From positions 6,769-70,768 of the forward strand of contig JAUSHJ010000040.1 of NCBI GenBank assembly GCA_030648615.1: a stretch of 64,000 nt of DNA, read 5' to 3'. Positions 1-64,000 of this stretch are shown here, one piece after another. Source of the stretch: Candidatus Micrarchaeota archaeon. Lineage in GTDB: Archaea > Micrarchaeota > Micrarchaeia > Anstonellales > Bilamarchaeaceae. Numbering within the stretch: the stretch's first letter is position 1; the number at the start of each line of letters is the position of its first letter. Position numbers and translations under genes: made by a program. The notes under the pieces were generated by a model. That model was not told where the DNA came from. It saw only the letters and a program-made list of their open reading frames with translations, and searched no databases.

Positions 1-1
1 A

Positions 2-1093
2 AATAAACACGGACGTATCTCTATTCCAGAATCTTATGAAATATTAAGATATGGTGCTGCTATGGGTCAAAGAAGAACAACTCCTTCGAAAACTGCAAGA
101 TGCTCATTTAGGAGAGTGATGGGAAATATCTTTGAACATGATAATATAATTGCAAGAAGAGAGCTGAAGCGAATGTTTGAAAGAATAGAAATATACGGAG
201 CGTTTTTAGTGCTTGGTCATGGTGGCGGATTGCCATGCGGAGCAGTTTCGGCAAAACAGAGCCATGCCGAGCATTCTTTAGAAGAGCACTCTTCAATACT
301 GCAAGTTCTTGAAAAAATTCCATCCGAAGTTCTTGGACGCGCATCACCTATAGCAGAAACATTAAATGCGCGACATCAGGCAAGTATGCTTTTGGATGAT
401 CATGAATTTGGTGCAATAATAAGAGAGAGAAATATAACTGTAGTTACAGGTATATGCACAGATAGCGAAATACGTTTTGAAGCATTAAATCGTACGGGCT
501 GGAATACAAGTCAACTAATTGAGCAACATCCTTTATTAGGTACATTGAGCAAACAAATGAAAAAAGCACTTAAAATCATGGTAATAGATGGAAAAGATAT
601 TAAGGAACAGTTTGCTCATGTTTTATTTGTATGGGATCCTGAAGACTTAAAAAAAGTAAATGGTCAAGACAGAAATGAATTATCTGTTGGGGGGATTTGT
701 TGTGTTGATGCAAGATTGCCTCCGAGAACACCTGGGCCAAGATTCATATTAGGGGTACGTCCTGGAGAAGCCGCAGGGGTAACCTGTGCTGTAAATGGAA
801 GCGTAGATTTCACTGGTGGTGAAATTGCATCTATAAAATACCTATTAGATCATGTTAAAGGAATTGCACCTCATTTAGGGGGAAATGGTCACATTGTAAC
901 ATTCGCATCTAATTTGGAAACTGCAGAAATGATCAGAAGAAGTATAATCGCCGATGGTACAGTCGATGAAGAAACGCAAGATGGGAAGACTATAAGCATT
1001 GCTTCGTTCAATGGAAGATCTTTGATAGTAAGGAACGAACATTTTGAACAAGAAATAGTCATGCCATATAATCCAGTTGCAAGAATATTCTGA
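2..1093 (+). CDS. beta-carbonic anhydrase-like protein, paralog 1 (5' truncated by window edge)
   Basis: Frame is open from base 2 (NKHGRISIPESY matches paralog 2 GKISVPESF). Motifs RVMGN, LGHGGGLPCGAV and CVDAR..ILGVRPGEA..ASIKY. Confidence 0.55.
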   Translation, partial: NKHGRISIPESYEILRYGAAMGQRRTTPSKTARCSFRRVMGNIFEHDNIIARRELKRMFERIEIYGAFLVLGHGGGLPCGAVSAKQSHAEHSLEEHSSILQVLEKIPSEVLGRASPIAETLNARHQASMLLDDHEFGAIIRERNITVVTGICTDSEIRFEALNRTGWNTSQLIEQHPLLGTLSKQMKKALKIMVIDGKDIKEQFAHVLFVWDPEDLKKVNGQDRNELSVGGICCVDARLPPRTPGPRFILGVRPGEAAGVTCAVNGSVDFTGGEIASIKYLLDHVKGIAPHLGGNGHIVTFASNLETAEMIRRSIIADGTVDEETQDGKTISIASFNGRSLIVRNEHFEQEIVMPYNPVARIF

Positions 1094-1199
1094 TTTTTTA
1101 TCTAAGCGGGTTGATTAAAAAGCTTTTCGTCACTAATCATGACTATCATAAAACCTTCTAGTCAGTGCTAGGTAGGTATGATACCACATAAGTGAAAAA

Positions 1200-2384
1200 A
1201 TGCATTCGTTAAAACGCACAGAATCGAATAGACTAGTTTTAGGTAGAGATATTACTGCGACTGTAGGGTCATTAAAACCGAGAGCATACGGTAAATTACT
1301 TACACAAGGTAAAATATCTGTACCAGAATCTTTTTATTTATTAGATCATGGTTTTACGGATTTTCAAACTAAGCCAGAACCTACTAAAACTAGATTATGT
1401 GAGCTTAGAAGAGTTGCTGGTAACATTTTTGAAGCAGAGGATCATGTGGCTAGAAGAGAAATAAGAAAGATGCTTACTAATGTGAAAGATGAAGGAATAT
1501 TTTTGATACTCGGACATGGCGGGTCAATCCCATGTGGTGCAGTATCAGCAAAGAAAAAATTACTTACTGATGGAATCGATGTGCATGAAAATATATCTCA
1601 TATCTTAGATCACATACCGGTTGGGATACTTGGATTAAATTCACCAGAAGCAGAAGAACTAAATGCGAGGCATCAAGCAACTTTGCTTTTGGATGATTCT
1701 GAATTTAGTGCAATTATAAACGATAAACACATAAGTGTAGTGACAGGTATATGTACCGATACCGGAATAAATTTCAACGTAATTAGAGAAAGTAAATCAG
1801 ATGGTATACTAAATCCAGGTTCAGTATTGGTGGCATTAAGTGATCAATTAAAAAGAGGATTATCAACTGCCTTAGAAGAAGGAAAAAATTTACAAAAACA
1901 TTTTGCACACGTTATGTTTATCTGGGATCCACAAGAAATGGCACATGTGATGAATCCAAAAAGTGAACCTCTGGAATTGGTAGGGTTATGTTGTATCGAT
2001 GGGAGATTACCTCCAAGAGTCCCAGGTCCAAGATATATATTTAGAACCAGAGCAGGAGAAGCAGTTTCAGTTACTTGTTCTATCAATGGAAAAGTCGAAT
2101 TTACAAAAGGTGAACTGGGGTCAGGTCTTTATGGTCTAAACCAGGTTTACGGATTGGCACCAGGTAGAGATGGAAACTGGCATGTTCTTGCATTTGCTTC
2201 TAGTATGGAGCATGCTCGAATGATTAGAGAAGCTGTTTTAGAAATGCCAGAATTTGTTAGTTTGACAAAAGGTGGAGCCACAATCAGTGTTGGTTTTTTT
2301 GATGGCGAATTGTTGGTACTGAGAAATGGAGTTTCAGGTATAACTATAAGAAGACCGTATATTCCAGATACTCCAATCCTCTAG
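1200..2384 (+). CDS. beta-carbonic anhydrase-like protein, paralog 2
   Basis: Colinear with the upstream ORF; RVAGN, LGHGGSIPCGAV, CIDGR motifs. Confidence 0.55.
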   Translation: MHSLKRTESNRLVLGRDITATVGSLKPRAYGKLLTQGKISVPESFYLLDHGFTDFQTKPEPTKTRLCELRRVAGNIFEAEDHVARREIRKMLTNVKDEGIFLILGHGGSIPCGAVSAKKKLLTDGIDVHENISHILDHIPVGILGLNSPEAEELNARHQATLLLDDSEFSAIINDKHISVVTGICTDTGINFNVIRESKSDGILNPGSVLVALSDQLKRGLSTALEEGKNLQKHFAHVMFIWDPQEMAHVMNPKSEPLELVGLCCIDGRLPPRVPGPRYIFRTRAGEAVSVTCSINGKVEFTKGELGSGLYGLNQVYGLAPGRDGNWHVLAFASSMEHARMIREAVLEMPEFVSLTKGGATISVGFFDGELLVLRNGVSGITIRRPYIPDTPIL

Positions 2385-4660
2385 TTTCTTCCTAAATTCT
2401 TTCCAACTATTTCTAAAATGTCTTTAGCTTCGTGTCCTACTTTTATTAGAGTCGTGTGACCACGCATTCCCTTGCTGCTCATTTTTGTTGTAATTAGTCC
2501 AAGCATTTCCAAATCATTTAAATATTCATGATACCAACGGACACTGCGAGCTCGTTTTTTTATTTTTTTACATACTAATTCATATTCTTCGTAGACTTCT
2601 CCTGAGAATAAAAAGCCTTCCATATTGTCAAGTCGTGCATATTTGCTGCCGTTCAACGAAAGATTTGCAATTGCATTTAGTAATATCTGATGGTTTTCTG
2701 GCAGTGTGCTAATTGTTTCAGCAGCAATATCGAAATCAACTTTTTTTCTTGCAGCTTCTACTTCATTATCAGTTATTTTTTTCTTTCCAGTCTGTTCAGC
2801 TATTTCTCCTGCCTTGAATAATAGCTTCAAAGCATAACGAGCATCCCCACTTTCCTGTGCAGTCATAGCTGCAGCAAGATTAACTGCACTGCTTTCCACT
2901 GTACCTTTGTTGAATCCCATCTCAGTTCTTCCATCAAGAATTTTCCTTAACTGTTCACTCGAGTAAGGTGGGAAGACCATTTCAGTTTCGTAGAGACTGC
3001 TCTTACTTCTTGGATCTAAAGCATCTTTGAATGATAATTTATTTGAAATTCCAACTATGCTAACTCCGCCTTTTTTTACCTCGTCATTTACTCTTGTTAG
3101 CGTGTAGATCAGTTCGTCCAAATCTTTTATCATGTCTATTTCATCCAACACTATAACGAACTGATAATTATTTCCTATTATGTCAATAATTTTTTCATAG
3201 TAAAATGGCAATCCGAATCCTGCTTTTTCTAGTTCAGGTACAAATGGTTTAAGTAATTTCTGGAGAATTCTGTAGCGTGAATTATAAATTCTGCAATTAA
3301 GGTATACCATACTTGCGTTTTTTGCAGATTTATTGAAATTATCCATAATGCTTTTTACTGAGCATGTTTTTCCCGTATTATGTGATATTATTCCATTTGC
3401 TATAAAATTATGGTTACCCGGAACAGTTAGATCGTAAACAGTATCTTCGTAAGTTTCTTCTATTGCTATTATTTTGGAAGATAACAAATCTGATTTATAA
3501 TTTCTTTTTAATCTATATCTATTTTCTAACATCTCCTTTAGTTTTTCCTGCTTTTCTTTATGGTAAAAACCTATTTTATTGTAAAATTTAGTTAGATTAT
3601 CTACTCGAGTTACATATAGTCTATAGCTATCGAAATACTTGCCATTGCATTTTGCTTTTTTATGTATTATTTTTGAGTTTATTCCAAATTGGTTTAGCAA
3701 TAACATTATGTCCTGCAATAATCCTTTGGAATTAGAATAATACTCTATCATAAACGTATTTTTTGATACCGTTCCATCTCCAGAAAAAAGCGCCTTTAGG
3801 AATTCTATTTGTGTTTGTTCATCACATTCAAAAATTATTTTTGGTACTCGAACAATATAACTTTTTTTACCCTTAGGGATACCTAAAAATGAAAGACAAT
3901 CACATATCTTTTGGGATATTACTTCAACCTGCAAAGTTTTTCTACTTAACTGTTCTCTTCTGATAGTTGCTTTATAAGGGAATAAATCTGTTAAGTCTTT
4001 TTGAACCAATTGCAATAACTCCACAGTGTTACTAGTATATCTTAGTCGTTGCCTATTAGAATTATACCAGTAACCTTTGCTATCCTTTGTCCGTTTTTTC
4101 TTCTGGTTTATGCTTCCATCGCTTATTACAAAACCCAATAATCTTGCCAATCCAAAAGGAATCTGTTTTTTGCTCTCATTTGAAAAATTAAAACCAAGAA
4201 GGACATCATCATCTTTTTCTAGTTTGTCTGCTTTAGCCCATGTCAAATCTTTTAATAATAGCGGGTGATCTTTAGTTACTACCAATTCCAGACCGTTATC
4301 TAGGACTATTTTAAGTAATTTGTCATTATTTTTAAAAGTCAAGAATTTGAAGTTTTTCCATTCGTATTTTCTAGTTTTCAAATTGAAAGTTAGCACTTTT
4401 TCTGTTCCTACTATAGATTTTATTTCTTTATATCCCTCGTTTGTCATCACCAGCGTTGAGCCTGAAACACAACCTGTTTTTCCATAGATGAAAAGATTTC
4501 TTGGTTTTCTGCCTCTTAGTGCAGAAGATACTACCCCCATTATTTCTTCTATTTGTTGTTCGCGGAAAGGTAAAACATCTGGTACGTAGTGTGGTGAAAG
4601 TACGGAAACGTCTTTGAATATCGATTCTCTTGCAAGAATTTGCTCAAAACTAGGACTCAT
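2381..4660 (-). CDS. cdc6: Cdc6/Orc1 replication initiator, intein-containing
   Basis: LSPHYVPDVLPFRE, Walker A GKTG|TGKT split by an intein, Walker B LDEID, GDARYA, C-terminal wHTH. Confidence 0.95.
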   Translation of the reverse strand: MSPSFEQILARESIFKDVSVLSPHYVPDVLPFREQQIEEIMGVVSSALRGRKPRNLFIYGKTGCVSGSTLVMTNEGYKEIKSIVGTEKVLTFNLKTRKYEWKNFKFLTFKNNDKLLKIVLDNGLELVVTKDHPLLLKDLTWAKADKLEKDDDVLLGFNFSNESKKQIPFGLARLLGFVISDGSINQKKKRTKDSKGYWYNSNRQRLRYTSNTVELLQLVQKDLTDLFPYKATIRREQLSRKTLQVEVISQKICDCLSFLGIPKGKKSYIVRVPKIIFECDEQTQIEFLKALFSGDGTVSKNTFMIEYYSNSKGLLQDIMLLLNQFGINSKIIHKKAKCNGKYFDSYRLYVTRVDNLTKFYNKIGFYHKEKQEKLKEMLENRYRLKRNYKSDLLSSKIIAIEETYEDTVYDLTVPGNHNFIANGIISHNTGKTCSVKSIMDNFNKSAKNASMVYLNCRIYNSRYRILQKLLKPFVPELEKAGFGLPFYYEKIIDIIGNNYQFVIVLDEIDMIKDLDELIYTLTRVNDEVKKGGVSIVGISNKLSFKDALDPRSKSSLYETEMVFPPYSSEQLRKILDGRTEMGFNKGTVESSAVNLAAAMTAQESGDARYALKLLFKAGEIAEQTGKKKITDNEVEAARKKVDFDIAAETISTLPENHQILLNAIANLSLNGSKYARLDNMEGFLFSGEVYEEYELVCKKIKKRARSVRWYHEYLNDLEMLGLITTKMSSKGMRGHTTLIKVGHEAKDILEIVGKNLGRN
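3377..4471 (-). mobile_element. Intein (365 aa) with LAGLIDADG homing endonuclease in Cdc6 Walker A
   Basis: Starts CVSGST; block B TKDH; LLGFVISDG and FLKALFSGDG motifs; ends HNFIANGIISHN|T. Confidence 0.95.
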
Positions 4661-4768
4661 ACTTCAAGTATTATGGACAAAACATTTATATGTATGCATC
4701 GGATACTGTAACCTTTTTAATAATTCCATAGTATATCTTGTTAGAAGAAATATTATCAGGTGACCTCT

Positions 4769-5023
4769 ATGACGACAAAATTATCTAGAATGTATGGAAT
4801 GGATATATTTACCGACAGTGGTAAATTTTTGGGAAATGCACAAGATTTCATTGTAGATGTAGAATCCGGTGAAGTTTCGAGAGTATTGATTGAACAATTA
4901 CCTATAGGTAAAGAAGATGCAAAGAAAGCACTTCGCGAGAAGAGCATACTCTATAAGAATGTAAAATCTGTTGAAGATGTAATCGTAGTTACCAAAGGTA
5001 TCAGTGTAGCACCTTCTGCATAA
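4769..5023 (+). CDS. PRC-barrel domain protein
   Basis: LSRMYGMDIFTDSGKFLG..DFIVD..G; ATG after GGTGA. Confidence 0.85.
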   Translation: MTTKLSRMYGMDIFTDSGKFLGNAQDFIVDVESGEVSRVLIEQLPIGKEDAKKALREKSILYKNVKSVEDVIVVTKGISVAPSA

Positions 5024-5034
5024 GGATGTAGTTT

Positions 5035-5220
5035 ATGGCAAAAGCATTCGTTCGTGTTTTAGTCGGGCTGTTATCAATAGCCCTTGGCTATTTTATTTTT
5101 AATTTCTGGGGTAGTACGCGACCGAACGATCCCCAGATGACTGCTATTGGTGCTGGCATCGTAGTAGTGATAGCTTCTTTTATTGCTCTGTCGTCTATGA
5201 CTAAAGGCGGCGGAGATTAG
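5035..5220 (+). CDS. small two-TM membrane protein
   Basis: Two hydrophobic segments; directly follows the PRC-barrel gene. Confidence 0.7.
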   Translation: MAKAFVRVLVGLLSIALGYFIFNFWGSTRPNDPQMTAIGAGIVVVIASFIALSSMTKGGGD

Positions 5221-5265
5221 CGACAAGTCGCTTCCCTGTCTGCGGGTAGTCGCGATAGTTATCGT

Positions 5266-5300
5266 GTTTCGAGTTTCAAGTTTCCAGTTTCGAGTTTAGT
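5266..5300 (+). repeat. GT-initial heptamer tandem array
   Basis: gtttcga gtttcaa gtttcca gtttcga gtttagt. Confidence 0.85.
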
Positions 5301-5379
5301 TTTTAGTATCTAAATATTCAAGGTTTTGAGTTTTGTTTCTGATCCCCGAGTCTCTTTTTATTGTTTTTGATATAATAAT

Positions 5380-6012
5380 ATGTTTATGTCAAATGTTATG
5401 CAATTGAGCGGAAAAGTTTATCATGCGACAGCAAGAGCAAATCTGCCTATGATTATGGTAGACGGACTGAAACCACTTGCCAAAAATCGCACAAGGGAAA
5501 TTCAAGTCGTAGATCTTGCATTTGATATAGTAGCCGAAGCAAAAGGAGTAAGACAGCGTCGTACCGGTATATTTGCATGGCATGATAAAGAAAGTACGCA
5601 TTCACTACATTTTGACAGTGCTATTCTAGAGGTTGCTGTTGATCCGTGCACTGCTCTGGTGCTTCATCAGGCATGGATGGATCTGGCATGGGGCATAGTA
5701 GAAGGTATTTTAGTGCGAGTTCCGTCGCAACACAAAGATAAAATAAATGCACTAAGCGTAAACGAATTATTCGAGCAATTGATTCATGTTCAAATTTATG
5801 AAGGAACTGCCGGAGAGGTGCTCAGCGAGCTTGGGCTATTATATTGGGGAAGCGGAGTAAGACTTGCAGATTATAACGTTGAGAGTGCACATGCACTGAC
5901 TGACAAAGTAATACAATCTCAGAGATTGTTTAGTGGACTGATGCCTGGAGTAAATCACGAGGTAGCTTTAGGTGTCGAGCCCATTCCAAAGGAAAGATTG
6001 GCGTTGTTGTAA
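5380..6012 (+). CDS. hypothetical protein, possible ADP-ribosyltransferase-like fold
   Basis: N-terminal VYHAT...NLPMIMVDGLKP resembles the Tpt1/DarT-type YHxT..I..xGL motif. Confidence 0.45.
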   Translation: MFMSNVMQLSGKVYHATARANLPMIMVDGLKPLAKNRTREIQVVDLAFDIVAEAKGVRQRRTGIFAWHDKESTHSLHFDSAILEVAVDPCTALVLHQAWMDLAWGIVEGILVRVPSQHKDKINALSVNELFEQLIHVQIYEGTAGEVLSELGLLYWGSGVRLADYNVESAHALTDKVIQSQRLFSGLMPGVNHEVALGVEPIPKERLALL

Positions 6013-6019
6013 AATTAGA

Positions 6020-6565
6020 TTATTTTTCATTTTTCTTAATAGTAATATTTTCCCTGGTTTTCTTATTTATAATCTTCTTATCAAACCCAAGCATCCAATT
6101 AACTTTCTTCTTTAGTGCAGCAGTCGGTTCAACAATTACAATTCCTTCTTTCGGTTGTCCATAGATTATGCGTGTATCGTTATCGGCATATTTGACAAAT
6201 GCTAAAGCAGTCAAATCTTCTTCACCATCTATCTTCAGTGCTCCTCCTGTTTTTAGTAGCTTGGCTGCACTAGCAAGTACTTCTTCAGATACGGTGCCGG
6301 GAGGATTAGATAATTCAATTATATTTTTGAAATGGAGCTTTATCACATTTTCTAGTTGTTTTGCTAGTTTTCTTCTCATGTACTTATAGTCGAAAACTGC
6401 GAGATGCGGCCTTATTCCTATGCCCAGAAGCGCTAAAGTTGTTACATCTCCTACGGCAATTATTTTATAATTTTGACTTAGTTTTTTTACTTCCTCAAGA
6501 GTTTTGTATAATTTGCCCATGGGTCGTTTAAGTTGTGCTCTTGCTGTTGGAGTTATTCTTACCAT
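6020..6565 (-). CDS. GTP-dependent dephospho-CoA kinase (DUF359)
   Basis: VGDVTT, NPPGT, IDGEEDL, YGQPKEG motifs. Confidence 0.9.
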   Translation of the reverse strand: MVRITPTARAQLKRPMGKLYKTLEEVKKLSQNYKIIAVGDVTTLALLGIGIRPHLAVFDYKYMRRKLAKQLENVIKLHFKNIIELSNPPGTVSEEVLASAAKLLKTGGALKIDGEEDLTALAFVKYADNDTRIIYGQPKEGIVIVEPTAALKKKVNWMLGFDKKIINKKTRENITIKKNEK

Positions 6566-6618
6566 AGTTAAAAGCTACAAAGTTGCAGATTAAAAATGTT
6601 AGTCTGATCATTACTATT

Positions 6619-7773
6619 ATGGCTCTAAGCAAAAACACAAAATTATTCTCACTGGCTAGCTTTCTTACCGATGTAAGCAGCGAAATGCTCATTCCTATTT
6701 TGCCTTACGTTCTTACTACTGTTCTAGGTGCACCTGTTATTGCTGTCAGTTTGTTTGAAGCAGTGAAAGAGACGATTGCAAAAGTGATTGGCATCGTATC
6801 CGGATTTTACAGCGATAAGATAGGCAGAAGAAAAAACACAGTAATCGCTGGCTACGGCATATCTGCATTTATGAAAGGGTTGCTAATGCTAGTGGCAGGT
6901 TGGCAGCAGATAGTCGGCATTCTTCTATTTGAAAGAGTAGGCAAAGGCGTAAGAGAATCACCCAGAGATTCATTGATCGTACTATCGGAGAAAAAAGAAA
7001 ATTTAGGTAAGGCATTCGGTTTTAGAAAAATGCTTGATAATTTTGGCGCAATTCTTGGTCCGGTGTTAGCTAGTATAATTATAATTGCATTTGGAAATGC
7101 ACCCATAGAACAGACATATAAAAATATTTTCATTATTTCATTCATACCTGCAGTGATCGCGGTAGCAGTACTTTTTTTCATAGATGAAATCAAAACAAAA
7201 GGACAAGATGGGAAGAAGATACTAAAAGAGCTTAATCACGATGGAAATTTTAAGAAATTTATAATTGCTCAGGCAATTTTTGCTCTCGGTAATTTTGGAA
7301 TTTCATTATTTTTATTAAGAGCTGGTAATTTCGTTGCATTTGCTATAGTACCTTTAGTATATCTTGGATACAATATATTTTATACGACATTTTCAATGCC
7401 TGCTGGGATTATTGCAGATAAAATTGGTCCTAAGAAAACTTTGGTAATCGGATATTTTATTTATTTAGTTGCTTTAGTTGGATTAATACAATATGCTGAT
7501 TCATCTTCCATAATAGTTATGTTTGCATTGCTTGGTCTTTTCATGGCAATTAATGAAGTCGCACCTAATGTAATGGTCGGGAGATTGGTAGAAAAAGAGG
7601 TTTATGGTAGTGCGATCGGATTAAGTAAGGGCCTAACAGGGTGGATTGCATTGCCTGCGAATATTATTGCAGGTGCACTATGGACAGTTTATGGTCCTAA
7701 TACTGCATTCTTGTTTGGGATTGTGACTACGATAATTAGTATTGGTGCAATGATGTTTTTTGTCAGGGACTAA
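6619..7773 (+). CDS. MFS transporter
   Basis: About 12 TM segments; SDKIGRRK and ADKIGPKK motif A. Confidence 0.9.
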   Translation: MALSKNTKLFSLASFLTDVSSEMLIPILPYVLTTVLGAPVIAVSLFEAVKETIAKVIGIVSGFYSDKIGRRKNTVIAGYGISAFMKGLLMLVAGWQQIVGILLFERVGKGVRESPRDSLIVLSEKKENLGKAFGFRKMLDNFGAILGPVLASIIIIAFGNAPIEQTYKNIFIISFIPAVIAVAVLFFIDEIKTKGQDGKKILKELNHDGNFKKFIIAQAIFALGNFGISLFLLRAGNFVAFAIVPLVYLGYNIFYTTFSMPAGIIADKIGPKKTLVIGYFIYLVALVGLIQYADSSSIIVMFALLGLFMAINEVAPNVMVGRLVEKEVYGSAIGLSKGLTGWIALPANIIAGALWTVYGPNTAFLFGIVTTIISIGAMMFFVRD

Positions 7774-7799
7774 CATAAATATAATCAGGAAACTCTAAG

Positions 7800-8183
7800 C
7801 TATCTATATTCTTTTTCTAATTTTATTCTATCAAGTCCGAGTTCATCAAAAATATGGTCAGAACTTATTATTTCGTCAAATTGTGCATAAGCTGCATGCA
7901 ACGCATCAAACACATTGATTTTTTTCTGTTTTATATAATGAGCTGCAAGAAGTGCTGTTTTTTCTTCTAAGTCTCTCACCTTTACTAATCTATAAGTATG
8001 AACAATTATTTTTTCAGGATCTAAATCAAGACGTTTACAAATTAAAAGTAATTCTGAGATGACATGGGGACTTATCCATAATTCGTCCTTATATCTATCA
8101 TAAGTTGTAGTTGCCCTTTCTTTTAGCCAATCGTCGTCCTTGATTAGTGCAAGAATAAAATCAGTATCAGCAAATGGAATAAT
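7800..8183 (-). CDS. vapC: PIN-domain (VapC) toxin, missing from the ORF track; probable ATT start
   Basis: Manual translation IIPFADTDFILAL...ISELL...VFDALHAAYA..IISSDHIFD. In-frame TAA lies 5 codons upstream and there is no ATG/GTG/TTG. Confidence 0.85.
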   Translation of the reverse strand: MIPFADTDFILALIKDDDWLKERATTTYDRYKDELWISPHVISELLLICKRLDLDPEKIIVHTYRLVKVRDLEEKTALLAAHYIKQKKINVFDALHAAYAQFDEIISSDHIFDELGLDRIKLEKEYR

Positions 8184-8184
8184 C

Positions 8185-8439
8185 TCACCTTCTTCTAGTT
8201 AAACCTTCCATTGCTTCTTTTTCAGCTTCTTCGTGAATCATTCTTTTAAGATCCTTCACAGTCAAATTTTTAGGTATTTTTTTCCCTTCTTCCTGTAATG
8301 CTTTTAGAGGATTTTTTGAAACTGGAATAAGTATTACTTCTCCTTTAGCAGGAACAATTACAAATTCTTCCCCGTACTGTTCCACTACTTCCCTTGTCAA
8401 ACAGATTCTTGCTTTGTCGTCTACATGTGCGTATGTCAT
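8185..8439 (-). CDS. AbrB/MazE/SpoVT-family antitoxin
   Basis: VDDKARICL..GEEFVIV..EVILIPV; abuts the PIN gene. Confidence 0.8.
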   Translation of the reverse strand: MTYAHVDDKARICLTREVVEQYGEEFVIVPAKGEVILIPVSKNPLKALQEEGKKIPKNLTVKDLKRMIHEEAEKEAMEGLTRRR

Positions 8440-8486
8440 ATTCCCACATTTATTGTTATGGTGGGAAATATTTATAAATATTCCCA

Positions 8487-9155
8487 CTAAAGTATTCTGC
8501 TCTCATCCTTCGTCCCGACAATTACCTTGTCAAATTTAGTGAATATTCCACTTTCCACTACTCCTGGAATATTCTTCAATTCGATTTCAGTTCTCTTCGG
8601 GTCTTTTACAAACATCTCAACATCAAGCAGGAAATTTCCATTATCTGTTATTATAGGCCCTATCTTTTCGTCTGCAACTCGGTAACCAACTTTCTTCGAG
8701 AATTTGTAAAGTTCCTTCATTACTGTGTTATATGCGAATGGGACTACTTCAACAACTACTTTCCCTTCAAGTCTTTCTTTTACCTTGCTGGAATCCACTA
8801 TGCAGATAAATTTCTTGGCAGCGTAGGCAACTACCTTTTCCCTGGTTAGTGCGCCTCCACCACCCTTAAGCAAACCAGTTTTTGTTGCTACGTCCGCACC
8901 ATCTATTGCAAGATCAATTTGATCCACTTCGTCAGCTTCAGCTATGCTTAAACCTAGTTTATGTGAAAGTATTCTAGTATCAAAAGACGATGGTACTCCG
9001 ATTATGTTTAATTTTTCTTTTTTTACTCGTTCAGCTAAGAGTTTGATGAATTCGCGTGCAGTAGTTCCGCTACCTAAACCCAGAATCATTCCATCTTGTA
9101 CGTATTCCAGGGCTGCTTTTGCTGCGTTTATTTTTTCTAGTTCTAATGATGACAT
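8487..9155 (-). CDS. rpiA: ribose-5-phosphate isomerase A
   Basis: GLGSGTT, DGAD, KGGGGALTREK, TDNGN, GVVESG. Confidence 0.95.
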   Translation of the reverse strand: MSSLELEKINAAKAALEYVQDGMILGLGSGTTAREFIKLLAERVKKEKLNIIGVPSSFDTRILSHKLGLSIAEADEVDQIDLAIDGADVATKTGLLKGGGGALTREKVVAYAAKKFICIVDSSKVKERLEGKVVVEVVPFAYNTVMKELYKFSKKVGYRVADEKIGPIITDNGNFLLDVEMFVKDPKRTEIELKNIPGVVESGIFTKFDKVIVGTKDESRIL

Positions 9156-9180
9156 AAATATAACTGAGAAATTAGTATTT

Positions 9181-9426
9181 TTATCCTTTTCTGAATTGAC
9201 CTGCGAGTTCAGGATTCTGAGAGAATTGTAGTTTATTTTTTTTCTGACCAACATATTCAATTGATTTTCCACTTTCATCGGTGAGCGTCATGTCCATTAT
9301 TTCTTTACCGACTCTCATTGTTAGCACCATTGGCTTTCCTTTGAATATTACTTTTACACTGTAAATCTGATTGTCGTTATCGTATGCATATTTTACATCA
9401 CAATTTTTGAAATCTTTAAGTGTCAT
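9181..9426 (-). CDS. hypothetical protein
   Basis: ORF in series with its neighbours; no motif recognised. Confidence 0.45.
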   Translation of the reverse strand: MTLKDFKNCDVKYAYDNDNQIYSVKVIFKGKPMVLTMRVGKEIMDMTLTDESGKSIEYVGQKKNKLQFSQNPELAGQFRKG

Positions 9427-9429
9427 AGT

Positions 9430-9654
9430 TTATACCTGTGCTATTTCAAATATCAAGGATTTTTTCATAAACTGTCTCCCTTCAGGAGTTTTTCCCAGCT
9501 GATCTGCAAATGCTTGTGCTAATCTGGCAGTAGTATTGAATGCAGCAGCTGTTGCAGTTCCTTGTATTTTTTCTCGTATTTCTACTGGTTTTATTATTAC
9601 ACCAGCAAGCTGACTTTCTTCGAATACGTTTCTATCTACTGTTTTCTGTGCCAT
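9430..9654 (-). CDS. hypothetical protein
   Basis: ATG preceded by GGAG; no motif recognised. Confidence 0.5.
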   Translation of the reverse strand: MAQKTVDRNVFEESQLAGVIIKPVEIREKIQGTATAAAFNTTARLAQAFADQLGKTPEGRQFMKKSLIFEIAQV

Positions 9655-9715
9655 AATTTAATTTCTCCATTATGCTATAAATACCTTTCGATTTAAATCA
9701 AAATCAGGTGGAAAA

Positions 9716-10429
9716 ATGACAAAAACTATTTATCTCTATGACAGCTATGCAAAAGACTGTGACGCAATCGTACAGTTAATCGACGGCAAATTCATTATTC
9801 TCGATCAAACTGTTTTCTTTGCACGCGGAGGAGGTCAGCCTGGAGATACTGGGAAAATAGTTAGAGTAGGTGATAATGTTGAATTCACTGTTTTATCCGT
9901 AGGCAAGAAAGACGGAGTAATTGCTCATGAAGCAGACAAAGATGGTTTAGCTATTGGGGATAAAGTAAAATGTTCGATTAACTGGGATCGTCGCTATAGA
10001 CTAATGAGAATTCATACTGCTACTCACATATTAGCTGCAATAATGCACAAGGAAGAAGGTGTTTTGATTAGTGGAAATGAACTAGGGGAAGATAAGGCAA
10101 GAGTTGATTTTAACCTAGTGGACGTAACCAAGGAAAAAATTGAAGCGTACATAGTCAAGACGAACGATGCTCTTAAGAGAAATCTAGATATCAAAACCTA
10201 TTTCTTGCCAAGAGCAGAAGCACTGGCATTACCTGGAGCAGTAAAGCTTTTGGCTGCATTGCCACCTAACATAACTGAACTAAGAATTGTAGAAATTGGA
10301 GATGTAGACAGGCAAATTGACGGCGGTACTCACGTCAAAAATACATCAGAAGTTGGGGAAATTGAACTAATTAGGATAGATAATAAAGGGGCAAGTAATA
10401 GGCGGGTTTACTTTAAGTTGAAAGACTAG
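9716..10429 (+). CDS. alaXM: alanyl-tRNA editing protein AlaX-M
   Basis: GGGQPGDTG, HTATH, DGGTHV. Confidence 0.9.
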   Translation: MTKTIYLYDSYAKDCDAIVQLIDGKFIILDQTVFFARGGGQPGDTGKIVRVGDNVEFTVLSVGKKDGVIAHEADKDGLAIGDKVKCSINWDRRYRLMRIHTATHILAAIMHKEEGVLISGNELGEDKARVDFNLVDVTKEKIEAYIVKTNDALKRNLDIKTYFLPRAEALALPGAVKLLAALPPNITELRIVEIGDVDRQIDGGTHVKNTSEVGEIELIRIDNKGASNRRVYFKLKD

Positions 10430-10466
10430 TCAGTTATCCTGAGACAAGATATATCTAGTCTCAATC

Positions 10467-10542
10467 TATACAGAACCAGTGTCACGACAATTCGTGACAC
10501 TATTTGTCAACAATGTTGACAAACCAAAGTTGGTTCTGTATA
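10467..10542. repeat. hairpin (tatacagaacca/tggttctgtata) interrupted by a 48-bp two-hairpin module
   Basis: Inner gtgtcacga..tcgtgacac and tttgtcaaca..tgttgacaaa; AACCA duplicated at 10474 and 10522. Confidence 0.85.
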
Positions 10543-10586
10543 TAAACATTTCCTTACATCATAATATCCTCTAGGCTCCAAGTAAT

Positions 10587-10803
10587 AGCGGGGTAACGCA
10601 TTCTAAAACTTTTTAACATTTAGGGTGCGCCTCATGGGGAGCTTGGAGTTCCCGCTGGAAGTTGTATCTAGTATTTCTTATTGGATACATCTGGCAAAGC
10701 TCATAACCCAGTTGTGTCTTTTGATTAAAAGATGCAGGGCAAAGATCGATGGTTCAAATATTTGAACCACTTTTGGTTTGAGTTGGAATTCCATCCCCCG
10801 CTA
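10587..10803 (+). tRNA. initiator tRNA-Met(CAU) with four BHB introns (9/10, 30/31, 43/44, 59/60)
   Basis: Exons 10587-10595, 10636-10658, 10699-10711, 10743-10758, 10790-10803 give a 75-nt cloverleaf with A1-U72 and a GGG/CCC anticodon stem. Confidence 0.93.
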
Positions 10804-10834
10804 TTTTTATTTTTTTTGAGTCTAGAGTTCCCAA

Positions 10835-11053
10835 TTGTTCATCGTTATGAACAACACAATTTTCCGAAGTATCGGAAAATGTGCACATTGTTGCGTACAA
10901 CAATTGTGTGGGCGCAATTATTTTCTGCGGAAAATAATGCATTGTCGGCAGTGTCAAAAATGCCGACAAGTATTGACGCGTATAGCGTCAATGCACATTG
11001 ACAACACTTTGATTCATTGTCAATTGCGCATTGTTGCTCTGAGCAACAATTGC
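10835..11053. repeat. array of 8 contiguous short hairpins
   Basis: ttgttcat/atgaacaa, ttttccga/tcggaaaa, attgttg/caacaat, attattttc/gaaaataat, ttgtcggca/tgccgacaa, attgacgc/gcgtcaat, attgacaa/ttgtcaat, attgttgctc/gagcaacaat. Confidence 0.9.
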
Positions 11054-11094
11054 GTTTAGTCTCCGGTTTAGTGTTTCGAATTTTCTATCTAGTT

Positions 11095-12048
11095 CTAATT
11101 CACACTGCATCTAGAATTCGTACACGTGCTATTTCCAGAAATAACTGCACATGATAAAGTAGCCGAGTTTACATCGTTTCCTTGGCAGTAGTACTCTAAA
11201 ACTTTCGAGCTATCCACGCAAGTGTCCTGATAAAGAATTCCTGAGGCTACAACTGAACCTGCAATTTCTCTAGTTATTCCATCACTGTCAGTGCAACCAG
11301 TAGCATTCAAATTAGTAATACAAGCTCCATTTGTACAATGCGTGAGCGTAGGGCAGTTAACCAGATCATATGCTGAAGTATTTCCATTACAATAATATTC
11401 CGTTAATATGTTATTGGTGCATTTATCATCTGAGACGTCTAAGAATCCAGAATTATCATCTATTGTTACCTTACCAAATGTTGATATATTATATCCATCA
11501 CTATCAGTACAAGTAGTTTCTTTTCTTATGCATCTTCCATCATAACAATTAGTTTTTTCAGGGCATTCAGATATTGCACCATCTACCAGATTATCCTTGC
11601 AACTATACTCACGTATATTTTTGTTCCCGGTGCAAGAATCAGTTTTAGTATCTCCGTTCAATTCCACAGTTCCTTTCGTGAATAAGTCACTGTCATCACT
11701 ATCGGTACACGTGTTATTTTTCTTTGGGGTGCATTTACCGAAATAACACTGATACCCTTGTGGGCAATTTATTTTTTCTATTTGTACTAAAGATTCATTA
11801 CAATAATTTTCTTCCAAAGTTGTTATGCTGGTACAATGATCGGTAAACTTCTTATTTGCTAAAGTGACAAATCCTTCAGTGTATATATCTATTGCATTAC
11901 TTCCATTACAATAGTCTGCAGGTGTAGGAATTGTTTCTATCGTAGAGTTATTATTAGTTTTATTATCTAAATTTACTTTGTTTTTACTATTAGAAGTACA
12001 ACCAAACAATAAAACCAAAACTACCAGACACAGAAGAAATTTTTTCAT
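11095..12048 (-). CDS. Cys-rich repeat surface lipoprotein-like protein
   Basis: Lipobox-like LLFGC; four repeats of C-x-D/G-S-D/N...D-x-C...E-x-x-C...C...G-x-C. Confidence 0.8.
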   Translation of the reverse strand: MKKFLLCLVVLVLLFGCTSNSKNKVNLDNKTNNNSTIETIPTPADYCNGSNAIDIYTEGFVTLANKKFTDHCTSITTLEENYCNESLVQIEKINCPQGYQCYFGKCTPKKNNTCTDSDDSDLFTKGTVELNGDTKTDSCTGNKNIREYSCKDNLVDGAISECPEKTNCYDGRCIRKETTCTDSDGYNISTFGKVTIDDNSGFLDVSDDKCTNNILTEYYCNGNTSAYDLVNCPTLTHCTNGACITNLNATGCTDSDGITREIAGSVVASGILYQDTCVDSSKVLEYYCQGNDVNSATLSCAVISGNSTCTNSRCSVN

Positions 12049-12091
12049 ATAATATTTACTACACTAAAATTATAAAAACAGTATATTAATT

Positions 12092-12613
12092 CTAGATATA
12101 CTGCAAAGATAGTTTTCCTAAGTATGCAAGAATTGTGAAACTCAAAATTCTTCCGCAAGCTGTTGCAAGTAAATATCTCCATACTGGGATTTTTAATGCA
12201 CCTGCTGCCAAACCAGCAATGTCAAATACTGGGTTCGGAATTAATGCTAAAACAAATATTGCAAGGACGTCATATTTTTCTACCCATTCTTTGTATTTTT
12301 TGAATTGTGAATTAGTATTTATTATATCAGAAGCTCCACGGCCAGCAACGTAACCAGTCAGTTCTCCTATTGCAGATCCAGTTCCTCCTATCAATCCAAC
12401 AAGGATGGGATCCAGAGATCTGCCTAATGCCAATACGATAAATCTTCCAGGTCCCGGTATTAGAACTGTGGCAGACGATGCTATTGCAATTATAAATAAT
12501 CCCAAGTATCCAAGTTCTTTGAATTTTTCTATTTCGTTGTTTAGTGAAAATACCAGTATGATCGTCAATACTGCAAATACTATTTGAACTATTCCTTGGG
12601 TTTTTGTGTCCAT
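12092..12613 (-). CDS. DedA/VTT (SNARE-associated) membrane protein
   Basis: GSAIGELTGY..G, IPNPVFDIAGLAAG. Confidence 0.85.
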   Translation of the reverse strand: MDTKTQGIVQIVFAVLTIILVFSLNNEIEKFKELGYLGLFIIAIASSATVLIPGPGRFIVLALGRSLDPILVGLIGGTGSAIGELTGYVAGRGASDIINTNSQFKKYKEWVEKYDVLAIFVLALIPNPVFDIAGLAAGALKIPVWRYLLATACGRILSFTILAYLGKLSLQYI

Positions 12614-12625
12614 AATTATCACTAG

Positions 12626-12712
12626 TTGGCTCAGCTGATCCTCTTTCAGTCACTGTTGTCAGGTTACTTCGGGTACCCCGACCGACTAAATACCTCTACT
12701 CATCATCGCCAA
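12626..12712 (-). ncRNA. probable C/D-box sRNA or K-turn leader
   Basis: Minus strand ttggc-g-ATGATGA...CTGA-gccaa: C and D boxes closed by a 5-bp terminal stem, with an internal hairpin. Confidence 0.6.
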
Positions 12713-13048
12713 TTATAATGTGTTGGCGAGCTTTGAAAATACTTATCTTTTCAAATAAATATGTAATATCAGTGGTTATGGTTGCTAATTTAAAACCTAT
12801 CGAGACAAAGTATTCCTGCTATTGGCTATTAGTCAGTGGCAGGTTAGCTAATTATAAATTAACTGCTGTCACGATCGAGGAAACATCGTTTCCGAGATAT
12901 TTGCTCGATAGAGCAAACGGAAGTGACTGGAATTCTGTCTTTAAGAAATACTGAAGACTAGGAAGGCCATATTGCATTAGTTTAGCATTAGTCAATGGGT
13001 GATTGAACTAACTAGTTCAATACTCATAAATTACAGTAGTAATTTATT

Positions 13049-13198
13049 GGGCTCGTAGCTCAGTACCGTTTGTATCAATTAATATACTCGGTTGAGTAAC
13101 AGCAGAGCACCCGCCTTGCACGCGGGGGGCCGAGGGTGCGAGAGCTTTGTCCTGGCGGACAAAATTAGCCAGCAAAGCCGTCTATCCCTCCGAGTCCA
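13049..13198 (+). tRNA. tRNA-Ala(UGC) with two introns (~16/17: 13065-13098; 59/60: 13143-13184)
   Basis: GGGCTCG/CGAGTCC acceptor with G3-U70; anticodon arm cccgc-cttgcac-gcggg; T stem gaggg/ccctc; BHB-like junctions. Confidence 0.88.
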
Positions 13199-13211
13199 TT
13201 TCTTCTTTTTT

Positions 13212-13239
13212 GTCTTGTGTTGTGGGTCTTGAGTCTTGC
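13212..13239 (+). repeat. heptamer array
   Basis: gtcttgt gttgtgg gtcttga gtcttgc. Confidence 0.6.
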
Positions 13240-13477
13240 CTACTGACGAATGAAAAACCTATTACTATTAGCGTCAGCTATGGACGAAGGAGGGAAGAGT
13301 CTTGTTATGATAGTGTCTGGATTCAAACGAAACTGGTGCAACTGTCGAAAGAAAAAATATTATATTTGATGCCAGTGCCAAATAATAATCTGGTAAATCG
13401 CTATGCAATATTCTGGTACTATCAATCAGTTCCATTTATCTAACTTTCTCTCTTTAATATAGAAAAAAGGTAAGTAT

Positions 13478-14554
13478 ATGCAATTAAAGAAAACTCCGTT
13501 GAATGCAGCACATTATCGTTTAGGAGCAAAAATGGTTGAGTTTGGCGGCTGGGATATGCCTGTTCAGTATACTGGCATAATCGAAGAACATAATGCTGTA
13601 CGAAACACCGTAGGCATATTCGATGTTTCTCATATGGGAGAAGTATACGTTACTGGCCTCAATGCCAAAACATTCATAAATAATCTAATTACTAACGACA
13701 TAAACAAATTAGTGCCTGGCCAAATCTTATACTCCCCAATGTGCTATGAGCATGGTGGCATTGTTGATGATCTTCTAGTCTATAAATTTAGTGATGAGAA
13801 ATTTCTAATTGTTGTTAATGCCTCTAATATCGATAAGGATTTTGCCTGGATGCAGAAAAATTCTCAGGGTGCAGAATTAGTTGATCATAGTTCTGATGTT
13901 GGAGAAGTTGCGTTACAGGGTCCAAAAGCGCACTTAGTATTGCAGAAATTAACTAAGTTTGATTTGAATTCGCTCAAGACATTCTACTTTGCTGAATTCG
14001 AAGTTGCAGGGGTCAAGTGTTTAGTTTCAAGGACTGGTTATACTGGGGAAGACGGGTTTGAGATATATATTCAGGCAATAGAAACCGAGAATATCTGGAA
14101 TGCTATTCTAGAAGCAGGTCAAGAGTTTGGCATCAAGCCTTGCGGCTTGGGTTGTAGAGATTCATTGAGGTTAGAGGCAGGACTAATGCTCTATGGCAAT
14201 GATATGACTGAGAACGTTACGCCATTAGAAGCACCATTGAAATGGACGGTAAAACTTGATAATCATGAATTTATTGGAAAAAAAGCACTTCTAGAAAAAC
14301 CACTTACCAGAAAGCTAGTTGGTTTTGAATTATTAGAGCGTGCAGTTTCTAGGCATGGCAATGAGGTTTATATCAACGGGCAGAAGTTTGATTTAGTTGC
14401 CAGTGGTATTTTTTCTCCTACACTGCAGAAACCAATAGGATTTGCATTCGTTCCTATGGATTTACCAATGGGGGGAGAAATTGAAATAAAAATTAGAGAA
14501 GGAAAAATAGTTAAGGCAAAAATTTGTAGCCATAGATTTTATAAGAGGAAATAA
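13478..14554 (+). CDS. gcvT: glycine cleavage T protein (aminomethyltransferase)
   Basis: FGGWDMPVQY, FDVSHMG, RTGYTGEDGFE, RDSLRLEAG. Confidence 0.97.
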   Translation: MQLKKTPLNAAHYRLGAKMVEFGGWDMPVQYTGIIEEHNAVRNTVGIFDVSHMGEVYVTGLNAKTFINNLITNDINKLVPGQILYSPMCYEHGGIVDDLLVYKFSDEKFLIVVNASNIDKDFAWMQKNSQGAELVDHSSDVGEVALQGPKAHLVLQKLTKFDLNSLKTFYFAEFEVAGVKCLVSRTGYTGEDGFEIYIQAIETENIWNAILEAGQEFGIKPCGLGCRDSLRLEAGLMLYGNDMTENVTPLEAPLKWTVKLDNHEFIGKKALLEKPLTRKLVGFELLERAVSRHGNEVYINGQKFDLVASGIFSPTLQKPIGFAFVPMDLPMGGEIEIKIREGKIVKAKICSHRFYKRK

Positions 14555-14875
14555 TTATCTTCTAGTAACTACCTTTGCAAGCATCGGTGTTGTCTGTTCT
14601 ATCAATTCCATCTCAAGTTCCTTTATCTTTTTAACTAATGGATTCTTTTCATTCAATTTGTAAAGTACTGTTTTTCCAAACGTTCTGGTTGATTCTACTA
14701 ATTTTAATTCTATTAATCTGCCCCAATATTTGTAAAAAGTAACTTTGCTCAATCCAGTTTCATCTATGATTTGCTTCTTTGAATAGTCAAATAATCTATT
14801 TTCCAGTAGGAAATCAATCATTCTAAGTAGTGGAGTATCTCCCAAATATTCGATCAAAACTGATTTTTCTTCCAT
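14555..14875 (-). CDS. winged-helix DNA-binding protein
   Basis: IDFLLE..DYSKKQI...GLSKVT..W..L. Confidence 0.75.
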   Translation of the reverse strand: MEEKSVLIEYLGDTPLLRMIDFLLENRLFDYSKKQIIDETGLSKVTFYKYWGRLIELKLVESTRTFGKTVLYKLNEKNPLVKKIKELEMELIEQTTPMLAKVVTRR

Positions 14876-14938
14876 CTATTTCTTATGAAGATAATCATTT
14901 ATAAATCTATACTTTGAAAGGTATACTAAGTGAACTAT

Positions 14939-15208
14939 ATGGTATCAGATGATGAACTTAAGGCAACCATACTCCATCGTTTAGCCAAGAAGAGAAAGTG
15001 GGGAGAAAGCCATACTGCTTTTGAGAATGTAGCTAAAGGAGTTCCACCTCATTTCAAGGGGAGGATGAAAGATTTGGCAGAGGAACTCATTAAAGAAAAT
15101 TTTATTTTACAAAAACCAACTGGTTATGGTTTGCAAATATCCTTAAATGTTGGAAAGAGCGAAGAAATTAGATGGATCATTAAAAAATATCTACAAGTTG
15201 AACTATAA
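14939..15208 (+). CDS. conserved-looking small hypothetical protein
   Basis: KWGESHT..KGVP..KPT..SLN; divergent from the wHTH gene. Confidence 0.6.
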   Translation: MVSDDELKATILHRLAKKRKWGESHTAFENVAKGVPPHFKGRMKDLAEELIKENFILQKPTGYGLQISLNVGKSEEIRWIIKKYLQVEL

Positions 15209-15258
15209 CTAAACTTTATAAACGAAAGCAATAACTAATCAATATTGGGTAGTAGGTA

Positions 15259-15365
15259 GACAAGCTTGTTGCTTAGGGCAACAAGATGTCCACGCAATTG
15301 TCGAGCGCGACAATGCGCACATTGTTCGAAACATCGAACAATTGTGTTGTTGCAATGCAACAATT
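15259..15365. repeat. array of 4 hairpin modules upstream of gcvH
   Basis: cttgttgc/gcaacaag, attgtcg/cgacaat, attgttcga/tcgaacaat, ttgttgca/tgcaacaa. Confidence 0.85.
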
Positions 15366-15399
15366 GGATGCTAGAAGTTTGAGATTCGCTGGTGTTTTT

Positions 15400-15780
15400 A
15401 TGGCATTGAAATTTACAAAAGATCATGAATGGATAAGAACTGATGGAGATTTTGTAGTCGTAGGTATTTCTGATTATGCTCAAAAAGCACTCGGAGATTT
15501 AGTAAGTTTGGAATTGCCAAAAGTTGGCAGAGTTCTAAAACAACACGATAGTTTCTCGATTGTAGACTCGATGAAAGCAAGTAGTGATGTCTATGCACCA
15601 ATAAGTGGTGAAGTAGTAGAAATAAATTCCCCTCTTAATAATAATCCTCAATGGATAAACGAATCTCCCTATGAAAAAGGATGGATGATAAAAATTAAGC
15701 CATCAAATCCTGCCGAGTTAGATGTACTAATGTCAGAAGAAGATTACAAAAAATACCTTTCTGGTTTGGGTAGTCACTAA
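15400..15780 (+). CDS. gcvH: glycine cleavage H protein
   Basis: FTKDHEW, GISDYAQ, lipoyl site DSMKA, NESPYEKGW; start at the ATG after GGTG. Confidence 0.95.
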   Translation: MALKFTKDHEWIRTDGDFVVVGISDYAQKALGDLVSLELPKVGRVLKQHDSFSIVDSMKASSDVYAPISGEVVEINSPLNNNPQWINESPYEKGWMIKIKPSNPAELDVLMSEEDYKKYLSGLGSH

Positions 15781-17111
15781 TGAATTATATACCTATCACT
15801 GATCAAGACGAGAAAGACATGCTCGCATTGCTCGGGTTAAAAAATATAGAGGAATTGTTTACACATGTTCCAGCTAAGCTTAATCGTGACCTTGCACTCG
15901 GAGAGCCTCTAAGTGAACTTGAATTAAAGAAACATTTGCAGGAATTAAGTGAAAAGAATAACGTACTGAAATACTTTAGAGGTGCAGGAAGTTATTTGCA
16001 TTACGTTCCCAGTGCAATTAATCATCTTATTTTACGTGGTGAGTTTTTTACTGCATATACTCCATATCAGCCAGAAGTAAGTCAAGGTACTTTACAGGCA
16101 ATATACGAATTCCAAACGTTAATTTGTGCACTGACTGGTATGGATGTTGCAAATGCAAGTATGTATGATGTTGCTACAGCAGCAGCTGAATCTATGCTAT
16201 TAGCAAGAAGTGAAAATGAACGGAACGAAGTAGTCATTGCCAATCCATTAAATCCACAATATTTAGAAGTGTTGAAGACTTATGCTGCAAGTTGTGGATT
16301 TGTTTTACATGAGGGTATAAGCAAATTAACCGACAAGACTAGTTGTGTTATTGTTCAACAGCCAAGTTATCACGGATCTATAGAAGATTTAAAACAATTT
16401 TCAGACAAAATACATGAAAAAGGAGCAATGCTTGCAGTAATTATTACTGATCCTACTTCTCTTGCAATTATCGAACCTCCTGGGAGTTTTGGTGCAGATA
16501 TTGTTGTTGGGGACTTACAATGCTTTGGTAATGGGTTAAATTTTGGCGGACCGTCTGGGGGGTTTATGGCTGTAAAAAAACAGTTCATAAAGAAAATTCC
16601 AGGAAGACTTTGTGGAATGACAAATGACGATAAGGGAAATACAGGTTTCATACTTACTTTACAAGCAAGAGAGCAGCATATCAGACGTGAAAAAGCTACA
16701 AGTAACATTTGTACTAATCAGGCATTGAATGCACTTGCTTCTACTATTTATCTTTCACTTCTTGGTAAAACTGGTTTGAGAAATGTTGCTATGAAAAGTT
16801 ATCATAATGCGCACAAGTTACAAAAGTTGCTAGAGGTTAGCGGGTTTAAGCTAGTTGATGGTAGCAAACCATTGTCAGCGGGGCAAAAAAACGCTGACAA
16901 CATTTGTCACGAAACTCGTGACAAATCATTTTACAATGAATTTTTAGTTGAGACTCCAGTTCCAGTTAAAAATCTAAACGCAAAACTTCAAGACCACGGA
17001 TTTTTAGGTGGAGTAGAAGTTGCAGAAAACAAATGGTTGCTCTGTTGCACGGAAATGTTGGATGACAAGGATATTGAAAAATTTGTTGAGACCGTTAAGA
17101 GTGTGAAATAA
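15780..17111 (+). CDS. gcvPA: glycine dehydrogenase subunit 1
   Basis: TAYTPYQPEVSQG, NASMYD, REQHIRREKATSNICTNQ. Confidence 0.97.
   Translation: MNYIPITDQDEKDMLALLGLKNIEELFTHVPAKLNRDLALGEPLSELELKKHLQELSEKNNVLKYFRGAGSYLHYVPSAINHLILRGEFFTAYTPYQPEVSQGTLQAIYEFQTLICALTGMDVANASMYDVATAAAESMLLARSENERNEVVIANPLNPQYLEVLKTYAASCGFVLHEGISKLTDKTSCVIVQQPSYHGSIEDLKQFSDKIHEKGAMLAVIITDPTSLAIIEPPGSFGADIVVGDLQCFGNGLNFGGPSGGFMAVKKQFIKKIPGRLCGMTNDDKGNTGFILTLQAREQHIRREKATSNICTNQALNALASTIYLSLLGKTGLRNVAMKSYHNAHKLQKLLEVSGFKLVDGSKPLSAGQKNADNICHETRDKSFYNEFLVETPVPVKNLNAKLQDHGFLGGVEVAENKWLLCCTEMLDDKDIEKFVETVKSVK
16865..16930. repeat. 57-bp in-frame two-hairpin insertion inside gcvPA
   Basis: ttgtcagcg..cgctgacaa plus tttgtcacga..tcgtgacaaa between caaaccatt and caaatcatt direct repeats. 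Confidence 0.8.
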
Positions 17112-18539
17112 ATGACAATGCCAAAACTCATCTTTGAATACGATACGAAAAATACAAATCATGTTCCTACTGTGAACGAAAAGCTAGATTTACCAGAGCA
17201 TCTAATTAGAAAAGATCTAACCATTCCTGATATTAACGAAGTTGATGTTATAAGGCACTTCACAGAATTAAGCAAGAGAAATTATGGTGTAGATAATGGT
17301 TTCTATCCACTAGGTTCGTGCACAATGAAATACAATCCAAGGATAAATGAAGACGTGGCAAGATTAAACGGATTCGGAAATCTTCACCCATTAGCAGGAG
17401 ATGAAAATTCACAGGGTGTCCTAGAGCTTATGTACAATCTTGAGCACATCTTGTCAGAAGTAACTGGCATGGATGCTGTTTCATTGCAGCCAGCAGCAGG
17501 TGCTCATGGAGAAGTAACCTGTTGTATGATCGCCAGAAAGTACTTTGGAAAGAGTAGAAACAAAGTAATAATTCCAGATTCAGCACACGGAACTAATCCC
17601 GCAAGTGCAGCCATGTGCGGTTTTGAAATTGTAGAGGTAAAAACAAATGCAAAAGGCGGCGTTGACATTGACGAGCTAAGGAGTAAGGTAGATAGCAACA
17701 CTGCAATGTTTATGCTTACAAATCCAAGTACGTTAGGATTATTTGAAGAGAATATCGTCGAGATAAATAAAATCTTGCACGATGCTGGTGCACTAACCTA
17801 TTGTGACGGTGCAAACATGAACGCCATGATGGGCATCACAAGACCAGGTGATCAAGGTTTTGACATGATGCACCTTAATCTTCACAAAACTTTTAGTACT
17901 CCTCACGGTGGTGGAGGTCCAGGCGCAGGTCCAATTTGCGTAAAGAAACACCTAGCTAAGTATCTTCCAGTTCCAAGAGCCGTAAAACACGGTGACGGTT
18001 ACAAATTCGAATATAATTATCCAGATTCCATTGGAAAAGTAAAAGGATTCTTTGGAAATGTTGGAATGCTTGTACGTGCCTATGCCTATGCCAAAGCCTA
18101 TGGAAAGAATTTGACAAAAGTTTCACAGATCGCAGTTCTAAGTGCTAATTATATTATGCGTTCTTTGGATAAATACTATCATCTTCCTTACAATAAAACC
18201 TGTGCCCATGAATGTGTATTCAGCGGAGAGAAACAGGCAGCTAAAGGTGTACACACTATGGATATTGCTAAGCGATTATTGGATTACGGATTCCATGCAC
18301 CAACGATTTACTTCCCACTAATTGTAAAAGAAGCGATAATGATTGAACCAACTGAAAGTGAAAGCAAGGCAACGTTAGATTCGTTTATAGAAACGATGAA
18401 GAAGATTGCTCATGAAGTTGAAACGCAGCCAGAATTGCTTCATAACGCACCCACAACTACTCCTGTTGGCAGGCTAGATGGTGTAAAAGCAGCTAGGCAG
18501 CCTAACTTGAGATATGAACCTGTTTGTAGGATTTGCTAA
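17112..18539 (+). CDS. gcvPB: glycine dehydrogenase subunit 2
   Basis: [36 protein letters not shown]. Confidence 0.97.
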
Positions 18540-19109
18540 TTACTCCTGTCCTACTTCTCGTCTATCTTTGTCTTCTTCAGTCTGAGGTAAAAACCTAGAT
18601 CTTTTTATGCCTATAAGACTAATTCCTGATGAGGTTACACAATGACAGTTTACGAGAAAATTAGTGCTGAAAGGTATTGTTATTTCATCACCGGTATTTT
18701 TTCTTAATTCCGAGTCTGTTAGTGGTAAAAGAACTATTACTCCACTATCTGTAATATCATAGACAATTGGAATTTCTAAAGTTGCAATTGATCTAGACAT
18801 CCCAGTTACAAATGAAGAACATGAATCTGGAAGAAGAGAAAAGTTAATCAAATGATCCCCGATCCGTATTTTTCTTTGATTTGAAGAGAGAACAAAACTA
18901 GTTACTGGTATTTCTGATATATCTGATGAAGGTTTTGCACCTATATTGTGGAGCCTTTTATATTCTGCTGGGGGAAGATAATCCGTTTGATCAGTGTATG
19001 CTTTTGATATTTTAGGAGTTAAAATAATTCCAGCAATAAGAAGCAGTCGGGCTGAGAATCTGAAAATCGCAGTTCTATGATTTATTGGCATATTCGATAG
19101 TTTATGCAT
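18540..19109 (-). CDS. hypothetical exported protein
   Basis: Basic N-terminus followed by a hydrophobic signal-like segment. Confidence 0.55.
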   Translation of the reverse strand: MHKLSNMPINHRTAIFRFSARLLLIAGIILTPKISKAYTDQTDYLPPAEYKRLHNIGAKPSSDISEIPVTSFVLSSNQRKIRIGDHLINFSLLPDSCSSFVTGMSRSIATLEIPIVYDITDSGVIVLLPLTDSELRKNTGDEITIPFSTNFLVNCHCVTSSGISLIGIKRSRFLPQTEEDKDRREVGQE

Positions 19110-19198
19110 AATTTATTTAACTCGTTTCAAATTATAAGTATTCCGAACTTTAATTTTCGATGCAAATGTTTAAATTTTTTTACAAACATAGGTAAATT

Positions 19199-20053
19199 AT
19201 GCTTCTTAGGAATACGAAACTCAACCCAGTGCCCGGAATACATTTTATTGAATTGTCAAGACAGCGACCTGTCCAACGACTTTTGTTGATAGAACAACTC
19301 AGAATAGCTGCAGATGAAAAACCAAAATCTTCCGAATGGCAAGACAGAGGCATTGTGCAGTTACATTCTGGATCTTTTAGGGTTTCCGAACTCCCAGGTC
19401 TGATTAGTTATCGTCAAGTTGGCACATTTGGCGTGTCTGCTTCTATTGGGGAATCCAGTCAGAGATTTTTAGTGCCTCTTCTAGGAGAAATACGGACAAT
19501 GGCAGAACTTCAGTTACGCTTAAATTCCATTGAACACTTTCCACTTGAACATCTCCTAAGAGAAGTAGAATCAAAAGTAACAAAAGAAAGAAGTTGGCAC
19601 GAATTAAAACTGAAATTAAATTCATTTTTAGGTCGTTACGAAAAACTGACTCCAGAAGAGGCAAGAGAATTCAGAGATTCTATTTATGCATTTCTTCATA
19701 GGATGGTAACTGAACTTAGGGTTTTGACAGATGATCAAGAAATTTATATGACCTTGGCTGCTATGTTAAGAGCAGCAAAAGGATTTAGTGACCGTGCAGA
19801 TCATAAAACTGAAGTATTAGATTCATTGGTATGGAGATTAGAACATATACATAATTTTCTGAGGCATTCTGAACTTTTTACATGTCTAACTAACTCACGT
19901 AATCCAAATTTAGAAGTTGCTAAAAGACACTTTAATTTTTGGTTAAATTCATATGACGGTTACTATCTAGGTTCTTCCAACCATAATCCTGCAAGACAAG
20001 ATTGGGAAGCATTCGAAGATATGTGTACAGAGCGTAAATCAGTGATGGAATAA
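19199..20053 (+). CDS. hypothetical protein
   Basis: 284-aa ORF; no motif recognised. Confidence 0.6.
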   Translation: MLLRNTKLNPVPGIHFIELSRQRPVQRLLLIEQLRIAADEKPKSSEWQDRGIVQLHSGSFRVSELPGLISYRQVGTFGVSASIGESSQRFLVPLLGEIRTMAELQLRLNSIEHFPLEHLLREVESKVTKERSWHELKLKLNSFLGRYEKLTPEEAREFRDSIYAFLHRMVTELRVLTDDQEIYMTLAAMLRAAKGFSDRADHKTEVLDSLVWRLEHIHNFLRHSELFTCLTNSRNPNLEVAKRHFNFWLNSYDGYYLGSSNHNPARQDWEAFEDMCTERKSVME

Positions 20054-20084
20054 GCTTTTCGGTACACGTCTTTACTATTTCTGA

Positions 20085-20195
20085 TTCTACTGTAAATTCT
20101 ATCGATGTTAAAGAATTCTTCTTTAATAGTTGTAACTTGCAAAGCAATTTACTCGAATTTACAACAAGACAAATTCCTTTTCAATTTGTCTTTTC
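20085..20195. repeat. two-hairpin dispersed repeat (copy 1, with extra hairpins in its loop)
   Basis: ttctactgtaaatt...aatttacaacaagacaaatt..aatttgtcttttc, shared with 34835 and 35550. Confidence 0.8.
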
Positions 20196-20242
20196 TTTTC
20201 TTTCTATCTATTTTTTAATCATTTTTATTCAAATGAAGAAAC

Positions 20243-21181
20243 ATGACTAATTGTAATCCTTTTGTTAACCCAGATACTGCACAGAAACCACCATGGCTAA
20301 AGATAAAACTGCCAGAAGGTGACGAGATAGGGAAATACGAGCACGTTAAACAACTCACAAAATCAAAAAAGCTTCATACTATTTGCGTAGAAGCAAGATG
20401 TCCAAATATTAATGAATGTTGGAGTGGCGGAACAGCCACTTTCTTACTTATGGGGGATATTTGCACCCGTTACTGTAGATTTTGTCATACTAAAAGTGCA
20501 AGAGAAGGAGTTCCAATGCGGGATCTGAAAGAAGAACCAGAACACTTGGCAGATGCAGTAAAAGAAATGAAACTGGAATATATCGTGCTCACTTCCGTAG
20601 ATCGTGATGATCTTTCAGATCAAGGGTCAGAACATTTTGCAACTTGCGTAAGAAAAGTCAAGGAAACTACTCCACACGTTTTAGTTGAACTTCTAATTCC
20701 AGATTTCAGGGCAGATGAAAAATGCTTGAAGACGGTAGTAGACTCAGGTGCAGAAGTAGTTGGACACAACATGGAAACTGTTGAACGATTGCAGGGAACC
20801 GTGAGGGACAATCGTGCAGGTTATCAACAATCTCTCAGTGTTCTTACTACAATAAAAAAAATCAATCCAAATACTTATACAAAAACAGCATTGATGCTTG
20901 GTCTAGGAGAAACAGATGAAGAAATTGAGAAAACAATGGATGACCTGAGAGCAATCAATTGCGACATAATTACATTTGGTCAGTATCTCCAGCCAAGCAA
21001 AAAACACATCGCAGTTCAAAGTTACGTTACACCAGAAAAATTTAAATTCTGGCAGAAAAAAGCTGAGGACAAAGGATTTTTATATTGTGCAGCAGGGCCA
21101 TATGTAAGAAGCAGTTATAGAGCTGGGGAATTTTTCATGAAAGGTATTTTAGAGAAAAAGAAAAAAGGTGCTTTGGCATGA
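20243..21181 (+). CDS. lipA: lipoyl synthase
   Basis: CX4CX5C (CVEARCPNINEC), CX3CX2C (CTRYCRFC), C-terminal RSSY. Confidence 0.97.
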   Translation: MTNCNPFVNPDTAQKPPWLKIKLPEGDEIGKYEHVKQLTKSKKLHTICVEARCPNINECWSGGTATFLLMGDICTRYCRFCHTKSAREGVPMRDLKEEPEHLADAVKEMKLEYIVLTSVDRDDLSDQGSEHFATCVRKVKETTPHVLVELLIPDFRADEKCLKTVVDSGAEVVGHNMETVERLQGTVRDNRAGYQQSLSVLTTIKKINPNTYTKTALMLGLGETDEEIEKTMDDLRAINCDIITFGQYLQPSKKHIAVQSYVTPEKFKFWQKKAEDKGFLYCAAGPYVRSSYRAGEFFMKGILEKKKKGALA

Positions 21182-21453
21182 AATCTGGAAAAAATATTTA
21201 CAAAGCAGGTAAACTCCTCAAAATATCTTTAGAATACGATAACGTAATTAGACAAATAAAAATCACAGGAGACTTTTTTCTTTATCCTGAAGAAGGAATT
21301 GAGCAATTACAGTTACAGCTTATAGGGGCAGAGTTAACTAAAGAAAAACTAACTGATCGAATAAATCAAATTCTAAAAATTGAAAAACTTGAACCGTTCG
21401 GTTTTAATTCAGAGCAATTAGCTGAAGCAATTTTAGGTGCGTGCAAAGAGTGA
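21178..21453 (+). CDS. lipoate-protein ligase C-terminal subunit (LplB-like)
   Basis: GKLLKI..IKITGDFFLYPEE. Confidence 0.85.
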   Translation: MKSGKNIYKAGKLLKISLEYDNVIRQIKITGDFFLYPEEGIEQLQLQLIGAELTKEKLTDRINQILKIEKLEPFGFNSEQLAEAILGACKE

Positions 21454-21457
21454 TCGT

Positions 21458-22189
21458 ATGAATAATATTCGTTTGCTAAAAACCGGAGCACATTCAGCTG
21501 CATGGAATATGGCTTTAGACGAAGCAATGATGCAAATTGCAGCAGAAAGTAACGAATGGATCCCATCACTCAGATTCTACTCATGGACGCCATCTGCAGT
21601 CAGCATCGGCTATTTCCAAAGTCTGAACGAAGAAGTAGACTTAGATGCATGCAAGAAACACGGAGTGGACATAGTAAGACGTTTAACTGGAGGCGGCGCA
21701 GTTTTCCACGATTCGGAGTTAACTTATTCATTTATTACAAAAGAATATCCAAACGGAATTCATGATTCATATCATTTGATTTGTGGTGCAATTACTGATG
21801 GTTTGAAAACAATAGGAATTGATAGTCAGTTTATTCCAATCAATGACCTTCTAGTTAATGGAAAGAAATTTTCAGGTAATGCGCAAACTCGCAAGAAAGG
21901 GGTACTACTTCAGCACGGTACGATCCTCTTGAAAGTTGATGTTGACAAAATGTTCGAACTGCTCAAAGTTCCAAATGAAAAACTAAAAGGCAAGTTAATT
22001 TCTGATGTCAAACAAAGAGTTACTGCATTGGACAAATCATTCGAAGAAGTAGAATCTGCATTGGAAAAAGGGTTTGCACAGAGATTTAATGCAAACGTGG
22101 AGAGGAGTGAATTAAGTGATGAAGAGCTGAAGAAATGCAATGAACTAATTAGCAAGTATTCTTCAATGGAATGGGTCGGGAGAATATGA
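21458..22189 (+). CDS. lipoate-protein ligase / LipM-like catalytic domain
   Basis: NMALDEA, SIGYFQ, RRLTGGGAVFH, KKFSGNAQ, LQHGT. Confidence 0.9.
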   Translation: MNNIRLLKTGAHSAAWNMALDEAMMQIAAESNEWIPSLRFYSWTPSAVSIGYFQSLNEEVDLDACKKHGVDIVRRLTGGGAVFHDSELTYSFITKEYPNGIHDSYHLICGAITDGLKTIGIDSQFIPINDLLVNGKKFSGNAQTRKKGVLLQHGTILLKVDVDKMFELLKVPNEKLKGKLISDVKQRVTALDKSFEEVESALEKGFAQRFNANVERSELSDEELKKCNELISKYSSMEWVGRI

Positions 22190-22190
22190 T

Positions 22191-22812
22191 CTATTTACCA
22201 AAATTCTTTCGTGCTTTCATTTCCTCTTTTAAACCGCCTAATAATGGGTCGTTGGTTCGTAAATGCATGTCAACTATTTTTGTTCTTTCAGTATTTTTCA
22301 AGAATTCGGAATCTATAACTGCGTATTTATCGGTTCCTCTTCTATATGTCTGATACGTATGGTCCGTATAACCTTGATAATCGATAGATAATGGTTTATA
22401 TCCCAAGGCCGTTAATCTTTTTTTTATGTCATCAGCGGTAAAACCTTGCTTGTAAAATTCACTCTGCACCTTGAATGTAGGTAATCTATTATGCAGGATA
22501 TCAAAAGCTTCCATTTTAGTGCGAATAAACTGATCATTTGTCTTAATATTAATCCGAAACGTCTGGTCTGTAAGTTGTGTTACTGCGAAAGTAACATAAA
22601 AAGAACCCGTAGCATCGTTTTTTTTTAAATGTGGTTTCATAATAAACACTGCCATCTGGTTTGCGTTCCGCTACAGGTTTTTTGTTGCCGGTTTGATAAA
22701 TATACCCAAAGCTAGGGAGTATAGAGAAAAAGTCCTGCGGATTAAAAGGATCCGTTTTAGTAGTCAGAGAATAATTTAATTCTTTGGACGTTTCTTTATT
22801 TTTCATTGTCAT
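22191..22812 (-). pseudogene. hypothetical gene split by a frameshift in an A9 tract (22618-22626)
   Basis: Removing one A fuses ORFs 22549-22812 and 22191-22655 (…YYETTFKKNDATGSFY…). Confidence 0.55.
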
Positions 22813-22930
22813 ATCATCATTACTCGAACTATGATAGTTGCATTATGCTTACAATAGCATTTTAATACTTTTGCTCCTATACCAATCAATTAATGTTTAT
22901 TTTAAAACGGTGAAATATATGATAGTACCA

Positions 22931-23026
22931 ATGAAAATGGATGACGATGAAGACTGGGAAGACGAAGATTTCGATGATGAAGAATGGGACGAAGAAGGAG
23001 ATGAAGAAGGAGAAGAAGAATTCTAA
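22931..23026 (+). CDS. 31-aa hyper-acidic peptide
   Basis: MKMDDDEDWEDEDFDDEEWDEEGDEEGEEEF; TTTTAAAA upstream, T-rich tract downstream. Confidence 0.55.
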   Translation: MKMDDDEDWEDEDFDDEEWDEEGDEEGEEEF

Positions 23027-23117
23027 CCTTATAATTCTATTTTTTAATTTTTTTTAACTTTTTTTTAATTTTAAAATATACTTACTATAAAAAATGAAAA
23101 AAAGAAAAAAAAACTAT

Positions 23118-23396
23118 TTACTTCTTTAACGTAATATTCAAAAATTGTGTTTCTCCTGCAACTGTGATTACGCTTGATTTATAATCCGGATAACCTTCTT
23201 TAGTTACACTAATAATATGTTTTCCTGGTACTAATCCAATACTAAGCGGAGTTTGACCACGCGTAACATCGTCGATTGATACATATCCGCCATCCGGCGT
23301 AGAATAAACTTTTAATACGCTTGCTGTTGCTTTCACGTTGTTGACTAATATTATTGAAAGAAACGCTAGCAATGCCACAACCATCACTCTTTTCAT
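23118..23396 (-). CDS. secreted PEGA-domain protein
   Basis: Signal peptide; STPDGG.V.ID..GQTP..L.PG.H.I.V.KEGY. Confidence 0.85.
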   Translation of the reverse strand: MKRVMVVALLAFLSIILVNNVKATASVLKVYSTPDGGYVSIDDVTRGQTPLSIGLVPGKHIISVTKEGYPDYKSSVITVAGETQFLNITLKK

Positions 23397-23463
23397 TCAA
23401 ATCACCAAATATGCTACAACGATAATATATAAAAGAGTTACATAGCTAATTAGAATAAGGAAA

Positions 23464-23831
23464 GGGCCCGTAGCGCAGCTAAAGTTTTGAGTCTCGATTT
23501 CTGTGTTTCGAATTTTATTCATTCGAAACCAAAAGTAGAAAACTGAAAACTTCTGCTATGGACAGCGCGGCAGCCTTCTAAGAAATTTCTTTCGGTAATC
23601 TAAAGAAATTTCATAAAGAAAGAGGAAAGCTGTAGGTCATGGGTTCAAAACAGTCTTCAGTCTTGAAGTTTTGAGTCTAGTAAAATTATAATTACGAGAC
23701 GTGAAACAGGACAACCATAAATCGACAAGCTTGTTGCTTCGAGTGATAAGATGCTCAGTGTTCGAACAATCGAACACTCGGGAACATCGATTTATCGGGA
23801 ACTGGAGACAGTGTATTTCCCATCGGGCCCG
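23464..23831 (+). tRNA. tRNA-Arg(UCU) with three introns (17/17a: 23481-23558; 37/38: 23581-23627; 59/60: 23650-23817)
   Basis: GGGCCCG/CGGGCCC acceptor, A20, G73; BHB motifs at all three junctions. Confidence 0.92.
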
Positions 23832-23869
23832 ATTTATTTTCATGTAAATGATAATCAAAAGGTGGTAGT

Positions 23870-24130
23870 ATGAAAGACAACATTGATCAGATTGCAGAAA
23901 TGCTCAGTACGCTTACTGAAGATACAACTATTCCAAAAAACATAAGAAAAGCTCTTAGTGAAGCTAGGGATAGATTGAAGGGATCGGATGATGCAAATAT
24001 CAAAGTAAGTGCCGCAGTATATCTGATTGAATCTATAAGTGAAGATATCAATATGCCATCCCACGCGAGAACTCAAGTATGGGCAGTCATGAGTATGTTA
24101 GAATCTTTGAAAATAAATCCTATTCAGTAA
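23870..24130 (+). CDS. UPF0147 family protein
   Basis: DTTIPKNIRK...D.NMP.HARTQVW. Confidence 0.9.
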   Translation: MKDNIDQIAEMLSTLTEDTTIPKNIRKALSEARDRLKGSDDANIKVSAAVYLIESISEDINMPSHARTQVWAVMSMLESLKINPIQ

Positions 24131-24144
24131 TTAAAACAGGCGGT

Positions 24145-25590
24145 ATGGTGAATAGTTTATCGGTGCTTGTTCAAAATGGTATTCGCGTAAGTACAGATGC
24201 AGAAGAGATGCTTAAGAATATCGAAGATCAGGAAATTGTTGATAAGCTAATTAAATTAAATAAACCGATGATTACAAAAGAAGATCTGGAAACTTTGTTA
24301 AGAAAAGAAGAAACCATAGTAGAAAAGGTTGATATATTACGGTCCAGTGATTTCAATCCTATTGCGAAAGAATATTCTCCAGATATAGAAGTTCTACATG
24401 CTAAAGATATCACTGGGAAATCCAGGACAAGGGGAGAAGTTGACGATTTTGTAAGTTATTTTAAGAATCGTTACGAACGCATATCAAGAATGCTTCGAGC
24501 CCCTGGGAGATATCCGCAGATGGATCTTGGGGAAGTTAAACGTCATGTTGGAGAACGTGTGCGTGTAATCGTAACTGTGATGGAAAAACGAGATACACAA
24601 AAAGGAAATTTGCTTCTTGAAGTAGAAGATTTGACAGGGAGATTTAAGATTATAATAACTTCTAATTCTAAAAATGAAAAACTAGAAGAGAAATCTAAAA
24701 ATATTTTACTTGATGATATAATTGCAATTACCGGGAAGGTATTTGAACCTTTCATGATTGCTGAAGATATAGAATGGCCCGACATTCCAGTACTTCGGGA
24801 AAGGAAATTCTCTGAACTTGATGTTGCAACCGTTTATATTTCTGACTTACATTTTGGTTCCAAGTATTTTCTTGACCATTATTTGAATCTTTTTGTAGAT
24901 TGGATTCATGGGAAAGGTGAGGCAAAAGAGCTCGCTGGAAAAGTAAAATATATGGTAGTCGCCGGTGATCTAGTAGACGGCATAGGCATCTATCCTAATC
25001 AAGAAAAAGAATTGGTAGTTAAGGACATCTACAAACAATATGATATGTTTGAAGATTTTCTTGAGAAGATTCCTGATTACGTAGAAGTTATAATATCTCC
25101 TGGAAATCATGATGCTGTGAGACGTGGAGAACCGATGCCAGCCATACCGACAGAATTTATTAAAAACGATGTAATCCGAGTTGGAAATCCATCCACTGTT
25201 ATCATAGAAGGTCTTAGACATCTGATTTATCACGGTACTTCCATGGATTCACTCATTGCAGCATTGCCCAATGCCAGTTATAGTCATCCAGAAAAAGTTA
25301 TGACGGAGTATCTGAAACGAAGGCATCTTTCACCAATATATGGTGGTAATCTTATAATTCCGGAAAAAGTCGACTATCTTGTAATAGATGACCCACCAGA
25401 TATTCTTCACTGCGGTCACGTTCATAGAAACGGATACATGCTTTATCGTGGAACGTTGGTAATAAATTCAGGCACTTTTCAGGATAGGACTGATTACCAA
25501 ATGAAGCAAGGTCACGTACCAACGCCAGCGATGGTTCCAGTTTATGAAATGAAATATGGTAGGTTGAGAACCTTAGATTTCAAGGTATGA
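24145..25590 (+). CDS. polB: DNA polymerase D small subunit DP1
   Basis: OB fold plus SDLHFGS, AGDLVDG, PGNHD, HCGHVH. Confidence 0.95.
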   Translation: MVNSLSVLVQNGIRVSTDAEEMLKNIEDQEIVDKLIKLNKPMITKEDLETLLRKEETIVEKVDILRSSDFNPIAKEYSPDIEVLHAKDITGKSRTRGEVDDFVSYFKNRYERISRMLRAPGRYPQMDLGEVKRHVGERVRVIVTVMEKRDTQKGNLLLEVEDLTGRFKIIITSNSKNEKLEEKSKNILLDDIIAITGKVFEPFMIAEDIEWPDIPVLRERKFSELDVATVYISDLHFGSKYFLDHYLNLFVDWIHGKGEAKELAGKVKYMVVAGDLVDGIGIYPNQEKELVVKDIYKQYDMFEDFLEKIPDYVEVIISPGNHDAVRRGEPMPAIPTEFIKNDVIRVGNPSTVIIEGLRHLIYHGTSMDSLIAALPNASYSHPEKVMTEYLKRRHLSPIYGGNLIIPEKVDYLVIDDPPDILHCGHVHRNGYMLYRGTLVINSGTFQDRTDYQMKQGHVPTPAMVPVYEMKYGRLRTLDFKV

Positions 25591-25600
25591 TTATTATTTG

Positions 25601-25701
25601 ATGTGATATCAATGAATTGTCCCACGGGACAAATATCCGTGTGCTTTTCAAGCACATCTGTTGAACAAGGTTCAACATCTCGAAGTGATTTCTCGATGAA
25701 T
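25601..25701. repeat. three-hairpin module between duplicated RBS/start segments of polC
   Basis: ttgtccc/gggacaa, tgtgctt/aagcaca, tgttgaac/gttcaaca; gtgat..atgaat occurs on both sides, with the ATGs 84 bp apart. Confidence 0.7.
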
Positions 25702-28700
25702 ACGCAAAATTATTTTATAATTCTCAAAGCCGAACTGCAGAAAGCATATGCAATTTCCAGCGAAGCTCGTTCGAAAGGTTTTGATCCTGAAAAAGAAGTA
25801 GAAGTTAAAATAGCTCCAGACGTTGCAGCAAGAGTAGAAGGTATTGTGGGTCCAAAGGGAATTGCAGAAATTATACGTAGTATGGAGAAGCAAGGAATTT
25901 CCAGAGAAGACGTCGCATTTGAAATAGCAAAAAAATTAGCTTCCGGAGAAATAATCAAAGGAACAAAAGAGCAACTTGTAGAACAAGCAGTTAGAACTGG
26001 ATTGGGGATACTTACAGAAGGTGTTCTTGTAGCTCCAACCGAAGGCATAGCTAAAGTTAGGGTAAAAAATAATCCTGATGGTACTGATTACGTTGCAGTT
26101 TATTATTCTGGTCCAATTAGAAGTGCTGGGGGAACTGCTGTAGCCTTAAGCGTTTTATTGGCAGATGTGGCTCGTAGGGTAGTTGGCATAGGAGATTATA
26201 GGGCAACTGATACTCAAATTGAAAGATATAATGAAGAGGTAAATATTTACGAATCACGTGTGGCGCATTTGCAATATAAGCCTCCTGAAGAAGATGTTAA
26301 ATGGGTTGTACAGAATTGCCCAGTTTGTATAGATGGTGATCCTACAGAAGAAATAGAAGTGAGTACTTTTCGCAGTGTTCCTGGTGTTGAAACCAATAGA
26401 ATAAGAGGGGGAGTACCACTTGTTATTTGTGAAGGGATAGCTCAGAAATGCGCAAAAGTTTTCAAGTATACTAAAAAACTTAACCTTGGCTGGACCTGGC
26501 TTGAAAAAATTATTAAAGTTAGTAAAAAAGAAGACAAGGTTGATATTAAGGTCGATTTTACCTATCTGGAAGGCATGGTAGCAGGAAGACCAGTATTTGC
26601 CTACCCATCTAGGATGGGTGGTTTTAGGCTCAGATATGGAAAAAGTAGGACGAATAGTCTAATGGCAAAAAATATTCACCCTGCAACAATGATTCTTCTT
26701 AGTAATTTTCTTGCCTATGGTACGCACATGAAAATTGAAAGACCAGGTAAAGGTTGTGTTATAGCTGGTCACGAATTGCTTGAACCTCCAGTGGTAAGAT
26801 TGAAAAATGGCACAGTGACAAAAGTCCATACTATCGAACACGCAGAGAATTTGGAAAATCAAGTATCAGAAGTACTTTTTCTTGGGGATATGTTAATTAC
26901 TTATGGTGATTTCCTAAAATCTAACTATCCGTTAATTCCAAGTGCTTGGTGTGATGAATGGTTCGTAAAGGAGTTAGAATCAAAAGGAGTTCAGCAGATT
27001 AACCTTAGCACAGCCAAAGACGCATTCGAATTTTCTAGGAAATACGAAGTCCCTCTTTTACCTCTATTTACTTATAACTGGGGAGATTTGAAAAAAGAGG
27101 AGCTTGGAAAACTTGCAGATTGGCTTTGTAAGGTGAATTTACAGTTAAATGAAAACGGAGAGTTGCAAGAAGCTACTATTGATAATGCCCCCGAGAAAAG
27201 TTATCTTGAAAACTTACTGGTGGAACATAAACTCGCAGATGGAAAAGTAATTCTAGAATCGGATAATGCTTACGCAGTTCTTAACACATTGGGGTTACTG
27301 AATCAGACTATTATTAGCATGGATAAATTTACTGCTGCATTTTCAAAATATAATTCGGTCTTTGAAATATTAAAAGAGTGTAGTGGAATAGAAATCAAAA
27401 ATAAATGTCCAAGTTATATTGGCGCAAGAATGGGTCGTCCAGAAAAAGCCAAGGAAAGAAAAATGGATGGTTCCCCACACGTTCTTTTTCCAACCGGTTC
27501 ACAGAAAAACAGAAGTATTGCTAAGGTTTACAAGACTATAAAAGGCAAGGATATAGAAAAAACCATTAATTTGGAGCTTGCAAGGATGCGCTGCATGAAT
27601 TGTAATTCACTTACATTTTATGCCAGATGTGAAACCTGTGGTGGAGCAGCAAGACTAGAACGTGCCTGTGTGAAATGTAGCAAGGCAACCGATAGCGAAA
27701 TTCACTGTGATGAAAAGACAATTATCTACGATCGGAGACCAATAAATATAATTTCCATTCTTGAAAATACCAAAAAGAAACTTGGTTTTATGCCAGAAGA
27801 TGTTAAAGGTATCAAAGGTCTTTCAAATCCTGAGAGATTTCCAGAACGTGTAGAAAAAGGGTTTTTCCGTTCAAAACACGATGTCTATGTATTTCGAGAT
27901 GGTACTTCCAGGTTCGATGCTACGGATATACCTATCACACACTTTATTCCAAAAGAAATTGGGGTAACCATTGAGAAACTACGTACTCTTGGCTATGACA
28001 AGGATTATTTTGGGAATGAGCTTACCAAAGATGATCAATTGGTTACCATGTATCATCAAGATATAATACTTGCAGATAATGGTGCTGACTATTTCATGAA
28101 AGTAGCAAATTTCATGGATGACATGCTGGTAAATCTTTATGGGTTACAATCATTTTATAATGTGAAAAAGAAAGATGATTTGATTGGGCATTTATGTGCT
28201 GCGCTTTCTCCTCACACTAGTGCAGCAGTGCTATGCAGAATAATTGGTTTTACCAGAGCTAATGTTGGATATGGGCATCCTTACTTTCATACTGTAAAGA
28301 GAAGAAATTGTTTCCATCCACAAACTCGTATTTTAATCGAAAGCAGTAAAAATAAAAAATACAAGATCCTCGAAGTTACACTAGAGGATATTACCGAGAA
28401 TCTACTAGGTGCTAAAAATGCACGCATAAAAGTTCTGGATAATGATACTATACGAGTAGAATCAGAAGAAGAATTATTTGTTCACAGTATAGATAAGAGT
28501 TCAAAACAGATAGTAAAAAGAAAAATAAAATGTTTCATGAAAACAAAAGCTCCAGAATACTGGATAAGAATAATGACCAAAAATGGAAGAGAGATGTCAG
28601 TTACACCGGATCACAATATTCTTTGTATAGAAAACGGCATCATGAAATCTATAGAAGCTTCTAATGTAGTTCTTGGGCAGAAAATACCAATACGAGATAA

Positions 28701-29592
28701 ATCAAAGAAATCATTTATACTTGAACCTATTGTAAAGATAGAAAAATTCATCGAGGTTAAAAATGCTTATTGCTTGGACATAGAAACAGAAAGCGATGAA
28801 TTAGTAGAGAAAAATGTTCTATTGAACAATGGTATATTTTGTATTCGATGTGATGGTGATGAAGACTGTGTTATGATGCTTTTGGATGCACTAATAAATT
28901 TCTCAAGACATTACCTGGATGAAAGACGTGGAGGAACAATGGACACTCCATTGGTACTTAGTCCAACCATAGATCCAAAAGAAGTAGATGATGAAGCACA
29001 CTGCATAGAAATGGTGACCAGTTACCCATTAGAATTTTATCATGCAACTGAAAGATTTGCATTGCCAAGCGAAGTAAAAATTAAAACTGTAAAAGATGTG
29101 CTTGGAAAAGATGAACAGTTTGACATTCCGCTTACTCATTTAGGTGGCTATATAGATAAGGGAAATATACGTACTGCCTACGTTTTGTTGGATTCAATTC
29201 CAGATAAAATAAAAGTGCAATTTGAATTGCACGAGCGACTTAGAGGTGTTGACCAGAAGGATGCTGCAGAACGGCTTATTCTTAGTCATTTCATCCCTGA
29301 TCTCTATGGCAATCTTCGTTCTTTTTCAAGACAAACTTTCCGCTGTGGTAATTGCAATGAAAGTTTCCGGAGAGTGCCCCTTGCAGGTAAATGTTATCGT
29401 TGCGGTGGAAATCTTCTTTTAACAATTAATAAAGGCGGAATTCAGAAATATTTAGAGATATCAAGGGGAATAATAGATCGGTATCAGCTTCCAGATTATT
29501 TGAAACAGCGGATTGATCTTCTTGACAAAGAGATAAAAAGTATATTTGAGGATGATAAGATAAAACAATTAGGTTTGGCAGATTTTATATAA
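25696..29592 (+). CDS. polC: DNA polymerase D large subunit DP2, intein-containing
   Basis: GPIRSAGGT, GFRLRYG, zinc fingers, KRRN|CDGDED catalytic motif split by an intein. An alternative in-frame ATG exists at 25612. Confidence 0.97.
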   Translation: MNTQNYFIILKAELQKAYAISSEARSKGFDPEKEVEVKIAPDVAARVEGIVGPKGIAEIIRSMEKQGISREDVAFEIAKKLASGEIIKGTKEQLVEQAVRTGLGILTEGVLVAPTEGIAKVRVKNNPDGTDYVAVYYSGPIRSAGGTAVALSVLLADVARRVVGIGDYRATDTQIERYNEEVNIYESRVAHLQYKPPEEDVKWVVQNCPVCIDGDPTEEIEVSTFRSVPGVETNRIRGGVPLVICEGIAQKCAKVFKYTKKLNLGWTWLEKIIKVSKKEDKVDIKVDFTYLEGMVAGRPVFAYPSRMGGFRLRYGKSRTNSLMAKNIHPATMILLSNFLAYGTHMKIERPGKGCVIAGHELLEPPVVRLKNGTVTKVHTIEHAENLENQVSEVLFLGDMLITYGDFLKSNYPLIPSAWCDEWFVKELESKGVQQINLSTAKDAFEFSRKYEVPLLPLFTYNWGDLKKEELGKLADWLCKVNLQLNENGELQEATIDNAPEKSYLENLLVEHKLADGKVILESDNAYAVLNTLGLLNQTIISMDKFTAAFSKYNSVFEILKECSGIEIKNKCPSYIGARMGRPEKAKERKMDGSPHVLFPTGSQKNRSIAKVYKTIKGKDIEKTINLELARMRCMNCNSLTFYARCETCGGAARLERACVKCSKATDSEIHCDEKTIIYDRRPINIISILENTKKKLGFMPEDVKGIKGLSNPERFPERVEKGFFRSKHDVYVFRDGTSRFDATDIPITHFIPKEIGVTIEKLRTLGYDKDYFGNELTKDDQLVTMYHQDIILADNGADYFMKVANFMDDMLVNLYGLQSFYNVKKKDDLIGHLCAALSPHTSAAVLCRIIGFTRANVGYGHPYFHTVKRRNCFHPQTRILIESSKNKKYKILEVTLEDITENLLGAKNARIKVLDNDTIRVESEEELFVHSIDKSSKQIVKRKIKCFMKTKAPEYWIRIMTKNGREMSVTPDHNILCIENGIMKSIEASNVVLGQKIPIRDKSKKSFILEPIVKIEKFIEVKNAYCLDIETESDELVEKNVLLNNGIFCIRCDGDEDCVMMLLDALINFSRHYLDERRGGTMDTPLVLSPTIDPKEVDDEAHCIEMVTSYPLEFYHATERFALPSEVKIKTVKDVLGKDEQFDIPLTHLGGYIDKGNIRTAYVLLDSIPDKIKVQFELHERLRGVDQKDAAERLILSHFIPDLYGNLRSFSRQTFRCGNCNESFRRVPLAGKCYRCGGNLLLTINKGGIQKYLEISRGIIDRYQLPDYLKQRIDLLDKEIKSIFEDDKIKQLGLADFI
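28309..28848 (+). mobile_element. mini-intein (180 aa) in DP2 with atypical C-terminal Arg
   Basis: CFHPQT start, block B VTPDH, block F AYCLDI, end NNGIFCIR|C. Confidence 0.9.
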
Positions 29593-29626
29593 TCTGCTAG
29601 ATGATATAGGGTAGACGGTAGTTATC

Positions 29627-31108
29627 ATGGAAATTTACAATTCACTAACGAAAAAAATCGAAGAGTTTAAGACAGGGGATTCTGGACCCAAGACCATCAT
29701 CATGTACACCTGCGGACTTACTCCATATGATAGTGCACACATAGGTCATGCAAGAACCTACGTAGCATTCGATATTATCAAAAGATATCTAGTAAAAAAA
29801 GGTCATAAAATTTATCATATACAAAACATTACTGATGTCGATGATAAGATAATTAAGAGATGCAAGGAAACTGGAAGTGATCCTAAAAAACTTACAGAAA
29901 CGATTCATACTGAAGCACTTGAATTATTTGATAAATTAAATATTATGCGTGCAGATGTTTATCCAAAGGTAACTGATAATATTCCAGAAATAATCGATGC
30001 TATAAAAAAACTCATTCAAAACGGATTTGCCTACGAGACTGCAAGTGGTGTCTATTATTCAGTTTCAAAGTTCAAGAATTATGGCAAGCTTTCCGGTCAA
30101 AAATTAGATGAAGTAAAATCAGGTGCAAGGGTAGAAGTAGATGAAACTAAAAAAGCAGCAGAAGATTTTGCAGTCTGGAAAAAGACTAATAACGAAATTA
30201 TCGAATTCGATTCTCCTTGGGGCAGAGGGAGGCCAGGTTGGCATATAGAATGCAGTGCCATGGCAGAAAAATACGCCAAAGGTACACTGGATATACATGG
30301 TGGCGGCAGGGATTTGATTTTTCCGCATCATGAAAATGAAATAGCACAAAGTGAAGCTGCATTTGATCATAAATTCGCTAAAATATGGGTGCATACTGGG
30401 CCGCTTACAGTTAACGGAGAAAAAATGAGTAAGAGTCTTGGTAATTTTGTAACTCTGAAAGAAGCAACAAATAAATTTGATGCAAATGCCATAAGGATGT
30501 TCTTTACTCAAACGCACTATCGTAGTTCCATGGATTATAATGAAGATACTTTAACTGCAGCACAGGAAAGTGTTGAAAGAATATTAAATTCTATCGGTCT
30601 TCTCGAAGAGTCACTTTCTAAAAAAGATAAAAAACACGATAAAACCGATGAGAAATTTGTTCAGGAAAGTAATAAACTAATCGAACAATTTTACAATTCA
30701 ATGGATAGTGATTTTGATACTCCAAATGCCATAGCTGCATCGTTTGGTTTGGTTAAGCTTGTCAATTCCCATGTTTCAAAAGATATGGTGGATATAAAAC
30801 AACTTAAAAAAGTAAATGAAAAAATGAATTCTATGGTTGAAATATTTGGATTTGTTGAGAAAAAATCAGATGTTTCATTCAAAATAGATGAGCTTAAGAA
30901 GCTCGCTAAAGATATAGAACTTAATTATGGGATTTCCATAGATAATGAATCGAGTGCTGAAATTCTCATTAGTGAAATTACAAATGCTCGTGAGTCTCTG
31001 AGGAAAGCAAAGAATTATTCTGCATCTGATGATATCAGAAATAAGTTAGCTTTCATGGGGATTTTATTAGAAGATAGTTCTGGTGGAATAAGGAAAAAAA
31101 TAAAGTAA
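29627..31108 (+). CDS. cysS: cysteinyl-tRNA synthetase
   Basis: CGLT, HIGH, GRPGWHIEC, KMSKS. Confidence 0.97.
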   Translation: MEIYNSLTKKIEEFKTGDSGPKTIIMYTCGLTPYDSAHIGHARTYVAFDIIKRYLVKKGHKIYHIQNITDVDDKIIKRCKETGSDPKKLTETIHTEALELFDKLNIMRADVYPKVTDNIPEIIDAIKKLIQNGFAYETASGVYYSVSKFKNYGKLSGQKLDEVKSGARVEVDETKKAAEDFAVWKKTNNEIIEFDSPWGRGRPGWHIECSAMAEKYAKGTLDIHGGGRDLIFPHHENEIAQSEAAFDHKFAKIWVHTGPLTVNGEKMSKSLGNFVTLKEATNKFDANAIRMFFTQTHYRSSMDYNEDTLTAAQESVERILNSIGLLEESLSKKDKKHDKTDEKFVQESNKLIEQFYNSMDSDFDTPNAIAASFGLVKLVNSHVSKDMVDIKQLKKVNEKMNSMVEIFGFVEKKSDVSFKIDELKKLAKDIELNYGISIDNESSAEILISEITNARESLRKAKNYSASDDIRNKLAFMGILLEDSSGGIRKKIK

Positions 31109-31127
31109 AATAATACGGGTGATTTTC

Positions 31128-31832
31128 ATAGTTCAGATATCTATAGTTATACCTACGTTGAATGAGGAAAAGTATGTTGAAAAAACTCTTCGATCTATAA
31201 AAAATCAAAATATTAAAAAAAGTTACGAAACTATAATTGTGGACAGTTATAGTAAAGATAAGACTTTACTCATTGCAAAGAAGTATGGCTGCAAGGTAGT
31301 TCACTGTCCTCCTGGTATAATTGCATTGGCAAGGCAAAAAGGTTTCGATGTTGCTGAAGGCAACGTTTTTGTATGTGCAAATGCAGATACTATATACCCT
31401 AGGAATTGGCTCGAGAGACTCACAAAGCCAATATTCGATAAAAAAGCAGTTGCCAGCTGTGGTAACCTTACTCCATTAGATGGAAACACTATAGAACGTA
31501 TATTTACCAAGCGTATTCTTCACCCAATTGCAAGTATATCATTCAAATTAGGTATGCACTATGCTCCAGGAGAGACCATTGCATTTACCAAGCAGGTATT
31601 TGACAAAGTCAAAGGTTTCAATGTGAAACTGAAAACTGCAGAAGATATGGATCTGATAAAGAGGATATCTAAACATGGTAAAGTTGCCTATGTGCCAGAT
31701 GCTATGGTTTACATTTCTATGAGGAGAATAAGAAAATGGGGATATTTTTATTATATAACATTCCACACTACTAATTTTATCAGTATAAATCTGCTAAATC
31801 GTGGCCATGATAAGTATGAACCTATAAGATGA
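31128..31832 (+). CDS. GT2 glycosyltransferase (possible ATA start)
   Basis: SIVIPTLNEE, VDSYSKD, NAD, ED, RR. The track's GTG at 31119 lies inside GGTGA. Confidence 0.85.
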   Translation: MVQISIVIPTLNEEKYVEKTLRSIKNQNIKKSYETIIVDSYSKDKTLLIAKKYGCKVVHCPPGIIALARQKGFDVAEGNVFVCANADTIYPRNWLERLTKPIFDKKAVASCGNLTPLDGNTIERIFTKRILHPIASISFKLGMHYAPGETIAFTKQVFDKVKGFNVKLKTAEDMDLIKRISKHGKVAYVPDAMVYISMRRIRKWGYFYYITFHTTNFISINLLNRGHDKYEPIR

Positions 31833-31870
31833 TCTTATAACAGGGTATCAAAAAGTTATTAATTAAAAAA

Positions 31871-32644
31871 TTATTTGAGTATTTTAACTACAATATAAAT
31901 GACAATTACTCCAATAAATAATGCAATAGTTTGAAGCAGGTCTTTTTTCAATGTCGCATCTTTTTTTTCGTGATTATGGAATAATTCAGGTATTAAATCT
32001 GTGCAGGACATATATATGAAAGTTCCAGCTGTAAATGCTAGACCTAGTGCTTGAAGATCCTTTATTGTTTGGGCGAAGTAAAAGAATACTACTGCTCCGA
32101 TAATTGATATTAGTGCACTGAGGAGATTGAAAAAAAGAGCCTTACTTCTACTAAAACCACTATATATCAAGAGTCCAAAATCCCCTATCTCCTGGGGGAT
32201 TTCGTGAGCAACTATTGCTATAGTAGTTATTACACCAAGGTGAAAATCGGTCATAAAGCTAGCTGCTATGGCTACACCATCAAAGAAATTGTGCATTCCA
32301 TCTCCTATGAGATTAAGATAACCAACTGCCTTAATTTTGACCTCACCTTTCTTATGTTGGTCATGGATGTGATGATGGTTGTGGTGCCAGTAAACAAATT
32401 TTTCTAAAATGAAAAACATTAATATGCTCAGGAGTGTGGTTGTAAGTACTTGGTCAGCAGGTAAAGTATCCAGGGCCTCGGGAAGTACATCGAAAAATGC
32501 ACCAGCAAGCATTGCTCCTGCTGCAAAACTTATTATTAATACTAGCCAAAGGTCATCTTTTTTGTTTGTGGGAGCTAAAAATACTCCTACAAGAGAGATG
32601 ACGCTTACGATAATTGTTGCGAGTAATATCTGTTCCAGAACCAT
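31871..32644 (-). CDS. ZIP-family metal transporter
   Basis: His-rich loop, HNFFDG, HEIPQE. Confidence 0.92.
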   Translation of the reverse strand: MVLEQILLATIIVSVISLVGVFLAPTNKKDDLWLVLIISFAAGAMLAGAFFDVLPEALDTLPADQVLTTTLLSILMFFILEKFVYWHHNHHHIHDQHKKGEVKIKAVGYLNLIGDGMHNFFDGVAIAASFMTDFHLGVITTIAIVAHEIPQEIGDFGLLIYSGFSRSKALFFNLLSALISIIGAVVFFYFAQTIKDLQALGLAFTAGTFIYMSCTDLIPELFHNHEKKDATLKKDLLQTIALFIGVIVIYIVVKILK

Positions 32645-32782
32645 AACCAGTTAATCAACCAAATTATTAATAAACTTAACTATAGAAGTTATTAACTATT
32701 GTAATGATTATAGGTGGAAGTTAATAATATCAGAGCTAAATCGAGAATTTGGAGATATATGCTCAAACCTGAAGGTTTCAAT

Positions 32783-33172
32783 ATGGCAAAAATACTAAGT
32801 TTTTCCCTGGATCGCGAAAGTCTGGAATTGCTAGATAAAATCGAGAATGTAACTTCATTTAAAAATCGTTCCGAGCTCATTCGTTCTGCTCTTCAATTAT
32901 TGCTCAATGATTCCAAAGAACTGGATAAAATGTCTGGGTATGTAAATGCCATAGTTGTGGTGACACATCCAGAATACAACGAGGAAAACATCTCTAAGAT
33001 AACTCATCAATATAGTGATTTAATCGCTACACACATACACAATAATGTGCATAGTGCTTGCATGGAGACTTTTATTGTACATGGGAATGCTGTTACGGTA
33101 TCAGCATTAGTTAAATCATTGAAAGAGAGCAAGGCAGTGAGTTATGTAAAACTTATGGTTGTGGCGGATTAG
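32783..33172 (+). CDS. NikR-like RHH/ACT metalloregulator
   Basis: ILSFSLD..NRSELIR; H-x-H...C metal site; divergent from the ZIP gene. Confidence 0.85.
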   Translation: MAKILSFSLDRESLELLDKIENVTSFKNRSELIRSALQLLLNDSKELDKMSGYVNAIVVVTHPEYNEENISKITHQYSDLIATHIHNNVHSACMETFIVHGNAVTVSALVKSLKESKAVSYVKLMVVAD

Positions 33173-33174
33173 CC

Positions 33175-33227
33175 GTCTCCAGTCTCCCGTTTCGAGTCTA
33201 GCGTTCTGTCTAAGTTTCGAGTTTTGT
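33175..33227 (+). repeat. heptamer array
   Basis: gtctcca gtctccc gtttcga gtctagc ... gtttcga gttttgt. Confidence 0.8.
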
Positions 33228-33319
33228 ATCCACAGTGTAACTAACTGGTTTTTTAAGATTAATCCTTTATAGACATAAATAGCAAAACTGAAAATAGGAA
33301 ACGCAATTGAGGTGTATTC

Positions 33320-34081
33320 ATGGCTGTAACTGTACAGGTCAATGGATTAAGGTACAAAAGTACAACTGATCCTAAGAGGATGTTGACTCACGCAGCACTT
33401 AGTGAACTCATTCGTAGTGATTGGGAATGGGGAACTATTAAAAACCTCTTACCTGCCAGAACAGCAACTTTTCTTGAATGTGATGTGGGTGCAAGAAAGG
33501 CAATGGCCTGGAATGAAGGCGAGAAGAAAATAGAGATACCTCTACCTCTTGAAGATGGATACTATGTATCAGATGGCAATCCATTTGCTATTCCGAATGG
33601 ACGAAGAAGTATCGCTGATGATCCAGATGCTCTTAATCTAGTGCGTCCTCAAGATAGAGGATTCAGCAGATCGGTTGTCCGGGTCGGTGGGCGTGATGTC
33701 GTTGTTGGCGTTGGCGGATCCATTGTCTTCGGAGTGGCGCTAGTCAGTAGTGAGTCTCCGGTTGCGAGTCTAGTGTCTCAGGTTTCCAGTCCTGATAATT
33801 GGACTAGTGGTGCAAGGCACGGAGTGTATGATCCGAAAGTTGGTTATCACAATAGCGCGGGTTTTGATGGCGTTAATAGCGTAGTAATTATCCGTGGTGA
33901 TATTCGCGTTGTTGGTTTTGCACATTGTGTTACTTCAGTAGCAGTGGAGAGCGGCAGGCTTGAACAACTTGAACACTTGCTTGCTCCTGAAACGCCATTT
34001 CTAGATCTTCTGAGAAATGCTACTCCAGAACAGGTGCGGGTTGCGATTGATAATTTCCTGGCTGAGCTGGCAAAGAGGTGA
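33320..34081 (+). CDS. hypothetical protein, possible DGR-target (CLec-like) family
   Basis: SVVRVGGRDVVVGVGGSIVFGVAL segment rich in NNY codons; in-frame heptamer array at 33754-33795. Confidence 0.55.
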   Translation: MAVTVQVNGLRYKSTTDPKRMLTHAALSELIRSDWEWGTIKNLLPARTATFLECDVGARKAMAWNEGEKKIEIPLPLEDGYYVSDGNPFAIPNGRRSIADDPDALNLVRPQDRGFSRSVVRVGGRDVVVGVGGSIVFGVALVSSESPVASLVSQVSSPDNWTSGARHGVYDPKVGYHNSAGFDGVNSVVIIRGDIRVVGFAHCVTSVAVESGRLEQLEHLLAPETPFLDLLRNATPEQVRVAIDNFLAELAKR

Positions 34082-34812
34082 TTTGGTTGAAACGTGTTCA
34101 CGGTCCTATTTTAGTTGCTAATCAAAAGGTTGAAGTAGTTCACAATCAGTCTTGGTTGGAAGCCATCCATAGAAGTAATGTTGCTAGAAGGACAATGGCA
34201 CCGAATTCATTTTTTAATAAGTTATTTCTTGAAAAAGATGATAATGGAAAACTCAAATCTCTTCCAAGTAAGATTTTAAAAGTTCGACCTTGGTATACTG
34301 GTACTGTAGGCGTGATCGGAGCAAAAGGCAGAGCATTTGGACCCAGTGTAGAATCCCAGTGTGAATATGCGGGGGGCATGAAAACGATTATCACAAAGTT
34401 TGATGCAGAGCAAGCTAGTTTTGTTGATGTTATGTTGTTGCGCAATCATGGATTTGCCCCAGATGGTACTCCATACATATTGCTATCCAATGCAAAAACA
34501 GGAAGGTTAATACGCGATGAAGAAGAAATGCGGGAAACTAGTGAAGTGCTTTTAAGTCTAAACGGCCTAATTCGTACGTGCAATCTCAGAACTAGGCTTG
34601 GTGACTGGTTTGAATCATTTAACGACGAACTTACTTCTAGTTGGATTTCTGATAGTCCAACTATTGGTCTTTTGGAGCGCGATCATTTAGAGCCATATAT
34701 TAGGCGTAATATTGTTCTTGATGTTATGCGGTTTCATCGCCTTGGGATATTATGGGACGTTATAGATACGGATTCGAGCATTCCAAGTGAAAAATCGGCA
34801 GCACAAGATTAA
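34078..34812 (+). CDS. hypothetical protein, possible DGR-target-like family
   Basis: PWYTGT; C-terminal IGLLER...RRNIVLD...RLGILW. Confidence 0.5.
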   Translation: MIWLKRVHGPILVANQKVEVVHNQSWLEAIHRSNVARRTMAPNSFFNKLFLEKDDNGKLKSLPSKILKVRPWYTGTVGVIGAKGRAFGPSVESQCEYAGGMKTIITKFDAEQASFVDVMLLRNHGFAPDGTPYILLSNAKTGRLIRDEEEMRETSEVLLSLNGLIRTCNLRTRLGDWFESFNDELTSSWISDSPTIGLLERDHLEPYIRRNIVLDVMRFHRLGILWDVIDTDSSIPSEKSAAQD

Positions 34813-34834
34813 TAATTTATTTCATGTTCTTTCT

Positions 34835-34895
34835 TTCTACTGTAAATTTTATTTAATTTACAACAGGACAAATTAATTTTGTAATTTGTCTTTTC
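34835..34895. repeat. two-hairpin dispersed repeat (copy 2)
   Basis: ttctactgtaaatt..aatttacaacaggacaaatt..aatttgtcttttc. Confidence 0.8.
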
Positions 34896-35511
34896 AATAA
34901 ATCACAAATGTCGCTTTTTTGTCTTTAATAACATATTTTCCCTTAGAAAAAGAATTTACTACCTTTCTATAAGCTTCATGCTCGCGTTTCAATATCTTTT
35001 CAGAAACTTCTCCTATTGATTTACAATTACTAATATCTACTTTTTCCTGATATATTATTGGTCCAGCATCAAGTTCTTCGTTTACAAAGTGAATTGTCAA
35101 ACCGCTGATTTTCTCTCCAGCTTCAAATGCCTGTTTCTGTGCATCAACACCTGGGTATTTCGGCAATAAGGATGGGTGGATATTGATTATCCTGTTTCGG
35201 TAGACATCGAACAGTTCTTTTGCTTTTAGAAGACGCATATATCCTGCAAGCACTACCAGTTCTACGTTGTTACTATCGAGAATTTGTTTTATTTTCAAAT
35301 CCATTTCCTCGCGTGTTTTGAATTTTGAACGTTCTACTACTTCATATTTTATTCCAGACTTCTTCGCACGTTCTATTGCCTTGGCATCTGGGTTGTCAGT
35401 TATGAGTATTTTTATTTCGCAATTCACTTCTCCATTTTTTATTCCATCTATAATTGCTTGAAAGTTACTTCCTCTTCCAGATGCAAGTACTGCTATTGAG
35501 ATTTTTGCCAT
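34894..35511 (-). CDS. purN: phosphoribosylglycinamide formyltransferase
   Basis: ASGRGSN, LAGYMR, NIHPSLLP, LDAGPII. Confidence 0.93.
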   Translation of the reverse strand: MAKISIAVLASGRGSNFQAIIDGIKNGEVNCEIKILITDNPDAKAIERAKKSGIKYEVVERSKFKTREEMDLKIKQILDSNNVELVVLAGYMRLLKAKELFDVYRNRIINIHPSLLPKYPGVDAQKQAFEAGEKISGLTIHFVNEELDAGPIIYQEKVDISNCKSIGEVSEKILKREHEAYRKVVNSFSKGKYVIKDKKATFVIY

Positions 35512-35549
35512 AATAATACTTGCTGGAATAGGTTTAAAGATTTTCATTG

Positions 35550-35604
35550 TACTATAAATTCTATTGAATTTACAACAGAACAAATCTCTTGTCGATTTGT
35601 TCTT
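35550..35604. repeat. two-hairpin dispersed repeat (copy 3)
   Basis: tactataaattctattgaatttacaacagaacaaatc..gatttgttct. Confidence 0.75.
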
Positions 35605-35628
35605 GTTTCTAATACTTTAGGTGATATC

Positions 35629-36522
35629 ATGAAATTAATATCTATCATTTTTACATTACTTCTTTTTGGTACATTGTGTTTCGCAGTTGAAACTGTTCCA
35701 AGTAATAGTCTAAAAGCAAATATCTTCGAAATGCAGTATGAAAAAGTTGCTTGCAGAGCCGATTTCTATACTGCAACATTAGATTCCGTTCAGAACTCTG
35801 GATTGAATGTAAGCGTAGATCAGCTAAAATCATTAATTGATATGCACAAGGAAGCATTGAAAGTTGCGGCAGATAATGAAGATAGCAGAGCATTCAACGA
35901 TGCACTAAAATTATTACAAGATGATTCAAAGCAACTCATTATTACGTATGCTAATCTCAAAAATGTTATTCCACGGGGTGTTGCTGGTAAGGAAATAAAG
36001 ACAAAATTAAAACAAGATTTTAATAGTAACATGGATACTAGAAATAGTTGTATTAAGGATACTAGTATTGTTCTAGGTAAAGTCCAGTTGGAATATGTAA
36101 AAAACTGGAAAGAAAGTGCTGAAACTACAGTTGAAAACTTAAAGGCTAAGGGGGTAGACACTTCGAAAATGGAAGAAATTATTTCAGATCTTCAACTAAA
36201 AATAGATACTATGGATGATGTGTTGGCAACTGATGATGTCAATCAAATAGAAATTGCAAGAAAAAACATTCGTGAAGAACATTTGCACATATGGGCAAGA
36301 TTCCAAATAGCTAGAGTAGATGCTTTACTTGGTGCAATCGAATCAAAAGCAACTGAAAAAGGTTTGACGGTACAAGTTCAAGAGATAAGAACATTGCTTT
36401 CAGATGCTGATAGTAAAGTTACCGTTGGAAAAGCCTATGATGAAGGCGAATTTCAGCAGGTACAGGAAACTCTAAAGCAAGCAGTGACGAAGCTACGATC
36501 ATTATTTAAGAGCGTTAATTAA
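35629..36522 (+). CDS. secreted helical hypothetical protein
   Basis: Signal peptide; coiled-coil-like composition. Confidence 0.75.
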   Translation: MKLISIIFTLLLFGTLCFAVETVPSNSLKANIFEMQYEKVACRADFYTATLDSVQNSGLNVSVDQLKSLIDMHKEALKVAADNEDSRAFNDALKLLQDDSKQLIITYANLKNVIPRGVAGKEIKTKLKQDFNSNMDTRNSCIKDTSIVLGKVQLEYVKNWKESAETTVENLKAKGVDTSKMEEIISDLQLKIDTMDDVLATDDVNQIEIARKNIREEHLHIWARFQIARVDALLGAIESKATEKGLTVQVQEIRTLLSDADSKVTVGKAYDEGEFQQVQETLKQAVTKLRSLFKSVN

Positions 36523-36609
36523 GCGTCTAAAAACGTTCATTTTTAAAGTCCTCCATGCAATATATTTATAGCTTATTTTAGAGAAATTTACTGACGACAA
36601 ATGATTTAA

Positions 36610-38535
<1,926 letters not shown>

Positions 38536-38556
38536 AAATAATCCTCAGGTGAATTA

Positions 38557-39180
38557 ATGCAAATTTTAATTGTTCATGGTTTGGATAGCGATAGCAAAGA
38601 TAATTGGTTTCCTTGGTTGAAAGCACAGCTAGAGGGTAGAGGTTCTTTGCAAGTCTGTTCGTCTACAGGACAAATCGCTCGATCAGAGATCTCGGTCGCT
38701 TCGCGACAGCCGTTCACTGTAGAATGTCCGGACATGCCTAATTCTAAGAATCCAAAACAGGAAGAATGGTTAGCTAAATTATCCGAGGTTACCATGAATT
38801 GCAAAGATTCTTTTATATTAGTTGGACATAGTCTGGGTACAATCGCAGTATTGCGTTTCTTGGAAAAGACGAATTTAAAACTAATGGGTGTAATTCTAGT
38901 TGCTGGGTTTACTCAAGGTTTTGGAGTTAAGGCAATTTCAGATTTTTTTAAAACTCCTTTTGATTTTGAAAAAATAAGGACAAAAAGTAAAAAATTTATC
39001 GTAATATCGAGCGACAATGATCCATATCTGCCAATCACTGAAGGTAAAAAGCTTGCAGACAAATTAAATGCAGAATTCATTGTGGAAAAAAATGCCGGAC
39101 ATATTGATAGTGAAAGCGGATTTTCAAAATATGAGCGCATACTAGATATAATAATAAAGTTGAAAATGGAGCTGAAATAA
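38557..39180 (+). CDS. YdeN/RBBP9-like alpha/beta hydrolase with ~23-aa insertion
   Basis: VHG, WFPWL, GHSLG, SDNDP, AGH; extra segment SLQVCSS...SRQP. Confidence 0.85.
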   Translation: MQILIVHGLDSDSKDNWFPWLKAQLEGRGSLQVCSSTGQIARSEISVASRQPFTVECPDMPNSKNPKQEEWLAKLSEVTMNCKDSFILVGHSLGTIAVLRFLEKTNLKLMGVILVAGFTQGFGVKAISDFFKTPFDFEKIRTKSKKFIVISSDNDPYLPITEGKKLADKLNAEFIVEKNAGHIDSESGFSKYERILDIIIKLKMELK

Positions 39181-40065
39181 ATGGCACAACGACAAGCATT
39201 GGTATGGCCCCCCGTTTATGGTGCTGCAAATCGGAGAATAAAAGGTTTCTATCCATCGGTTGTTCTGAGGGACGGGATAGTACCTTTATTAGATAATATA
39301 GAACTTCAAAAAGCAAACTCTCAAGCTACACGTATTTCTATAAGAGCGATAGTTCCAAAATCAGTTCTAGGAGAAATAAGAGAATTCGTGGCTGTTGCAG
39401 GTGTAAATATAGAAGCAATATTTCCAATAAATCATGTTCTATCGGATTGTTTTGTTGTTTATTTTAGTTTTAATAAACCAGAACGGGTTGCACACATGTA
39501 TCAATCAACCGATAGCACAACAACAATTACTCAAATTCCTACGGAAGAATTAGAAAGAAGAACAAGTGACTATCGCATAGTACGTTTAACTGATATGACT
39601 ATTAAAATTTCAGAACAAATTGCAGAATTATTTTTATCTATGTTTAGTAGTTATCCAGTTGATATTAGTGCATCTGCAATCAGACGAATGCCGGAAGATC
39701 ATATTGTAATGGCAGCCTATGGTGGCAAAGAATTAGTTTCAGTATTTATGGCAGACATAGCACAATGTTTTTTAGATAGAAGCGTTTCATTAAATTTTTT
39801 TGATTTTGTAAATGTAGTAAGCGTAACAGATGGTCTTTTGTTAGTGCCATTAATGGCTCGCAGAGTTATCGATATCACTAAAACTTACGTTAATCCAATA
39901 ATTTATGCAGAAGCAAGAGCAGATATTCCTGGTTTGCAAGTTTGTTGTGCCAGAGCTGGAATGATTAAATCAGGTACATTGGTTGCTAGTTCATTATTCA
40001 GAGATCATGGGGAAAAAGAAGCGGAATTTAGGGACACCGTTGTTTGGTATGTTCCACATACATGA
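39181..40065 (+). CDS. hypothetical GNAT-like protein
   Basis: FSSYP..I; IYAEARA...CARAGM..SGTL resemble AblB-type beta-lysine acetyltransferases; divergent. Confidence 0.45.
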   Translation: MAQRQALVWPPVYGAANRRIKGFYPSVVLRDGIVPLLDNIELQKANSQATRISIRAIVPKSVLGEIREFVAVAGVNIEAIFPINHVLSDCFVVYFSFNKPERVAHMYQSTDSTTTITQIPTEELERRTSDYRIVRLTDMTIKISEQIAELFLSMFSSYPVDISASAIRRMPEDHIVMAAYGGKELVSVFMADIAQCFLDRSVSLNFFDFVNVVSVTDGLLLVPLMARRVIDITKTYVNPIIYAEARADIPGLQVCCARAGMIKSGTLVASSLFRDHGEKEAEFRDTVVWYVPHT

Positions 40066-40116
40066 TTCACAATTAATCTATACTTATTTTTAAATTGTTG
40101 CCATATAAATATAATT

Positions 40117-40794
40117 ATGTCGAGAATGTGCAATGGTGCAAAAATGTTTGTAGATGGCATAATTCAAAATGCTACTTCTAGTATTATCAGCCATCCATTT
40201 CTAAAAAAATTTGCAAATGGAGAAATAAGAGATTCAGAAGTCATAAGAAGATGGGCACTTGCAAGATATTTGAGTTCATCTAAATTTCCAGAATTAGTAA
40301 AAAGTGCAATAGCGGTCTGTGGTGAGCAGGATAGTAAATTAACTAGAGTGCTTGAAAAGAATCTTAGAGACGAATTAAAACCCATGCCACACCCGGAAAT
40401 GTTTAGGAATTTTTTATTGTCTTTGGGAATTCAAAGAGAAGAATTCGAAGCATATCTTAGAATTAATAAGACCATTATATATCCGGCAAATATTATTACA
40501 ATTATGGGGACTAAACCTGAAACAATCGCAGCAGTCATGCTTGTAATCGAAGTTATGATAGGCATAGAGTGTACTGAAGTGGCAAGAGGCTTGCGTACTG
40601 TTTATGGCGAATCTTTGGACTTACTATTTTTTGATTTTCATGGTGTTCAGGATTTAAGTACTCATCTTAAGCCATTCCAAAGAATCGTTGTTGATTATGC
40701 AGTTGATGAAGTAAAAAGAAGAGAAATTGATTTAGTTGTGTCACCTACAATTGATTCAAAATTGTCATTCTATGATCAGTTCAGAGTCATATAA
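40117..40794 (+). CDS. heme-oxygenase-like (PqqC/CADD-type) iron-containing redox protein
   Basis: HPF, NLRDE..PH, VIE, FFDFHGVQDLSTH. Confidence 0.7.
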   Translation: MSRMCNGAKMFVDGIIQNATSSIISHPFLKKFANGEIRDSEVIRRWALARYLSSSKFPELVKSAIAVCGEQDSKLTRVLEKNLRDELKPMPHPEMFRNFLLSLGIQREEFEAYLRINKTIIYPANIITIMGTKPETIAAVMLVIEVMIGIECTEVARGLRTVYGESLDLLFFDFHGVQDLSTHLKPFQRIVVDYAVDEVKRREIDLVVSPTIDSKLSFYDQFRVI

Positions 40795-40890
40795 AAACAA
40801 TAGTATTTAAAGCATATTTTGACATTATAATTATACAAATTTTAAGAATATAATTTGACCATTTATTGATTATCTTACTGTGTGAAAATT

Positions 40891-43800
40891 ATGTCGGAAA
40901 TAATCATAGAAAGACCAATTGAAAAAGACCTTCAAGAAAGCTATCTAGCTTACGCAATGAGTGTTATTATTGGCAGGGCAATTCCTGATGTAAGGGATGG
41001 CCTAAAACCAGTACACAGGAGAATTTTATTTTCGATGCATGATCTAGGGAATCACCATAATAAACCCTATAAAAAGAGTGCAAGAATAGTGGGTGACACT
41101 TTAGGAAAATATCACCCGCACGGTGATCAAGCTATATATGATTCACTTGTAAGAATGGCACAATCGTTTTCGTTACGATATATGCTAGTTGACGGTCAGG
41201 GAAATTTCGGATGTTTTACAAAAGATACTAAAGTTGCGTTGACAGATGGAAGAAGTTTGTCATTTGAAGAGTTAATTAAAGAATACAAAGAAGGAAAAAA
41301 GAATTATACATTTACAGTAGATCGAGATAATAAAATAAAAATAGCAGAGATAAAAAATCCAAGATTGACAAAAGAAAAAGCAGAATTAGTTAAAGTTATT
41401 CTTGATAATGGTGAAGAGATAAAATGTACTCCTAATCATAGATTTATGCTAAAAGACGGTACATATAAAGAAGCTAAGGATCTGGAATCTGGAAATTCTT
41501 TGATGCCATTATATTCTAGGTTATCAACAAAAGATGACGATCCAAATATCGTAGGATATAAAATGATTTATAACTCTTCTGAGGAAAAATGGGTATACGT
41601 CCATCATTTATCCGATGAATTTAATCTAGAAAATGGCGTCTATGCAAGAAGCGCTGGCAGAATCAGGCATCATATAAATTTTAATAAACTTAACAACAAT
41701 CCAGAAAATATCAAAAGAATGGACTGGAAAGAGCATTGGGTATTACATTACAACTTGACTTCTCAAAAACATATAAATGATCCAGAGTACAGGAGAAAAC
41801 TGGCAGAAGGAAGAAAACAATTTTGGAGTGTTGAAGAAAATAAGAAACTCCTATCAAAGAGAACTTCAAAGAGAAATAAGGAGAACTGGGAAAAACCATT
41901 ATATAGAGCTAAAATGTCTCAAAAACTTAGTGAAATAAATAAATTATATATTGAAAATCATCCAGAAAAAAGACAAGAATTTAGTGCTAGATTAACTAAC
42001 ACACTAAAAAGATTATGGCAGACAGAATCCTATAAATTAATAATGAAGGCAAATATTACGAAGGGAAATAAGAATCATACAACTAATAAAACTGGAAAAG
42101 TAAAATTTCTTAGAATATGTAAAGAAATTAGTACTAATAGGGAAATTATTTGTGAAAAAACTTACGAAAATATAAGAAATATTCTCTATCCTTACGGATC
42201 AGCTACAACCTGGACTACTGCTTTGAAAAAATATTTTAATAATGATCCTAATCTAGTGCTGCAGGAATTAAATAAAAATCATAAGGTTACCAAAGTAGAG
42301 AAATTAGGTTATTTGGAAGATGTTTATGATTTAACTATAGATATTACGCATAATTTTGCTTTAGCCTCAGGAATTTTCGTTCACAATTCAATAGACGGGG
42401 ATAATCCAGCTCACATGCGTTATACAGAGGTGAGAATGGCTCGTACAGCAGAAGAAATGCTTGAAGATATAGATAAAGAAACAATCGATTTCCTTCCTAA
42501 TTTTGATGGTACGTTGAAAGAGCCTACAGTACTCCCAAGTAAATTACCAAATTTACTTATAAACGGTACTTCTGGTATTGCTGTAGGTATGGCAACTAAT
42601 ATGCCGCCTCACAATCTCAATGAAATCGTTGATGCTACTGTTGCAGTGATTGATGGTGCAGATGAATTGGTAGTCTTGAATATTGTTAAAGCACCTGATT
42701 TTCCAACAGGCGGAGAAATTGTTGGTAAGGGCGGAGTGTACAATGCTTACAAAACCGGAAGAGGGACTATAAGATTGCGTGGAAAAGCAGAGATAGATGA
42801 GAAAAAACACATTATTCGTATTACAGAAATTCCATACCAGATTACGAAGACTTCAATAATAGAATCAATTGCAGAATCAGCCAAGGAAAAACGCATAGAA
42901 GGAATCCGTGGCATACATGATAGAAGCGATAAGGATGGGATCGAAGTTATCGTAGAACTTTCCAGAGATGCAAATCCAGAAGTCGTACTTAATCAATTAT
43001 ACGTTCACAGTCCGCTTGAAACTACTTTCGGTATTATTAATCTTGCAATTGTAGGAAAGGAGCCTAAAGTATTGTCTTTATTTAGCCTCATAAATGAATT
43101 TATAGGATTTAGAAAAGAGGTTATAACAAAGAGAACTAAATTTGAATTGAGAATTGCAGCAGAAAGGGCACACATATTGGAAGGATTGAGAATTGCTCTT
43201 GACAATATTGATGCAGTCGTAGCTTTTTTACGTGCTTCTAAGGATGTAGAATCTGCCAGAACTGGCATGATGGCTAACTATTCATTGAGCGAGAAGCAGG
43301 CTAATGCAATTCTAGATATGAAATTGCAGAAGTTAATTTCTTTAGAAAGAAAGAAGATTGATGATGAGTATGCAGAACTGAAGAAGACCATAGACTGGCT
43401 AAAGGAAATATTAGCAGATGTTGGCAAAGTAATGAAAATCATCAAAGATGAACTGCTTGAAATAAAACAAAAATACGGAGATGAAAGAAGAACTAAAATT
43501 CTTGATATCGATGGCGACATAGTCACAGAAGATCTTATACCTAATGATGATGTAGTTGTCGTAATCACCCAGCGTGGGTACATTAAACGAATGCTGCTTA
43601 ACGAATACAAATCTCAGCACAGAGGGGGCAAAGGAGTAATCGGTGCAGAAACAAAGGAAGAAGACTTTGTGCGAGATCTCATAGTTACAAAGAACAAGAA
43701 TTACATGCTATTCTTTACAGACAAAGGAAGAGTTTTCTGGCTTAAAGCATACCAGATACCAGAATCAGGAAGATATGCAACCGGAAAAACAATTGTTAGC

Positions 43801-44592
43801 ATGCTGGATCTCAAGGAGGAAAAAGTAAATTCCTGGATAACTGTTGATCAGTTCAACGAAAATGAGTTTTTAGTGATGGCTACCAAGAACGGAATATTAA
43901 AGCGAACTTCTCTTATGAATTTTAGTAATCCTAGAAAGAACGGTGTCATTGCAATTACTCTGAAGGAGAACGATCAGCTTGTCGATGTGATAAAAAGTAA
44001 TGGTAAGCAGGAAATGATACTTGCTACTCGTTTCGGTCAGGCTGTAAGATTTGATGAGAATGATGCAAGAGAACTTGGCAGAACAGGACAGGGTGTCATA
44101 GGTATTAGGTTGAAAGATGAAAATGACGCGGTCGTAGGAATTGCAGTATGCAATAAGCCCTCATTATTCACTATCACTGAAAATGGTTATGGGAAGAGGA
44201 CTCCTATAGAAGAATATCGTTTACAAGCAAGAGGCGGTTCTGGAGTAATAAATATGAAGACCGAGGGAAGAAACGGCAGCGTCATAGGTATAGCTGGGGT
44301 AGAAGAGAGTGATGAAATAATTGTCATTACCACTGGTGGTCAAGTTATAAGGACTTTCATAAAAGATATTTCAGTTATTGGTAGGAACACTCAGGGTGTC
44401 AGGATTATTCGTTTGGACGAAACCGCGAAAGAGAGGGTTGCGAATTTTGCAGTTGTGCATGCAGGAGCGGTAGTAGCTGTAGCGGATGGAATTAATGATG
44501 TAGAAGCTGGGGTCAATAAGATAGAGGATATAAAAAGCGAAACAGAAAATGAAAATAAAGAAGAAAATTTACCTAAAGAAGAAGGAAAATAA
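40891..44592 (+). CDS. gyrA: DNA gyrase subunit A, intein-containing
   Basis: DGLKPVHRR, YHPHGD, MRYTE, GyrA-box QHRGGKG, C-terminal beta-pinwheel. Confidence 0.98.
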   Translation: MSEIIIERPIEKDLQESYLAYAMSVIIGRAIPDVRDGLKPVHRRILFSMHDLGNHHNKPYKKSARIVGDTLGKYHPHGDQAIYDSLVRMAQSFSLRYMLVDGQGNFGCFTKDTKVALTDGRSLSFEELIKEYKEGKKNYTFTVDRDNKIKIAEIKNPRLTKEKAELVKVILDNGEEIKCTPNHRFMLKDGTYKEAKDLESGNSLMPLYSRLSTKDDDPNIVGYKMIYNSSEEKWVYVHHLSDEFNLENGVYARSAGRIRHHINFNKLNNNPENIKRMDWKEHWVLHYNLTSQKHINDPEYRRKLAEGRKQFWSVEENKKLLSKRTSKRNKENWEKPLYRAKMSQKLSEINKLYIENHPEKRQEFSARLTNTLKRLWQTESYKLIMKANITKGNKNHTTNKTGKVKFLRICKEISTNREIICEKTYENIRNILYPYGSATTWTTALKKYFNNDPNLVLQELNKNHKVTKVEKLGYLEDVYDLTIDITHNFALASGIFVHNSIDGDNPAHMRYTEVRMARTAEEMLEDIDKETIDFLPNFDGTLKEPTVLPSKLPNLLINGTSGIAVGMATNMPPHNLNEIVDATVAVIDGADELVVLNIVKAPDFPTGGEIVGKGGVYNAYKTGRGTIRLRGKAEIDEKKHIIRITEIPYQITKTSIIESIAESAKEKRIEGIRGIHDRSDKDGIEVIVELSRDANPEVVLNQLYVHSPLETTFGIINLAIVGKEPKVLSLFSLINEFIGFRKEVITKRTKFELRIAAERAHILEGLRIALDNIDAVVAFLRASKDVESARTGMMANYSLSEKQANAILDMKLQKLISLERKKIDDEYAELKKTIDWLKEILADVGKVMKIIKDELLEIKQKYGDERRTKILDIDGDIVTEDLIPNDDVVVVITQRGYIKRMLLNEYKSQHRGGKGVIGAETKEEDFVRDLIVTKNKNYMLFFTDKGRVFWLKAYQIPESGRYATGKTIVSMLDLKEEKVNSWITVDQFNENEFLVMATKNGILKRTSLMNFSNPRKNGVIAITLKENDQLVDVIKSNGKQEMILATRFGQAVRFDENDARELGRTGQGVIGIRLKDENDAVVGIAVCNKPSLFTITENGYGKRTPIEEYRLQARGGSGVINMKTEGRNGSVIGIAGVEESDEIIVITTGGQVIRTFIKDISVIGRNTQGVRIIRLDETAKERVANFAVVHAGAVVAVADGINDVEAGVNKIEDIKSETENENKEENLPKEEGK
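41212..42387 (+). mobile_element. Intein (392 aa) with HNH-type endonuclease in GyrA (GNFG|SIDG)
   Basis: CFTKDT, CTPNH, RHHINFNKLNNNPEN, HNFALASGIFVHN|S. Confidence 0.93.
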
Positions 44593-44597
44593 AGAGA

Positions 44598-44984
44598 TTA
44601 TTTGCAGTAAGGAATAATTTTTTCATCAAATAATGACAAATCTCCTACAACTTTAAAAGTAATTTTTACGTTTTTCTTTAATGGATCTTCCTTTAAACCA
44701 TCTAAAGCTATTTTTTGTCCATTTATTGCAAAATCAGAATTAGTAGCCATTGTCACTTTTTTACCATCTTTTTCAGTGATTATAATCCTATTGCTATGAT
44801 TATCTTTGCAAATATCTTCTGATAACAATTCTTGCAATGCGGCTTTCCTTGCTGGTCTTAATTGCTCGGCTTCTATCTTTGCATTTGTGAATTCTCTATT
44901 CAATTTTATGGATCCCCAGACAATTCCAATGGTACATAGGGCGCTTATTCCGATTACAATTTTTTGTTTTGTAGTTATTGCCAT
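44598..44984 (-). CDS. hypothetical membrane-anchored protein
   Basis: N-terminal TM segment; GGTGA RBS. Confidence 0.65.
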   Translation of the reverse strand: MAITTKQKIVIGISALCTIGIVWGSIKLNREFTNAKIEAEQLRPARKAALQELLSEDICKDNHSNRIIITEKDGKKVTMATNSDFAINGQKIALDGLKEDPLKKNVKITFKVVGDLSLFDEKIIPYCK

Positions 44985-45059
44985 AAATTCACCTTAATAA
45001 TATTAATATTTAAATCTATATATTTCACCAGTTTATGTCTGGTGGTTTTTGACATATTT

Positions 45060-45322
45060 TCATGTGTCAATTCGGCACGGAAACTCATGGTTTGACGCGT
45101 AACGCCGCGTCAAATATTGACACGATACGTCGTGTCAATGGATTGTCAATACTTTGTTGACAAATAGTGTCACGAATTGTCGTGACACTGGTTTTAACCT
45201 TGGGAGGAAGTGCCGAATTTACACAACTTTGCCCTCCCAATTGTTCGACGCTTCGAACAATGGGCATATTGTTGCTTATAGCAACAATCTTGTAGGCTGT
45301 GGTGGCCGAATGGGCAAATCAT
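45060..45322. mobile_element. MITE/PATE-like dispersed element, copy carrying hairpin-module insertions
   Basis: Colinear with 51745-51874 plus a 101-bp four-hairpin insert between TGGTTT repeats and a two-hairpin replacement. Confidence 0.75.
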
Positions 45323-45327
45323 CTAGA

Positions 45328-45771
45328 TTATTGCGTTTCCAAAAGTCGGACAAAATTTATTCCATCTGGGATGTAACACGATCTGAAAACACCACCTTTA
45401 TAAGAATAAACAAGAGCTGAACCTCTTGCCCAGTCATACATCAATTTCTCGTACATTTCTGCCTGTTGAGGGTCTACCCTTACAAATACATTTGTTCCAG
45501 AACCATTCCATGTAAGTGGAACTATATTTCCATCAGCAATAGCTCCATATATTTTCAATGGAAGTGGCCCTCTTTGCACAGAAAAACTTACACAATCTGC
45601 CAAGGGTGCGGGTAATTTCGGATGATCATTTATTATTGCCCGTATGCCTTTTTTAACCTCTAGAACTATCGGGCCTTCCAGCATTGTAGGAGTTGCACGC
45701 ATTTCTTTTGGCACATGCCTTTCTGCTGCTCTCATTGCTACTATTGTTGGTTTGTGATCATGAAGCTTCAT
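45328..45771 (-). CDS. hypothetical protein
   Basis: 147-aa ORF. Confidence 0.55.
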   Translation of the reverse strand: MKLHDHKPTIVAMRAAERHVPKEMRATPTMLEGPIVLEVKKGIRAIINDHPKLPAPLADCVSFSVQRGPLPLKIYGAIADGNIVPLTWNGSGTNVFVRVDPQQAEMYEKLMYDWARGSALVYSYKGGVFRSCYIPDGINFVRLLETQ

Positions 45772-45852
45772 AAGTAAGTTAATTATTAGTAGATTTTTTA
45801 AAGTTAACTTAAATCAGAACTTTCAACCACATTATAACTAGATTGTTGAAAA

Positions 45853-46380
45853 TTATTCCCTACACTTGAACTTCTTGGTAGGTGTATACACCGGACCCTT
45901 GGGTTTCACATCGCTTCTGTAAAGATAAAAGCTATCACATTGGAACTTTCCAATTCCATCGTGCTTGTGCTTATCAAGAAACGGGAGAATTTCTATTTTC
46001 TCCCTGACTTTTGCAAGTGTTACATGCGAGGCAAATTCCTCTCGTTCAAACATGCCAGCTAATGCATCTTCTACTTGCTTATTCAATATGGCTAATTTTT
46101 CGCCTTCACAACCAATCCAAATTACGCGTACATACTTTTCATTTGGAAATACGCCTATGGATTTAACCGAAATTTCAAATCTATCAAACTGAATTGATTT
46201 TAGCCTTGATTTAATTTCCTCTATCTTATCATCATTTATATTACCTAAAAATTTCAAAGTTATGTGGAGTGCATTCCCTTCCACTAACTTCATGCCTTCT
46301 TCAGGCAGCGCTTTTTGTAATATAGAAATCTTTGCCTTAAGTTCTTCCGGAATATCTATTGCTATGAATAATCTTTGCAT
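45853..46380 (-). CDS. thpR: RNA 2',3'-cyclic phosphodiesterase (2H family)
   Basis: RLFIAID, HITL, HVTL. Confidence 0.93.
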   Translation of the reverse strand: MQRLFIAIDIPEELKAKISILQKALPEEGMKLVEGNALHITLKFLGNINDDKIEEIKSRLKSIQFDRFEISVKSIGVFPNEKYVRVIWIGCEGEKLAILNKQVEDALAGMFEREEFASHVTLAKVREKIEILPFLDKHKHDGIGKFQCDSFYLYRSDVKPKGPVYTPTKKFKCRE

Positions 46381-46384
46381 ATAA

Positions 46385-47170
46385 TCACACTCTTGAATTA
46401 ATCAGGTAAATAATATAAGCAAGTACCCATGTTGGTAATAGTGAAATTATCGTTCCAAGGTAGAGGCCAAATATCGGATAAGAGAAATAAACTGCCAACG
46501 CATAAAAGACAAAAACCACATAAGGTGGAATAAGACTACGTGCAAATGCCACAGCTTTTTCAATTCCATGGTCTTTCTGGAGTATGAAAAAGGATGAAGA
46601 AAATGCTGCCGGAAACATGGTAAATACTCCGCCCCAGACTGGGCCAAATAGTTTTCCTAGTAAAACTGCCATGGAAATTACAAATCCAGCTAGAATTGCT
46701 CTATATATAAAAAGTTTCATGGATTGTTTTACTTTGTCCAATTCAATCTTGGCATTTTTCTTTTTAAAAAGAACATTTATTATTAAATAAACTAAAAAGA
46801 AAATTAGAATTGGTATTTGCAAATCATTATCTCTATATTGAATTATAAAAAATGCAAGAAATGCCCATACTAAAAGAGAAAACCATAGCGTGTTTTTCTT
46901 TAGTTTTTCTGAGAATTGAATAAATATCCCAACAAAAATTAATGTTGCAGATAGGCTTAGCAAGGCAGGTGGTATAGTCTGCAATACAAATTCCACGGAG
47001 TTTGTAATTCCCATGAATAAAAATGATACCAAGGATGTAGTGGGTGTTGAAAGTAATGCTGTGCCAAATTTAACTCCGAAACGTTCAGCTAAATATAATG
47101 AAAGTGCAACCACTAGGCCACCGAATATGAAAGATAGGACTAACTGGAATAGAAATAATTCACTCAACAT
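46385..47170 (-). CDS. multi-pass membrane protein (DUF3147-like, internal duplication)
   Basis: Two AE/GK-x-FG..GG..P repeats. Confidence 0.65.
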   Translation of the reverse strand: MLSELFLFQLVLSFIFGGLVVALSLYLAERFGVKFGTALLSTPTTSLVSFLFMGITNSVEFVLQTIPPALLSLSATLIFVGIFIQFSEKLKKNTLWFSLLVWAFLAFFIIQYRDNDLQIPILIFFLVYLIINVLFKKKNAKIELDKVKQSMKLFIYRAILAGFVISMAVLLGKLFGPVWGGVFTMFPAAFSSSFFILQKDHGIEKAVAFARSLIPPYVVFVFYALAVYFSYPIFGLYLGTIISLLPTWVLAYIIYLINSRV

Positions 47171-47174
47171 CAGA

Positions 47175-48296
47175 TCACAATTTGTTTTCAAATTCCTTTG
47201 CCATTTCTAAAAGTTTCTTCCTTCCATCTAATGTGATGGCAAATCTAGCCATTCTTTGTGTTTTCTTTTGCATTTCAGAGTTAGTTGCATGATCTACTAT
47301 GAGTTCTTTTAACATTATTTCAGGAGTTCGGTAGTCTATCTTAGTTCCTAAACCTAGTTCCTGTATCATGGCCGCATTAGATTCCTGTTCAAAATGGAAA
47401 TTATACGGAACGGATACTATTGGTTTTCCCATGGAAACCGCTTCCATTAAAGTGGAATGTCCCCCTCCACATATTATTACTGAAGCATTTGCCATTAGTG
47501 GAAACGGATCAGACATTTTATCATAAACACGGAGATTGGGTAGCTTTTCAATTTCATCCTGTCCCTCACCAATTACAAGATCGAATTCATAGTCTCTTAG
47601 TTCTTTTGCAACATTTACTAATTTTTTAATTGCCTGGTTATCATGCCCAAAACCACGAACAAAACCAAAGACACGTTTTTTATTGTTTTTCTTTACAATT
47701 ACCTCTGAAATATTTTTTTGTATTAATGGTCCAATATACTCTGTCTTTTCAGTTAACTGAGGAGAAAGAAGAATATTTTTTTCACAGATCGTAAACGGAG
47801 CTGGAAAATCAGGAATCAATATCTTATCTACATACCCAAGAATGGTATAATTTATCTGTTTAACCGCATTGCCTATCCATCGTAATGCTTCATTCCGATC
47901 GGAAAAAAATCTATCTATATTTGTTTGGTTTAATATCATCCAGAATGGTATTCCTTGCATTTTTGCAATTATTGCCGGAGAGAAGAAACTATCAGAAATA
48001 ATTAGGTCTGGTTTTTCTTTTTTTATTAATTTCTGGTGTGACAGTGCACTCGATACGTCCATCTTTTTTATGGTCGTTACAATAGATTCTTGTATGTCTA
48101 ACGCTCCCTTTTTTCCTATTAGCTTTATTTCAGATGGGACTTCAATGACGTCGAGTCCTTTTGAGATTGCAAATTCTCTTGCATATCCATAGGATGCAAA
48201 TATGACTTCGTGTTCCTTTAGAAGTATTTTCCCTGCTGCTATAGTTCGGCTAGTATGGCCCAAACCTTCGCCACAAAAATAATACAATATTTTCAT
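47175..48296 (-). CDS. MJ1255-like GT-B glycosyltransferase
   Basis: CGEGLGHTSR, GGHSTLMEA, EQ..NA. Confidence 0.88.
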   Translation of the reverse strand: MKILYYFCGEGLGHTSRTIAAGKILLKEHEVIFASYGYAREFAISKGLDVIEVPSEIKLIGKKGALDIQESIVTTIKKMDVSSALSHQKLIKKEKPDLIISDSFFSPAIIAKMQGIPFWMILNQTNIDRFFSDRNEALRWIGNAVKQINYTILGYVDKILIPDFPAPFTICEKNILLSPQLTEKTEYIGPLIQKNISEVIVKKNNKKRVFGFVRGFGHDNQAIKKLVNVAKELRDYEFDLVIGEGQDEIEKLPNLRVYDKMSDPFPLMANASVIICGGGHSTLMEAVSMGKPIVSVPYNFHFEQESNAAMIQELGLGTKIDYRTPEIMLKELIVDHATNSEMQKKTQRMARFAITLDGRKKLLEMAKEFENKL

Positions 48297-48301
48297 AATT
48301 A

Positions 48302-48357
48302 TCATGTGTCAATTTGACACCAGAATTTACATAACTCTCAATTGTTGCATTGCAACA
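48302..48357. repeat. truncated copy of the 45060/51745 element plus one hairpin module
   Basis: tcatgtgtcaatt...gaatttacataact followed by tgttgcattgcaaca. Confidence 0.6.
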
Positions 48358-48490
48358 CTAGGCATAGAGATTTAAATCATAAAACTAAATAAAAATCTAT
48401 ATGTGATCCAATAATGTCGGATCAATCTATGCACAGCCAAAGTTTTAAGATAGTGGTTGTGCAATTGGAATAACTTAGGTGGTTGTGCAT

Positions 48491-49729
48491 ATGGTAACTT
48501 CTGATTATGAGATATTTAGTTCATCAAGTAAAGAACTCTCTTGTATGTTTGCTGAAAACACGATAAAAGTCAAGGAGTTCTCAGAGAATTCTGGCTATGG
48601 CATACGTGCTCTAAAGGACAAGAAAGTTGGGTTTTCTTACTGTAGTTCAGAAAAAGACATTAAGGATACTATAGAAAAAGCAGCAACGCTTTCAAAATTC
48701 TCTCCTATTTCCACATTTTCATTCCAGGAAAAACAACATTTTGAAAAGTTAAATTCTTATGATCCAAAAATAGCAGAACTCAGTGAGGAAGAAATGAAGT
48801 CTGCTGTAGCTCAGATTGCAGACATAGTGAAATCGGTGAAAGCAAGACCAAGAATATACTTTTCAACAGGAACTGAAAATATTTCTCTAGAGAATATTAC
48901 TGGTTTTACCGGTAGTTACCAGAAAACTGGAGTTAGTGTTTATGCTGAAGCTACATTAGGTAAAGGTTACGGTTTTGGTTATTTATCTTCAATAAGTTTA
49001 CCAAAAGATTTTTCCATAGTTGGGCAGCAGGCTGCAGAAATGGTTAAGGCAATGCAGAAACCTAAGAAACCCGAGACTGGTAGCTATACTGTTGTATTTA
49101 CTCAGGAAGCTCTTCATAGTCTTTTAGAAGTTTTCCTGCCTTCCTTCTCAGGTGACTGGAAAAGAAAAAAGATATCTACACTTACAAATTCCATTGGCAA
49201 AAAAATACTCAGTGAAAAGCTTAGCATATATGACAATGCTACTTTGCCTGCTTCAGGGATTCAACCATTTGATGACGAAGGAGTAAGATCTTGCAAGAGA
49301 GCAATTATAGAGAACGGAGTGTTCAAACAATTTATATACAATCGAGAAATAGCTGCACTGGATAATGTTCAAGAGAGTGGTTTCTGCACCAGAGAAGGTT
49401 TTTCATCTCCCCCTTCATTAGGTTCTTCTAATTTAGAAATTTCTCCAGGAGATTATACTAGCTTTGAAGAAGAATTAGATGATTTTCTTCTTGTAAAATC
49501 TCTTCATGGGACGCATACGTCAAACATGACTACTGGTGATTTTGGAGTAGAAGTTAACGTTGCATTTCACATGAAAAACGGCAAGCAGACTTCAATGCGC
49601 GGTTTCATGATAAGTGAAAACATATTTAATCTTTTCACACGCATAAAAGCAATTGAGAAAAAACAAAAAATTCATGATAATTTAATATGTTCTAGAATAG
49701 CATTTGAAAATGTAAAGGTGGTTTCATAG
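48491..49729 (+). CDS. TldD/PmbA family protein
   Basis: GYGIR, PFDDEGV..IIENG, TTGDF. Confidence 0.88.
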
Positions 49730-51717
49730 TAAAAAACTTTAAGACAACAGAAGAAATAGACGTACCAAAAAAGCTCATAGATCAGATAATAGGTCAGGAA
49801 AAAGCAGCAGACATAGTGAAGAAAGCTTCACAACAAAAGCGTAATGTTTTGTTGATCGGTCCTCCTGGTACTGGTAAGAGTATGCTTGCCCAGGCCATGG
49901 CAGAATTGATGCCAATAGAAGAGTTGGAAGATGTTTTAGCTTATCCGAATCCACATAATGAAAATCAGCCAATGGTACGTATAGTAAAAACATATCCTAG
50001 TTATAATGAAATAATAAAAAATCAGGAATTTTTAAGGTATTATAGTCCACAGGAAATAGCACTGATAAAAAAATTAGGTGATGAGAAGCGGACAGGTGAA
50101 TTTCCAAAAGTTCTCAAAACTGGTTTAGGGAGGAGAATTGCCAATTATAAAAAACTCGAGGATAACGTTGCGTCAATTTCTCCACTTGCAATAATCTCCA
50201 TACTCGGTCTTATTTTACTTGGTGTAATTTTCTTTGCTCCTATCTCAGAAAATATAAAATGGTTTATTCTTGCAGCAGTGCTTGGATTAGGTTTTCTCTA
50301 TGTTATTTCAAATGCAACTGCGGGGCTTAGCAGGAGACTCACTCCATTTGAGCAACCGAATCCTAAATTAATTGTTGATAATACTGAGAAGTCAACTGCA
50401 CCATTTGTTGATGCCACCGGAAGTAAGGCAGGTGCTCTTCTCGGAGATTGTAAACACGATCCACTCCAGAGCGGAGGATTAGGTACTCCAGCTCATCTTC
50501 GTGTAGAATCAGGTGCAGTTCACCGTGCCAATAAAGGTGTATTATTCATAGATGAAATAGCTTCCTTGAAAATGAACTGGCAACAGGAGCTATTGACAGC
50601 AATGCAGGAGAAAAAATATCCAATTACTGGCCAGAGTGAAATGAGTTCAGGTGCATTGGTTAAAACTCAGGCAGTTCCTTCAGATTTTGTTTTAGTTGCT
50701 GCTGGGAATTTGCCAGATATGCAGCAGATACATCCCGCTCTTCGTTCTAGAATACGTGGTGGTGGCTACGAAATTTATGTTGAAGATAATATGGAAGATA
50801 GTCCTGAAAACGAAGAAAAGATTGTGCAGTTCGTAGCTCAGGAAGTTAAAAAAGATGGTAAGATTCCTCACTTTACTAGAGATGCAGTAGAAATGATGAT
50901 TGAAGAAGCTAGAAGAATGGCTGGTAGAAAGAATAAATTCACACTTAATCTAAGAGAACTCGGTGGTCTTGTAAGAGCTGCAGGAGATATTGCAAAGGAG
51001 AAGAAAGCGAAATACGTAGAACGTGAGCATGTTACTGCAGCTAAAAAGATATTCAATTCCATTGAAGCACAACTGGGAAGAAAAATGATTGAAGTTAAGC
51101 GAGAGTATCAAACTATCATGACTTCCGGTAGTGCTGTAGGCAGAGTAAATGGTCTTGCTGTTTTAGGGGAGAGTATGGCTGGTCTCGTATTACCTATAGT
51201 GGCAGAAGTAACTCCTGCTGCAAGCAAGAATGAAGGAAAAGTAATTGCTACAGGGAAACTTGGAACTATTGCGAAAGAGGCAGTAGATAACGTTTCTGCA
51301 ATAATCAAGAAATATATCGGCACAGATATTTCACAGAAGGATATCCATATTCAATTTTTACAGACATACGAAGGAGTTGAAGGAGATTCTGCAAGTATTT
51401 CCATTGCTGTTGCAGTCATTTCAGCAATGGCAGGAGCTCCGATAAAACAGGATTTAGGTATGACTGGTTCACTTGATGTTCGTGGCGGGGTTTTGCCTAT
51501 AGGCGGTGCAACTTCAAAGATTGAAGCTGCCATGGATAGCGGATTGAAACGAGTATTAATTCCTTTCAGTAATGCAGAAGATGTTTATATGAGCAAAGAT
51601 CGGAAAGGTAAGATCGAGATTATAAAAGTCAAGAATATTGTCGAAGTTTTGCAGAATGCGCTTGAGGATTGCAAGGAGAAAAAGGAATTAATTGCAAAGA
51701 TGAAAAGACAGGCTTAA
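49726..51717 (+). CDS. lonB: archaeal membrane-anchored Lon protease LonB (probable ATA start)
   Basis: N-terminal [21 protein letters not shown] lies upstream of the track start; GPPGTGKS, two TM segments, EGDSAS, K dyad. Confidence 0.95.
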
Positions 51718-51744
51718 CTAAGGTAATAAAATGTTGTTTAAAAC

Positions 51745-51874
51745 TCATGTGTCAATTCGGCATGGAAACTCATGGTTTTAACTTTGGGAGGAAGTGCCGA
51801 ATTTACACAACTTTGCCCTTCGGCCCTAATGAAACCACAGCCTTTAGGCTGTGGTGGCCGAATGGGCAAATCAT
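51745..51874. mobile_element. MITE/PATE-like dispersed element, uninterrupted copy
   Basis: tgtgtcaattcggca/tgccgaatttacaca and tttgccc-ttcggcc..accacagcct-tt-aggctgtggt-ggccgaa-tgggcaaa. Confidence 0.7.
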
Positions 51875-51916
51875 ATTATTTTTTTGTTATTTGATTCTAA
51901 AAAGGTTTTGGTCAGA

Positions 51917-52687
51917 TTACTCTAACGTCCATGGCGCTTCGCAATGTGTCCCATGTGAGTAGAGATAGAGTGTAGGTAAATTAGGCAACATCTCTTTGTA
52001 CTCTCGATCATTATAAGTAAACAATATTGCCTTACCACTAGTAATCCGATCCATTTCCTTTGCATCAAGTTTTCTCATCGTGTAATAAAGTAAAGCACCT
52101 TCTTCTTTGCTACCGCGTTTATACCATTTACCAGCTTGTCTGACTAATCTTTCTCTTAGCTGTGACTGTTCAAATTCTTCTCTAAATAAATATGCACTAT
52201 CTCTTACTAGTTTTACTTTTTCTTTTGCATTATCTAAAGTTGGGTTATCTAAATATAGCATATATGTGCCTGAGCCAAAGAAATAATATCGGTGTAGTAA
52301 CGTGTGATCGTATCTATTTATGTCTGCCCAATCCATTCCGTTTAAAACCGCATGGCTACTGGTTAAAATTACAGTAATCAAAAGTCCATCTTTATGAAAT
52401 TCTTTGACTCTCAAATTTATTTCTTCAAGCCTAAGCATCACATTCTTCTCTCTTTTATCAGGTTCTCTTGGTAAATGTGGATATCCCCAGTAGAGATAAA
52501 CTGGTATACGTGATGATGCTCCTGTACCATGATTAGTTATCCTAGTCTTAACTATCTCTTCTATTCCATTACGATCTTCTTGCAGCACTGGTTCTCTGTT
52601 AAATTTTCTTGAGCATAAAACATCTGTAACTTTTACCACTTTTCTTTTTACAAAATGTTCATTTATTTTTTTTAATATATTTCCCAT
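51917..52687 (-). CDS. hypothetical protein, distantly PvcA/Dit1 (isonitrile synthase)-like
   Basis: IPVYLYWG..PD..E...RL..I...V...H..G..I.VI pattern; weak. Confidence 0.4.
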   Translation of the reverse strand: MGNILKKINEHFVKRKVVKVTDVLCSRKFNREPVLQEDRNGIEEIVKTRITNHGTGASSRIPVYLYWGYPHLPREPDKREKNVMLRLEEINLRVKEFHKDGLLITVILTSSHAVLNGMDWADINRYDHTLLHRYYFFGSGTYMLYLDNPTLDNAKEKVKLVRDSAYLFREEFEQSQLRERLVRQAGKWYKRGSKEEGALLYYTMRKLDAKEMDRITSGKAILFTYNDREYKEMLPNLPTLYLYSHGTHCEAPWTLE

Positions 52688-52770
52688 ACTACCACCAATC
52701 ATAACTGCTCAAAAACTATATTTAAAACTTTTTATCTTTCTTTTTTAAAAAATTAGTAAAATTATTAAAA

Positions 52771-53793
52771 ATGGCAATCTTTTTAAAGATTTACTGGCAA
52801 CAATGCTATGTGACCTTAGACCTATTAGATAAAAAGATTCTCCATCAGCTTGACAGGAATTCAAGAGTTTCCTACTCAAAAATAGCCAAGAAATTGAAAA
52901 CAAGCCCCCAAGTTGTGAAATATAGGGTTGAGCAACTCTATAAAAATGGCATACTACTTTATTGCTGGCCCATGGTTGAATATAGGGGTATAGGCTACTT
53001 TTTTGGTTTGCATTTTATCAAGCTCAAGAACTTAACTCCAGAAAAAGAAAAAGAATTTTATGGTTATTTAAATTCTCATAAATTCATTCCAATTATTATG
53101 CGTGGGCAAGGCTATGCTGATATTATAATTGGTATCGATGGCCAGGGAATTCATCACCTAAACGAAATCATGCAAGATCTTAATACTCGTTTTAGCGATA
53201 TTTTTCTTGACTGGGATACGGTAATTCCAATTGGTTTTTCTAGGTTTAATCGGAACTATTTGGTTGGTACTAGTGAATCTACAGAAAAAGTAGCATTTAC
53301 TGGAGCTTCAGTAAAAAAAGAGAGTGATGAAAAAGATAGGATGGTTCTTTCGATGCTAAATAACAATGCAAGAACTCCTATTTTGGAAATTGTAAAAAAA
53401 GTCGGGATTTCTTACGAGAATGTTGTTAAGAGGATAAAAAAACTTGAAAATAGCGGAGTCATTCAGTGCTACACTGTTTTATTAGACCATGTTAAGGCTG
53501 GCTACCCACGTTATCGTACTCTCATAAAATTTGCAGGCTTGACAAAACAAGAAGAAAAAAGATTTTTTACTTATTGTGATTTTCACCCGAATATCGTGCA
53601 CCATTTAAAAGTATTAGGGAACTGGGATCTGGTTGTTGATATAGAAGTGGAGAATATGGAAAAGTTAAGGCAAATAATAGAGGAAATAAAATTCAAGTTT
53701 TCTAAGAGTATCAGAAGAATTGAACCTACATATATTTACAAGATTGACCGTTTCAGGGATATACCGGTAGAATATCCAGAATTTAACGATTAG
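52771..53793 (+). CDS. double-domain Lrp/AsnC regulator
   Basis: Two D..IL..L..N.R HTH repeats, each followed by a RAM domain; start uncertain (GTG 52810 possible). Confidence 0.9.
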   Translation: MAIFLKIYWQQCYVTLDLLDKKILHQLDRNSRVSYSKIAKKLKTSPQVVKYRVEQLYKNGILLYCWPMVEYRGIGYFFGLHFIKLKNLTPEKEKEFYGYLNSHKFIPIIMRGQGYADIIIGIDGQGIHHLNEIMQDLNTRFSDIFLDWDTVIPIGFSRFNRNYLVGTSESTEKVAFTGASVKKESDEKDRMVLSMLNNNARTPILEIVKKVGISYENVVKRIKKLENSGVIQCYTVLLDHVKAGYPRYRTLIKFAGLTKQEEKRFFTYCDFHPNIVHHLKVLGNWDLVVDIEVENMEKLRQIIEEIKFKFSKSIRRIEPTYIYKIDRFRDIPVEYPEFND

Positions 53794-53875
53794 GTTTTTA
53801 CCTAACAATCAGTTAGCTATTTAAATTACCTATTCGTGCTAGTTCTAACAATACTAGGTCAAACGGTGATAACCT

Positions 53876-54736
53876 ATGAAAGACGAACAACAATGTTCTC
53901 CGCCAGAAGGGCACGGAAAAAAAATGTTTCTTAGCATGCTACTATTAGTTATAATTGCTCTAGGCGGTTTTTATGTTTTAGGTAATCAGTTTACAAATCA
54001 GAAGGGCGACACAATTTATGTAAGTTCTCAACCTACTGAACACGGAATAAGTGTAAGTGGTGAAGCAAAAACCAAAATCGCACCAAATCAGGGTCAGATT
54101 TCATTCGAGGTAATAACTAATGATAGTAGGTCTGCAAAAACAGCTCAAGATGATAATGCAGAAAGTTCTGCTCAGGTTGTTGCAGCATTGAAAAGTGCAG
54201 GTTTAACTGATGACGATATACAATCAACTTCATTCAGTGTCCAGCCTATCTATAGTAGCAGGTATGTTTGTCCCGATGAGGCAAAAACATGCGATTCCTA
54301 TGATAGAATATACAAGAGTGAAATTATTGGTTACCGGGCAGTTCACAGTTATTTAGTATCATTTGATGATACAAAAAAAGCAGGTATATATGTAGACAAG
54401 ATCTCATCAACTGAAAATAATGCTGTAACTATAGATTCGATATCTTTTGTATTAAAAGCCGTAACGAGAGCAGAAGTGGAAAAGCAGCTTCTGACAGATG
54501 CAGCCAAGGATGCCAAGGATAAGGCCCAAAAAATCGCAGCAGGTTTTGGTTCATCAGTAGGAAAAGTTCTTTCTGCAAGCGAAAGTGTCGTTTATCCATC
54601 TTACTATGGTAGGAATTATCTCACAGAATCCATGGTAGGTGCAGCAATGGATAAGTCAGCACCAGAAACTGTGATTTATCCAACAAGCGATATTGAAGTA
54701 AGTGCTTCAGTAAACGCAATGTTTGAGGTAAATTAA
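53876..54736 (+). CDS. SIMPL (DUF541) protein
   Basis: TM, ISVSGEA...P, A..DAK.KA..IA. Confidence 0.9.
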   Translation: MKDEQQCSPPEGHGKKMFLSMLLLVIIALGGFYVLGNQFTNQKGDTIYVSSQPTEHGISVSGEAKTKIAPNQGQISFEVITNDSRSAKTAQDDNAESSAQVVAALKSAGLTDDDIQSTSFSVQPIYSSRYVCPDEAKTCDSYDRIYKSEIIGYRAVHSYLVSFDDTKKAGIYVDKISSTENNAVTIDSISFVLKAVTRAEVEKQLLTDAAKDAKDKAQKIAAGFGSSVGKVLSASESVVYPSYYGRNYLTESMVGAAMDKSAPETVIYPTSDIEVSASVNAMFEVN

Positions 54737-54791
54737 ATAATTCTTTTTTCTTTTATTTATTTTATTTTTTAATTTTTTAAAAGTGATTTCC

Positions 54792-55418
54792 ATGGATGAT
54801 GAAAGCATAACTGTAAATCGAGATGTGCTAAAAGCCATCGGTGCAGATACGCGTATCGATATTCTTAAGTCACTAGGACAGAGACAGAAAACTCAAAGTG
54901 AATTAGCTGCAGAATTAAAATTTTCAGTTCCAACTGTGCTTGAACATTTGCAACATCTGGAAAAAGCAGGTTTAGTACAGAAGTTAGATGAAGGAAGGAA
55001 ATGGAAATATTATCATCTTACTTCGCTAGGTAAAAAGATGATTGGTAAGAGCAAATTGAACGTTATTATCGTTTTAGCCTTAAGTCTCATGGTCGCATTT
55101 GGCTCACTGCTATTGATTTATCAGGGATTACCAACTACAGTGAATTCTACAGCAGTTACCTCTAACTGGGTATCTCCAACATCTGAAAGTTCAGTAAGTA
55201 CGGAAACTCTAATGGCGAAAAATGCTGTAGACTCACAATACTCAGGGGCAACTTCCATGGTAGCAGCACCAGTCAGAGAAGCTAATATTACTGGCGAATC
55301 ACTAACTCAGGAAACAAAAGAAATTCAACAATCAAAAAGTTTTCTGCCTGAGTTGACTGTTCTAGCAGTTTCTTTAGTGGTGGCAATTTTCTCAGGTTGG
55401 TATATGGTGAAGGATTGA
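54792..55418 (+). CDS. ArsR-like wHTH regulator with TM anchors
   Basis: DTRIDILK...ELA...TV.EHL..L..AGLV; two TM segments. Confidence 0.85.
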   Translation: MDDESITVNRDVLKAIGADTRIDILKSLGQRQKTQSELAAELKFSVPTVLEHLQHLEKAGLVQKLDEGRKWKYYHLTSLGKKMIGKSKLNVIIVLALSLMVAFGSLLLIYQGLPTTVNSTAVTSNWVSPTSESSVSTETLMAKNAVDSQYSGATSMVAAPVREANITGESLTQETKEIQQSKSFLPELTVLAVSLVVAIFSGWYMVKD

Positions 55419-55425
55419 TAAAAAA

Positions 55426-56070
55426 CTAGAGTGTTCTTCCTTCAGGTTGTCTCTGAGCTTCCGGTTCGCAATCTTCTGGAATTTCACCAGGATTTCCAGG
55501 AACCAGTATTCCGAACGGATGAACATGAACTTCTATCCTCGGTGTTACTCTTAAATCATTTTCAGGAGCTACGCATTGTTCTACTTTGTCATTATCTGTT
55601 TTTCTAGGCTTTACTGTCTCAACAAATTCAATTATTTTCAGATCTCCAGAAACTTGTGCAAGTCCGCCTGCATATAAATACATTAATTCATCTAATGGTA
55701 TTTGACTACTATTACTACAAAACGGAGTTGGTACTATGATGTCTGGAATTCCATCTTTACATTCTTTAGTACTGATATTCAAAACTATCGTTTCATCTTC
55801 TTGACAATTATTTACAAATCCTTGTTCTAATTTAGAATATACTAATCCAGCAACAGCCATGTTCCTAGCTCCCAGGGCTACCCTACTTTTCATCATTTTC
55901 AAATCATCTTCAAGCAATCCTGCACGATCTTTGAATTTGTTTCGTTCTCTTCTTAAATCATTTTTCTCGGACATGTTTGCAACTGTTAAAAGTCCTGCGA
56001 CTACTAAACCGGTGATTATCTGTGCTCTTGATGGCAAATAGTTCCTAATTTTCAGGTCCTTGAGTTTCAT
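55426..56070 (-). CDS. hypothetical membrane-anchored protein
   Basis: N-terminal TM, coiled coil, several Cys. Confidence 0.6.
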   Translation of the reverse strand: MKLKDLKIRNYLPSRAQIITGLVVAGLLTVANMSEKNDLRRERNKFKDRAGLLEDDLKMMKSRVALGARNMAVAGLVYSKLEQGFVNNCQEDETIVLNISTKECKDGIPDIIVPTPFCSNSSQIPLDELMYLYAGGLAQVSGDLKIIEFVETVKPRKTDNDKVEQCVAPENDLRVTPRIEVHVHPFGILVPGNPGEIPEDCEPEAQRQPEGRTL

Positions 56071-56192
56071 AGTATAATCTCTAAGTGAATTTAATTTACG
56101 TTATTTTTAATGTATAAAAAGGTTTTTAAGCTGACTGCTAAGGAGGAAGAAGAAAATTTAAAAAAAAAGATAAAAATAAAAAAAAAGAAAAT

Positions 56193-57077
56193 TTAATTGT
56201 TTGCAATATCAAGAATACTCTTGAACGTTGCGTAGGGGAATGCACCGCTTACTAGTACACCATAATTCCCTGCATCATCCTCAAATCCAACCACTGAAGT
56301 TTGGTATTGTGGTGGTAATGCATTTCTAACTACTGCAAATTTTGCCTGGAAATCAGGAGCTTTGGTCTTTGGCATTACTATAAACACTGCAGGAGTTCCC
56401 TGAACACCATATTGTTGGCCAATTGCAGCATCTGCAGTTATAGCATCTTTGTATTTAGATGTTGAAATGCACGATGCAAATTTATCTGCATTTAAATTAA
56501 GTGATGTAGCATATGCTTTGAATTTATCACTTACCGCAGTGCCTGCTAAGTTACTCCACTCATTCTGGCTGACAAATAATTTGTCATGATATTCCCAGAA
56601 CTTGCCCTGTTCATTTGCACATCTTGCAGCTCCTGCTGCTGGTTCTGCATTCGGATGGAATGGCAAAGGATAGTCTCTGAAGTACAGTTTTGCTTTTCCA
56701 GTATCGACATAATTTGTTTTCATCTGTGCTCCTGCTTCATTGTAAAACTTGCCACAGTAAGGGCACTGGAAATCACTGAATTCTATGATTGATACGACAC
56801 TATCATTGTTACCTCGTGCTACGAAGTCTCCTCCTGGCAGTGCTGGTATTCTAATAAGTTCTACAGGGCTGCTACCAGTTGTAGTGGTTGTCGTATCTGT
56901 AGTTCCTACTGTTGTGCCATTAGTATCTGTAGTTCCTACAGGAGGTGTCGTCTGTTTAACAATTCCAAATCCACCTGTAAATACAGATGCTATTAATAGT
57001 ATAGCTAAAACAGCTATTACTACTCCATAAATTGTTCCTTTGCTAAGCGTTACGCTATCATTATTTTCGTCTCCCAT
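56193..57077 (-). CDS. DsbA-family thioredoxin-fold protein
   Basis: EFSDFQCPYC, GVQGTP. Confidence 0.92.
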   Translation of the reverse strand: MGDENNDSVTLSKGTIYGVVIAVLAILLIASVFTGGFGIVKQTTPPVGTTDTNGTTVGTTDTTTTTTGSSPVELIRIPALPGGDFVARGNNDSVVSIIEFSDFQCPYCGKFYNEAGAQMKTNYVDTGKAKLYFRDYPLPFHPNAEPAAGAARCANEQGKFWEYHDKLFVSQNEWSNLAGTAVSDKFKAYATSLNLNADKFASCISTSKYKDAITADAAIGQQYGVQGTPAVFIVMPKTKAPDFQAKFAVVRNALPPQYQTSVVGFEDDAGNYGVLVSGAFPYATFKSILDIANN

Positions 57078-57102
57078 AAAAATCCCCCATTTTTATTCTC
57101 CA

Positions 57103-57174
57103 ATTTTTCGTTAGCGAAAAATGGACCACAAATCGAATCGATTTGTAGGTCTCGAAATTCTTTGAATTTCTCGA
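57103..57174. repeat. three contiguous hairpins upstream of the DsbA gene
   Basis: atttttcg/cgaaaaat, acaaatcg/cgatttgt, gaaattc/gaatttc. Confidence 0.6.
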
Positions 57175-57502
57175 TCCCAAAAAACACCTTTATTTAATTT
57201 CTTTAAATATTACAATGTTTAAAACTAATATAATATATAAAATATTGTAAAAGGTTTTAAACCTCTCGCCCAAATTTAGGCAATTACCTAACTATAGCAA
57301 CCCAAGAACATAACGCAAATCTCTAAATCGTTATCATTTATTGGATTGCCATATGTGAACCGCGTTTTTTCTTAGGTTCACCATAAATGCATCATCTCCT
57401 ACTGCAAAACATTCTCTTGCATTAACTATTTAAATGTTATCAAACAAAATTGTTATTGACTGAGATTTAAACACGTCTATTTGTTTGTTTAGGTTAGGAC
57501 AC

Positions 57503-58210
57503 ATGACAACTCTTGACAAAGCTATAATTGCGTTTTACGAACGAAATGGCAATAGATTCGAAATTTACGTTGATCCGGATGCAGCCTACGCCTATGTAGA
57601 AGGACGTAAAAACGATCTGAAAAACATTTTAGTATCAGATGAAGTATATTCTGATGCAAAGAAAGCGGAAAAAGCAAAAGCAGAACCGGTTTTGAAGACT
57701 TTCGGAACTCATGATATATTTACGATTCTCGAATTCATACTTAAAAATGGTGAAGTACAATTAACCACCGAGCAAAGAAGAAAGAAAATAGATGAGAAAC
57801 GTAAGCAGATAATTGCTTTGCTTCTCAGGGAATCCATAGATCCAAGAACCAATGCACCGCATACTCTAATGAGAATAGAAAATGCGTTGGAAGAAGCTAG
57901 AGTAAAGTTCGATCCCTTCAAGGATGCACGAGATCAGTTGCCAGATATAATTAAGGAATTGCGACTTATCCTGCCATTGAAATTTGATAAGATTAAAATT
58001 GCAATAAAAATAGGTCCGGAATATGCTCACAAATCCTATGGCGCAGTAAAGACATATGGTATAATGAGAGAACAATGGACTAATGACGGTAGCCTTATTG
58101 CAGTCATAGAAATATTTGCAGGTATGCAAGGCGAAGTTTACGATCGTCTTAACAAGTTAACTAATGGAACCGTAGAAACTAAGAAAGTTGAAGGTTCAAT
58201 GAATATTTAA
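57503..58210 (+). CDS. ribosome maturation factor SBDS/Sdo1
   Basis: RFEIYVDP, VQLTTEQR, IDPRT..PH. Confidence 0.95.
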   Translation: MTTLDKAIIAFYERNGNRFEIYVDPDAAYAYVEGRKNDLKNILVSDEVYSDAKKAEKAKAEPVLKTFGTHDIFTILEFILKNGEVQLTTEQRRKKIDEKRKQIIALLLRESIDPRTNAPHTLMRIENALEEARVKFDPFKDARDQLPDIIKELRLILPLKFDKIKIAIKIGPEYAHKSYGAVKTYGIMREQWTNDGSLIAVIEIFAGMQGEVYDRLNKLTNGTVETKKVEGSMNI

Positions 58211-58223
58211 GGAGGAGATTTAT

Positions 58224-58832
58224 TTGTCATCAAGAAAAATAATCCTACCAGGAGATAGAATATCAGATAAAGTTTTGCGTATGCCGAACACTTATATTGA
58301 AAATGAAATGACCTACGCAGCCGTAGTTGGAATGTCAGATGAAACCGGAAAATTTATTTCTTTGGAATCCTGCTATAAGCCTGTATTTGAAGATGTTTTG
58401 ATTGGCATAGTGACTGATGTGAGACATTCTGGCTATAGTGTAGATATTAATCTTCCATCATCAGCATTTGTTTCTGCAAGAGATATGCGGACTCCTCTTA
58501 ATGCCGGTGACGTCATAGCAGCAAAAGTAGTTGATGTTGATGAAGTGGGTGAAGTTTCACTTGGAGATATAAGAAAGTTGCCAAGGGGAGAAATAATTAC
58601 TTTTCCACCTTCAAAAGTTCCAAGATTAATCGGACGGAAAAGTAGCATGCTTCTTTTGATAAAAGAGCATGTGGGTGGAGAATTAATCGTAGGAAACAAT
58701 GGTTTTGTTTGGGTCAGCGAGAGTGCGGATATTCCTCTAGTATATAAGGCAGTAAATCTTGTAATAGAGAAGGCACATTTAACTGGACTTACTGATAATA
58801 TGCAGGAATTTTTAATCGCGAATAAAAAATAA
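58224..58832 (+). CDS. rrp4: exosome subunit Rrp4
   Basis: S1 plus KH (KVPRLIGRKSSM, GNNG.VW); TTG start after GGAGG. Confidence 0.9.
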   Translation: MSSRKIILPGDRISDKVLRMPNTYIENEMTYAAVVGMSDETGKFISLESCYKPVFEDVLIGIVTDVRHSGYSVDINLPSSAFVSARDMRTPLNAGDVIAAKVVDVDEVGEVSLGDIRKLPRGEIITFPPSKVPRLIGRKSSMLLLIKEHVGGELIVGNNGFVWVSESADIPLVYKAVNLVIEKAHLTGLTDNMQEFLIANKK

Positions 58833-58904
58833 TGTTATAAATGATTTTTATGGGATCGAGGAAATTAGGTAAATTTCCGAGATAATAATTTTGGGTGAAA
58901 AATT

Positions 58905-59654
58905 ATGGGAAACGCTAATCCGAATGTAAAACTTATGAAAGATGGTAAAAGGTTGGACGGTAGAAGTTCGACAGACATACGAAAAATTAGAATAGAAGTT
59001 GGTATATTGCCAAATGCAGCCGGTTCTGCTTTTATTGAATGGGGCGGCAACAAAATAATTTGTGGTGTGCAGGGTCCAAGAGAATGTATCCCTAAACATG
59101 GTGCTGATCCTTACAAAGCAGTAGTAAAATGCAGATATATGATGGCTCCATTTGCTTCCCATGATGAACATGGAAGAAGCGGACCTAACAGAAGAAGTAA
59201 TGAATTATCGAAAGTTATTCGTGAAGTGTTCGAAAGTTTAATAATTACCGAAGCATTTCCTAAAACTCAAATAGATATTTACATTGAAGTCCTTCAGGCA
59301 GAAGGTGGTACACGAGTTGCAGCAGTTACTGTAGCTGCAGTCGCTCTTTCCAATGCCGGAATACCTATGAAAGATATGGTTTCTGCAGTAGCAGTTGGGA
59401 AAGCAGACGGTGAAGTAATTGCCGATTTGAGCAGAGAGGAAGATAACTTTGGTCAGAGTGATGTACCTGTGGCATTTTCTAATAGGGATGGTAATATATT
59501 ATTATTACAGATGGATGGTCTCATGACACGCGGAGAGCTTGGAAAAGCTATGGATATAGCACAGGAGTCAAGCAAGAAACTTTACAAATTGCAGACTGAT
59601 GCTTTGAAAGAATATTACGAGAAACCACACGGAGCAAAGAAATTCCAGTTGTAA
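58905..59654 (+). CDS. rrp41: exosome subunit Rrp41
   Basis: RLDGR, GPRE, QAEGGTR, EEDNFGQSD. Confidence 0.95.
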   Translation: MGNANPNVKLMKDGKRLDGRSSTDIRKIRIEVGILPNAAGSAFIEWGGNKIICGVQGPRECIPKHGADPYKAVVKCRYMMAPFASHDEHGRSGPNRRSNELSKVIREVFESLIITEAFPKTQIDIYIEVLQAEGGTRVAAVTVAAVALSNAGIPMKDMVSAVAVGKADGEVIADLSREEDNFGQSDVPVAFSNRDGNILLLQMDGLMTRGELGKAMDIAQESSKKLYKLQTDALKEYYEKPHGAKKFQL

Positions 59655-59691
59655 AATTTGTCGGATGAATATATTTATTGAGGTGTAACAC

Positions 59692-60483
59692 ATGGGTGAA
59701 GAATTTAAGGATATTGTACTGCATCAAATGCGAAAAGACATGATGGTAAAAACATTCAAAACTGGTCAGAGATTTGACGGAAGAAAATTCGATGAACTAA
59801 GGCCATTAGAGATTCAGAAAGGAAATATACATACTGCTGAAGCATCATCTTTGGTAAAATTAGGTTTGACTCAGGTTCTTGTTGGAATAAAATTTGATGT
59901 TTTAACTCCATTTGCAGACCGACCAGATGAAGGTGTGATAATGAGTAATGCTGAACTTTCACCAGTGGCATCTCCAACTTTCGAGACTGGTCCGCCAGAT
60001 GAAAATTCCATTGAATTGGCAAGAGTAGTCGATCGCGGAATAAGGAGTGCAGAATGTATTAATCTCAAATCATTATTTATTGAAGAAGGAAAAGTCCTAG
60101 CAGTATTTATAGATATTTATGCACTTAATCATGCTGGAAATTTAGTAGATGCTGCTTCCATAGCTGCTATTGCTGCATTAACCGATGCTAAAATGCCAAA
60201 GGTAGAAAATGGAAAAATTGTTCGTGGTGAATTTACTGGTAAGTTGCCTCTAAGCTCTTTACCAGTTGCAGTTACATCTATTAAATGCTCAGATTATTGG
60301 CTTGTTGATCCTTCTTTAGAGGAAGAATACGTCAAGGAAAGCAAGATAACCATTGCTACTACGGATAAGCACGTGTGTGCGATTCAGAAGGGAAAAGGCA
60401 CAATGACCAGAAAAGAGCTGGATAATGCAATAGAAATAGCTTTTAAAAGAGGAGATGACATAAGAAATGTGTTAAAACATTAG
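59692..60483 (+). CDS. rrp42: exosome subunit Rrp42
   Basis: RFDGR, ELARVVDRGIR, DPSLEEE. Confidence 0.95.
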   Translation: MGEEFKDIVLHQMRKDMMVKTFKTGQRFDGRKFDELRPLEIQKGNIHTAEASSLVKLGLTQVLVGIKFDVLTPFADRPDEGVIMSNAELSPVASPTFETGPPDENSIELARVVDRGIRSAECINLKSLFIEEGKVLAVFIDIYALNHAGNLVDAASIAAIAALTDAKMPKVENGKIVRGEFTGKLPLSSLPVAVTSIKCSDYWLVDPSLEEEYVKESKITIATTDKHVCAIQKGKGTMTRKELDNAIEIAFKRGDDIRNVLKH

Positions 60484-60541
60484 AATTATTGCTCAATTTG
60501 GCAGGTCGCTAAACGCGACAGCCGATAAAAAGGTGTATACT

Positions 60542-60775
60542 ATGAGAACTCCAAGATACGGTGCAAGAATAAGGAAACTTCATGATGCTGCTATTAAGGC
60601 AAAAACATCACGTTACGAATGTCCAAAATGTGGAAAATTGAAGATGGTGCATAAGTCATTTTCAATTTGGGCATGCAAGTCATGCGAATCAATCTTCACA
60701 GGGGGAGCATATACGTTCTCTACGGAAGCAGGAAATCTTGCAAAACGCTTGATACAAAGTTATGCTAAATTGTAA
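60542..60775 (+). CDS. rpl37ae: 50S ribosomal protein L37ae (eL43)
   Basis: RYGARIRK, CPKC..W.CKSC...GGAY. Confidence 0.95.
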   Translation: MRTPRYGARIRKLHDAAIKAKTSRYECPKCGKLKMVHKSFSIWACKSCESIFTGGAYTFSTEAGNLAKRLIQSYAKL

Positions 60776-60906
60776 TTGAAGAAAAATTGGTGATAGCATC
60801 AGCTTCCGCAACGTGCTGAAGTTAATCACGAATCAGTTGCGGTATAGAAGGGCGGTTGTTCTGCCAAGTATGTACTAAGAATTTGAAGAAAAACAGGTGA
60901 ACTATT

Positions 60907-61044
60907 ATGGGCGAATATAAAGATGTAAAAACTGGAACCGTAGTTGTTATTGCAGATGAAAAGAATTTTCAGTTTCCAACAACAGGTGCAAAGATGCTTC
61001 TTAAGTGCAGGCCTCCAATTGCAAAAGAAGTTAGGACTGATTGA
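60907..61044 (+). CDS. rpoP: RNA polymerase subunit P (Rpo12), zinc ligands lost; missing from the ORF track
   Basis: MGEYKDVKTGTVVVIADEKNFQFPTTGAKMLLKCRPPIAKEVRTD; syntenic position; GGTGA RBS. Confidence 0.8.
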   Translation: MGEYKDVKTGTVVVIADEKNFQFPTTGAKMLLKCRPPIAKEVRTD

Positions 61045-61066
61045 ATTCTGGTTAAATATTGATTAA

Positions 61067-61339
61067 ATGTTAGTCACTACTAGCAGATATTCTTCCCAAG
61101 CTACCAGGAATTTTGCAAAAAATTTTGCGAAAATAATTTCCTGCAAATATGTAGCAAGAGGAAAAAAAGCAATTGATTCTCTAGTGTTATTAGCTCGAAA
61201 AAATGGCGATGATAAAATCTGTGTTGCAATTGAAAAATCATCTCTTCTAGATCATCTTGAATTTCTCACAATAAAACCAAATTTAAAATGGTCTTGGGAA
61301 ATAGACCAGGTGCCAGTAAAACATGAATCTGAAAATTGA
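61067..61339 (+). CDS. short Brix/Imp4-like protein
   Basis: MLVTTSR..S..TR.FAK...RGK. Confidence 0.8.
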   Translation: MLVTTSRYSSQATRNFAKNFAKIISCKYVARGKKAIDSLVLLARKNGDDKICVAIEKSSLLDHLEFLTIKPNLKWSWEIDQVPVKHESEN

Positions 61340-61568
61340 AAGTGTGCTTACTGTAATTGCAGAAGATGAAAAAACTGCAATAGCAATTGTTGCTGCACTG
61401 AAGCACGAAGAAGATTTTAAAAAACGTTCTATTTCATCTTTAAAAATTGATAAAAACAAAATAATCATAAATGTTGGCGGAGATGATGTCGTAGCAGTAC
61501 GCGCATCTTTAAATGCTTACCTGCGTGATTTGCAGGTGTTTGAAGGAGTAAATAAAATCGAAAGTTAA
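61323..61568 (+). CDS. pcc1: KEOPS subunit Pcc1
   Basis: RS..I...D..A.RASLNAYLR; syntenic position. Confidence 0.85.
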   Translation: MNLKIESVLTVIAEDEKTAIAIVAALKHEEDFKKRSISSLKIDKNKIIINVGGDDVVAVRASLNAYLRDLQVFEGVNKIES

Positions 61569-61933
61569 TGGAGGAGAAACCTATGCAGAAAACTGATCCA
61601 GAACTGGAAAAATCTTTAATGGAATACGATAATTTGGAAAAACAATTACAAGTTTTAGTACTTCAAAAACATCAATTACAGCTACAGTTAAATGAAATAG
61701 GATTAGCAGAAGAAGAGCTCAAGAAGGCCAAGGGAGAAATCTACAAATCAATGGGCGTAGTTATGGTAAAGAGCAATAAGGAAGATGCTGATAAGGATCT
61801 TAAGGAAAGAAAAGATCTTGTGACTATGCGGGTTGGTAGCATGGCAAAGCAGGAGGAAAAGCTCAGAGCATCGCTTACTATATTACAGAAGAAACTTCAG
61901 GATAAAATGAAAAGTTATCCGGGAAGTTCGTAG
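61568..61933 (+). CDS. pfdB: prefoldin beta subunit
   Basis: Coiled coils with IYKSMG.VMVK hairpin; syntenic position. Confidence 0.9.
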   Translation: MEEKPMQKTDPELEKSLMEYDNLEKQLQVLVLQKHQLQLQLNEIGLAEEELKKAKGEIYKSMGVVMVKSNKEDADKDLKERKDLVTMRVGSMAKQEEKLRASLTILQKKLQDKMKSYPGSS

Positions 61934-61934
61934 A

Positions 61935-61969
61935 GTTAAGGGTTTCCAGTCTAGCGTTTAGAGTCTGGT
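61935..61969 (+). repeat. heptamer array followed by T-rich terminator-like tract
   Basis: gttaagg gtttcca gtctagc gtttaga gtctggt. Confidence 0.7.
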
Positions 61970-62054
61970 TTTTTTTATTTTTTCTATTTTCTTTTTATTT
62001 TTTAAACAAAACTTAAAAATGATAAAACATCTATTTCAATTGCGGTAGTTCTGC

Positions 62055-62160
62055 AGGTGCTTCTGGTGCTGCATCTAATAGTTGTAGGGTAGCTTCTAGA
62101 TGATACAGATTATTCTTGAGAGTTGCGAGGTGCTTCTGGTGCTGCATCTAATAGTTGTAG
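62055..62160. repeat. 33-bp exact direct repeat duplicating the 3' end of the 62110-62901 gene
   Basis: aggtgcttctggtgctgcatctaatagttgtag at 62055 and 62128. Confidence 0.9.
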
Positions 62161-62901
62161 AGTAGACTGATTTTCTCTAATTGTCGTTTGTATCGTAGTA
62201 AGAACTGCATTGTATAATGGTGCAAGTGTCGATTCGGTTTCACCTACTAACGGTAATTCAAGAATAACTTGAGGTTTTGTTACTAACAATATCGTAACTA
62301 CCCTCAATCTATCGCTATACCATTGCAATGCTCCAGCTAGTTCGTTTGGATTCAGATGACTTTCTAATATTTCTTTTAATTTTTCAGGGTCTGGGTTTTC
62401 AATGCCATACGCTTTTTTCATAACACTCAATAGGACCCTGCCCCCTGTAATCTCAATCCCTTTGGCCATAGCTTCATCGCTTATTTTTGATCCTATGATT
62501 GCTAACAACGAAGCAGTAGCTCCTATAATTTTAACGACCTTTGCCTTTGCAACTCCATCTAAAGAAGGTAGCATATTAACTATGATCCCTTGCATCGAAT
62601 ATATTCCTCTTCCTATACTATTGGCATTTGGACTTATGTTTAATTCCTTAGCTAGTACCTGTTCTCTTCCAGCCTTTAGTTCATCTATTACTACTTGGAA
62701 TATTTTTGCCAGTTCTCTGTCTGTTAAATTCTTTTTTATCTCAGTTTTCGAAGTTGGTTGTTTAGTATTTACGTTTGCAAACACCGGTGGTGCAGCTAAC
62801 AATAATGCTGTCGTTGCAGCAATTACTGTCCTTAACGGTCTAGAACTCAAACTTCTCCTTGTTAATATATTCTTACCTTTAGAATCATGTAGTCTGTGCA
62901 T
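62110..62901 (-). CDS. hypothetical exported protein
   Basis: TRR then hydrophobic signal ending VFA. Confidence 0.65.
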   Translation of the reverse strand: MHRLHDSKGKNILTRRSLSSRPLRTVIAATTALLLAAPPVFANVNTKQPTSKTEIKKNLTDRELAKIFQVVIDELKAGREQVLAKELNISPNANSIGRGIYSMQGIIVNMLPSLDGVAKAKVVKIIGATASLLAIIGSKISDEAMAKGIEITGGRVLLSVMKKAYGIENPDPEKLKEILESHLNPNELAGALQWYSDRLRVVTILLVTKPQVILELPLVGETESTLAPLYNAVLTTIQTTIRENQSTLQLLDAAPEAPRNSQE

Positions 62902-63025
62902 AAAATTATTATGCCACGTAACATTTATAAATATACATTTTACTAATAATTACAACATTAACTACAAATGCAATATTCTTTGGATTAGCAGGTATTTTTT
63001 AAACATTCTTCCCTAATTTCTAATC

Positions 63026-63985
63026 ATGTCAAACACACTAATCAGTCTAAAGAAAAAATTCTCCGCATTCCTTGCAAAAAACAAGAATAAGAAATTTGTG
63101 ATCTGTCCTCATTCAAAGGCAGATATAGATGCGATTAGTTCTGCCTATGGACTTGCAAGTGCATTCAAGAATTCTGTAATTGCTCTACCTGACGATTTAA
63201 ATGAATCTGCAAAAACTCTTGTTAAATACTTAGGAATCAGATACGAGTTACTCTCTGATTTAGACAAATCTAAATTCGATGGAATGATTGTTGCAGATAC
63301 AAGTGCTTACACTTTAATAAAACCAGCAAAGGATTGGAATGTTGTTACAATCATTGATCATCACAAGGCAAATGGCAGAGATATGTCTGCACCTACGGAA
63401 ATATTTGATGAAATGTCACCGTCATGCGCAGAAATTGTTGCAAATATTATTCCTAAAATAAATGATGAGAAAATTGCATTTGCTTTAGCCTGCGGAATTG
63501 TGGCAGACACTGCCAGGTTCAAGAACGGAAGAGAAAAAACATTTGAAACCTTAGCAAAATTGATCAAAACCTCAAAATCTACTTATTTAGAAATACTAGA
63601 TTATTCTGAGCCTGAGCTTACAGTGGATGCTAAAGTTGCAGTAATGCGTGCATTCAAACGTATGACCTATACGGTAGTTGCAAATTACGTAATAGCAACC
63701 AGTGAAACAGGGAGCAATGAAAGCGATACTGCTGCTCACCTGAGTAATATCGTAGATGTTGCATTTGTTGCAAGCTACAAGGAGATGGAAGGAGAATGCA
63801 GAATGTCTGCACGGGGAAGAAAAACCATTTCAGTGCCTTTGAACGAAGTTTGTAAGACTGTCGCAGTTTCTCTAGGTGGCAACGGTGGCGGGCATGCAAA
63901 AGCTGCTGGTTTATCAGTTCCAAAAGGTGACCCTGGAATAGTTTTAAAGAGATGCGTAGAAGAGTTCATTGGGAGGATTAGATAA
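63026..63985 (+). CDS. DHH/DHHA1 phosphoesterase
   Basis: H..AD.D, DHH, GIVADT, GGGHAKAAG. Confidence 0.93.
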   Translation: MSNTLISLKKKFSAFLAKNKNKKFVICPHSKADIDAISSAYGLASAFKNSVIALPDDLNESAKTLVKYLGIRYELLSDLDKSKFDGMIVADTSAYTLIKPAKDWNVVTIIDHHKANGRDMSAPTEIFDEMSPSCAEIVANIIPKINDEKIAFALACGIVADTARFKNGREKTFETLAKLIKTSKSTYLEILDYSEPELTVDAKVAVMRAFKRMTYTVVANYVIATSETGSNESDTAAHLSNIVDVAFVASYKEMEGECRMSARGRKTISVPLNEVCKTVAVSLGGNGGGHAKAAGLSVPKGDPGIVLKRCVEEFIGRIR

Positions 63986-64000
63986 TATGACAACTATTCA

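Follow-up and report, generated by a model that had tools for sequence, protein, structure and literature searches.

A probable initiator tRNA-Met gene with four bulge-helix-bulge introns in a groundwater member of the Micrarchaeota

We describe here an interrupted gene which is very probably the single initiator tRNA-Met (iMet) gene of a groundwater member of the Micrarchaeota (DPANN). It occupies positions 10587-10803 (+) of the window, the whole 64,000-nt stretch of DNA that was analysed, and appears to carry four bulge-helix-bulge (BHB) introns which would be excised by the splicing endonuclease EndA, the exons being joined by RtcB. On the strength of the sequence we give this reading a probability of about 0.9. 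In the scheme that we propose, transcription would generate a precursor of about 217 nt, presumably ending at a T tract directly downstream; an epsilon2-type EndA would cut both 3-nt bulges of each of the four motifs, RtcB would join the five exons and CCA would be added after ligation. If this is correct, the limit of three introns commonly cited for tRNA genes of archaea fails in DPANN too, and an essential, single-copy initiator tRNA can depend on eight endonuclease cuts and four ligations.

Gene structure, spliced product and copy number

The gene is composed of five colinear exons of 9, 23, 13, 16 and 14 nt separated by four insertions of 40, 40, 31 and 31 nt, all on the + strand. Exon 1 (10587..10595) supplies tRNA positions 1-9, that is the 5' acceptor strand together with nucleotides 8 and 9. 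It is followed at 9/10 by intron 1 (10596..10635, 40 nt), with a GGGG/CCTC central helix of 4 pairs, an 11-bp hairpin and the bulges TA|A and AT|G. Exon 2 (10636..10658), which is unique in the genome, covers positions 10-30 and includes the D arm, nucleotide 26 and nucleotides 27-30. Intron 2 (10659..10698, 40 nt) then interrupts the gene at 30/31 and combines a central helix, CGCT/GGCA, of 3 pairs and a C.A mismatch with a hairpin of 13 pairs and one mismatch. Exon 3 (10699..10711, positions 31-43) carries the anticodon loop CUCAUAA and the 3' strand of the anticodon stem, and intron 3 (10712..10742, 31 nt at 43/44) has 3 pairs and an A.C mismatch in its central helix, ACCC/GGGC, and a 10-bp hairpin. 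Exon 4 (10743..10758, positions 44-59) contributes the variable loop, the 5' strand of the T stem and the T loop to position 59. Intron 4 (10759..10789, 31 nt at 59/60) has a TTCA/TGGA central helix of 4 pairs and a 10-bp hairpin and forms a full hBHBh' structure, its outer helix being the 5-bp T stem. The end of the T loop, the 3' strands of the T and acceptor stems and the discriminator A are provided by exon 5 (10790..10803, positions 60-73), after which CCA is not encoded. The standard position numbers given for these introns assume a 10-nt D loop. Directly 3' of the discriminator lies a T-rich tract (10804..10817), likely an archaeal terminator; a similar T tract follows most other tRNA loci of the genome.

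Joining the exons yields a 75-nt product which ARAGORN identifies as tRNA-Met(CAT), in which 21 of the 21 cloverleaf pairs are formed and which RNAfold folds into a cloverleaf at -36.0 kcal/mol. Its G+C content is 58.7%, compared with 36% for the window. Archaeal initiators are recognized by a CAU anticodon, an A1-U72 pair and three consecutive G-C pairs (29-31/39-41) at the base of the anticodon stem. All of these are present in the spliced product, and the same features occur in all 48 orthologues described below. From unspliced DNA, by contrast with the spliced product, ARAGORN predicts no tRNA anywhere in the window and no Rfam family reaches its gathering score there. The first-pass annotation had proposed an initiator tRNA-Met gene split by four introns, none of them at the canonical 37/38 site, and had expected standard tools to miss it: its coordinates proved exact, the sites are 9/10, 30/31, 43/44 and 59/60, and neither ARAGORN nor Rfam cmscan recovers the unspliced gene.

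Two other classes of disrupted gene were considered and rejected. The pieces of a split or permuted tRNA come from different loci or in a changed order, whereas all five exons here follow one another on the same strand within 217 nt. Self-splicing introns of group I or II are discounted by the lack of a match at Rfam gathering score in the window and by the small size of the introns (31-40 nt).

The gene lies in a 665-nt gap between an AlaX-like gene (9716-10429, +) and an unassigned ORF in the other orientation (11095-12048, -), and the ORFs which overlap it show no family match. Arrays of short hairpins are found on both sides of it (10478-10523 and 10835-11050), with stems of 7-10 bp, many of which start with ATTG and end with CAAT. 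Genome-wide there are 44 clusters of at least four perfect hairpins, several of them beside tRNA genes or inside tRNA introns. A 7-nt unit (approximately GTCTYGA or its complement) also forms short tandem arrays (for example C8:32206-32276, C32:15495-15523 and C41:59330-59364), which are intergenic, downstream of tRNA genes or inside several tRNA introns, and a similar heptamer run is present within an iMet intron of a relative (L035).

The window corresponds to C65:6769-70768 of a 1.65-Mb genome in 76 contigs (G000) which is 89.75% complete. This incompleteness is one of the points in favour of a different explanation, in which the locus would be a decaying pseudogene invaded by four hairpin elements and a working iMet gene would reside in the unassembled tenth of the genome; another is the presence of dispersed hairpin arrays, one of whose 44 clusters lies directly downstream of the gene. 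We regard this explanation as very unlikely. The exons show no decay, as judged from the 21/21 pairs and from an identity of 65-71/75 with intact orthologues, and all four insertions are in exact BHB register. Nor is there a second iMet-like locus, interrupted or not, in the assembly: exons 2-5 occur once each, no other G+C-rich CAT anticodon arm was found, and when the spliced product was searched, with introns tolerated, against the two strands of the entire assembly, one locus scored at least 50, the iMet gene itself, with a score of 122. The absence of an intron-less iMet copy, which the first-pass annotation had wished to see confirmed, is borne out within the 89.75%-complete assembly. 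The pseudogene explanation is further weakened by the occupation of the same four sites in other genera, with covarying hairpins, and by the state of the remaining tRNA genes.

Introns in related genomes and in the tRNA set

The 11-nt motif of the anticodon exon is present in 57 of 61 sampled genomes of the family, while a reversed control gave about one match per ten genomes. Intron-tolerant alignment was used to check 70 loci around motif matches, and the 22 scoring below 85 were set aside as chance matches; the 48 remaining iMet orthologues come from 60 sampled family genomes, in five of which the true iMet gene is probably among matches outside the 70 loci. Eighteen of the 48 are uninterrupted and have 65-71 of 75 positions identical to the spliced product of the window gene, and four of these are matches to the Rfam tRNA family (56.8-61.8 bits). 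The others contain one (10), two (9), three (9) or four (2) introns. Both four-intron orthologues belong to other genera: one (L017, genome G057) has its introns at the same four sites as the window gene and the other (L029, genome G019) in the D loop and at 30/31, 43/44 and 59/60. In the 49 genes taken together, introns lie at 30/31 in 21 cases, at 59/60 in 18, at 43/44 in 13, at 9/10 in eight and within the D loop in five.

Of 66 distinct introns, 57 combine a central helix of three or more pairs with a hairpin of four or more, as against 1.2% of random sites, counts that are biased somewhat by the fact that orthologue intron boundaries were partly picked by BHB score. With ten cells per motif, 93, 88, 84 and 97% of the cells are paired at the four sites, a level reached by 0 of 500 shuffles. 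Double changes occur in 5-7 of the 10 columns at each site, many of them in hairpin columns, and one compensatory change, from C-G to T-A, falls in the 30/31 central helix; this covariation comes from related sequences whose boundaries were partly chosen by the motif.

Intron number varies even within genera (0, 1 and 4 in genus g15; 0-3 in genus g19), and introns at one site share end motifs across genera. This fits old introns which have been lost repeatedly and precisely; a repeated gain of introns may also be envisaged. The family represents a natural series of one gene with any number of introns from 0 to 4, the sites being fixed and the number differing even inside a genus, and thus makes intron gain and loss, as well as the substrate range of the epsilon2 enzyme, directly testable.

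The iMet gene is not alone in being interrupted. ARAGORN found 16 tRNAs in the raw genome, and Rfam identified 8 above its cut-off and 10 at E <=0.001, compared with 30-45 in five relatives. We took a census by an intron-tolerant scan with local realignment, using as references 40 compact tRNAs of a relative (G046). The census covers the identities represented among these references, which do not include elongator Met, Cys and a few others, and misses introns in the acceptor stem because introns were forbidden in the acceptor strands. It recovered 39 tRNA loci, of which 37 have insertions and two have none of 10 nt or more. ARAGORN accepts 35 of the 39 spliced products, one being of undetermined identity and three having an anticodon unlike that of the reference family. 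The raw count of 76 insertions includes some over-splitting and becomes about 1.8 per gene after partial curation. Interruption is thus the normal state of a tRNA gene in this genome, which argues against a pseudogene. In practice, most of such a tRNA set escapes the standard finders (16 are detected by ARAGORN and 8 by Rfam above its cut-off), so that an apparent lack of tRNAs in DPANN bins should not be taken for gene loss or incompleteness.

A second gene with four introns is that for tRNA-Ser(GGA) (C73:2068-2358, +). Its introns, of 43, 50, 17 and 98 nt, lie in the D loop, at sites resembling 30/31 and 37/38, and in the T loop. All have three or more central pairs, and the 83-nt spliced product is accepted by ARAGORN. 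Four introns are therefore the top of a heavily loaded tRNA set and not a singular occurrence. The tRNA-Val(GAC) gene (C32:51969-52157, -) was also considered as a four-intron gene but is not counted as one: its insertions of 40, 11, 28 and 38 nt leave a 4-nt micro-exon and a product which ARAGORN accepts, but three of the four form no BHB motif, by the rule given below, in any splicing order. Elsewhere in the window, tRNA-Ala(TGC) (13049-13198, +) has two introns, of 36 and 42 nt, and tRNA-Arg(TCT) (23463-23832, +) three, of 78, 47 and 168 nt; both are missed by ARAGORN and Rfam on raw DNA and accepted by ARAGORN after splicing.

Splicing motifs and enzymes

The rule that we applied to the motifs is the usual one of a helix, a 3-nt bulge, a 4-bp helix, a second 3-nt bulge and a helix, cleavage taking place behind the second base of the bulge. 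This rule is consistent with Fig. 1b of a bioRxiv preprint of 2026. All four iMet insertions are in exact register with it and the bulges are of 3 nt in each. The first-pass annotation had also attributed a 4-bp central helix to every intron, and this holds at 9/10 and 59/60, with one G.U pair each, but not at 30/31 and 43/44, where the helix is relaxed to 3 bp and an outer mismatch (C.A and A.C). The outer helix also varies from site to site: a single pair at 9/10, none at 30/31 and 43/44 and 5 bp at 59/60. Among 400,000 random genome sites tested with the same lengths, only 1, 3, 4 and 0 match the central-helix and hairpin values of introns 1-4, respectively.

For the 217-nt precursor the predicted minimum free energy is -82.4 kcal/mol (z = -5.5), a value equalled by none of 200 shuffles. 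Each motif formed alone lies 0-2.9 kcal/mol above this minimum, while forcing all four together gives -69.7 kcal/mol, or 12.7 above it. In the naked-RNA ensemble at 37 C, the probability of the central helix is 0.95 at 30/31 and 0.75 at 43/44, and 0.06 at most at 9/10 and 59/60; in precursor folds G4-G7 is contested by the acceptor stem. These calculations suggest that the 9/10 and 59/60 motifs would need to be captured by an enzyme or formed by refolding. They also carry a hint of order: if 30/31 is removed first, the probability of 43/44 drops to 0.07, and if 43/44 is removed first that of 30/31 stays at 0.98, which suggests that 43/44 would be spliced before 30/31. The ordered splicing proposed in the first-pass annotation remains, at this stage, such a thermodynamic hint.

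In intron 4 the 5' arm, ATTTGAACCA, is perfectly complementary to the adjoining upstream exon, TGGTTCAAAT (10750-10769), and so repeats it in inverted form, and the 3' arm resembles the same T-arm exon. Introns at 59/60 in several genera share this pattern. One may suspect from it that a local T-arm duplication gave rise to the 59/60 intron.

The EndA of this genome is a single polypeptide of 405 aa, with a Pfam N-terminal domain and two stretches of C-terminal domain, and aligns over essentially its full length with the ARMAN-2 enzyme (4FZ2, chain 4fz2_A; E 6e-136, residues 18-405 against 5-387). By its sequence it is an epsilon2-type splicing endonuclease, in line with the relaxed-specificity EndA called for in the first-pass annotation. 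The catalytic residues of the ARMAN-2 enzyme, Y236, H251 and K282, and the lysine of its specificity loop, K161 (Hirata 2012), align with Y249, H264, K295 and K174, and all four are invariant in 20 aligned relatives. An epsilon2 EndA is encoded in 41 of the 41 genomes searched. The ARMAN-2 enzyme is reported to cut relaxed motifs, including that of a T-loop intron (Fujishima 2011; Hirata 2012), and by analogy a homodimer with the same relaxed BHB cutting is predicted for the enzyme described here. RtcB is encoded once in the genome.

An alternative is that only some of the insertions are EndA introns and that either 30/31 and 43/44, or 9/10 and 59/60, need another route or an extra factor such as a non-catalytic EndA-like protein. 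A candidate for the latter exists. It is a 163-aa EndA-like protein (C50:16742-17230, -; locus L002:1465-1956) which is encoded in 60 of 61 family genomes, in some genera adjoining the epsilon EndA gene. This paralogue retains the Tyr (or His) and the Lys, and its catalytic His is replaced by Arg in 21 of 21 aligned sequences, within a GEDRT motif, so that it is probably non-catalytic; a predicted complex of epsilon EndA with it obtained a score of 0.12 (mark 0.32). The outer mismatches in two of the central helices and the low predicted occupancy at 9/10 and 59/60 would also agree with a partial role for EndA. We nevertheless find this division of labour hardly credible, given that each motif alone costs no more than 2.9 kcal/mol. 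To our knowledge, there is no other pathway for the removal of archaeal tRNA introns. Relaxed motifs are, in addition, among the substrates that published work assigns to epsilon2 and (alpha-beta)2 enzymes (Fujishima 2011; Hirata 2012; Kaneta 2018).

That the interruptions result from misassembly of a metagenome bin, as its 76 contigs might suggest, has a negligible probability: contigs from one groundwater DNA run, possibly the source sample and so not independent, contain 98% of the words sampled from 9700-11900 of the window, and in other genera, whose genomes were assembled independently, the same sites are interrupted, with two further four-intron genes among them. The runs found to contain the locus are four DNA runs from groundwater metagenomes, with no RNA run among them.

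A candidate intron in rtcB and comparison with known systems

Four BHB introns excised by EndA and exons joined by RtcB thus remain the preferred reading of the iMet gene, and the gene for the ligase adds a further element to it. The sole rtcB gene, which is located outside the window, is broken by a 32-nt insertion (C63:25117-25148, minus strand) with a GGTC/GACA central helix of 3/4 pairs, a 10-bp hairpin and 3-nt bulges. Only 7 of 400,000 random sites match these values, and the local MFE fold draws the motif. In the unspliced gene the frame stops four codons into the insertion; its removal restores the conserved frame ...PDGH-SGYGFPIGG..., as in the uninterrupted genes of G023 and G051. 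A relative from a neighbouring genus (G001) carries an insertion, also of 32 nt, in the identical position. We therefore consider the insertion to be a candidate pre-mRNA BHB intron, with the same relaxed anatomy as the tRNA introns. A screen for BHB motifs bridging two frames, both open for at least 90 codons, returned 578 candidates, mostly gene junctions.

We lean slightly towards the view that BHB splicing in this lineage extends past tRNA and closes on itself through rtcB. If the insertion is spliced, RtcB would be made only from an mRNA cut by EndA and sealed by pre-existing RtcB, and would be needed both for the five iMet exons and for some 70 other tRNA junctions. The result would be a self-dependent loop, cytoplasmically inherited, and a protein-coding BHB intron beyond crenarchaeal cbf5, which is the only case of an archaeal pre-mRNA BHB intron that we found in the literature. 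If it is not spliced, no ligase would be made, which would count against the splicing explanation of the iMet gene.

In a number of relatives (G002, G004, G008, G011, G021, G041, G043, G047, G052, G069 and others) the rtcB match is split at about profile position 50 within one open frame of 950-1200 aa. These look like intein insertions.

That archaeal tRNA genes have three introns at most, which the first-pass annotation had given as the usual figure, is indeed stated by Fujishima 2011 and in the tRNAscan-SE 2.0 paper. A bioRxiv preprint of October 2026 goes beyond this figure, with 2.2 insertions per gene in Asgard archaea and as many as five in a single gene, and the four introns of the iMet gene are less exceptional than assumed because of this. 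Four introns per tRNA gene is a record for DPANN and not for Archaea: in the literature searched, which did not extend to the supplements of Valentin-Alvarado 2024 and the 2026 preprint, where such genes may be listed, no archaeal tRNA gene with specifically four introns was found, and on tRNA introns of Micrarchaeota or DPANN only the ARMAN-2 and EndA papers. The epsilon2 type of enzyme is described by Kaneta 2018 as known only from ARMAN-1/-2 and Mancarchaeum, and the same study takes the incomplete tRNA sets of DPANN as a sign of disrupted genes that have gone unnoticed. According to Valentin-Alvarado 2024, 92-95% of the tRNA genes in three Asgard genomes are interrupted.

The closest known system is that of ARMAN-2 (Candidatus Micrarchaeum acidiphilum), which belongs to the same phylum, has the same three-unit endonuclease with its catalytic triad and specificity-loop lysine, and shares the use of non-canonical intron sites and relaxed BHB motifs, T loop included. 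It differs in degree: Fujishima 2011 gives 56% of ARMAN-2 tRNA genes as disrupted, with three introns at most, whereas here 37 of 39 are interrupted and both the iMet and the Ser(GGA) genes have four. The Thermoproteales (for example Pyrobaculum calidifontis) also have several non-canonical BHB introns per gene, which are missed by simple finders and need an EndA of broad specificity. However, these are hyperthermophilic Crenarchaeota with an (alpha-beta)2 EndA, for which the reported figures are 71 introns in 46 genes and a maximum of three in any one gene, in contrast to a groundwater DPANN archaeon of 36% G+C with four introns in at least two genes.

The Asgard archaea of the 2026 preprint resemble the genome described here in that nearly all tRNA genes are interrupted, with about two insertions per gene, many of them missed by standard annotation; BHB motifs are over-represented at the insertion boundaries, and insertions are seen to have been gained or lost repeatedly. 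They belong to another phylum, however, and have two-subunit EndA paralogues, and their figure of up to five insertions per gene comes from a motif-free census. Finally, the red alga Cyanidioschyzon merolae (Soma 2013) differs in that its genes are in a eukaryotic nucleus, have at most three introns and are often also permuted. Its BHB-type introns, up to three per gene, are likewise found in the D arm, the anticodon loop and the T loop, and in this organism the order of their removal has been shown by experiment.

Follow-up and report, generated by a model that had tools for sequence, protein, structure and literature searches.

Positions 10835 to 11053 of the window, the whole 64,000-nucleotide stretch analysed here, are intergenic: an AlaX-like gene (9716-10429, +) lies on one side and a Cys-rich gene without Pfam match (11095-12048, -) on the other. 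An earlier note, prepared from the letters of the window, had described eight back-to-back mini-hairpins in this interval. Direct reading and two inverted-repeat scans confirm them and place them at 10835-10854, 10859-10880, 10887-10904, 10917-10938, 10942-10969, 10972-10992, 10997-11024 and 11030-11050. Every stem is perfectly paired over 7-9 bp and encloses a loop of 3-12 nt. In 1000 dinucleotide-preserving shuffles of the 219 nt, the mean number of hairpins was 0.38 and the maximum 4, compared to the eight observed. Folded as single-stranded DNA, the segment 10825-11065 reaches -68.1 kcal/mol as against -31.2 +/- 3.5 kcal/mol for shuffled sequences (z -10.6), and none of 200 shuffles folded equally well. 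Hairpins 2 and 3 make up one inverted doublet (cac-a-ATTTTCCGA..gtg / cac-ATTGTTG..-t-gtg), hairpins 7 and 8 another. Units of this kind are present at further loci of the window, listed here together with the array itself and with an intact MITE copy that serves as empty-site reference.

10467-10542, no strand: host hairpin (arms TATACAGAACCA / TGGTTCTGTATA) with a doublet in its loop
10835-11053, no strand: eight-hairpin array in a convergent (3'|3') spacer, identified by inverted-repeat scans, shuffles and fold
13002-13047, no strand: two adjacent hairpins, ATTGAACT and ATAAATTAC, read as a family doublet
15265-15366, no strand: four-hairpin array upstream of gcvH
16872-16926, + strand: doublet TTGTCAGCG, ATTTGTCACGA inside gcvPA (15780-17111)
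23717-23795, no strand: hairpin ATAAATCG..CGATTTAT with a nested insert of ~62 nt in its loop
45060-45322, + strand: filled copy of a ~130-nt MITE
51745-51875, + strand: intact copy of the same ~130-nt MITE, empty-site reference, with hairpin ACCACAGCC ttta GGCTGTGGT
57076-57170, no strand: array of four hairpins, ACAAAT/ATTTTT subfamily, located in a 5'|5' spacer

The doublet in the loop of the 10467-10542 hairpin occupies 10478-10523 (AGTGTCACGA + TTTGTCAAC), and the insert nested in 23717-23795 consists of CTTGTTGCT (degenerate) and AGTGTTCGA acaa TCGAACACT. The array upstream of gcvH is composed of CTTGTTGC, cgc-a-ATTGTCG..gcg, cac-ATTGTTCGA..-t-gtg and TTGTTGC; it matches positions 42311-42419 of contig C41 at 95% over 109 nt, and partial matches to it occur at many loci. 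The 57076-57170 array contains the units tcc-a-ATTTTTCG..gga / cc-ACAAATCG..-a-gg. The recurring motifs named in the earlier note all lie where it had put them, save for TTGTTGCA, which is at 48342 and not at 48343.

Further, we examined distribution of such hairpins in the genome that holds the window (G000; 1.65 Mb, 89.75% complete). Perfect-stem hairpins number 777, versus 297-337 in three shuffles, and they cluster genome-wide: 336 are found within arrays, of which there are about 125 with 2-8 units, 38 of them with 3-8. The 777 hairpins comprise 567 distinct arms, and ATTG is the dominant foot with 110 occurrences. No ORFs were found between units in arrays. By crude longest-ORF calls (88% of the genome), 477 of the 777 hairpins (61%) lie outside ORFs, in the remaining 12%.

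The outer stem with one extrahelical base, first pointed out at a few sites of the window, is real and common. It is present in 66 of 108 ATTG-foot hairpins genome-wide, where an outer stem of 3-4 bp is broken by exactly one base. On the 5' side the bulged base is mostly a purine (A 20, G 12, C 2, T 2), on the 3' side a pyrimidine (T 18, C 9). With the test extended to all hairpins, 139 of the 777 are oriented, versus 14 of 272 after the genome was shuffled. A unit is built of an outer stem of 3-4 bp, a single bulge on the outer flank, an inner stem of 8-10 bp that usually starts with ATTG or its near variant, and a loop of 3-5 nt with free sequence; one of the words ccc, gcgc, cac or acc, together with a single bulged base, makes up its flanks. 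Where oriented units are neighbours, a 5'-bulged hairpin is followed by a 3'-bulged one in 21 cases, both have the same orientation in 5, and the reverse order does not occur (30, 8 and 0 with a looser cut). The resulting doublets are symmetric and inverted, about 51-60 nt in length, with inverted termini of 7-8 nt.

For 15 common arms, 148 perfect partners were counted from either arm, together with 17 (counted from the 5' arm) or 11 (from the 3' arm) partners with one mismatch and 11, both ways, with two. Stems remain perfectly paired; loops drift. BLAST aligned array segments with various loci, in either orientation and at 80-100% identity, giving a mosaic pattern that agrees with the earlier description of modular, polarised units reused in varied order, and neighbouring units are often near-copies, e.g. 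ATTATTTTC next to ATTGTTTTC. We wondered if the palindromes could arise locally, by fold-back or template-switch errors of replication, with local expansion of arrays and ordinary recombination spreading the blocks, and with no dedicated enzyme. The almost invariably perfect pairing of stems, as if one arm had been copied from the other, is in favour of this explanation, and so is the near-identity of many adjacent units.

Intact and filled copies of the same MITE and IS elements in one genome provide natural controls. Intact copies of the ~130-nt MITE are present in the window (51745-51875) and in contigs C12, C18, C40, C62-64 and C69. In the copy at 45060-45322, a four-hairpin block (45091-45189) sits between ..catgg and ttttaacc, and a doublet (45236-45288; ccc-a-ATTGTTCGA..ggg, ATTGTTGCT) stands in place of part of the MITE's own hairpin. 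Altogether, filled copies harbour units at no fewer than 5 different insertion points, and a clean insert of 51 nt, exactly two bulged hairpins or one doublet, is found in C3, C8, C41, C32 and C33. With respect to the MITE structure, five insertion points fall into one apical loop, three helix ends or weak pairs and one position within a stem. Similarly, a four-hairpin block is present in an IS200 copy with an internal deletion (C44, 45739-46087) and absent from intact copies in C47 and C63. The unit of movement is the symmetric doublet of two bulged mini-hairpins, ~51-60 nt long. Single doublets and blocks of two doublets are inserted in intergenic DNA, in other mobile elements, in genes, and beside or inside loops of earlier hairpins. 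The last type, insertion into the loop of an existing hairpin, is represented by five clear cases; genome-wide, 29 nested units were counted versus 17 and 14 in two controls, a modest excess.

Four conserved genes that bear in-frame inserts were compared with orthologs of the same family. The gcvPA doublet is read in frame and adds ~20 residues (LSAGQKNADNICHETRDKS), which 5 orthologs lack. In an ATP-grasp/citrate-lyase-like gene (C56:6357-7757), 4 hairpins encode ~42 amino acids that its counterparts in genomes G003 and G001 do not have. The gene at C34:17922-18863 exceeds its G001, G023 and G003 orthologs by 24 amino acids, and a FolC-like gene exceeds those of G013, G154, G023 and G003 by ~24. 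In a phospho-sugar mutase, aligned with a solved homolog, the extra residues are located between two matched stretches. An identical doublet is read in identical frame in two genes (DEKFDxKIFQNCKLSNLQY), and its second hairpin occurs in a third gene as well. Such inserts in gcvPA, the FolC-like, citrate-lyase-like and other genes are checkable against orthologs and represent a route by which archaeal proteins gain loops, comparable to that of RPEs in Rickettsia.

Nine junctions were read in total. No constant target duplication and no target word is common to them; overlaps are ambiguous and range from 0 to 7 nt (e.g. ATGGTTT, TGG, TCC). Variable junctions of this sort, free of a common target word, are no less compatible with template switching or annealing than with a transposase, and the lack of a fixed duplication is a further point for local origin of the palindromes. 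On the contrary, near-identical doublets with clean borders occur at unlinked sites, namely in two genes in the same frame, in the MITE and in the IS copy. Since such copies need transfer from a donor copy, we consider a purely local origin unlikely. The pairs of empty and filled sites in the MITE, the IS200 copy and the four genes bear out the earlier proposal that the units are inserted, spreading DNA, and they are very probably a mobile insertion element.

The same junctions bear on the question whether a DDE transposase might move the doublets as conventional MITEs of the TIR type, acting on the short inverted repeat at their termini (e.g. GCGCAATT..AATTGCGC). Doublets are indeed two-fold symmetric with inverted termini of 7-8 nt, and at least one classical MITE family resides in the genome. 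However, target duplication of fixed length is absent from the nine junctions, and terminal words vary by subfamily (ccc, gcgc, cac, acc, aca) with the structure kept constant, so that this explanation is very unlikely.

Unit stems were detected in 8 related genomes only (7 besides that of the window), all from one family, of which roughly 90 further genomes are free of units, and doublets also in 8 metagenome contigs. Stems, bulge rule and doublet order are the same across several genera, which argues for recognition of a defined structure. One metagenome contig (L157) is syntenic with contig C39 of the window's genome at 80-85% nucleotide identity. Unit content was different in 3 of 3 spacers compared between them, which shows gain or loss of units, and one hairpin, intact in G000, has a doublet within its loop in L157. 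Two orthologous hairpins differ between these sequences, both by compensatory double changes. The array side of another metagenome contig, L151, is not syntenic with C41. An element of ~200-260 nt that holds a doublet is common to G013 (two copies) and G001, with 91-95% identity; it adjoins a remnant RT C-terminus, and no common neighbouring gene was found. Spread of units by viruses was also considered and rejected: two patterns hit 1 and 37 viral contigs, each match being single, isolated and devoid of outer stem, bulge or neighbouring units, and these hits were read as chance.

Conservation of stems with variable loops, spanning genera and including compensatory changes between orthologous hairpins, would also be expected of host signals under selection, such as signals for transcript 3' ends or stability, operators of dimeric regulators, or chromatin and segregation sites, none of them mobile. 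Intergenic location of most units and the position of the 10835-11053 array between convergent genes agree with such a role. Nevertheless, arrays occupy every type of spacer in near-baseline proportions (tandem 57, convergent 20, divergent 14, versus 1014, 267 and 272 spacers in the baseline), 27 arrays overlap ORF calls, and there is no fixed distance to gene starts. Units are moreover located inside coding sequence, MITE and IS, and their interiors and spacings are too variable for one sequence-specific dimer. Rfam gave no match in the window at gathering score and none for 10400-11100 even at E<=1, a tRNA search of the window retrieved nothing, and a look-up of RNA evidence for 9700-17200 came back empty. 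Host signals are thus a distinctly unlikely explanation of the units as a whole; secondary use by the host after insertion is possible. Nor do the units show the placement of intrinsic-terminator-like 3' hairpins, exclusively downstream of genes, given the 14 divergent arrays, the 27 overlapping ORF calls and the missing distance rule.

Since the genome is metagenome-assembled, assembly artefacts have to be weighed as well. Contigs C24, C29, C70 and C71 start or end within arrays, and contigs built at k=31 from the probable source run break off at modules. On the other hand, k=31 contigs tile the arrays with 0 differences, although these data are not independent; other genomes and 8 metagenome contigs contain units and doublets as well; and reading frames of four genes stay open across the inserts. 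The probability that the units are artefacts is negligible. No indel was seen in k-mer contigs, which drop rare variants, from the probable source run and from two runs of the same study. One 'skip' joint from 10938 to 13016 (side 22) was present in these contigs and is probably a repeat join. Units do break short-read assemblies of such genomes, as seen from contig ends, and they inflate ORF calls.

The earlier note had proposed an HUH (Y1) transposase as mover and had suggested that a TnpA(Y1)/RAYT, tyrosine recombinase or RT gene might be flanked by the densest arrays. Profile searches covered PF01797, PF07282, PF00589 and PF00078. Neither these Y1, TnpB, tyrosine recombinase and RT profiles nor inspection of genes between arrays identified a mobilising enzyme. 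PF01797 revealed one family only in the window's genome, a 160-aa IS200-type TnpA (104 bits) in several copies. Its ends, read in C47, C63, C44, C26 and C37, form GC-rich hairpins of their own (AGAGGGG.., GCGCTGCC.., CCCAGCAC..), unlike the units, and IS200 itself is a target of unit insertion. PF07282 gave no hit in this genome. PF00589 detected two tyrosine recombinases/integrases, on C22 and C71, the latter ~4.3 kb from an array at the contig start; PF00078 detected one RT, part of a DGR. Genes with at least 4 units over both flanks code for a membrane protein and a KH-like protein or are short ORFs inside arrays (two), and none of the array-flanked genes is transposase-like as judged by eye.

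Co-occurrence was evaluated in a set of 41 genomes. Y1 was detected in 2 of the 6 genomes with units versus 11 of the 35 others, RVT_1 in 3 of 6 versus 8 of 35, and the family of the C71 integrase in 5 of 6 versus 13 of 35; none of the three was singled out as tracking the units. The resident Y1 was rejected as a RAYT, being a multicopy IS200 with unrelated ends that does not track units across genomes, and it is improbable that this TnpA mobilises the units. Since the genome is 89.75% complete, a RAYT gene may have been missed. Of the initial interpretation, modular, polarised, spreading inserts are supported, and the Y1 enzyme, as stated there, is not.

Taken together, the arrays are probably accumulations of a miniature mobile element that is non-autonomous and specific to the lineage, and our verdict is that they represent a REPIN/BIME-like and RPE-like family of mobile elements in a DPANN archaeon. 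Repeated insertion of doublets, or of blocks of two doublets, beside or into earlier units builds up the mosaic arrays, which resemble bacterial BIMEs. Recognition would presumably rely on shape (foot plus bulge) and not on interior sequence, transfer may proceed via single-stranded, hairpin-folded DNA, and a putative structure-specific enzyme could catalyse it in trans. A single-strand or hairpin-directed mechanism of movement is conceivable, if short of likely. Equally tentative is a broader reading, in which the family would be the first archaeal REPIN-like system with a distinct mechanism: transposons of ~51-60 nt recognised by bulge shape, moved by neither RAYT nor any Y1, preferring loops, seeding themselves and repeatedly donating peptides in frame to core enzymes. 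As part of that reading, preferential integration at extruded hairpin loops would make the arrays self-seeding. REP/REPIN-RAYT systems are regarded as a bacterial speciality, and here a look-alike is present in a reduced, symbiont-type archaeal genome, where it expanded to hundreds of units with no RAYT found.

Several known systems share particular features with the units. As the earlier note rightly held, the arrays are not CRISPR: there is no single repeat alternating with unique spacers, the units abut and their interiors differ. Integron attC sites are imperfect hairpins to which extrahelical bases give polarity, and their arrays grow by insertion. The arrays described here share all of this, but they have no cassette genes between units and no integron-type integrase context, and the two tyrosine recombinases of the genome do not track the units. 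Elements of the IS1397 / ISKpn1 type insert in REP loops. The five clear cases of insertion into a loop are comparable to these and to nested MITEs, except that the inserted DNA is a hairpin doublet and not an IS.

Likeness to IS200/IS605 elements and PATEs consists in subterminal hairpins with an irregular base, absence of target duplication and expected action on single strands, and the genome does hold an IS200 with an internally deleted derivative. In contrast to PATEs, the units have no foot or bulge rule in common with end hairpins of the resident IS200 and differ from them in composition, and no constant target word lies 5' of unit insertions. Moreover, hairpins of a doublet are mirror images, whereas end hairpins of IS608 are co-oriented. 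As far as described by Quentin et al. (2018, PMC6006769), Y1 transposases of archaea are of the IS200 type (TnpA) only.

RPEs, as summarised in a review (PMC10969869), are bacterial palindromic repeats of about 150 bp, inserted in frame in unrelated housekeeping genes that remain unbroken. Compared by description, in-frame inserts that add peptides in four genes, and in one more relative to a solved homolog, resemble RPEs. Modules here are, however, shorter (51-126 nt, 2-4 mini-hairpins), mostly intergenic, arrayed and archaeal.

REP, REPIN and BIME elements of bacteria are mobilised by RAYT, a Y1 HUH transposase. The present family differs from them in its archaeal host, in the cognate, single-copy, REP-flanked RAYT (Y1 HUH, PF01797), which was not found, in AT-rich stems with many copies inside genes, and in doublet length (about 51-60 nt versus about 100 nt for REPINs). 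One end of REP palindromes is described as carrying a conserved tag, GTAG or CGTC (Di Nocera 2013, PMC3733652); neither tag is present here, the feet being ATTG/CAAT or near variants. RepRanger lists 'REPs' for Euryarchaeota and Crenarchaeota, defined loosely as any non-terminator intergenic palindrome, and its description, as far as it could be consulted, mentions no DPANN genome or RAYT (PMC12306157). The analogy with REPs and BIMEs drawn at the outset nevertheless holds in anatomy. Like REPs, the units are short palindromes with a stem irregularity, present in hundreds of copies, mostly extragenic, confined to a lineage and common to related genera. Like BIMEs, they form mosaic arrays of several unit types, with orientation alternating within doublets. 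The analogy can even be sharpened, since the moving unit is an inverted pair (21 inverted, 5 same, 0 reverse), just as in REPINs.

Eight hairpins with perfect stems of 7-9 bp and loops of 3-12 nt follow one another at window positions 10835-11053. This run is not a product of chance; 1000 dinucleotide shuffles of the 219 nt gave a mean of 0.38 hairpins and a maximum of 4. As single-stranded DNA, positions 10825-11065 fold at -68.1 kcal/mol (shuffles, -31.2 +/- 3.5). All motif recurrences listed in the earlier note, which had read the sequence as polarised mini-hairpin arrays, were found in the window. The array occupies a 665-nt spacer between convergent genes:

Genes flanking the focal spacer (window positions)
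9716-10429, AlaX-type editing-domain protein
11095-12048, Cys-rich protein without Pfam match

Two hairpin blocks of this spacer are separated by about 290 nt (10543-10830) that contain a 10-bp perfect palindrome (10750-10769) and in which no notable ORF, Rfam match or tRNA match was found.

The window corresponds to positions 6769-70768 of contig C65 of its own genome (G000), an assembly of 1.65 Mb in 76 contigs, 89.75% complete. Since the best matches of its GcvPA belong to Micrarchaeota, namely a Candidatus Micrarchaeota MAG as nearest named relative (identity 72% in the search, 75% in the alignment) and the next-best matches too, the source organism is a DPANN archaeon.

The whole genome was searched for perfect stems of at least 8 bp with loops of 3-12 nt. 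Analysis revealed 777 hairpins, whereas three locally shuffled genomes contained 325, 337 and 297; the feature is real, non-random and genome-wide. Altogether 336 hairpins are arranged in 125 arrays of 2-8 units, 38 of which have at least three. Several arrays sit at contig ends in identical order, indicating that they break the assembly. Crude longest-ORF calls account for 88% of the genome, and 477 of the 777 hairpins lie outside them. There are 567 distinct arms, the common ones (ATTATTTTC, n=17; ATTGTTGC, n=14; ATTGTTCGA, n=14; ATTGTTTTC, n=11) each occurring with many different loops, and in 110 hairpins the outermost four bases are ATTG.

Among ATTG-foot hairpins, 66 of 108 continue past exactly one unpaired base into an outer stem of 3-4 bp. 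Located 5', this base is a purine (A 20, G 12, C 2, T 2); located 3', it is a pyrimidine (T 18, C 9). Both cases are a single structure viewed from either strand. When the outer-stem and bulge test was applied to all hairpins, 139 of 777 were oriented, compared with 14 of 272 after shuffling of the genome. Oriented neighbours show a 5' bulge followed by a 3' bulge in 21 pairs, the same orientation in 5 and the reverse order in none (30, 8 and 0 at a looser threshold). Units are therefore organized as mirror-image doublets with bulges on their outer flanks, for example gcgc-A-ATTGTTTTC..GAAAACAAT-gcgc-ATTATTTTC..GAAAATAAT-T-gcgc. Subfamilies vary in outer stem and foot and share one plan:

Examples of unit subfamilies
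ccc-R-ATTGTTCGA
acc-R-ACAAATxx with cc-ATTTTTxx-Y-gg
aca-T-TATTGTxx

Empty and filled sites can be compared within the same genome, as a MITE of about 130 nt is present both in intact copies and in copies carrying units.

MITE copies (C + number, contigs of the genome)
Intact: window 51745-51875; C12, C18, C40, C62, C63, C64, C69
Listed beyond the window: C3, C8, C10, C12, C18, C32, C33, C40, C41, C62, C63, C64, C69
Window 45060-45322: filled with a four-hairpin block and another doublet
C70: inserts at five points

In five copies the insert is the same 51-nt sequence, made up of two bulged hairpins and nothing else. The C53 copy has the first doublet alone where the window and C70 copies hold two, so blocks grow doublet by doublet. 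Similarly, a four-hairpin block in an internally deleted IS200 copy (C44, 45739-46087) lies between ..agtttcc and ctggg.., which are contiguous in the intact copies on C47 and C63. The MITE itself has imperfect terminal inverted repeats and a hairpin, ACCACAGCC-ttta-GGCTGTGGT, that occurs 13 times, the element matching at further loci; its single strand is predicted to fold into two long arms (z -9). The subfamily with the fixed 51-nt doublet continued to spread.

Protein-coding genes are invaded in frame as well. The doublet at window 16872-16926 codes for 20 extra residues of GcvPA without counterpart in five orthologs. Four hairpins encode about 42 extra residues in a citrate-lyase/ATP-grasp-like protein (C56:6357-7757), where orthologs in the related genomes G003 and G001 bridge the insertion point with 2-3 residues. 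Another 24 residues, encoded at C34:17922-18863, are not found in G001, G023 or G003, and about 24 in a FolC-like protein are missing from G013, G154, G023 and G003; when aligned with a solved FolC, the FolC-like protein shows a 17-residue gap. A hairpin-coded segment also adds residues to a phospho-sugar mutase relative to its solved homolog. One doublet is present in one frame in two of these host genes, and its second hairpin recurs in a third. In another sample of the same study (run X2), a 152-nt contig matches the gcvPA doublet (16872-16925) with 5 differences in a different context, so that community has related doublets at another locus or in another organism.

The bulged-hairpin doublet has been copied with clean borders to unlinked sites in coding sequence, mobile elements and hairpin loops. 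An enzyme-free origin by template switching is possible, but it accounts poorly for identical copies at unlinked sites.

Units also turn over between relatives. A metagenome contig (L157), syntenic with C39:21625-31717 at 80-85% nucleotide identity, differs in unit content in all three aligned spacers, and hairpin TGTCAGCA..TGCTGACA, intact in our genome, holds a doublet in its loop there. At locus L001 of the nearest relative (72-80% protein identity), the gcv region is syntenic with units at other positions. Two small genes, one for a putative winged-helix DNA-binding protein judging by its sequence, lie between gcvT and gcvH at window 14555-15208; in L001 gcvT adjoins gcvH, and about 2 kb separates gcvH from gcvPA instead. 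Around the hairpin arrays, the gcv cluster is undergoing rearrangement.

Further, we examined landing sites. Arrays are found in 57 tandem, 20 convergent and 14 divergent spacers (1014, 267 and 272 available), while 27 overlap ORF calls and 8 lie at contig ends; no preferred distance of units to gene starts was found. At the nine junctions inspected, the overlap ranges from 0 to 7 nt and no shared word is seen. Five clear cases are insertions within the loops of pre-existing hairpins:

Loop insertions
Window 10467-10542
Window 23717-23795
C70, apical loop of the MITE
C41, 30482-30628
L157

Genome-wide, nested cases number 29, while two controls gave 17 and 14. Repeated insertion has made the arrays mosaic. 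In the predicted MITE fold, the five insertion points comprise one apical loop, three helix ends or weak pairs and one stem interior.

Stems are maintained. For 15 common arms, partners were tallied once from the 5' arm and once from the 3' arm: 148 are perfect in either tally, 17 and 11, respectively, have one mismatch, and 11 in either tally have two. Differences between G000 and L157 were found in two orthologous hairpins, in both cases as compensatory double changes (TGACGTGA/TCACGTCA versus TGACATGA/TCATGTCA; TTCAAATAC/GTATTTGAA versus TTCAAATAT/ATATTTGAA). In one element shared by G001 and G013, the stems are kept and the loops differ. Recognition would be by shape, with foot and bulge constant and interior and loop free. 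By analogy with REP/RAYT, IS200/IS605 and attC, movement may proceed via folded single-stranded DNA, for which insertion into loops and the lack of a fixed duplication give weak support.

We wondered which enzyme might be responsible. The earlier note had proposed a trans-acting HUH (Y1) transposase or recombinase. A single Y1 family is indeed present, a 160-aa IS200-type TnpA (HVH and YIENH motifs; PF01797, 104 bits); its element occurs in several copies, ends contigs and has GC-rich hairpins of its own, unlike the units.

IS200-type sequences
C47:14087-14846 (L081): 160-aa Y1 TnpA, leader of about 360 nt
C26 1-141, C37 1-141, C63 1-124: ends
C44 45739-46087: transposase-less derivative

No TnpB was found in the genome, nor any transposase-like gene flanked by dense arrays, although at about 90% completeness one could be missed. 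There are two tyrosine recombinases, and the sole RT belongs to a DGR with adjoining template and variable repeats. Within the 41-genome set, Y1 occurs in 2 of 6 unit-bearing genomes versus 11 of 35 others, RVT_1 in 3 of 6 versus 8 of 35, and the integrase family of C71 in 5 of 6 versus 13 of 35.

The RT of the DGR (C71:1615-3687, L112) is spread over two frames that overlap (1615-2283, 2213-2722), possibly through a frameshift. The DGR further comprises a template-like, Asn-rich repeat (..GPVGRDDNNFNN..) at 2667-2942 and a 194-aa target with matching variable end (..GPVGRDDYFVYRRYVF..). A 403-aa tyrosine recombinase with C-terminal zinc ribbon is encoded at C71:4462-5673 and in G013 (C6:167207-168406). 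The two copies are 94% identical, although the housekeeping proteins compared between these genera reach only about 60%. This suggests that an integrative element was recently transferred horizontally, and hairpin modules might be shared in this way.

The family of units is restricted to a single clade and has expanded in this genome. Of 41 related genomes, 4 contain ATTGTTCGA-N3-5-TCGAACAAT (G000 16, G001 7, G013 4, G003 1); its reversed control gave no match. Of 176 genomes in the order, 6 contain ATTRTTTTC-N4-GAAAAYAAT, all from one family, f1 (G000 28, G023 3, G001 2, G020 2, G154 2, G139 1). Combined, both patterns give eight unit-bearing genomes in five genera, with doublet and bulge rule common to all. 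The same doublets are present in eight metagenome contigs; viral contigs gave isolated pattern matches only, without surrounding structure. A separate non-coding element of about 200-260 nt, 91-95% conserved in two genera, combines a hairpin doublet with a TGAAACCGA hairpin, adjoins a remnant of an RT C-terminus and may be a DGR-associated relic:

Copies of the non-coding element
L172 2932-3189 and L173 2821-3076 (G013)
L174 2958-3155 (G001)

Our literature search did not turn up any account of elements of this kind from Micrarchaeota or DPANN. A passage of one paper states that REPINs are undetected in archaea (10.1101/2021.07.10.451892), and a section of another gives archaeal Y1 proteins as IS200-type only (PMC6006769). 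Archaeal MITEs are placed in Sulfolobus, haloarchaea and few others in an excerpt that names no DPANN genome (PMC10969869). Part of a 2025 tool paper applies "REPs" to every non-terminator intergenic palindrome of some Euryarchaeota and Crenarchaeota (PMC12306157). Our units differ from REPIN-RAYT systems in that no RAYT was found and the GTAG/CGTC tag is absent, and from PATEs in that the IS200 hairpins are unlike them. They represent a REPIN/BIME-like and RPE-like miniature mobile element of a DPANN archaeon, closest to bacterial REP/REPIN/BIME in anatomy and population behaviour and to Rickettsia RPEs in gene insertions.

Follow-up and report, generated by a model that had tools for sequence, protein, structure and literature searches.

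The large subunit (DP2) gene of PolD in the window, the whole stretch of 64,000 nucleotides analysed here, contains a mini-intein that ends in Arg directly before the catalytic CDGDED motif. Judged by its sequence, this intein is a member of a large, conserved and mobile clade of DP2 inteins ending in Arg, here called Arg-type. Because the Arg end is real and a large conserved family shares it, the Arg-ending inteins probably finish splicing by undescribed chemistry. To our knowledge, the described inteins all free themselves via cyclisation of Asn, Gln, Asp or Glu. The literature searched contained no report of an intein with a terminal Arg; supplementary intein catalogues, which were outside our search, may list such sequences.

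The features of the locus are as follows, with the evidence for each in brackets.

24079 to 25590, + strand: PolD small subunit (DP1) gene (listed ORF directly upstream of DP2; Pfam matches to Metallophos, DNA_pol_E_B and OB-fold)
25696 to 29592, + strand: PolD large subunit (DP2) gene, intein included (PolC_DP2_N, central and catalytic domains)
28297 to 28308, + strand: end of the N-extein, KRRN (frame, 5bkh alignment, intein-less relatives)
28309 to 28848, + strand: mini-intein of 180 residues with HINT fold and no endonuclease domain (sequence, alignment, AF2/Foldseek)
28309 to 28311, + strand: Cys1, nucleophile of step 1 (Cys in 63/63 Arg-type inteins)
28561 to 28563, + strand: Trp85 (the same residue throughout the Arg clade and its Gln/Asn sister group of four)
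28603 to 28614, + strand: block B Thr99-Pro-Asp-His102, the TxxH motif (Arg-type: Thr 61/63, His 62/63)
28768 to 28773, + strand: block F Tyr154-Cys155, the Cys being F:4 (Cys in 63/63 Arg-type inteins)
28810 to 28812, + strand: Lys168, block F:13, His in canonical inteins (Arg-type: Lys 49 and Arg 14 of 63)
28843 to 28845, + strand: penultimate Ile179, replacing His G:6 (sequence, Arg-type alignment)
28846 to 28848, + strand: terminal Arg180 (CGA), G:7 (sequence, 5bkh alignment, Arg-type homologues)
28849 to 28851, + strand: Cys+1, first residue of the C-extein and start of the catalytic CDGDED (sequence, 5bkh alignment)
28849 to 29589, + strand: DP2 C-extein (frame, domain matches, DP2 locus of the genome)

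With slashes at the splice junctions, the DP2 frame reads ...HPYFHTVKRRN/CFHPQTRILIE...VTPDH...AYCLDIETESDELVEKNVLLNNGIFCIR/CDGDEDCVMMLL, so that the insertion splits the catalytic N/CDGDED motif. Intein-less relatives (L011, L013 and L015) have KRRN-CDGDED uninterrupted, and the solved DP2 structures are likewise gapless. Shifted splice junctions were ruled out, since the exteins have to read KRRN-CDGDED. In the alignment with the P. horikoshii PolII intein (5bkh; E 2.8e-11), His-Gln stands opposite Ile-Arg and CDGDED opposite CDGDED, and Lys168 is aligned with the His located 12 residues ahead of the terminal Gln. The AF2 model of the mini-intein has a pLDDT of 94 and a pTM of 0.88. Its best Foldseek match is 7oec (TM 0.87, rmsd 2.3 Å), and there are 62 PDB matches at E <=0.001, of which the best ones listed are inteins, BIL domains and Hedgehog autoprocessing domains. 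The gapless flanks, Cys1, TxxH, Cys+1 and the predicted HINT fold identify the insert as an intein of HINT type. What distinguishes it from class 1 inteins is the C-terminal end: in place of a cyclisable Asn, Gln, Asp or Glu there is Arg180, opposite the Gln of 5bkh, and in place of the common penultimate His (G:6) there is Ile179. Functional inteins lacking the penultimate His are described in PMC4031507.

The initial annotation had reported Arg directly before CDGDED and no penultimate His, and att CGA tgt at 28843-28851 bears out both. The Cys1 (28309-11), TPDH (28603-14) and block F YC(L) (28768-76) that it named are all present. Its start coordinate is correct; its end, 28851, takes in the Cys+1 codon, and the intein spans 28309-28848. 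Its description of block F as intact holds for YC(L), but not for F:4, which is Cys as against the common Asp, or for F:13, which is Lys as against His.

The terminal CGA differs from the Gln codon CAA by a single base, and an error or variant of CAA had been offered as one explanation of the Arg. The contig that a second assembler built independently from run X1, possibly the source sample, is identical over 27600-29600 at a word depth of 11, a comparison made at contig level. Pieces of 151 bases from runs X2 and X3 (28450-28600 and 28492-28642) have one difference each and both end short of the Arg codon. Run X4 gave no piece, and the exact 25-base stretch preceding the Arg codon was found in 0 stretches of the metagenome contigs. 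In the five-member subclade of the window intein, the terminal codon is CGA in the window and CGT, CGT, AGG and CGG in the four nearest relatives. A reassignment by which CGA is read as Gln was also rejected: CGA stands at the Arg/Lys-conserved columns 765 and 1212 of DP2, and its usage is 4.4 per 1000 codons in long ORFs. For practical purposes, a CAA misread in sequencing or assembly and a CGA decoded as Gln are both already refuted. The earlier explanation also fails because 63 distinct related inteins all have the Arg, and 82 genomes between them encode it with all six Arg codons.

These relatives, for which a search with varied Arg codons had been suggested, were indeed found. Besides the window, 15 DP2-intein representatives end in Arg, and a degenerate DNA pattern matched 82 stretches, one per genome, among species-representative archaeal genomes. 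All six Arg codons are used (CGA 25, AGA 23, AGG 12, CGT 11, CGG 6 and CGC 5), and the block G consensus is visible in 81 of the 82 matches, the remaining one ending at a locus boundary. There are 63 distinct Arg-type DP2 inteins, 55 of them complete, which we compared with 57 other DP2 inteins. F:4 is Cys, F:13 is Lys or Arg and not His, and the end is Arg and never Lys, each in 63/63. In the other DP2 inteins, F:4 is D in 19, S in 18, C in 11 and N in 9, and F:13 is H in 40/57. The position of Trp85 is Leu or Met in most DP2 inteins outside the Arg clade and its sister group. The window intein has every clade invariant, namely Cys1, Trp85, TxxH, Tyr-Cys at F:3-4, Lys/Arg at F:13, Arg and Cys+1. 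As the terminal Arg is common to the whole clade, it lies far beyond chance. A Gln or Asn two residues before the end, found in 53/63 Arg-type inteins, was considered as the true cyclising residue and rejected, since the residue following it is not a nucleophile; the window has Cys at this position.

Within the Arg clade, the window belongs to a five-row subclade with an SH-aLRT of 98. The sister group of the clade has four members, three ending in Gln and one in Asn. A free quick tree built without the trait columns needs two changes for the DP2 Arg type, and a tree constrained to its monophyly is 21 log-likelihood units better (p-AU 0.77), so the 63 sequences are compatible with a single clade. 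The hosts are very small archaeal genomes from at least seven named phyla, all uncultured by their record titles.

Cys1 and TxxH are kept in 55/55 and 54/55 of the complete Arg-type inteins, and Cys1, TxxH and Cys+1 persist over the 63 sequences down to about 30% identity. Most of the complete ones (39/55) are large, with 464-518 aa, and a LAGLIDADG_3 domain was detected in 4/5 large ones tested. Nine pairs of Arg-type inteins with dS <1.1 gave dN/dS values of 0.10-0.26. In the window, the recorded form of the DP2 protein starts with the ATG at 25696 and has 1298 aa, its three Pfam domains (PolC_DP2_N, central and catalytic) score 353-386 bits each, and both the exteins and the DP1-DP2 operon are intact. 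A single DP2 locus was found in the genome, and 4/5 other Arg-type host genomes checked have one DP2 gene. In a look-up by identity, the DP2 protein was a singleton cluster with no near-identical second record. PolD is called the essential replicase for most archaea in PMC7708050. Since the genome also carries one family B polymerase gene (PolB), the PolD requirement in this organism is an assumption.

The window intein is probably functional, considering the retained Cys1 and TxxH, the large members with LAGLIDADG_3, the low dN/dS, the single DP2, the intact operon, the insertion into a catalytic motif and the essential role of PolD, and it likely splices. We consider it improbable that splicing fails to occur, in which case either DP2 would tolerate the insert or PolB would replicate the genome in place of an inactive DP2. 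The PolB gene would fit this explanation, as would the described step 3 chemistries being all beyond Arg; the insert, however, sits within the catalytic acidic motif of a DP2 with well-scoring, intact exteins, and the intein is under purifying selection, its homing endonucleases retained in most members and its splicing residues kept in the most divergent sequences. The unusual chemistry proposed in the initial annotation is favoured as far as the evolutionary evidence goes, by conservation, homing endonucleases, purifying selection and the single DP2 copy.

The same ending was found in a second host gene. Phage B12-type RNR inteins ending in Arg-Arg share Cys1, TPDH/TEDH, Cys F:4, Arg/Lys F:13, the Arg end and Cys+1 with the window intein, and they carry a LAGLIDADG domain, as do most of the large Arg-type DP2 inteins tested. 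They differ in host gene, in insertion site (TNP/CGEI), in the penultimate Arg, in lacking Trp85 and in having Lys at F:6, where the DP2 Arg type has Asp/Glu. The triad of Cys F:4, Lys/Arg F:13 and terminal Arg is present in 14/14, and the terminal residue is never Lys. A second RNR DNA pattern gave no matches, and a third matched 19 stretches (L106-L124), five of which are chance matches in 19-residue frames. BLAST detected no preferential similarity of the phage RNR inteins to the DP2 Arg clade, and the free tree places them beside two canonical inteins; a tree holding all Arg types of RNR and DP2 together is not rejected (p-AU 0.44).

The closest known systems are the PolII (DP2) mini-inteins of P. 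horikoshii and P. abyssi (5BKH, 7OEC, 2LCJ), located in the same host protein at the same KRRN/CDGDED site. They share with the window Cys1, TxxH, Cys+1, the HINT fold and a similar size, as well as a non-Asn terminus and a six-membered prospective ring. The identity is only about 22-25%, and the window differs by Cys F:4 and a 6-residue insertion ahead of F:13. The described P. horikoshii and P. abyssi inteins have a His-Gln end and His at F:13 (PMC8229266), as against Ile-Arg and Lys in the window. Gln-type PolII/DP2 inteins in general have the insertion site in common with the window, which lacks their terminal Gln and block F His. The Asp-terminal DP2 inteins P0038, P0054, P0062, P0078, P0085 and P0104 occupy the window's site and have Lys at F:13 as well, but they have Asp at F:4, an Asp end and a separate clade. 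Among inteins with an atypical last residue, those ending in Gln, Asp or Glu (Chilo iridescent virus RNR, M. marisnigri PolII) are presumed in PMC4031507 to use a variant step 3. The side chains of Gln, Asp and Glu have a carbonyl able to cyclise by the known route; that of Arg has none.

Steps 1, 2 and 4 would proceed as in class 1 inteins: Cys1, aided by Thr99 and His102 of block B, would form the thioester, the N-extein would pass to Cys+1, and an S-to-N shift would finally form the peptide bond. In step 3, the Arg180-Cys+1 bond would be cut without cyclisation of Asn, Gln or Asp. We propose Arg180 itself as the nucleophile, with its N-epsilon at the place of the ancestral Gln N-epsilon, attacking its own backbone carbonyl to give an acyl-guanidine lactam. 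The six-membered lactam had been suggested in the initial annotation, and by atom count this ring is geometrically right. Lys168, in the place of His, may lower the guanidinium pKa and serve as oxyanion partner or general acid, and Cys155 may act as base or previously activate the carbonyl as a thioester. We tentatively regard the Arg N-epsilon lactam as the best explanation, at somewhat less than an even chance. It is favoured by the Gln and Asn ends of the sister group, as CAR to CGR is one transition. Moreover, the terminal residue is only ever Arg (63/63; RNR 14/14) while Lys and Arg swap freely at F:13, which suggests that the terminal Arg has a role tied to its geometry, and F:13 one that is electrostatic. 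In peptide synthesis, activated arginine is well known to form a lactam as a side reaction. Also in favour of the lactam, 3.4 Å separate the F:13 His from the carbonyl of the terminal residue in the P. horikoshii PolII structure (PMC8229266), and in other inteins Asp F:4 touches both Asn G:7 and Cys+1 (PMC4031507); the three co-varying positions would therefore surround the scissile bond. Counting against the lactam, a protonated guanidinium is no nucleophile, so the site would need a pKa shift of several units, and an amide that has not been activated is only weakly electrophilic.

The invariant Cys F:4 is explained less directly by the lactam than by its main rival, which we consider rather unlikely. 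In this rival, Arg180 and Lys168 would keep Cys155 as a thiolate for an attack on the Arg180 carbonyl; the C-extein would be released, hydrolysis would then open the intein thiolactone, and Arg would serve as an activator only. Cys F:4 in 63/63 Arg-type inteins against 11/57 other DP2 inteins points to this thioester route, as does its recurrence in the 14/14 phage RNR inteins, for which BLAST gave no preferential DP2-Arg similarity. However, a shared ancestor for the Arg types of RNR and DP2 is not rejected, so the recurrence may be non-independent. The Gln/Asn sister group and 11 further inteins ending in Gln or Asn have Cys F:4 too, which hence is older than Arg, and a purely electrostatic Arg ought to be Lys at times, as at F:13, which it never is.

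The partners of Cys F:4 in the class 3 motif are Trp B:12 and Thr G:5. Class 3 membership of the window intein was rejected, as Cys1 is present, B:12 is Ile104 and not Trp, and G:5 is Cys178 and not Thr. Class 3 inteins have no N-terminal nucleophile and end in Asn; the window intein has Cys1 and lacks the Asn. What the thioester route can draw from class 3 is the nucleophile itself: in the mycobacteriophage Bethlehem DnaB and D. radiodurans Snf2 inteins, Cys F:4 is conserved as in the window, forms a motif with 'two other positions' and attacks the N-terminal junction, according to the class 3 account in PMC4031507.

We consider it quite improbable that step 3 depends on outside help, either by water-mediated hydrolysis of the branched intermediate or by a host enzyme that first turns Arg into citrulline or ornithine, so that cyclisation could start from a neutral nitrogen. 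Both are feasible chemically. PMC4031507 says of atypical termini that 'other mechanisms are possible'. The Arg end nevertheless occurs in very small genomes from at least seven named archaeal phyla and in phage RNR, which makes a shared helper enzyme unlikely.

Taken further, the Arg-terminal inteins may, with about even chances for and against, represent a fourth mechanistic class that has the triad of Cys F:4, Lys/Arg F:13 and Arg G:7 as its definition, works without amide or carboxyl cyclisation and spans the replicative polymerases of many uncultured archaea as well as phage RNRs. In the boldest form of this fourth-class reading, Cys F:4 would hold the N-extein during an N-to-S shift of Cys+1 at the C-terminal junction, and Arg N-epsilon would then resolve the thioester as the lactam.

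Intein finders and annotators that demand a terminal Asn or Gln will miss or mis-delimit Arg-ending elements. For protein engineering, such elements may be a source of inteins that differ in how they depend on pH, redox state or exteins. If our reading is true, this conserved mobile family with its Arg end, which sits in the replicative polymerase's active site in at least 82 archaeal species and apparently in phage RNR genes also, would extend protein splicing by a new chemical step.

The genes for the small (DP1) and large (DP2) subunits of DNA polymerase D form an operon within the window:

24079-25590, DP1 gene
25603-29592, DP2 open reading frame, called mechanically from GTG 25603; the recorded protein begins at ATG 25696 and has 1298 amino acids
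28309-28848, intein insert of 180 residues between KRRN and CDGDED, splitting the DP2 catalytic domain

At 90% identity the DP2 protein on record clusters with no other, and all three Pfam DP2 domains were matched at 353-386 bits, the catalytic domain in two pieces. The intein starts with CFHPQ, contains VTPDH and AYCLD and ends with NNGIFCIR, with the codons att CGA tgt at 28843-28851. It aligns end to end with the P. horikoshii PolII intein, for which the structure is solved, and the Ile-Arg of the window lies under its His-Gln. The AF2 model, built from 48 aligned sequences, has a pLDDT of 94 and a pTM of 0.88, and its closest PDB match is 7oec, the same Pyrococcus intein (TM 0.87, RMSD 2.3 Å). 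By frame, alignment and model, the DP2 mini-intein ending in Arg before CDGDED is as the initial annotation described it in every detail, including its start at 28309; only the end placed at 28851 takes in the +1 Cys codon, while the intein proper stops at 28848. Downstream of DP2, at 29627-33172, there are genes for a cysteinyl-tRNA synthetase, a family 2 glycosyltransferase, a ZIP metal transporter (minus strand) and a NikR-like regulator.

We used the intein and 20 flanking residues on each side to search 1.84 billion representative proteins, and the best matches were DP2 proteins whose inteins likewise end in Arg. Among the 150 matches listed and the window DP2, the junction pattern was recognised 89 times, with Gln in 39, Asn in 25, Arg in 16, Asp in 8 and Pro in 1; at least 15 of the matches listed, the window aside, have an Arg-ending junction. 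The representative mini-intein P0059 has an apparent Pro-Pro end before CDGDED, which may reflect a frameshift or decay. We also scanned one genome per prokaryote species for the degenerate DNA pattern of Arg-Cys-Asp-x-[DE]-[EQ]-[DA]...NFS. All 82 stretches found are DP2 junctions; 81 have the block G consensus upstream, and in the remaining one the locus ends before it. The proposed search for varied Arg codons before CDGD thus yielded all six: CGA 25, AGA 23, AGG 12, CGT 11, CGG 6 and CGC 5. By record title the hosts, all MAGs, include Thermoplasmatota (22), Woesearchaeota (14), Nanobdellota (10), Pacearchaeota (8), Micrarchaeota ('Microcaldota', 7), Methanobacteriota (5), Iainarchaeota (2), Hadarchaeota (2) and others. 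Two loci are likely mis-binned contigs: L026, titled Atribacteria bacterium, has an archaeal DP2 and an intein sharing 83% identity with inteins of Thermoplasmata MAGs, and the intein of L075, titled Methanosarcinales, is 83% identical to that of L044 from a Nanoarchaeia MAG. Of the 40 genomes related to that of the window, by contrast, seven have an intein at this site, ending in Gln in six and in Asn in one.

The initial annotation had raised the possibility that CGA is an error or variant of CAA, which is not borne out. A contig (not raw reads) from the sequencing run X1, made by another assembler, is identical to the window over 2001 bases at a depth of 11; X1 may be the source sample of the window, and pieces from two other studies stop short of the Arg codon. 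This genome uses CGA as an ordinary codon (4.4 per 1000 codons in 641 long ORFs), and CGA occurs in DP2 itself at the Arg/Lys-conserved columns 765 and 1212. The helicase and SRP54 inteins of the same genome end in the canonical His-Asn/Thr (the slash marks the splice junction), so the assembly shows normal intein ends elsewhere. We regard the comparative sequence evidence from the relatives as decisive against error or recoding; a sequencing or assembly error is extremely improbable. Both canonical inteins, in the DEAD/Lhr-type helicase (G000:C36:6988-11076, G000 being the window's genome) and in SRP54 (G000:C29:18207-21353), lie outside the window, are large and follow GSGK.

Complete Arg-type inteins, as we call DP2 inteins ending in Arg, start with Cys in 55 of 55 and have TxxH in 54 of 55 cases. 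Sixteen are minis of 169-205 amino acids and 39 have 464-518 amino acids; LAGLIDADG_3 was found in four of five large representatives tested. The dN/dS is 0.10-0.26 in nine pairs with dS < 1.1, which share members and are not independent. The window's genome has a single DP2 gene and one PolB, and in four of five further host genomes, too, a single DP2 is split by the intein; the fifth is ambiguous because the gene runs off the contig. Against this background, the absence of any splicing is improbable, less likely than either of the two chemical routes discussed below. In 23 of the 55 complete loci (L021, L023, L029, L034 and 19 more) the exteins are MRRD and CDGDEA in place of KRRN and CDGDED. 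Splicing would give D-C-D-G-D, with the acidic triad displaced two positions across the junction. All but two loci agree with this pairing; as the hosts of the loci are related, it reflects few events.

Residues at selected positions in 63 Arg-type and 57 other DP2 inteins
Block F:4: Arg type, Cys 63/63; others, D 19, S 18, C 11, N 9
F:6: Arg type, Asp/Glu 62/63
Block F:13: Arg type, Lys 49, Arg 14; others, His 40/57
Trp85: Arg type, 63/63; others, 2/57
Penultimate residue: Arg type, His 0/63; others, His 12/57
Last residue: Arg type, Arg 63/63; others, Gln, Asn or Asp 56/57, one row misaligned

The Arg type also has an insertion of 4-7 residues ahead of F:13. An excerpt of PMC8229266 places the F:13 His of the P. 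horikoshii PolII intein 3.4 Å from the terminal carbonyl, and a passage of the review PMC4031507 has the F:4 Asp of other inteins contacting Asn G:7 and Cys+1. The three positions of the triad (Cys F:4, Lys/Arg F:13, terminal Arg) therefore surround the scissile bond. A clade of Asp-ending DP2 inteins (P0038, P0054, P0062, P0078, P0085, P0104, P0065, P0081), with Tyr-Asp or Ile-Asp ends, has Asp at F:4 and Lys in place of His at F:13, so that Lys F:13 accompanies both non-amide endings.

Steps 1, 2 and 4 of splicing would need nothing unusual because Cys1, TxxH and Cys+1 are present. In step 3, the break between intein and C-extein, cyclisation of Asn, Gln, Asp or Glu would be impossible. Our leading, still tentative reading sharpens that of the initial annotation: Arg N-epsilon, placed as the ancestral Gln N-epsilon, would attack its own carbonyl and form a six-membered lactam, assisted by Lys/Arg F:13, which would depress the guanidinium pKa and stabilise the oxyanion or protonate the leaving amine. 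An electrostatic role of F:13 is suggested because Lys and Arg swap freely there, and an Arg-specific lactam because the last residue is never Lys, whose nitrogen would need a seven-membered ring. The main rival, which we consider rather unlikely, is an attack of the Cys F:4 thiolate on the terminal Arg carbonyl, by analogy to class 3 inteins, which use the same kind of attack at the other junction. Both routes could combine, thioester first and lactam second. Involvement of a helper enzyme, or plain hydrolysis, is less likely than either route and quite improbable.

A tree of 125 distinct DP2 inteins was built from their first 110 and last 58 residues, without the final two; one of its branches (SH-aLRT 81) separates the 63 Arg-type rows from all others. 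The sister group consists of four rows (P0033, P0035, P0036, P0052) ending in Gln or Asn, in which Trp85, Cys F:4 and Glu F:6 are already there and F:13 is still His or Asn; the switch is thus linked to two replacements, of the F:13 His by Lys/Arg and of the terminal Gln by Arg. The window's intein and four others, all minis from Micrarchaeota MAGs, form a subclade (SH-aLRT 98; Arg codons CGA, CGT, CGT, AGG and CGG), and the nearest relative of the window's intein is that of locus L096 with 55% identity. After dropping the four trait columns, a free quick tree nests the four-row group within the Arg clade, requiring two changes; a tree constrained to keep the DP2 Arg type in one clade, however, has a log-likelihood 21 units higher and is not rejected (p-AU 0.77). 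The simplest reading of these sequences is that the Arg type arose once, when a single transition turned the CAR codon of a Gln-ending ancestor into CGR.

We scanned viral contigs for NG-x3-RR/CGEI and found 19 stretches, five being chance matches and 14 long RNR frames with an intein at TNP/CGEI. In all 14 inteins, [YF]-Cys stands at F:3-4, F:13 is Arg or Lys and the end is Arg-Arg; Cys1 and TPDH/TEDH are retained. The phage genes (L106-L124) are B12-type RNR genes with large, LAGLIDADG-containing inteins; in L116, an additional intein, of canonical type, appears to end upstream (...HTFLLSNGLPISN/S). BLAST similarity to DP2 inteins is weak (30-45 bits) and shows no preference for the Arg type. 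The free tree places the RNR inteins beside the two canonical inteins of the window's genome, and a tree uniting all Arg types of RNR and DP2 is not rejected (p-AU 0.44).

Passages of the review PMC4031507 give Asn, Gln, Asp and Glu as intein termini, Asp, then Cys, then Trp for F:4 and His for F:13. Our full-text literature search, which does not cover supplements, the usual home of intein catalogues, found no paper on an Arg-terminal intein. What this analysis adds is the tally of all six codons, the sister group and the Cys/Lys-Arg/Arg triad, which also recurs in the RNR inteins. Judging from the sequences, either the triad would have arisen twice, or one old Arg-type lineage would have moved between host genes.

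Follow-up and report, generated by a model that had tools for sequence, protein, structure and literature searches.

The composite repeat at positions 45060-45322 is best explained as a nest of miniature, non-coding mobile elements, in which small modules, each built of two hairpins, were pasted into a larger folded repeat of 130 nt, here termed the E element; the probability of this reading, together with the mode of movement proposed below, is put at roughly 0.65. The window, i.e. the whole stretch of 64,000 nucleotides that was analyzed, corresponds to positions 6769-70768 of contig C65 in the assembly G000 of a Candidatus Micrarchaeota archaeon (GCA_030648615.1, JAUSHJ010000040.1), which comprises 1.65 Mb in 76 contigs with 36% G+C, is about 90% complete, and includes a full-length SSU rRNA of the archaeal type. 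Filled and empty versions of a site were sought by self-BLAST of this assembly, as collinear matches in which just one of the two sequences is gapped; outgroups were drawn from a collection of relatives that contains no genome of the same genus, and public-run data were consulted as assembled Logan contigs of 4 runs. The coordinates of the features in the window are compiled in Table 1.

Table 1. Features of the window that bear on the composite repeat (coordinates refer to the window; a point in the strand column stands for no assigned strand)
Feature	Coordinates	Strand	Basis or remark
Composite or 'filled' E copy (backbone 130 nt), bounded by TCAT	45060..45322	+	BLAST; per-copy map
E backbone positions 1-34: left arm of left hairpin and start of apical loop	45060..45093	+	97% over 34 nt; fold
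101-nt insert, two tandem class-B hairpin pairs	45094..45194	.	filled/empty comparison, overlap 6
First class-B pair, hairpins 45091-45114 and 45116-45139	45091..45139	.	hairpin list
Second class-B pair, hairpins 45143-45163 and 45166-45189	45143..45189	.	hairpin list
E backbone positions 35-75	45195..45235	+	98% over 47 nt including the overlap
Class-1 hairpin pair (CCCAATTG..CAATGGG and second hairpin), 57 nt	45236..45292	+	replaces backbone 76-100
E backbone positions 101-130	45293..45322	+	100% over 30 nt
'Empty' E element (130 nt), flanked by two convergent gene ends	51745..51874	+	BLAST; reference copy
Class-B pair (44 nt) and repeated ACCA, 48 nt	10479..10526	+	3' of AGAACCA, loop edge of host hairpin
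Host ORF, 443 aa	15780..17111	+	open reading frame
57-nt class-B hairpin pair, in frame	16872..16928	+	3' of AAACCA in gcvPA-like gene

The empty reference copy folds as two long hairpins (z = -8.3) and is matched by the composite in three BLAST blocks of 97-100% identity (E-values 1e-9 to 1e-16), in which 45060-45093, 45189-45235 and 45293-45322 correspond to positions 1-34, 29-75 and 101-130 of 51745-51874, with 2 mismatches over the whole backbone. These blocks served as the alignment of the long and the short copy, MAFFT in pairwise mode having placed the left arm wrongly, and the length of the composite is accounted for as 130 + 101 + 32 = 263 nt. The first-pass annotation had described a gain of 101 nt with four hairpins, flanked by TGGTTT at 45088 and 45189, and the replacement of the arm beginning tcggcc.. 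by two more 'modules'; BLAST blocks and hairpin list bear out both statements, the replacement consisting of 57 nt with two hairpins in place of backbone positions 76-100 (25 nt, tcggcc..cagcctt). Owing to the repeated TGGTTT, the boundary of the 101-nt insert can slide by 6 nt, and its four hairpins are all perfect (Table 1). The same insert is found at C70:19902-19998, its first pair alone occupies the same E site at C53:26009-26057 (51 nt, flanked by ATGGTTT), and its second pair recurs in reverse orientation as the insert at window position 10479-10522 (93% over 55 nt). The 57-for-25 replacement has the 75/76 site as its left boundary and the 100/101 site as its right one, both of which take simple insertions in other copies. 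Folded as single-stranded DNA, the composite reaches -75.7 kcal/mol (z = -11.6; none of 200 shuffles folded as well), with both outer stems of the host intact and all of the added hairpins in the stem tops. The composite had no match in plasmid and phage collections.

The E element was found at 23 loci by BLAST and alignment survey; the repeat breaks the assembly, as eight of these loci are located at contig ends. Eight complete, clean copies of 130 nt and three clean partial copies at contig ends differ by 0-2 mismatches, and the remainder carry insertions or deletions, the backbones showing 0-6 mismatches to the reference. Wherever the ends are intact, TCAT stands at both of them amid differing flanks, the exception being a degenerate 70-nt version on C54 that starts with TTAT; the two ends share only ATTTG/CAAAT-like letters. 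In a public run from another study (X2), a 151-nt contig skips 45060-45318 and joins 45059 to 45319 with a single TCAT and 4 ambiguous letters; this is one record with a depth of 2. A relative thus possesses the same intergenic spacer devoid of the E element, in agreement with insertion of the element at TCAT. G028 and G013, which represent other genera within the family, contain homologues (8 and 2 matches, respectively), and two further genomes (G031 and G004) gave single short matches of 35 and 25 nt. The G028 and G013 homologues form two long imperfect hairpins with conserved unpaired CGGAAAC and GGAGGA and with TCAT at both ends, and compensatory changes affect 18 of the 47 predicted pairs among five copies from three genera. 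A search against Rfam 15 returned no match in the window at the gathering score, none at E<=1 for 44950-45450, and sub-threshold chance hits only for 51650-51950; the right end of the E element had no exact match in viral contigs.

Two side observations concern the build of the E element itself. Minimal versions of 70-80 nt exist at C22:6931-7010 and C54:30128-30200, reduced to both outer hairpins with TCAT at the ends (in C54, TTAT at the left end), so that the E element is itself a two-hairpin unit. Among the G028 copies, the right hairpin (about 56 nt, TTTGAACG..CGTTCAAA) is present in opposite orientations, as seen for L003:1445-1570 versus L017:1493-1618 and L013, which indicates that the long hairpins flip too.

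Alignment of the genomic copies, proposed earlier as a check, places hairpin pairs at recurrent sites of the E backbone. After position 75, seven copies contain 51 nt and the C53 copy contains 105 nt; after about position 15, three copies contain 54 nt; at about positions 28-34, the C53 copy carries 51 nt, and C70 and the window copy carry 101 nt; and further inserts of the C70 copy follow position 68 (51 nt) and position 100 (54 nt). For the pair at about 15 and the second pair at 34, all four combinations of presence and absence are realized among the window copy, C70, C53 and the clean copies, so that recombination between copies, precise excision or repeated insertion has to be invoked. 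This conflict is one of the arguments for regarding the composite as a product of recombination or gene conversion among E copies, or of chimeric assembly, with no module insertion at all; further points in its favor are the number of loci at contig ends and the public data, in which none of the listed Logan contig pieces from the likely source run spans an inner junction of 45060-45322. This explanation is nevertheless judged very unlikely, given that modules reside in unique contexts that offer no repeat as a partner, namely the gcvPA-like gene, the hairpin at 10479, and IS200 leaders in other genera that are empty at this place in G000, and that three independent contigs (C53, C65 and C70) share the 51/101-nt site in contig-internal copies that are mutually consistent. 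The Logan contigs of the 4 runs, of which the likely source run breaks at repeats, revealed in the parts that they cover neither polymorphism at the level of modules nor a circular junction.

The direction of change was settled by outgroups. Had the long forms been ancestral, as was considered at the outset, outgroup copies should have displayed them; the result came out opposite, outgroup E copies being short at the sites concerned. In G028, the left halves of all four alignable copies (L003, L011, L013 and L015) are uninterrupted at the 101-nt site, and copy L008 of G028 as well as copy L004 of G013 are uninterrupted at 75/76 and 100/101. In addition, nine of the 14 unique filled/empty junctions from the first self-BLAST scan are free of any flanking repeat or shared letters, so that slippage deletion could not have produced the short form precisely. 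Short outgroup copies and mostly repeat-free junctions point to insertion, not deletion, as the source of the length differences. That the 130-nt form arose from ancestral long forms by deletion of palindromes between short direct repeats is therefore highly improbable. It could draw on the TGGTTT flanks of the 101-nt block, which slippage could excise precisely, and on at least one E copy with a deletion between AATGGGCA repeats; besides the outgroups and the junctions, it is contradicted by the eight complete and three partial clean copies, which are near-identical to one another whereas the filled copies each differ, and by the 105-nt block, which is an intact 54-nt pair within a 51-nt pair that is uninterrupted in seven other copies. 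Deletions do occur as well: two single inner hairpins of 22 and 28 nt, present in the outgroups, are missing from the 80-nt variant on C22, and in the E copy at C55:13602-13650 the first hairpin of a class-1 module passes straight into the last 12 nt of the element, the DNA between two AATGGGCA repeats having been lost in what looks like a deletion. The earlier proposition that the modules are mobile is supported in this sense, with insertion as the direction of change, and they may still be moving at present.

The unit of gain is evident from the sizes of the inserts. Self-BLAST of the assembly yielded 14 unique filled/empty events, and a more sensitive run 34 rows; the inserts of the two scans measure 51, 51, 53, 54, 54 and 54 nt as well as 101, 105, 106, 109 and 114 nt, and those of the relatives (G028 and G013) 45, 48 and 61 nt. 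All 18 events in G000 and five in G028 and G013 that were read by hand consist of one complete hairpin pair (45-61 nt) or of nested or tandem pairs. The rows of the sensitive run that are not pairs comprise 15 differences of 22 or 28 nt relative to C22, two composite rows (123 and 61 nt), and one of 243 nt on C7 that is unrelated to hairpins. Arrays of at least two hairpins number 162 in the assembly compared with 11 in a shuffled genome, with 115, 25, 12, 3, 4 and 3 arrays of two, three, four, five, six and seven hairpins, respectively, versus 10, 1 and 0 after shuffling; odd-sized arrays may result from the detection threshold or from decay. The unit gained is the hairpin pair, and hairpin number changes in steps of two. 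The unit number varies, as the first-pass annotation had proposed, by pairs: the 101 nt of the window copy are two successive pairs, of which C53 preserves the one-pair state. According to the folds, the inserts sit within loops, with the outer stems of the host intact.

Arrays and nesting are also met outside the E element. Another pair type (TGTAAATTC.. and AGGACAAATT..) at window position 20106-20194 holds a nested 51-nt pair in the loop of its first hairpin, with a 4-nt overlap of TCGA; it is unfilled at window positions 34841-34892 and 35553-35603 and at C70:40578, and the same filled state is present at C41:30421. An identical array of six to seven hairpins is located at four contig ends, on C24, C29, C70 (55837-55942) and C71 (6-199); the assembly has probably collapsed such long arrays or failed to resolve them.

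The modules fall into classes, each with its own target. Class B comprises the modules at 45094, 10479 and 16872, whose hairpin feet read TTTGAC, ATTGAC, TTGTCA or GTGTCA and whose own 3' ends read CAAACCA, CAAATCA, CAATCCA or CAATTCA. The motif ACCA (TGGT on the other strand) stands immediately 5' of the module in all six insertions, which are distributed over five sites: the E loop, used twice, window positions 10479 (AGAACCA) and 16872 (CAAACCA), and sites on C44 and C69 (GGACCA in both), where the same position at the center of another pair type was hit. The flanking repeat is variable, from 3 to 7 nt, which fits a fixed motif on one flank combined with a similar element end better than it fits a staggered cut. 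Since the insert leaves ACCA in place on its 5' side, the site stays open to a second pair, which explains tandem growth. For the insert at 10479, no strictly empty copy of the host hairpin was present in G000, so that insertion is deduced from the flanking repeat and from the restoration of the host hairpin upon removal of the insert. The claimed specificity for TGGTT/AACCA thus holds and extends further, with ACCA in six of six cases including two on other contigs. Of the three insertions originally listed with 101, 48 and 57 bp, all are upheld; the 101 nt have to be counted as two units, and the insert listed at 16865 has AAACCA on its left flank only.

The latter insert lies in a 443-aa open reading frame, which we take to be a glycine-cleavage P-protein subunit 1-like gene (gcvPA). 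It amounts to exactly 19 codons at a codon boundary, its own right end being CAAATCA. Orthologues were found in three of 25 relatives (G001, G003 and G046), and all three lack the 19-20 residues, with the flanking motifs aligning on either side. A metagenome scan with gcvPA gave a best relative of 72% protein identity and no strain-level relative by which the exact boundaries of the insert could be fixed. Such modules can lengthen a conserved enzyme by 19 residues with no disruption of it. Altogether, 37 of the 162 arrays fall within open frames of at least 150 aa, many of them probably spurious, and gcvPA is the only verified coding case. As a separate observation, the hairpin pairs at C48:3523-3572 and C56:88457-88506 are each placed in frame close to the beginning of an open frame, and the N-termini of the two frames resemble pilin-type signal peptides of archaea, with ..LRGQAA.. 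encoded twice around the pair in the putative upstream translation.

In class-1 modules the first hairpin, CCCNATTG..CAATGGG, has a bulge of one base, and a mismatch is conserved in the second. In all nine filled/empty or replacement events a T is found 5' of the module, in six of the nine also 3' of it, and no duplication is seen; genome-wide, T precedes 24 of the 26 strict matches to the class-1 motif. Several of the sites are centers of small loops, such as GCCCT^TCGG, GCCTT^TAGG and GTCCT^TTGG, and T^T by itself is much too frequent to specify a site. Among the 26 copies, 13 different sequences make up the inner stem of the first hairpin, and at least three consecutive pairs are kept in 24 of the 26, compared with 2% in shuffles. 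The motif is present in 16 of 61 related genomes, all of a single family (15 of 36 from this family, 0 of 24 from eleven other families), a reversed-pattern control giving 0 in all genomes; in the genome collection at large the pattern has at least 120 single matches in unrelated bacteria, apparently by chance. Modules in tandem-gene contexts are oriented eight times in the same sense as the neighboring genes and nine times in the opposite sense, i.e. with no bias, on crude gene calls. In G013, G019 and G031, class-1 modules ride in the IS200 leader as passengers, and the same place is empty in G000.

The junctions also bear on the possibility that the hairpin blocks were copied by template switching during replication, or by microhomology-mediated repair, between similar feet, with no dedicated element or enzyme. 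Several junctions share 3-7 nt (TGG, ACCA, ATGG, TCGA, TGGTTT, ATGGTTT), nearly all of the 245 perfect hairpins, which represent 104 different stems, have TTG...CAA feet, and no transposase correlates with the modules, all of which speak for such copying. The end points of the inserts, however, coincide with complete pairs in every event that was read, the 9/14 junctions devoid of shared letters offer no microhomology, and ACCA precedes all class-B insertions in unrelated contexts, coding sequence included. On balance, template switching is considered unlikely.

The search for a mobilizer centered on Y1 transposases. The only gene of the IS200-type Y1 tnpA kind in G000 (C47:14323-14805, corresponding to L001:1447-1929; 160 aa) lies at a contig end and is flanked by GC-rich hairpins unlike the module ends; TnpB was not found in this assembly of about 90% completeness. 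A Y1 match was obtained in six of the 16 genomes with the class-1 motif and in 13 of the 45 without it, counted on incomplete assemblies, and the class-B signature occurs in four genomes, two of which have Y1. All four genomes with E homologues possess a Y1 match, a coincidence that covers three genera only and includes one homologue of just 25 nt. The Y1 transposase was thus discarded as a candidate: there is no sequence resemblance to the module ends, and its phyletic distribution tracks neither class 1 nor class B. A second copy of the IS200 left-end region at C44:45942-46080 bears a nested insert of 109 nt, a pair within a pair, at a place that is empty on C47.

The preferred reading, a nest of mobile hairpin pairs, can be outlined as follows. 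The host E element, with its two long imperfect hairpins, would have inserted at a TCAT, and itself ends in TCAT; the apical loop of its left hairpin would then have received two class-B pairs in succession, at one and the same ACCA/TGGT, and its right hairpin one class-1 pair at a T^T, the 25 nt between this and the next T^T being lost. Each module would be a defined unit of DNA with two imperfect hairpins as its ends, presumably moved in trans as folded single-stranded DNA and pasted 3' of a short motif that is exposed in the loops or junctions of other folded repeats. With the target motif kept on the 5' side, the site could be hit again, and arrays would grow by two hairpins per step. By analogy, this scheme resembles the 'peel and paste' of IS200/IS605 and the behavior of REP doublets.

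A related proposal shifts the intermediate from DNA to RNA, with reverse transcription, or reverse splicing into transcripts, as the means of spread. Such a route has reportedly been suggested for the SDR elements of cyanobacteria, and it would agree with the conservation of structure rather than sequence. It is regarded as quite unlikely here, in view of the even orientation of modules relative to neighboring genes (8 versus 9), of junctions at which neither poly-A or other retro-element signatures nor a bulge-helix-bulge geometry was seen by eye, and of public runs among which none of RNA contains the region.

More far-reaching, and doubtful at present, is the idea that the modules form an undescribed 'orphan' family of single-strand mini-transposons, with several classes of pairs of about 50 nt, each with its own target, and with machinery other than the Y1 enzymes of IS200 or RAYT type. 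Its classes would read ACCA, TCAT or T^T in exposed loops, stack at regenerated targets, nest in one another and enter genes in frame, and the mobilizer could be an unrecognized host enzyme or one supplied from outside these reduced genomes. If this were true, the modules would rank among the smallest mobile units known in archaea and would provide a handle on the growth of non-coding DNA in DPANN genomes. As to significance, the locus shows that hairpin repeats in a reduced archaeal genome were gained by insertion, and the rules are explicit, with the pair as the unit, a target particular to each class, retention of that target leading to stepwise arrays, and landing in the loops of other folded repeats. 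These rules explain mosaic hairpin clusters in Micrarchaeota and supply oligonucleotide substrates for an enzyme search.

In the portions of the literature consulted on palindromic repeats of Micrarchaeota and on MITEs or hairpins of DPANN archaea, no description of such modules was found. The REP/REPIN sequences and BIMEs of bacteria are mobilized by RAYT Y1 transposases. Like these, the modules are short palindromic units in non-coding DNA that form mosaic arrays and lie inside larger palindromes and ORFs, and as in REP/REPIN the units are over-represented and the doublet is the unit (115 of 162 arrays are doublets, and the events are pairs or multiples thereof). Excerpts of the REP literature name the doublet, not the single hairpin, as the replicative unit (PMC3116915), place REP dimers within palindromic targets and within ORFs, and describe one end as marked by a conserved tetranucleotide, GTAG or CGTC (PMC3733652). 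No GTAG/CGTC tag exists in the modules, whose feet read TTG..CAA, ATTG..CAAT or CCCNATTG..CAATGGG. The two hairpins of a module differ in stem and fold separately, unlike the REPIN, in which two inverted copies make one long hairpin; no RAYT-like gene flanked by modules was seen, and no Y1 match was obtained in the incomplete assemblies of 10 among the 16 genomes that carry the class-1 motif. The archaeal host and the existence of several module classes, each with a short target of its own, are further differences from bacterial REP/REPIN.

Gene-less derivatives of IS200/IS605 are known as PATE-type MITEs. The modules share with IS200/IS605 the subterminal imperfect hairpins as ends, two hairpins in a module and two long imperfect ones in the E element, and class B (ACCA) and the E element (TCAT) adjoin a fixed tetranucleotide, with no target duplication. 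In IS200/IS605, as parts of the relevant reports describe, a fixed tetranucleotide target is kept on one flank without duplication (PMC5027513, PMC3201880), and IS608 inserts adjoining a tetranucleotide in single-stranded DNA (PMC5027513). Class-1 modules, on the other hand, have no tetranucleotide target but only T^T, the feet of the module hairpins abut the junctions directly, and the IS200 ends in G000, G013, G019, G028, G031 and G010 differ from the modules, unlike what derivatives would show. From classical MITEs of the DDE type the modules depart by the want of a target-site duplication of fixed length, with 0 nt in class 1 and a variable overlap of 3-7 nt in class B, and the E element departs by ends that have no terminal inverted repeats beyond the ATTTG/CAAAT-like letters.

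The SDR elements of heterocyst-forming cyanobacteria come close in several respects. Elhai and co-workers reportedly described them in 2008 as single units of 21-27 nt, one family of which is tied to the HIP1 octamer, and are said to have found them nested in themselves and in mini-transposons, with compensatory changes and with mobility deduced from filled and empty sites. The modules are likewise very small structured repeats that nest and display compensatory changes and filled/empty sites; they differ in being pairs of about 50 nt, in an archaeon, and of unrelated sequence. The 19-codon in-frame insert in the gcvPA-like gene, in turn, recalls the Rickettsia palindromic elements, for which a passage in PMC3733652 reports a palindromic repeat in frame in a conserved protein gene that is not destroyed; those elements are longer, bacterial and mostly coding insertions, as against the single verified coding insertion here. 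The anatomy thus works like that of IS200/IS605 or REPIN, membership in those families is not supported, and the modules are an archaeal variant of REP/REPIN/SDR-like miniature palindromic mobile DNA.
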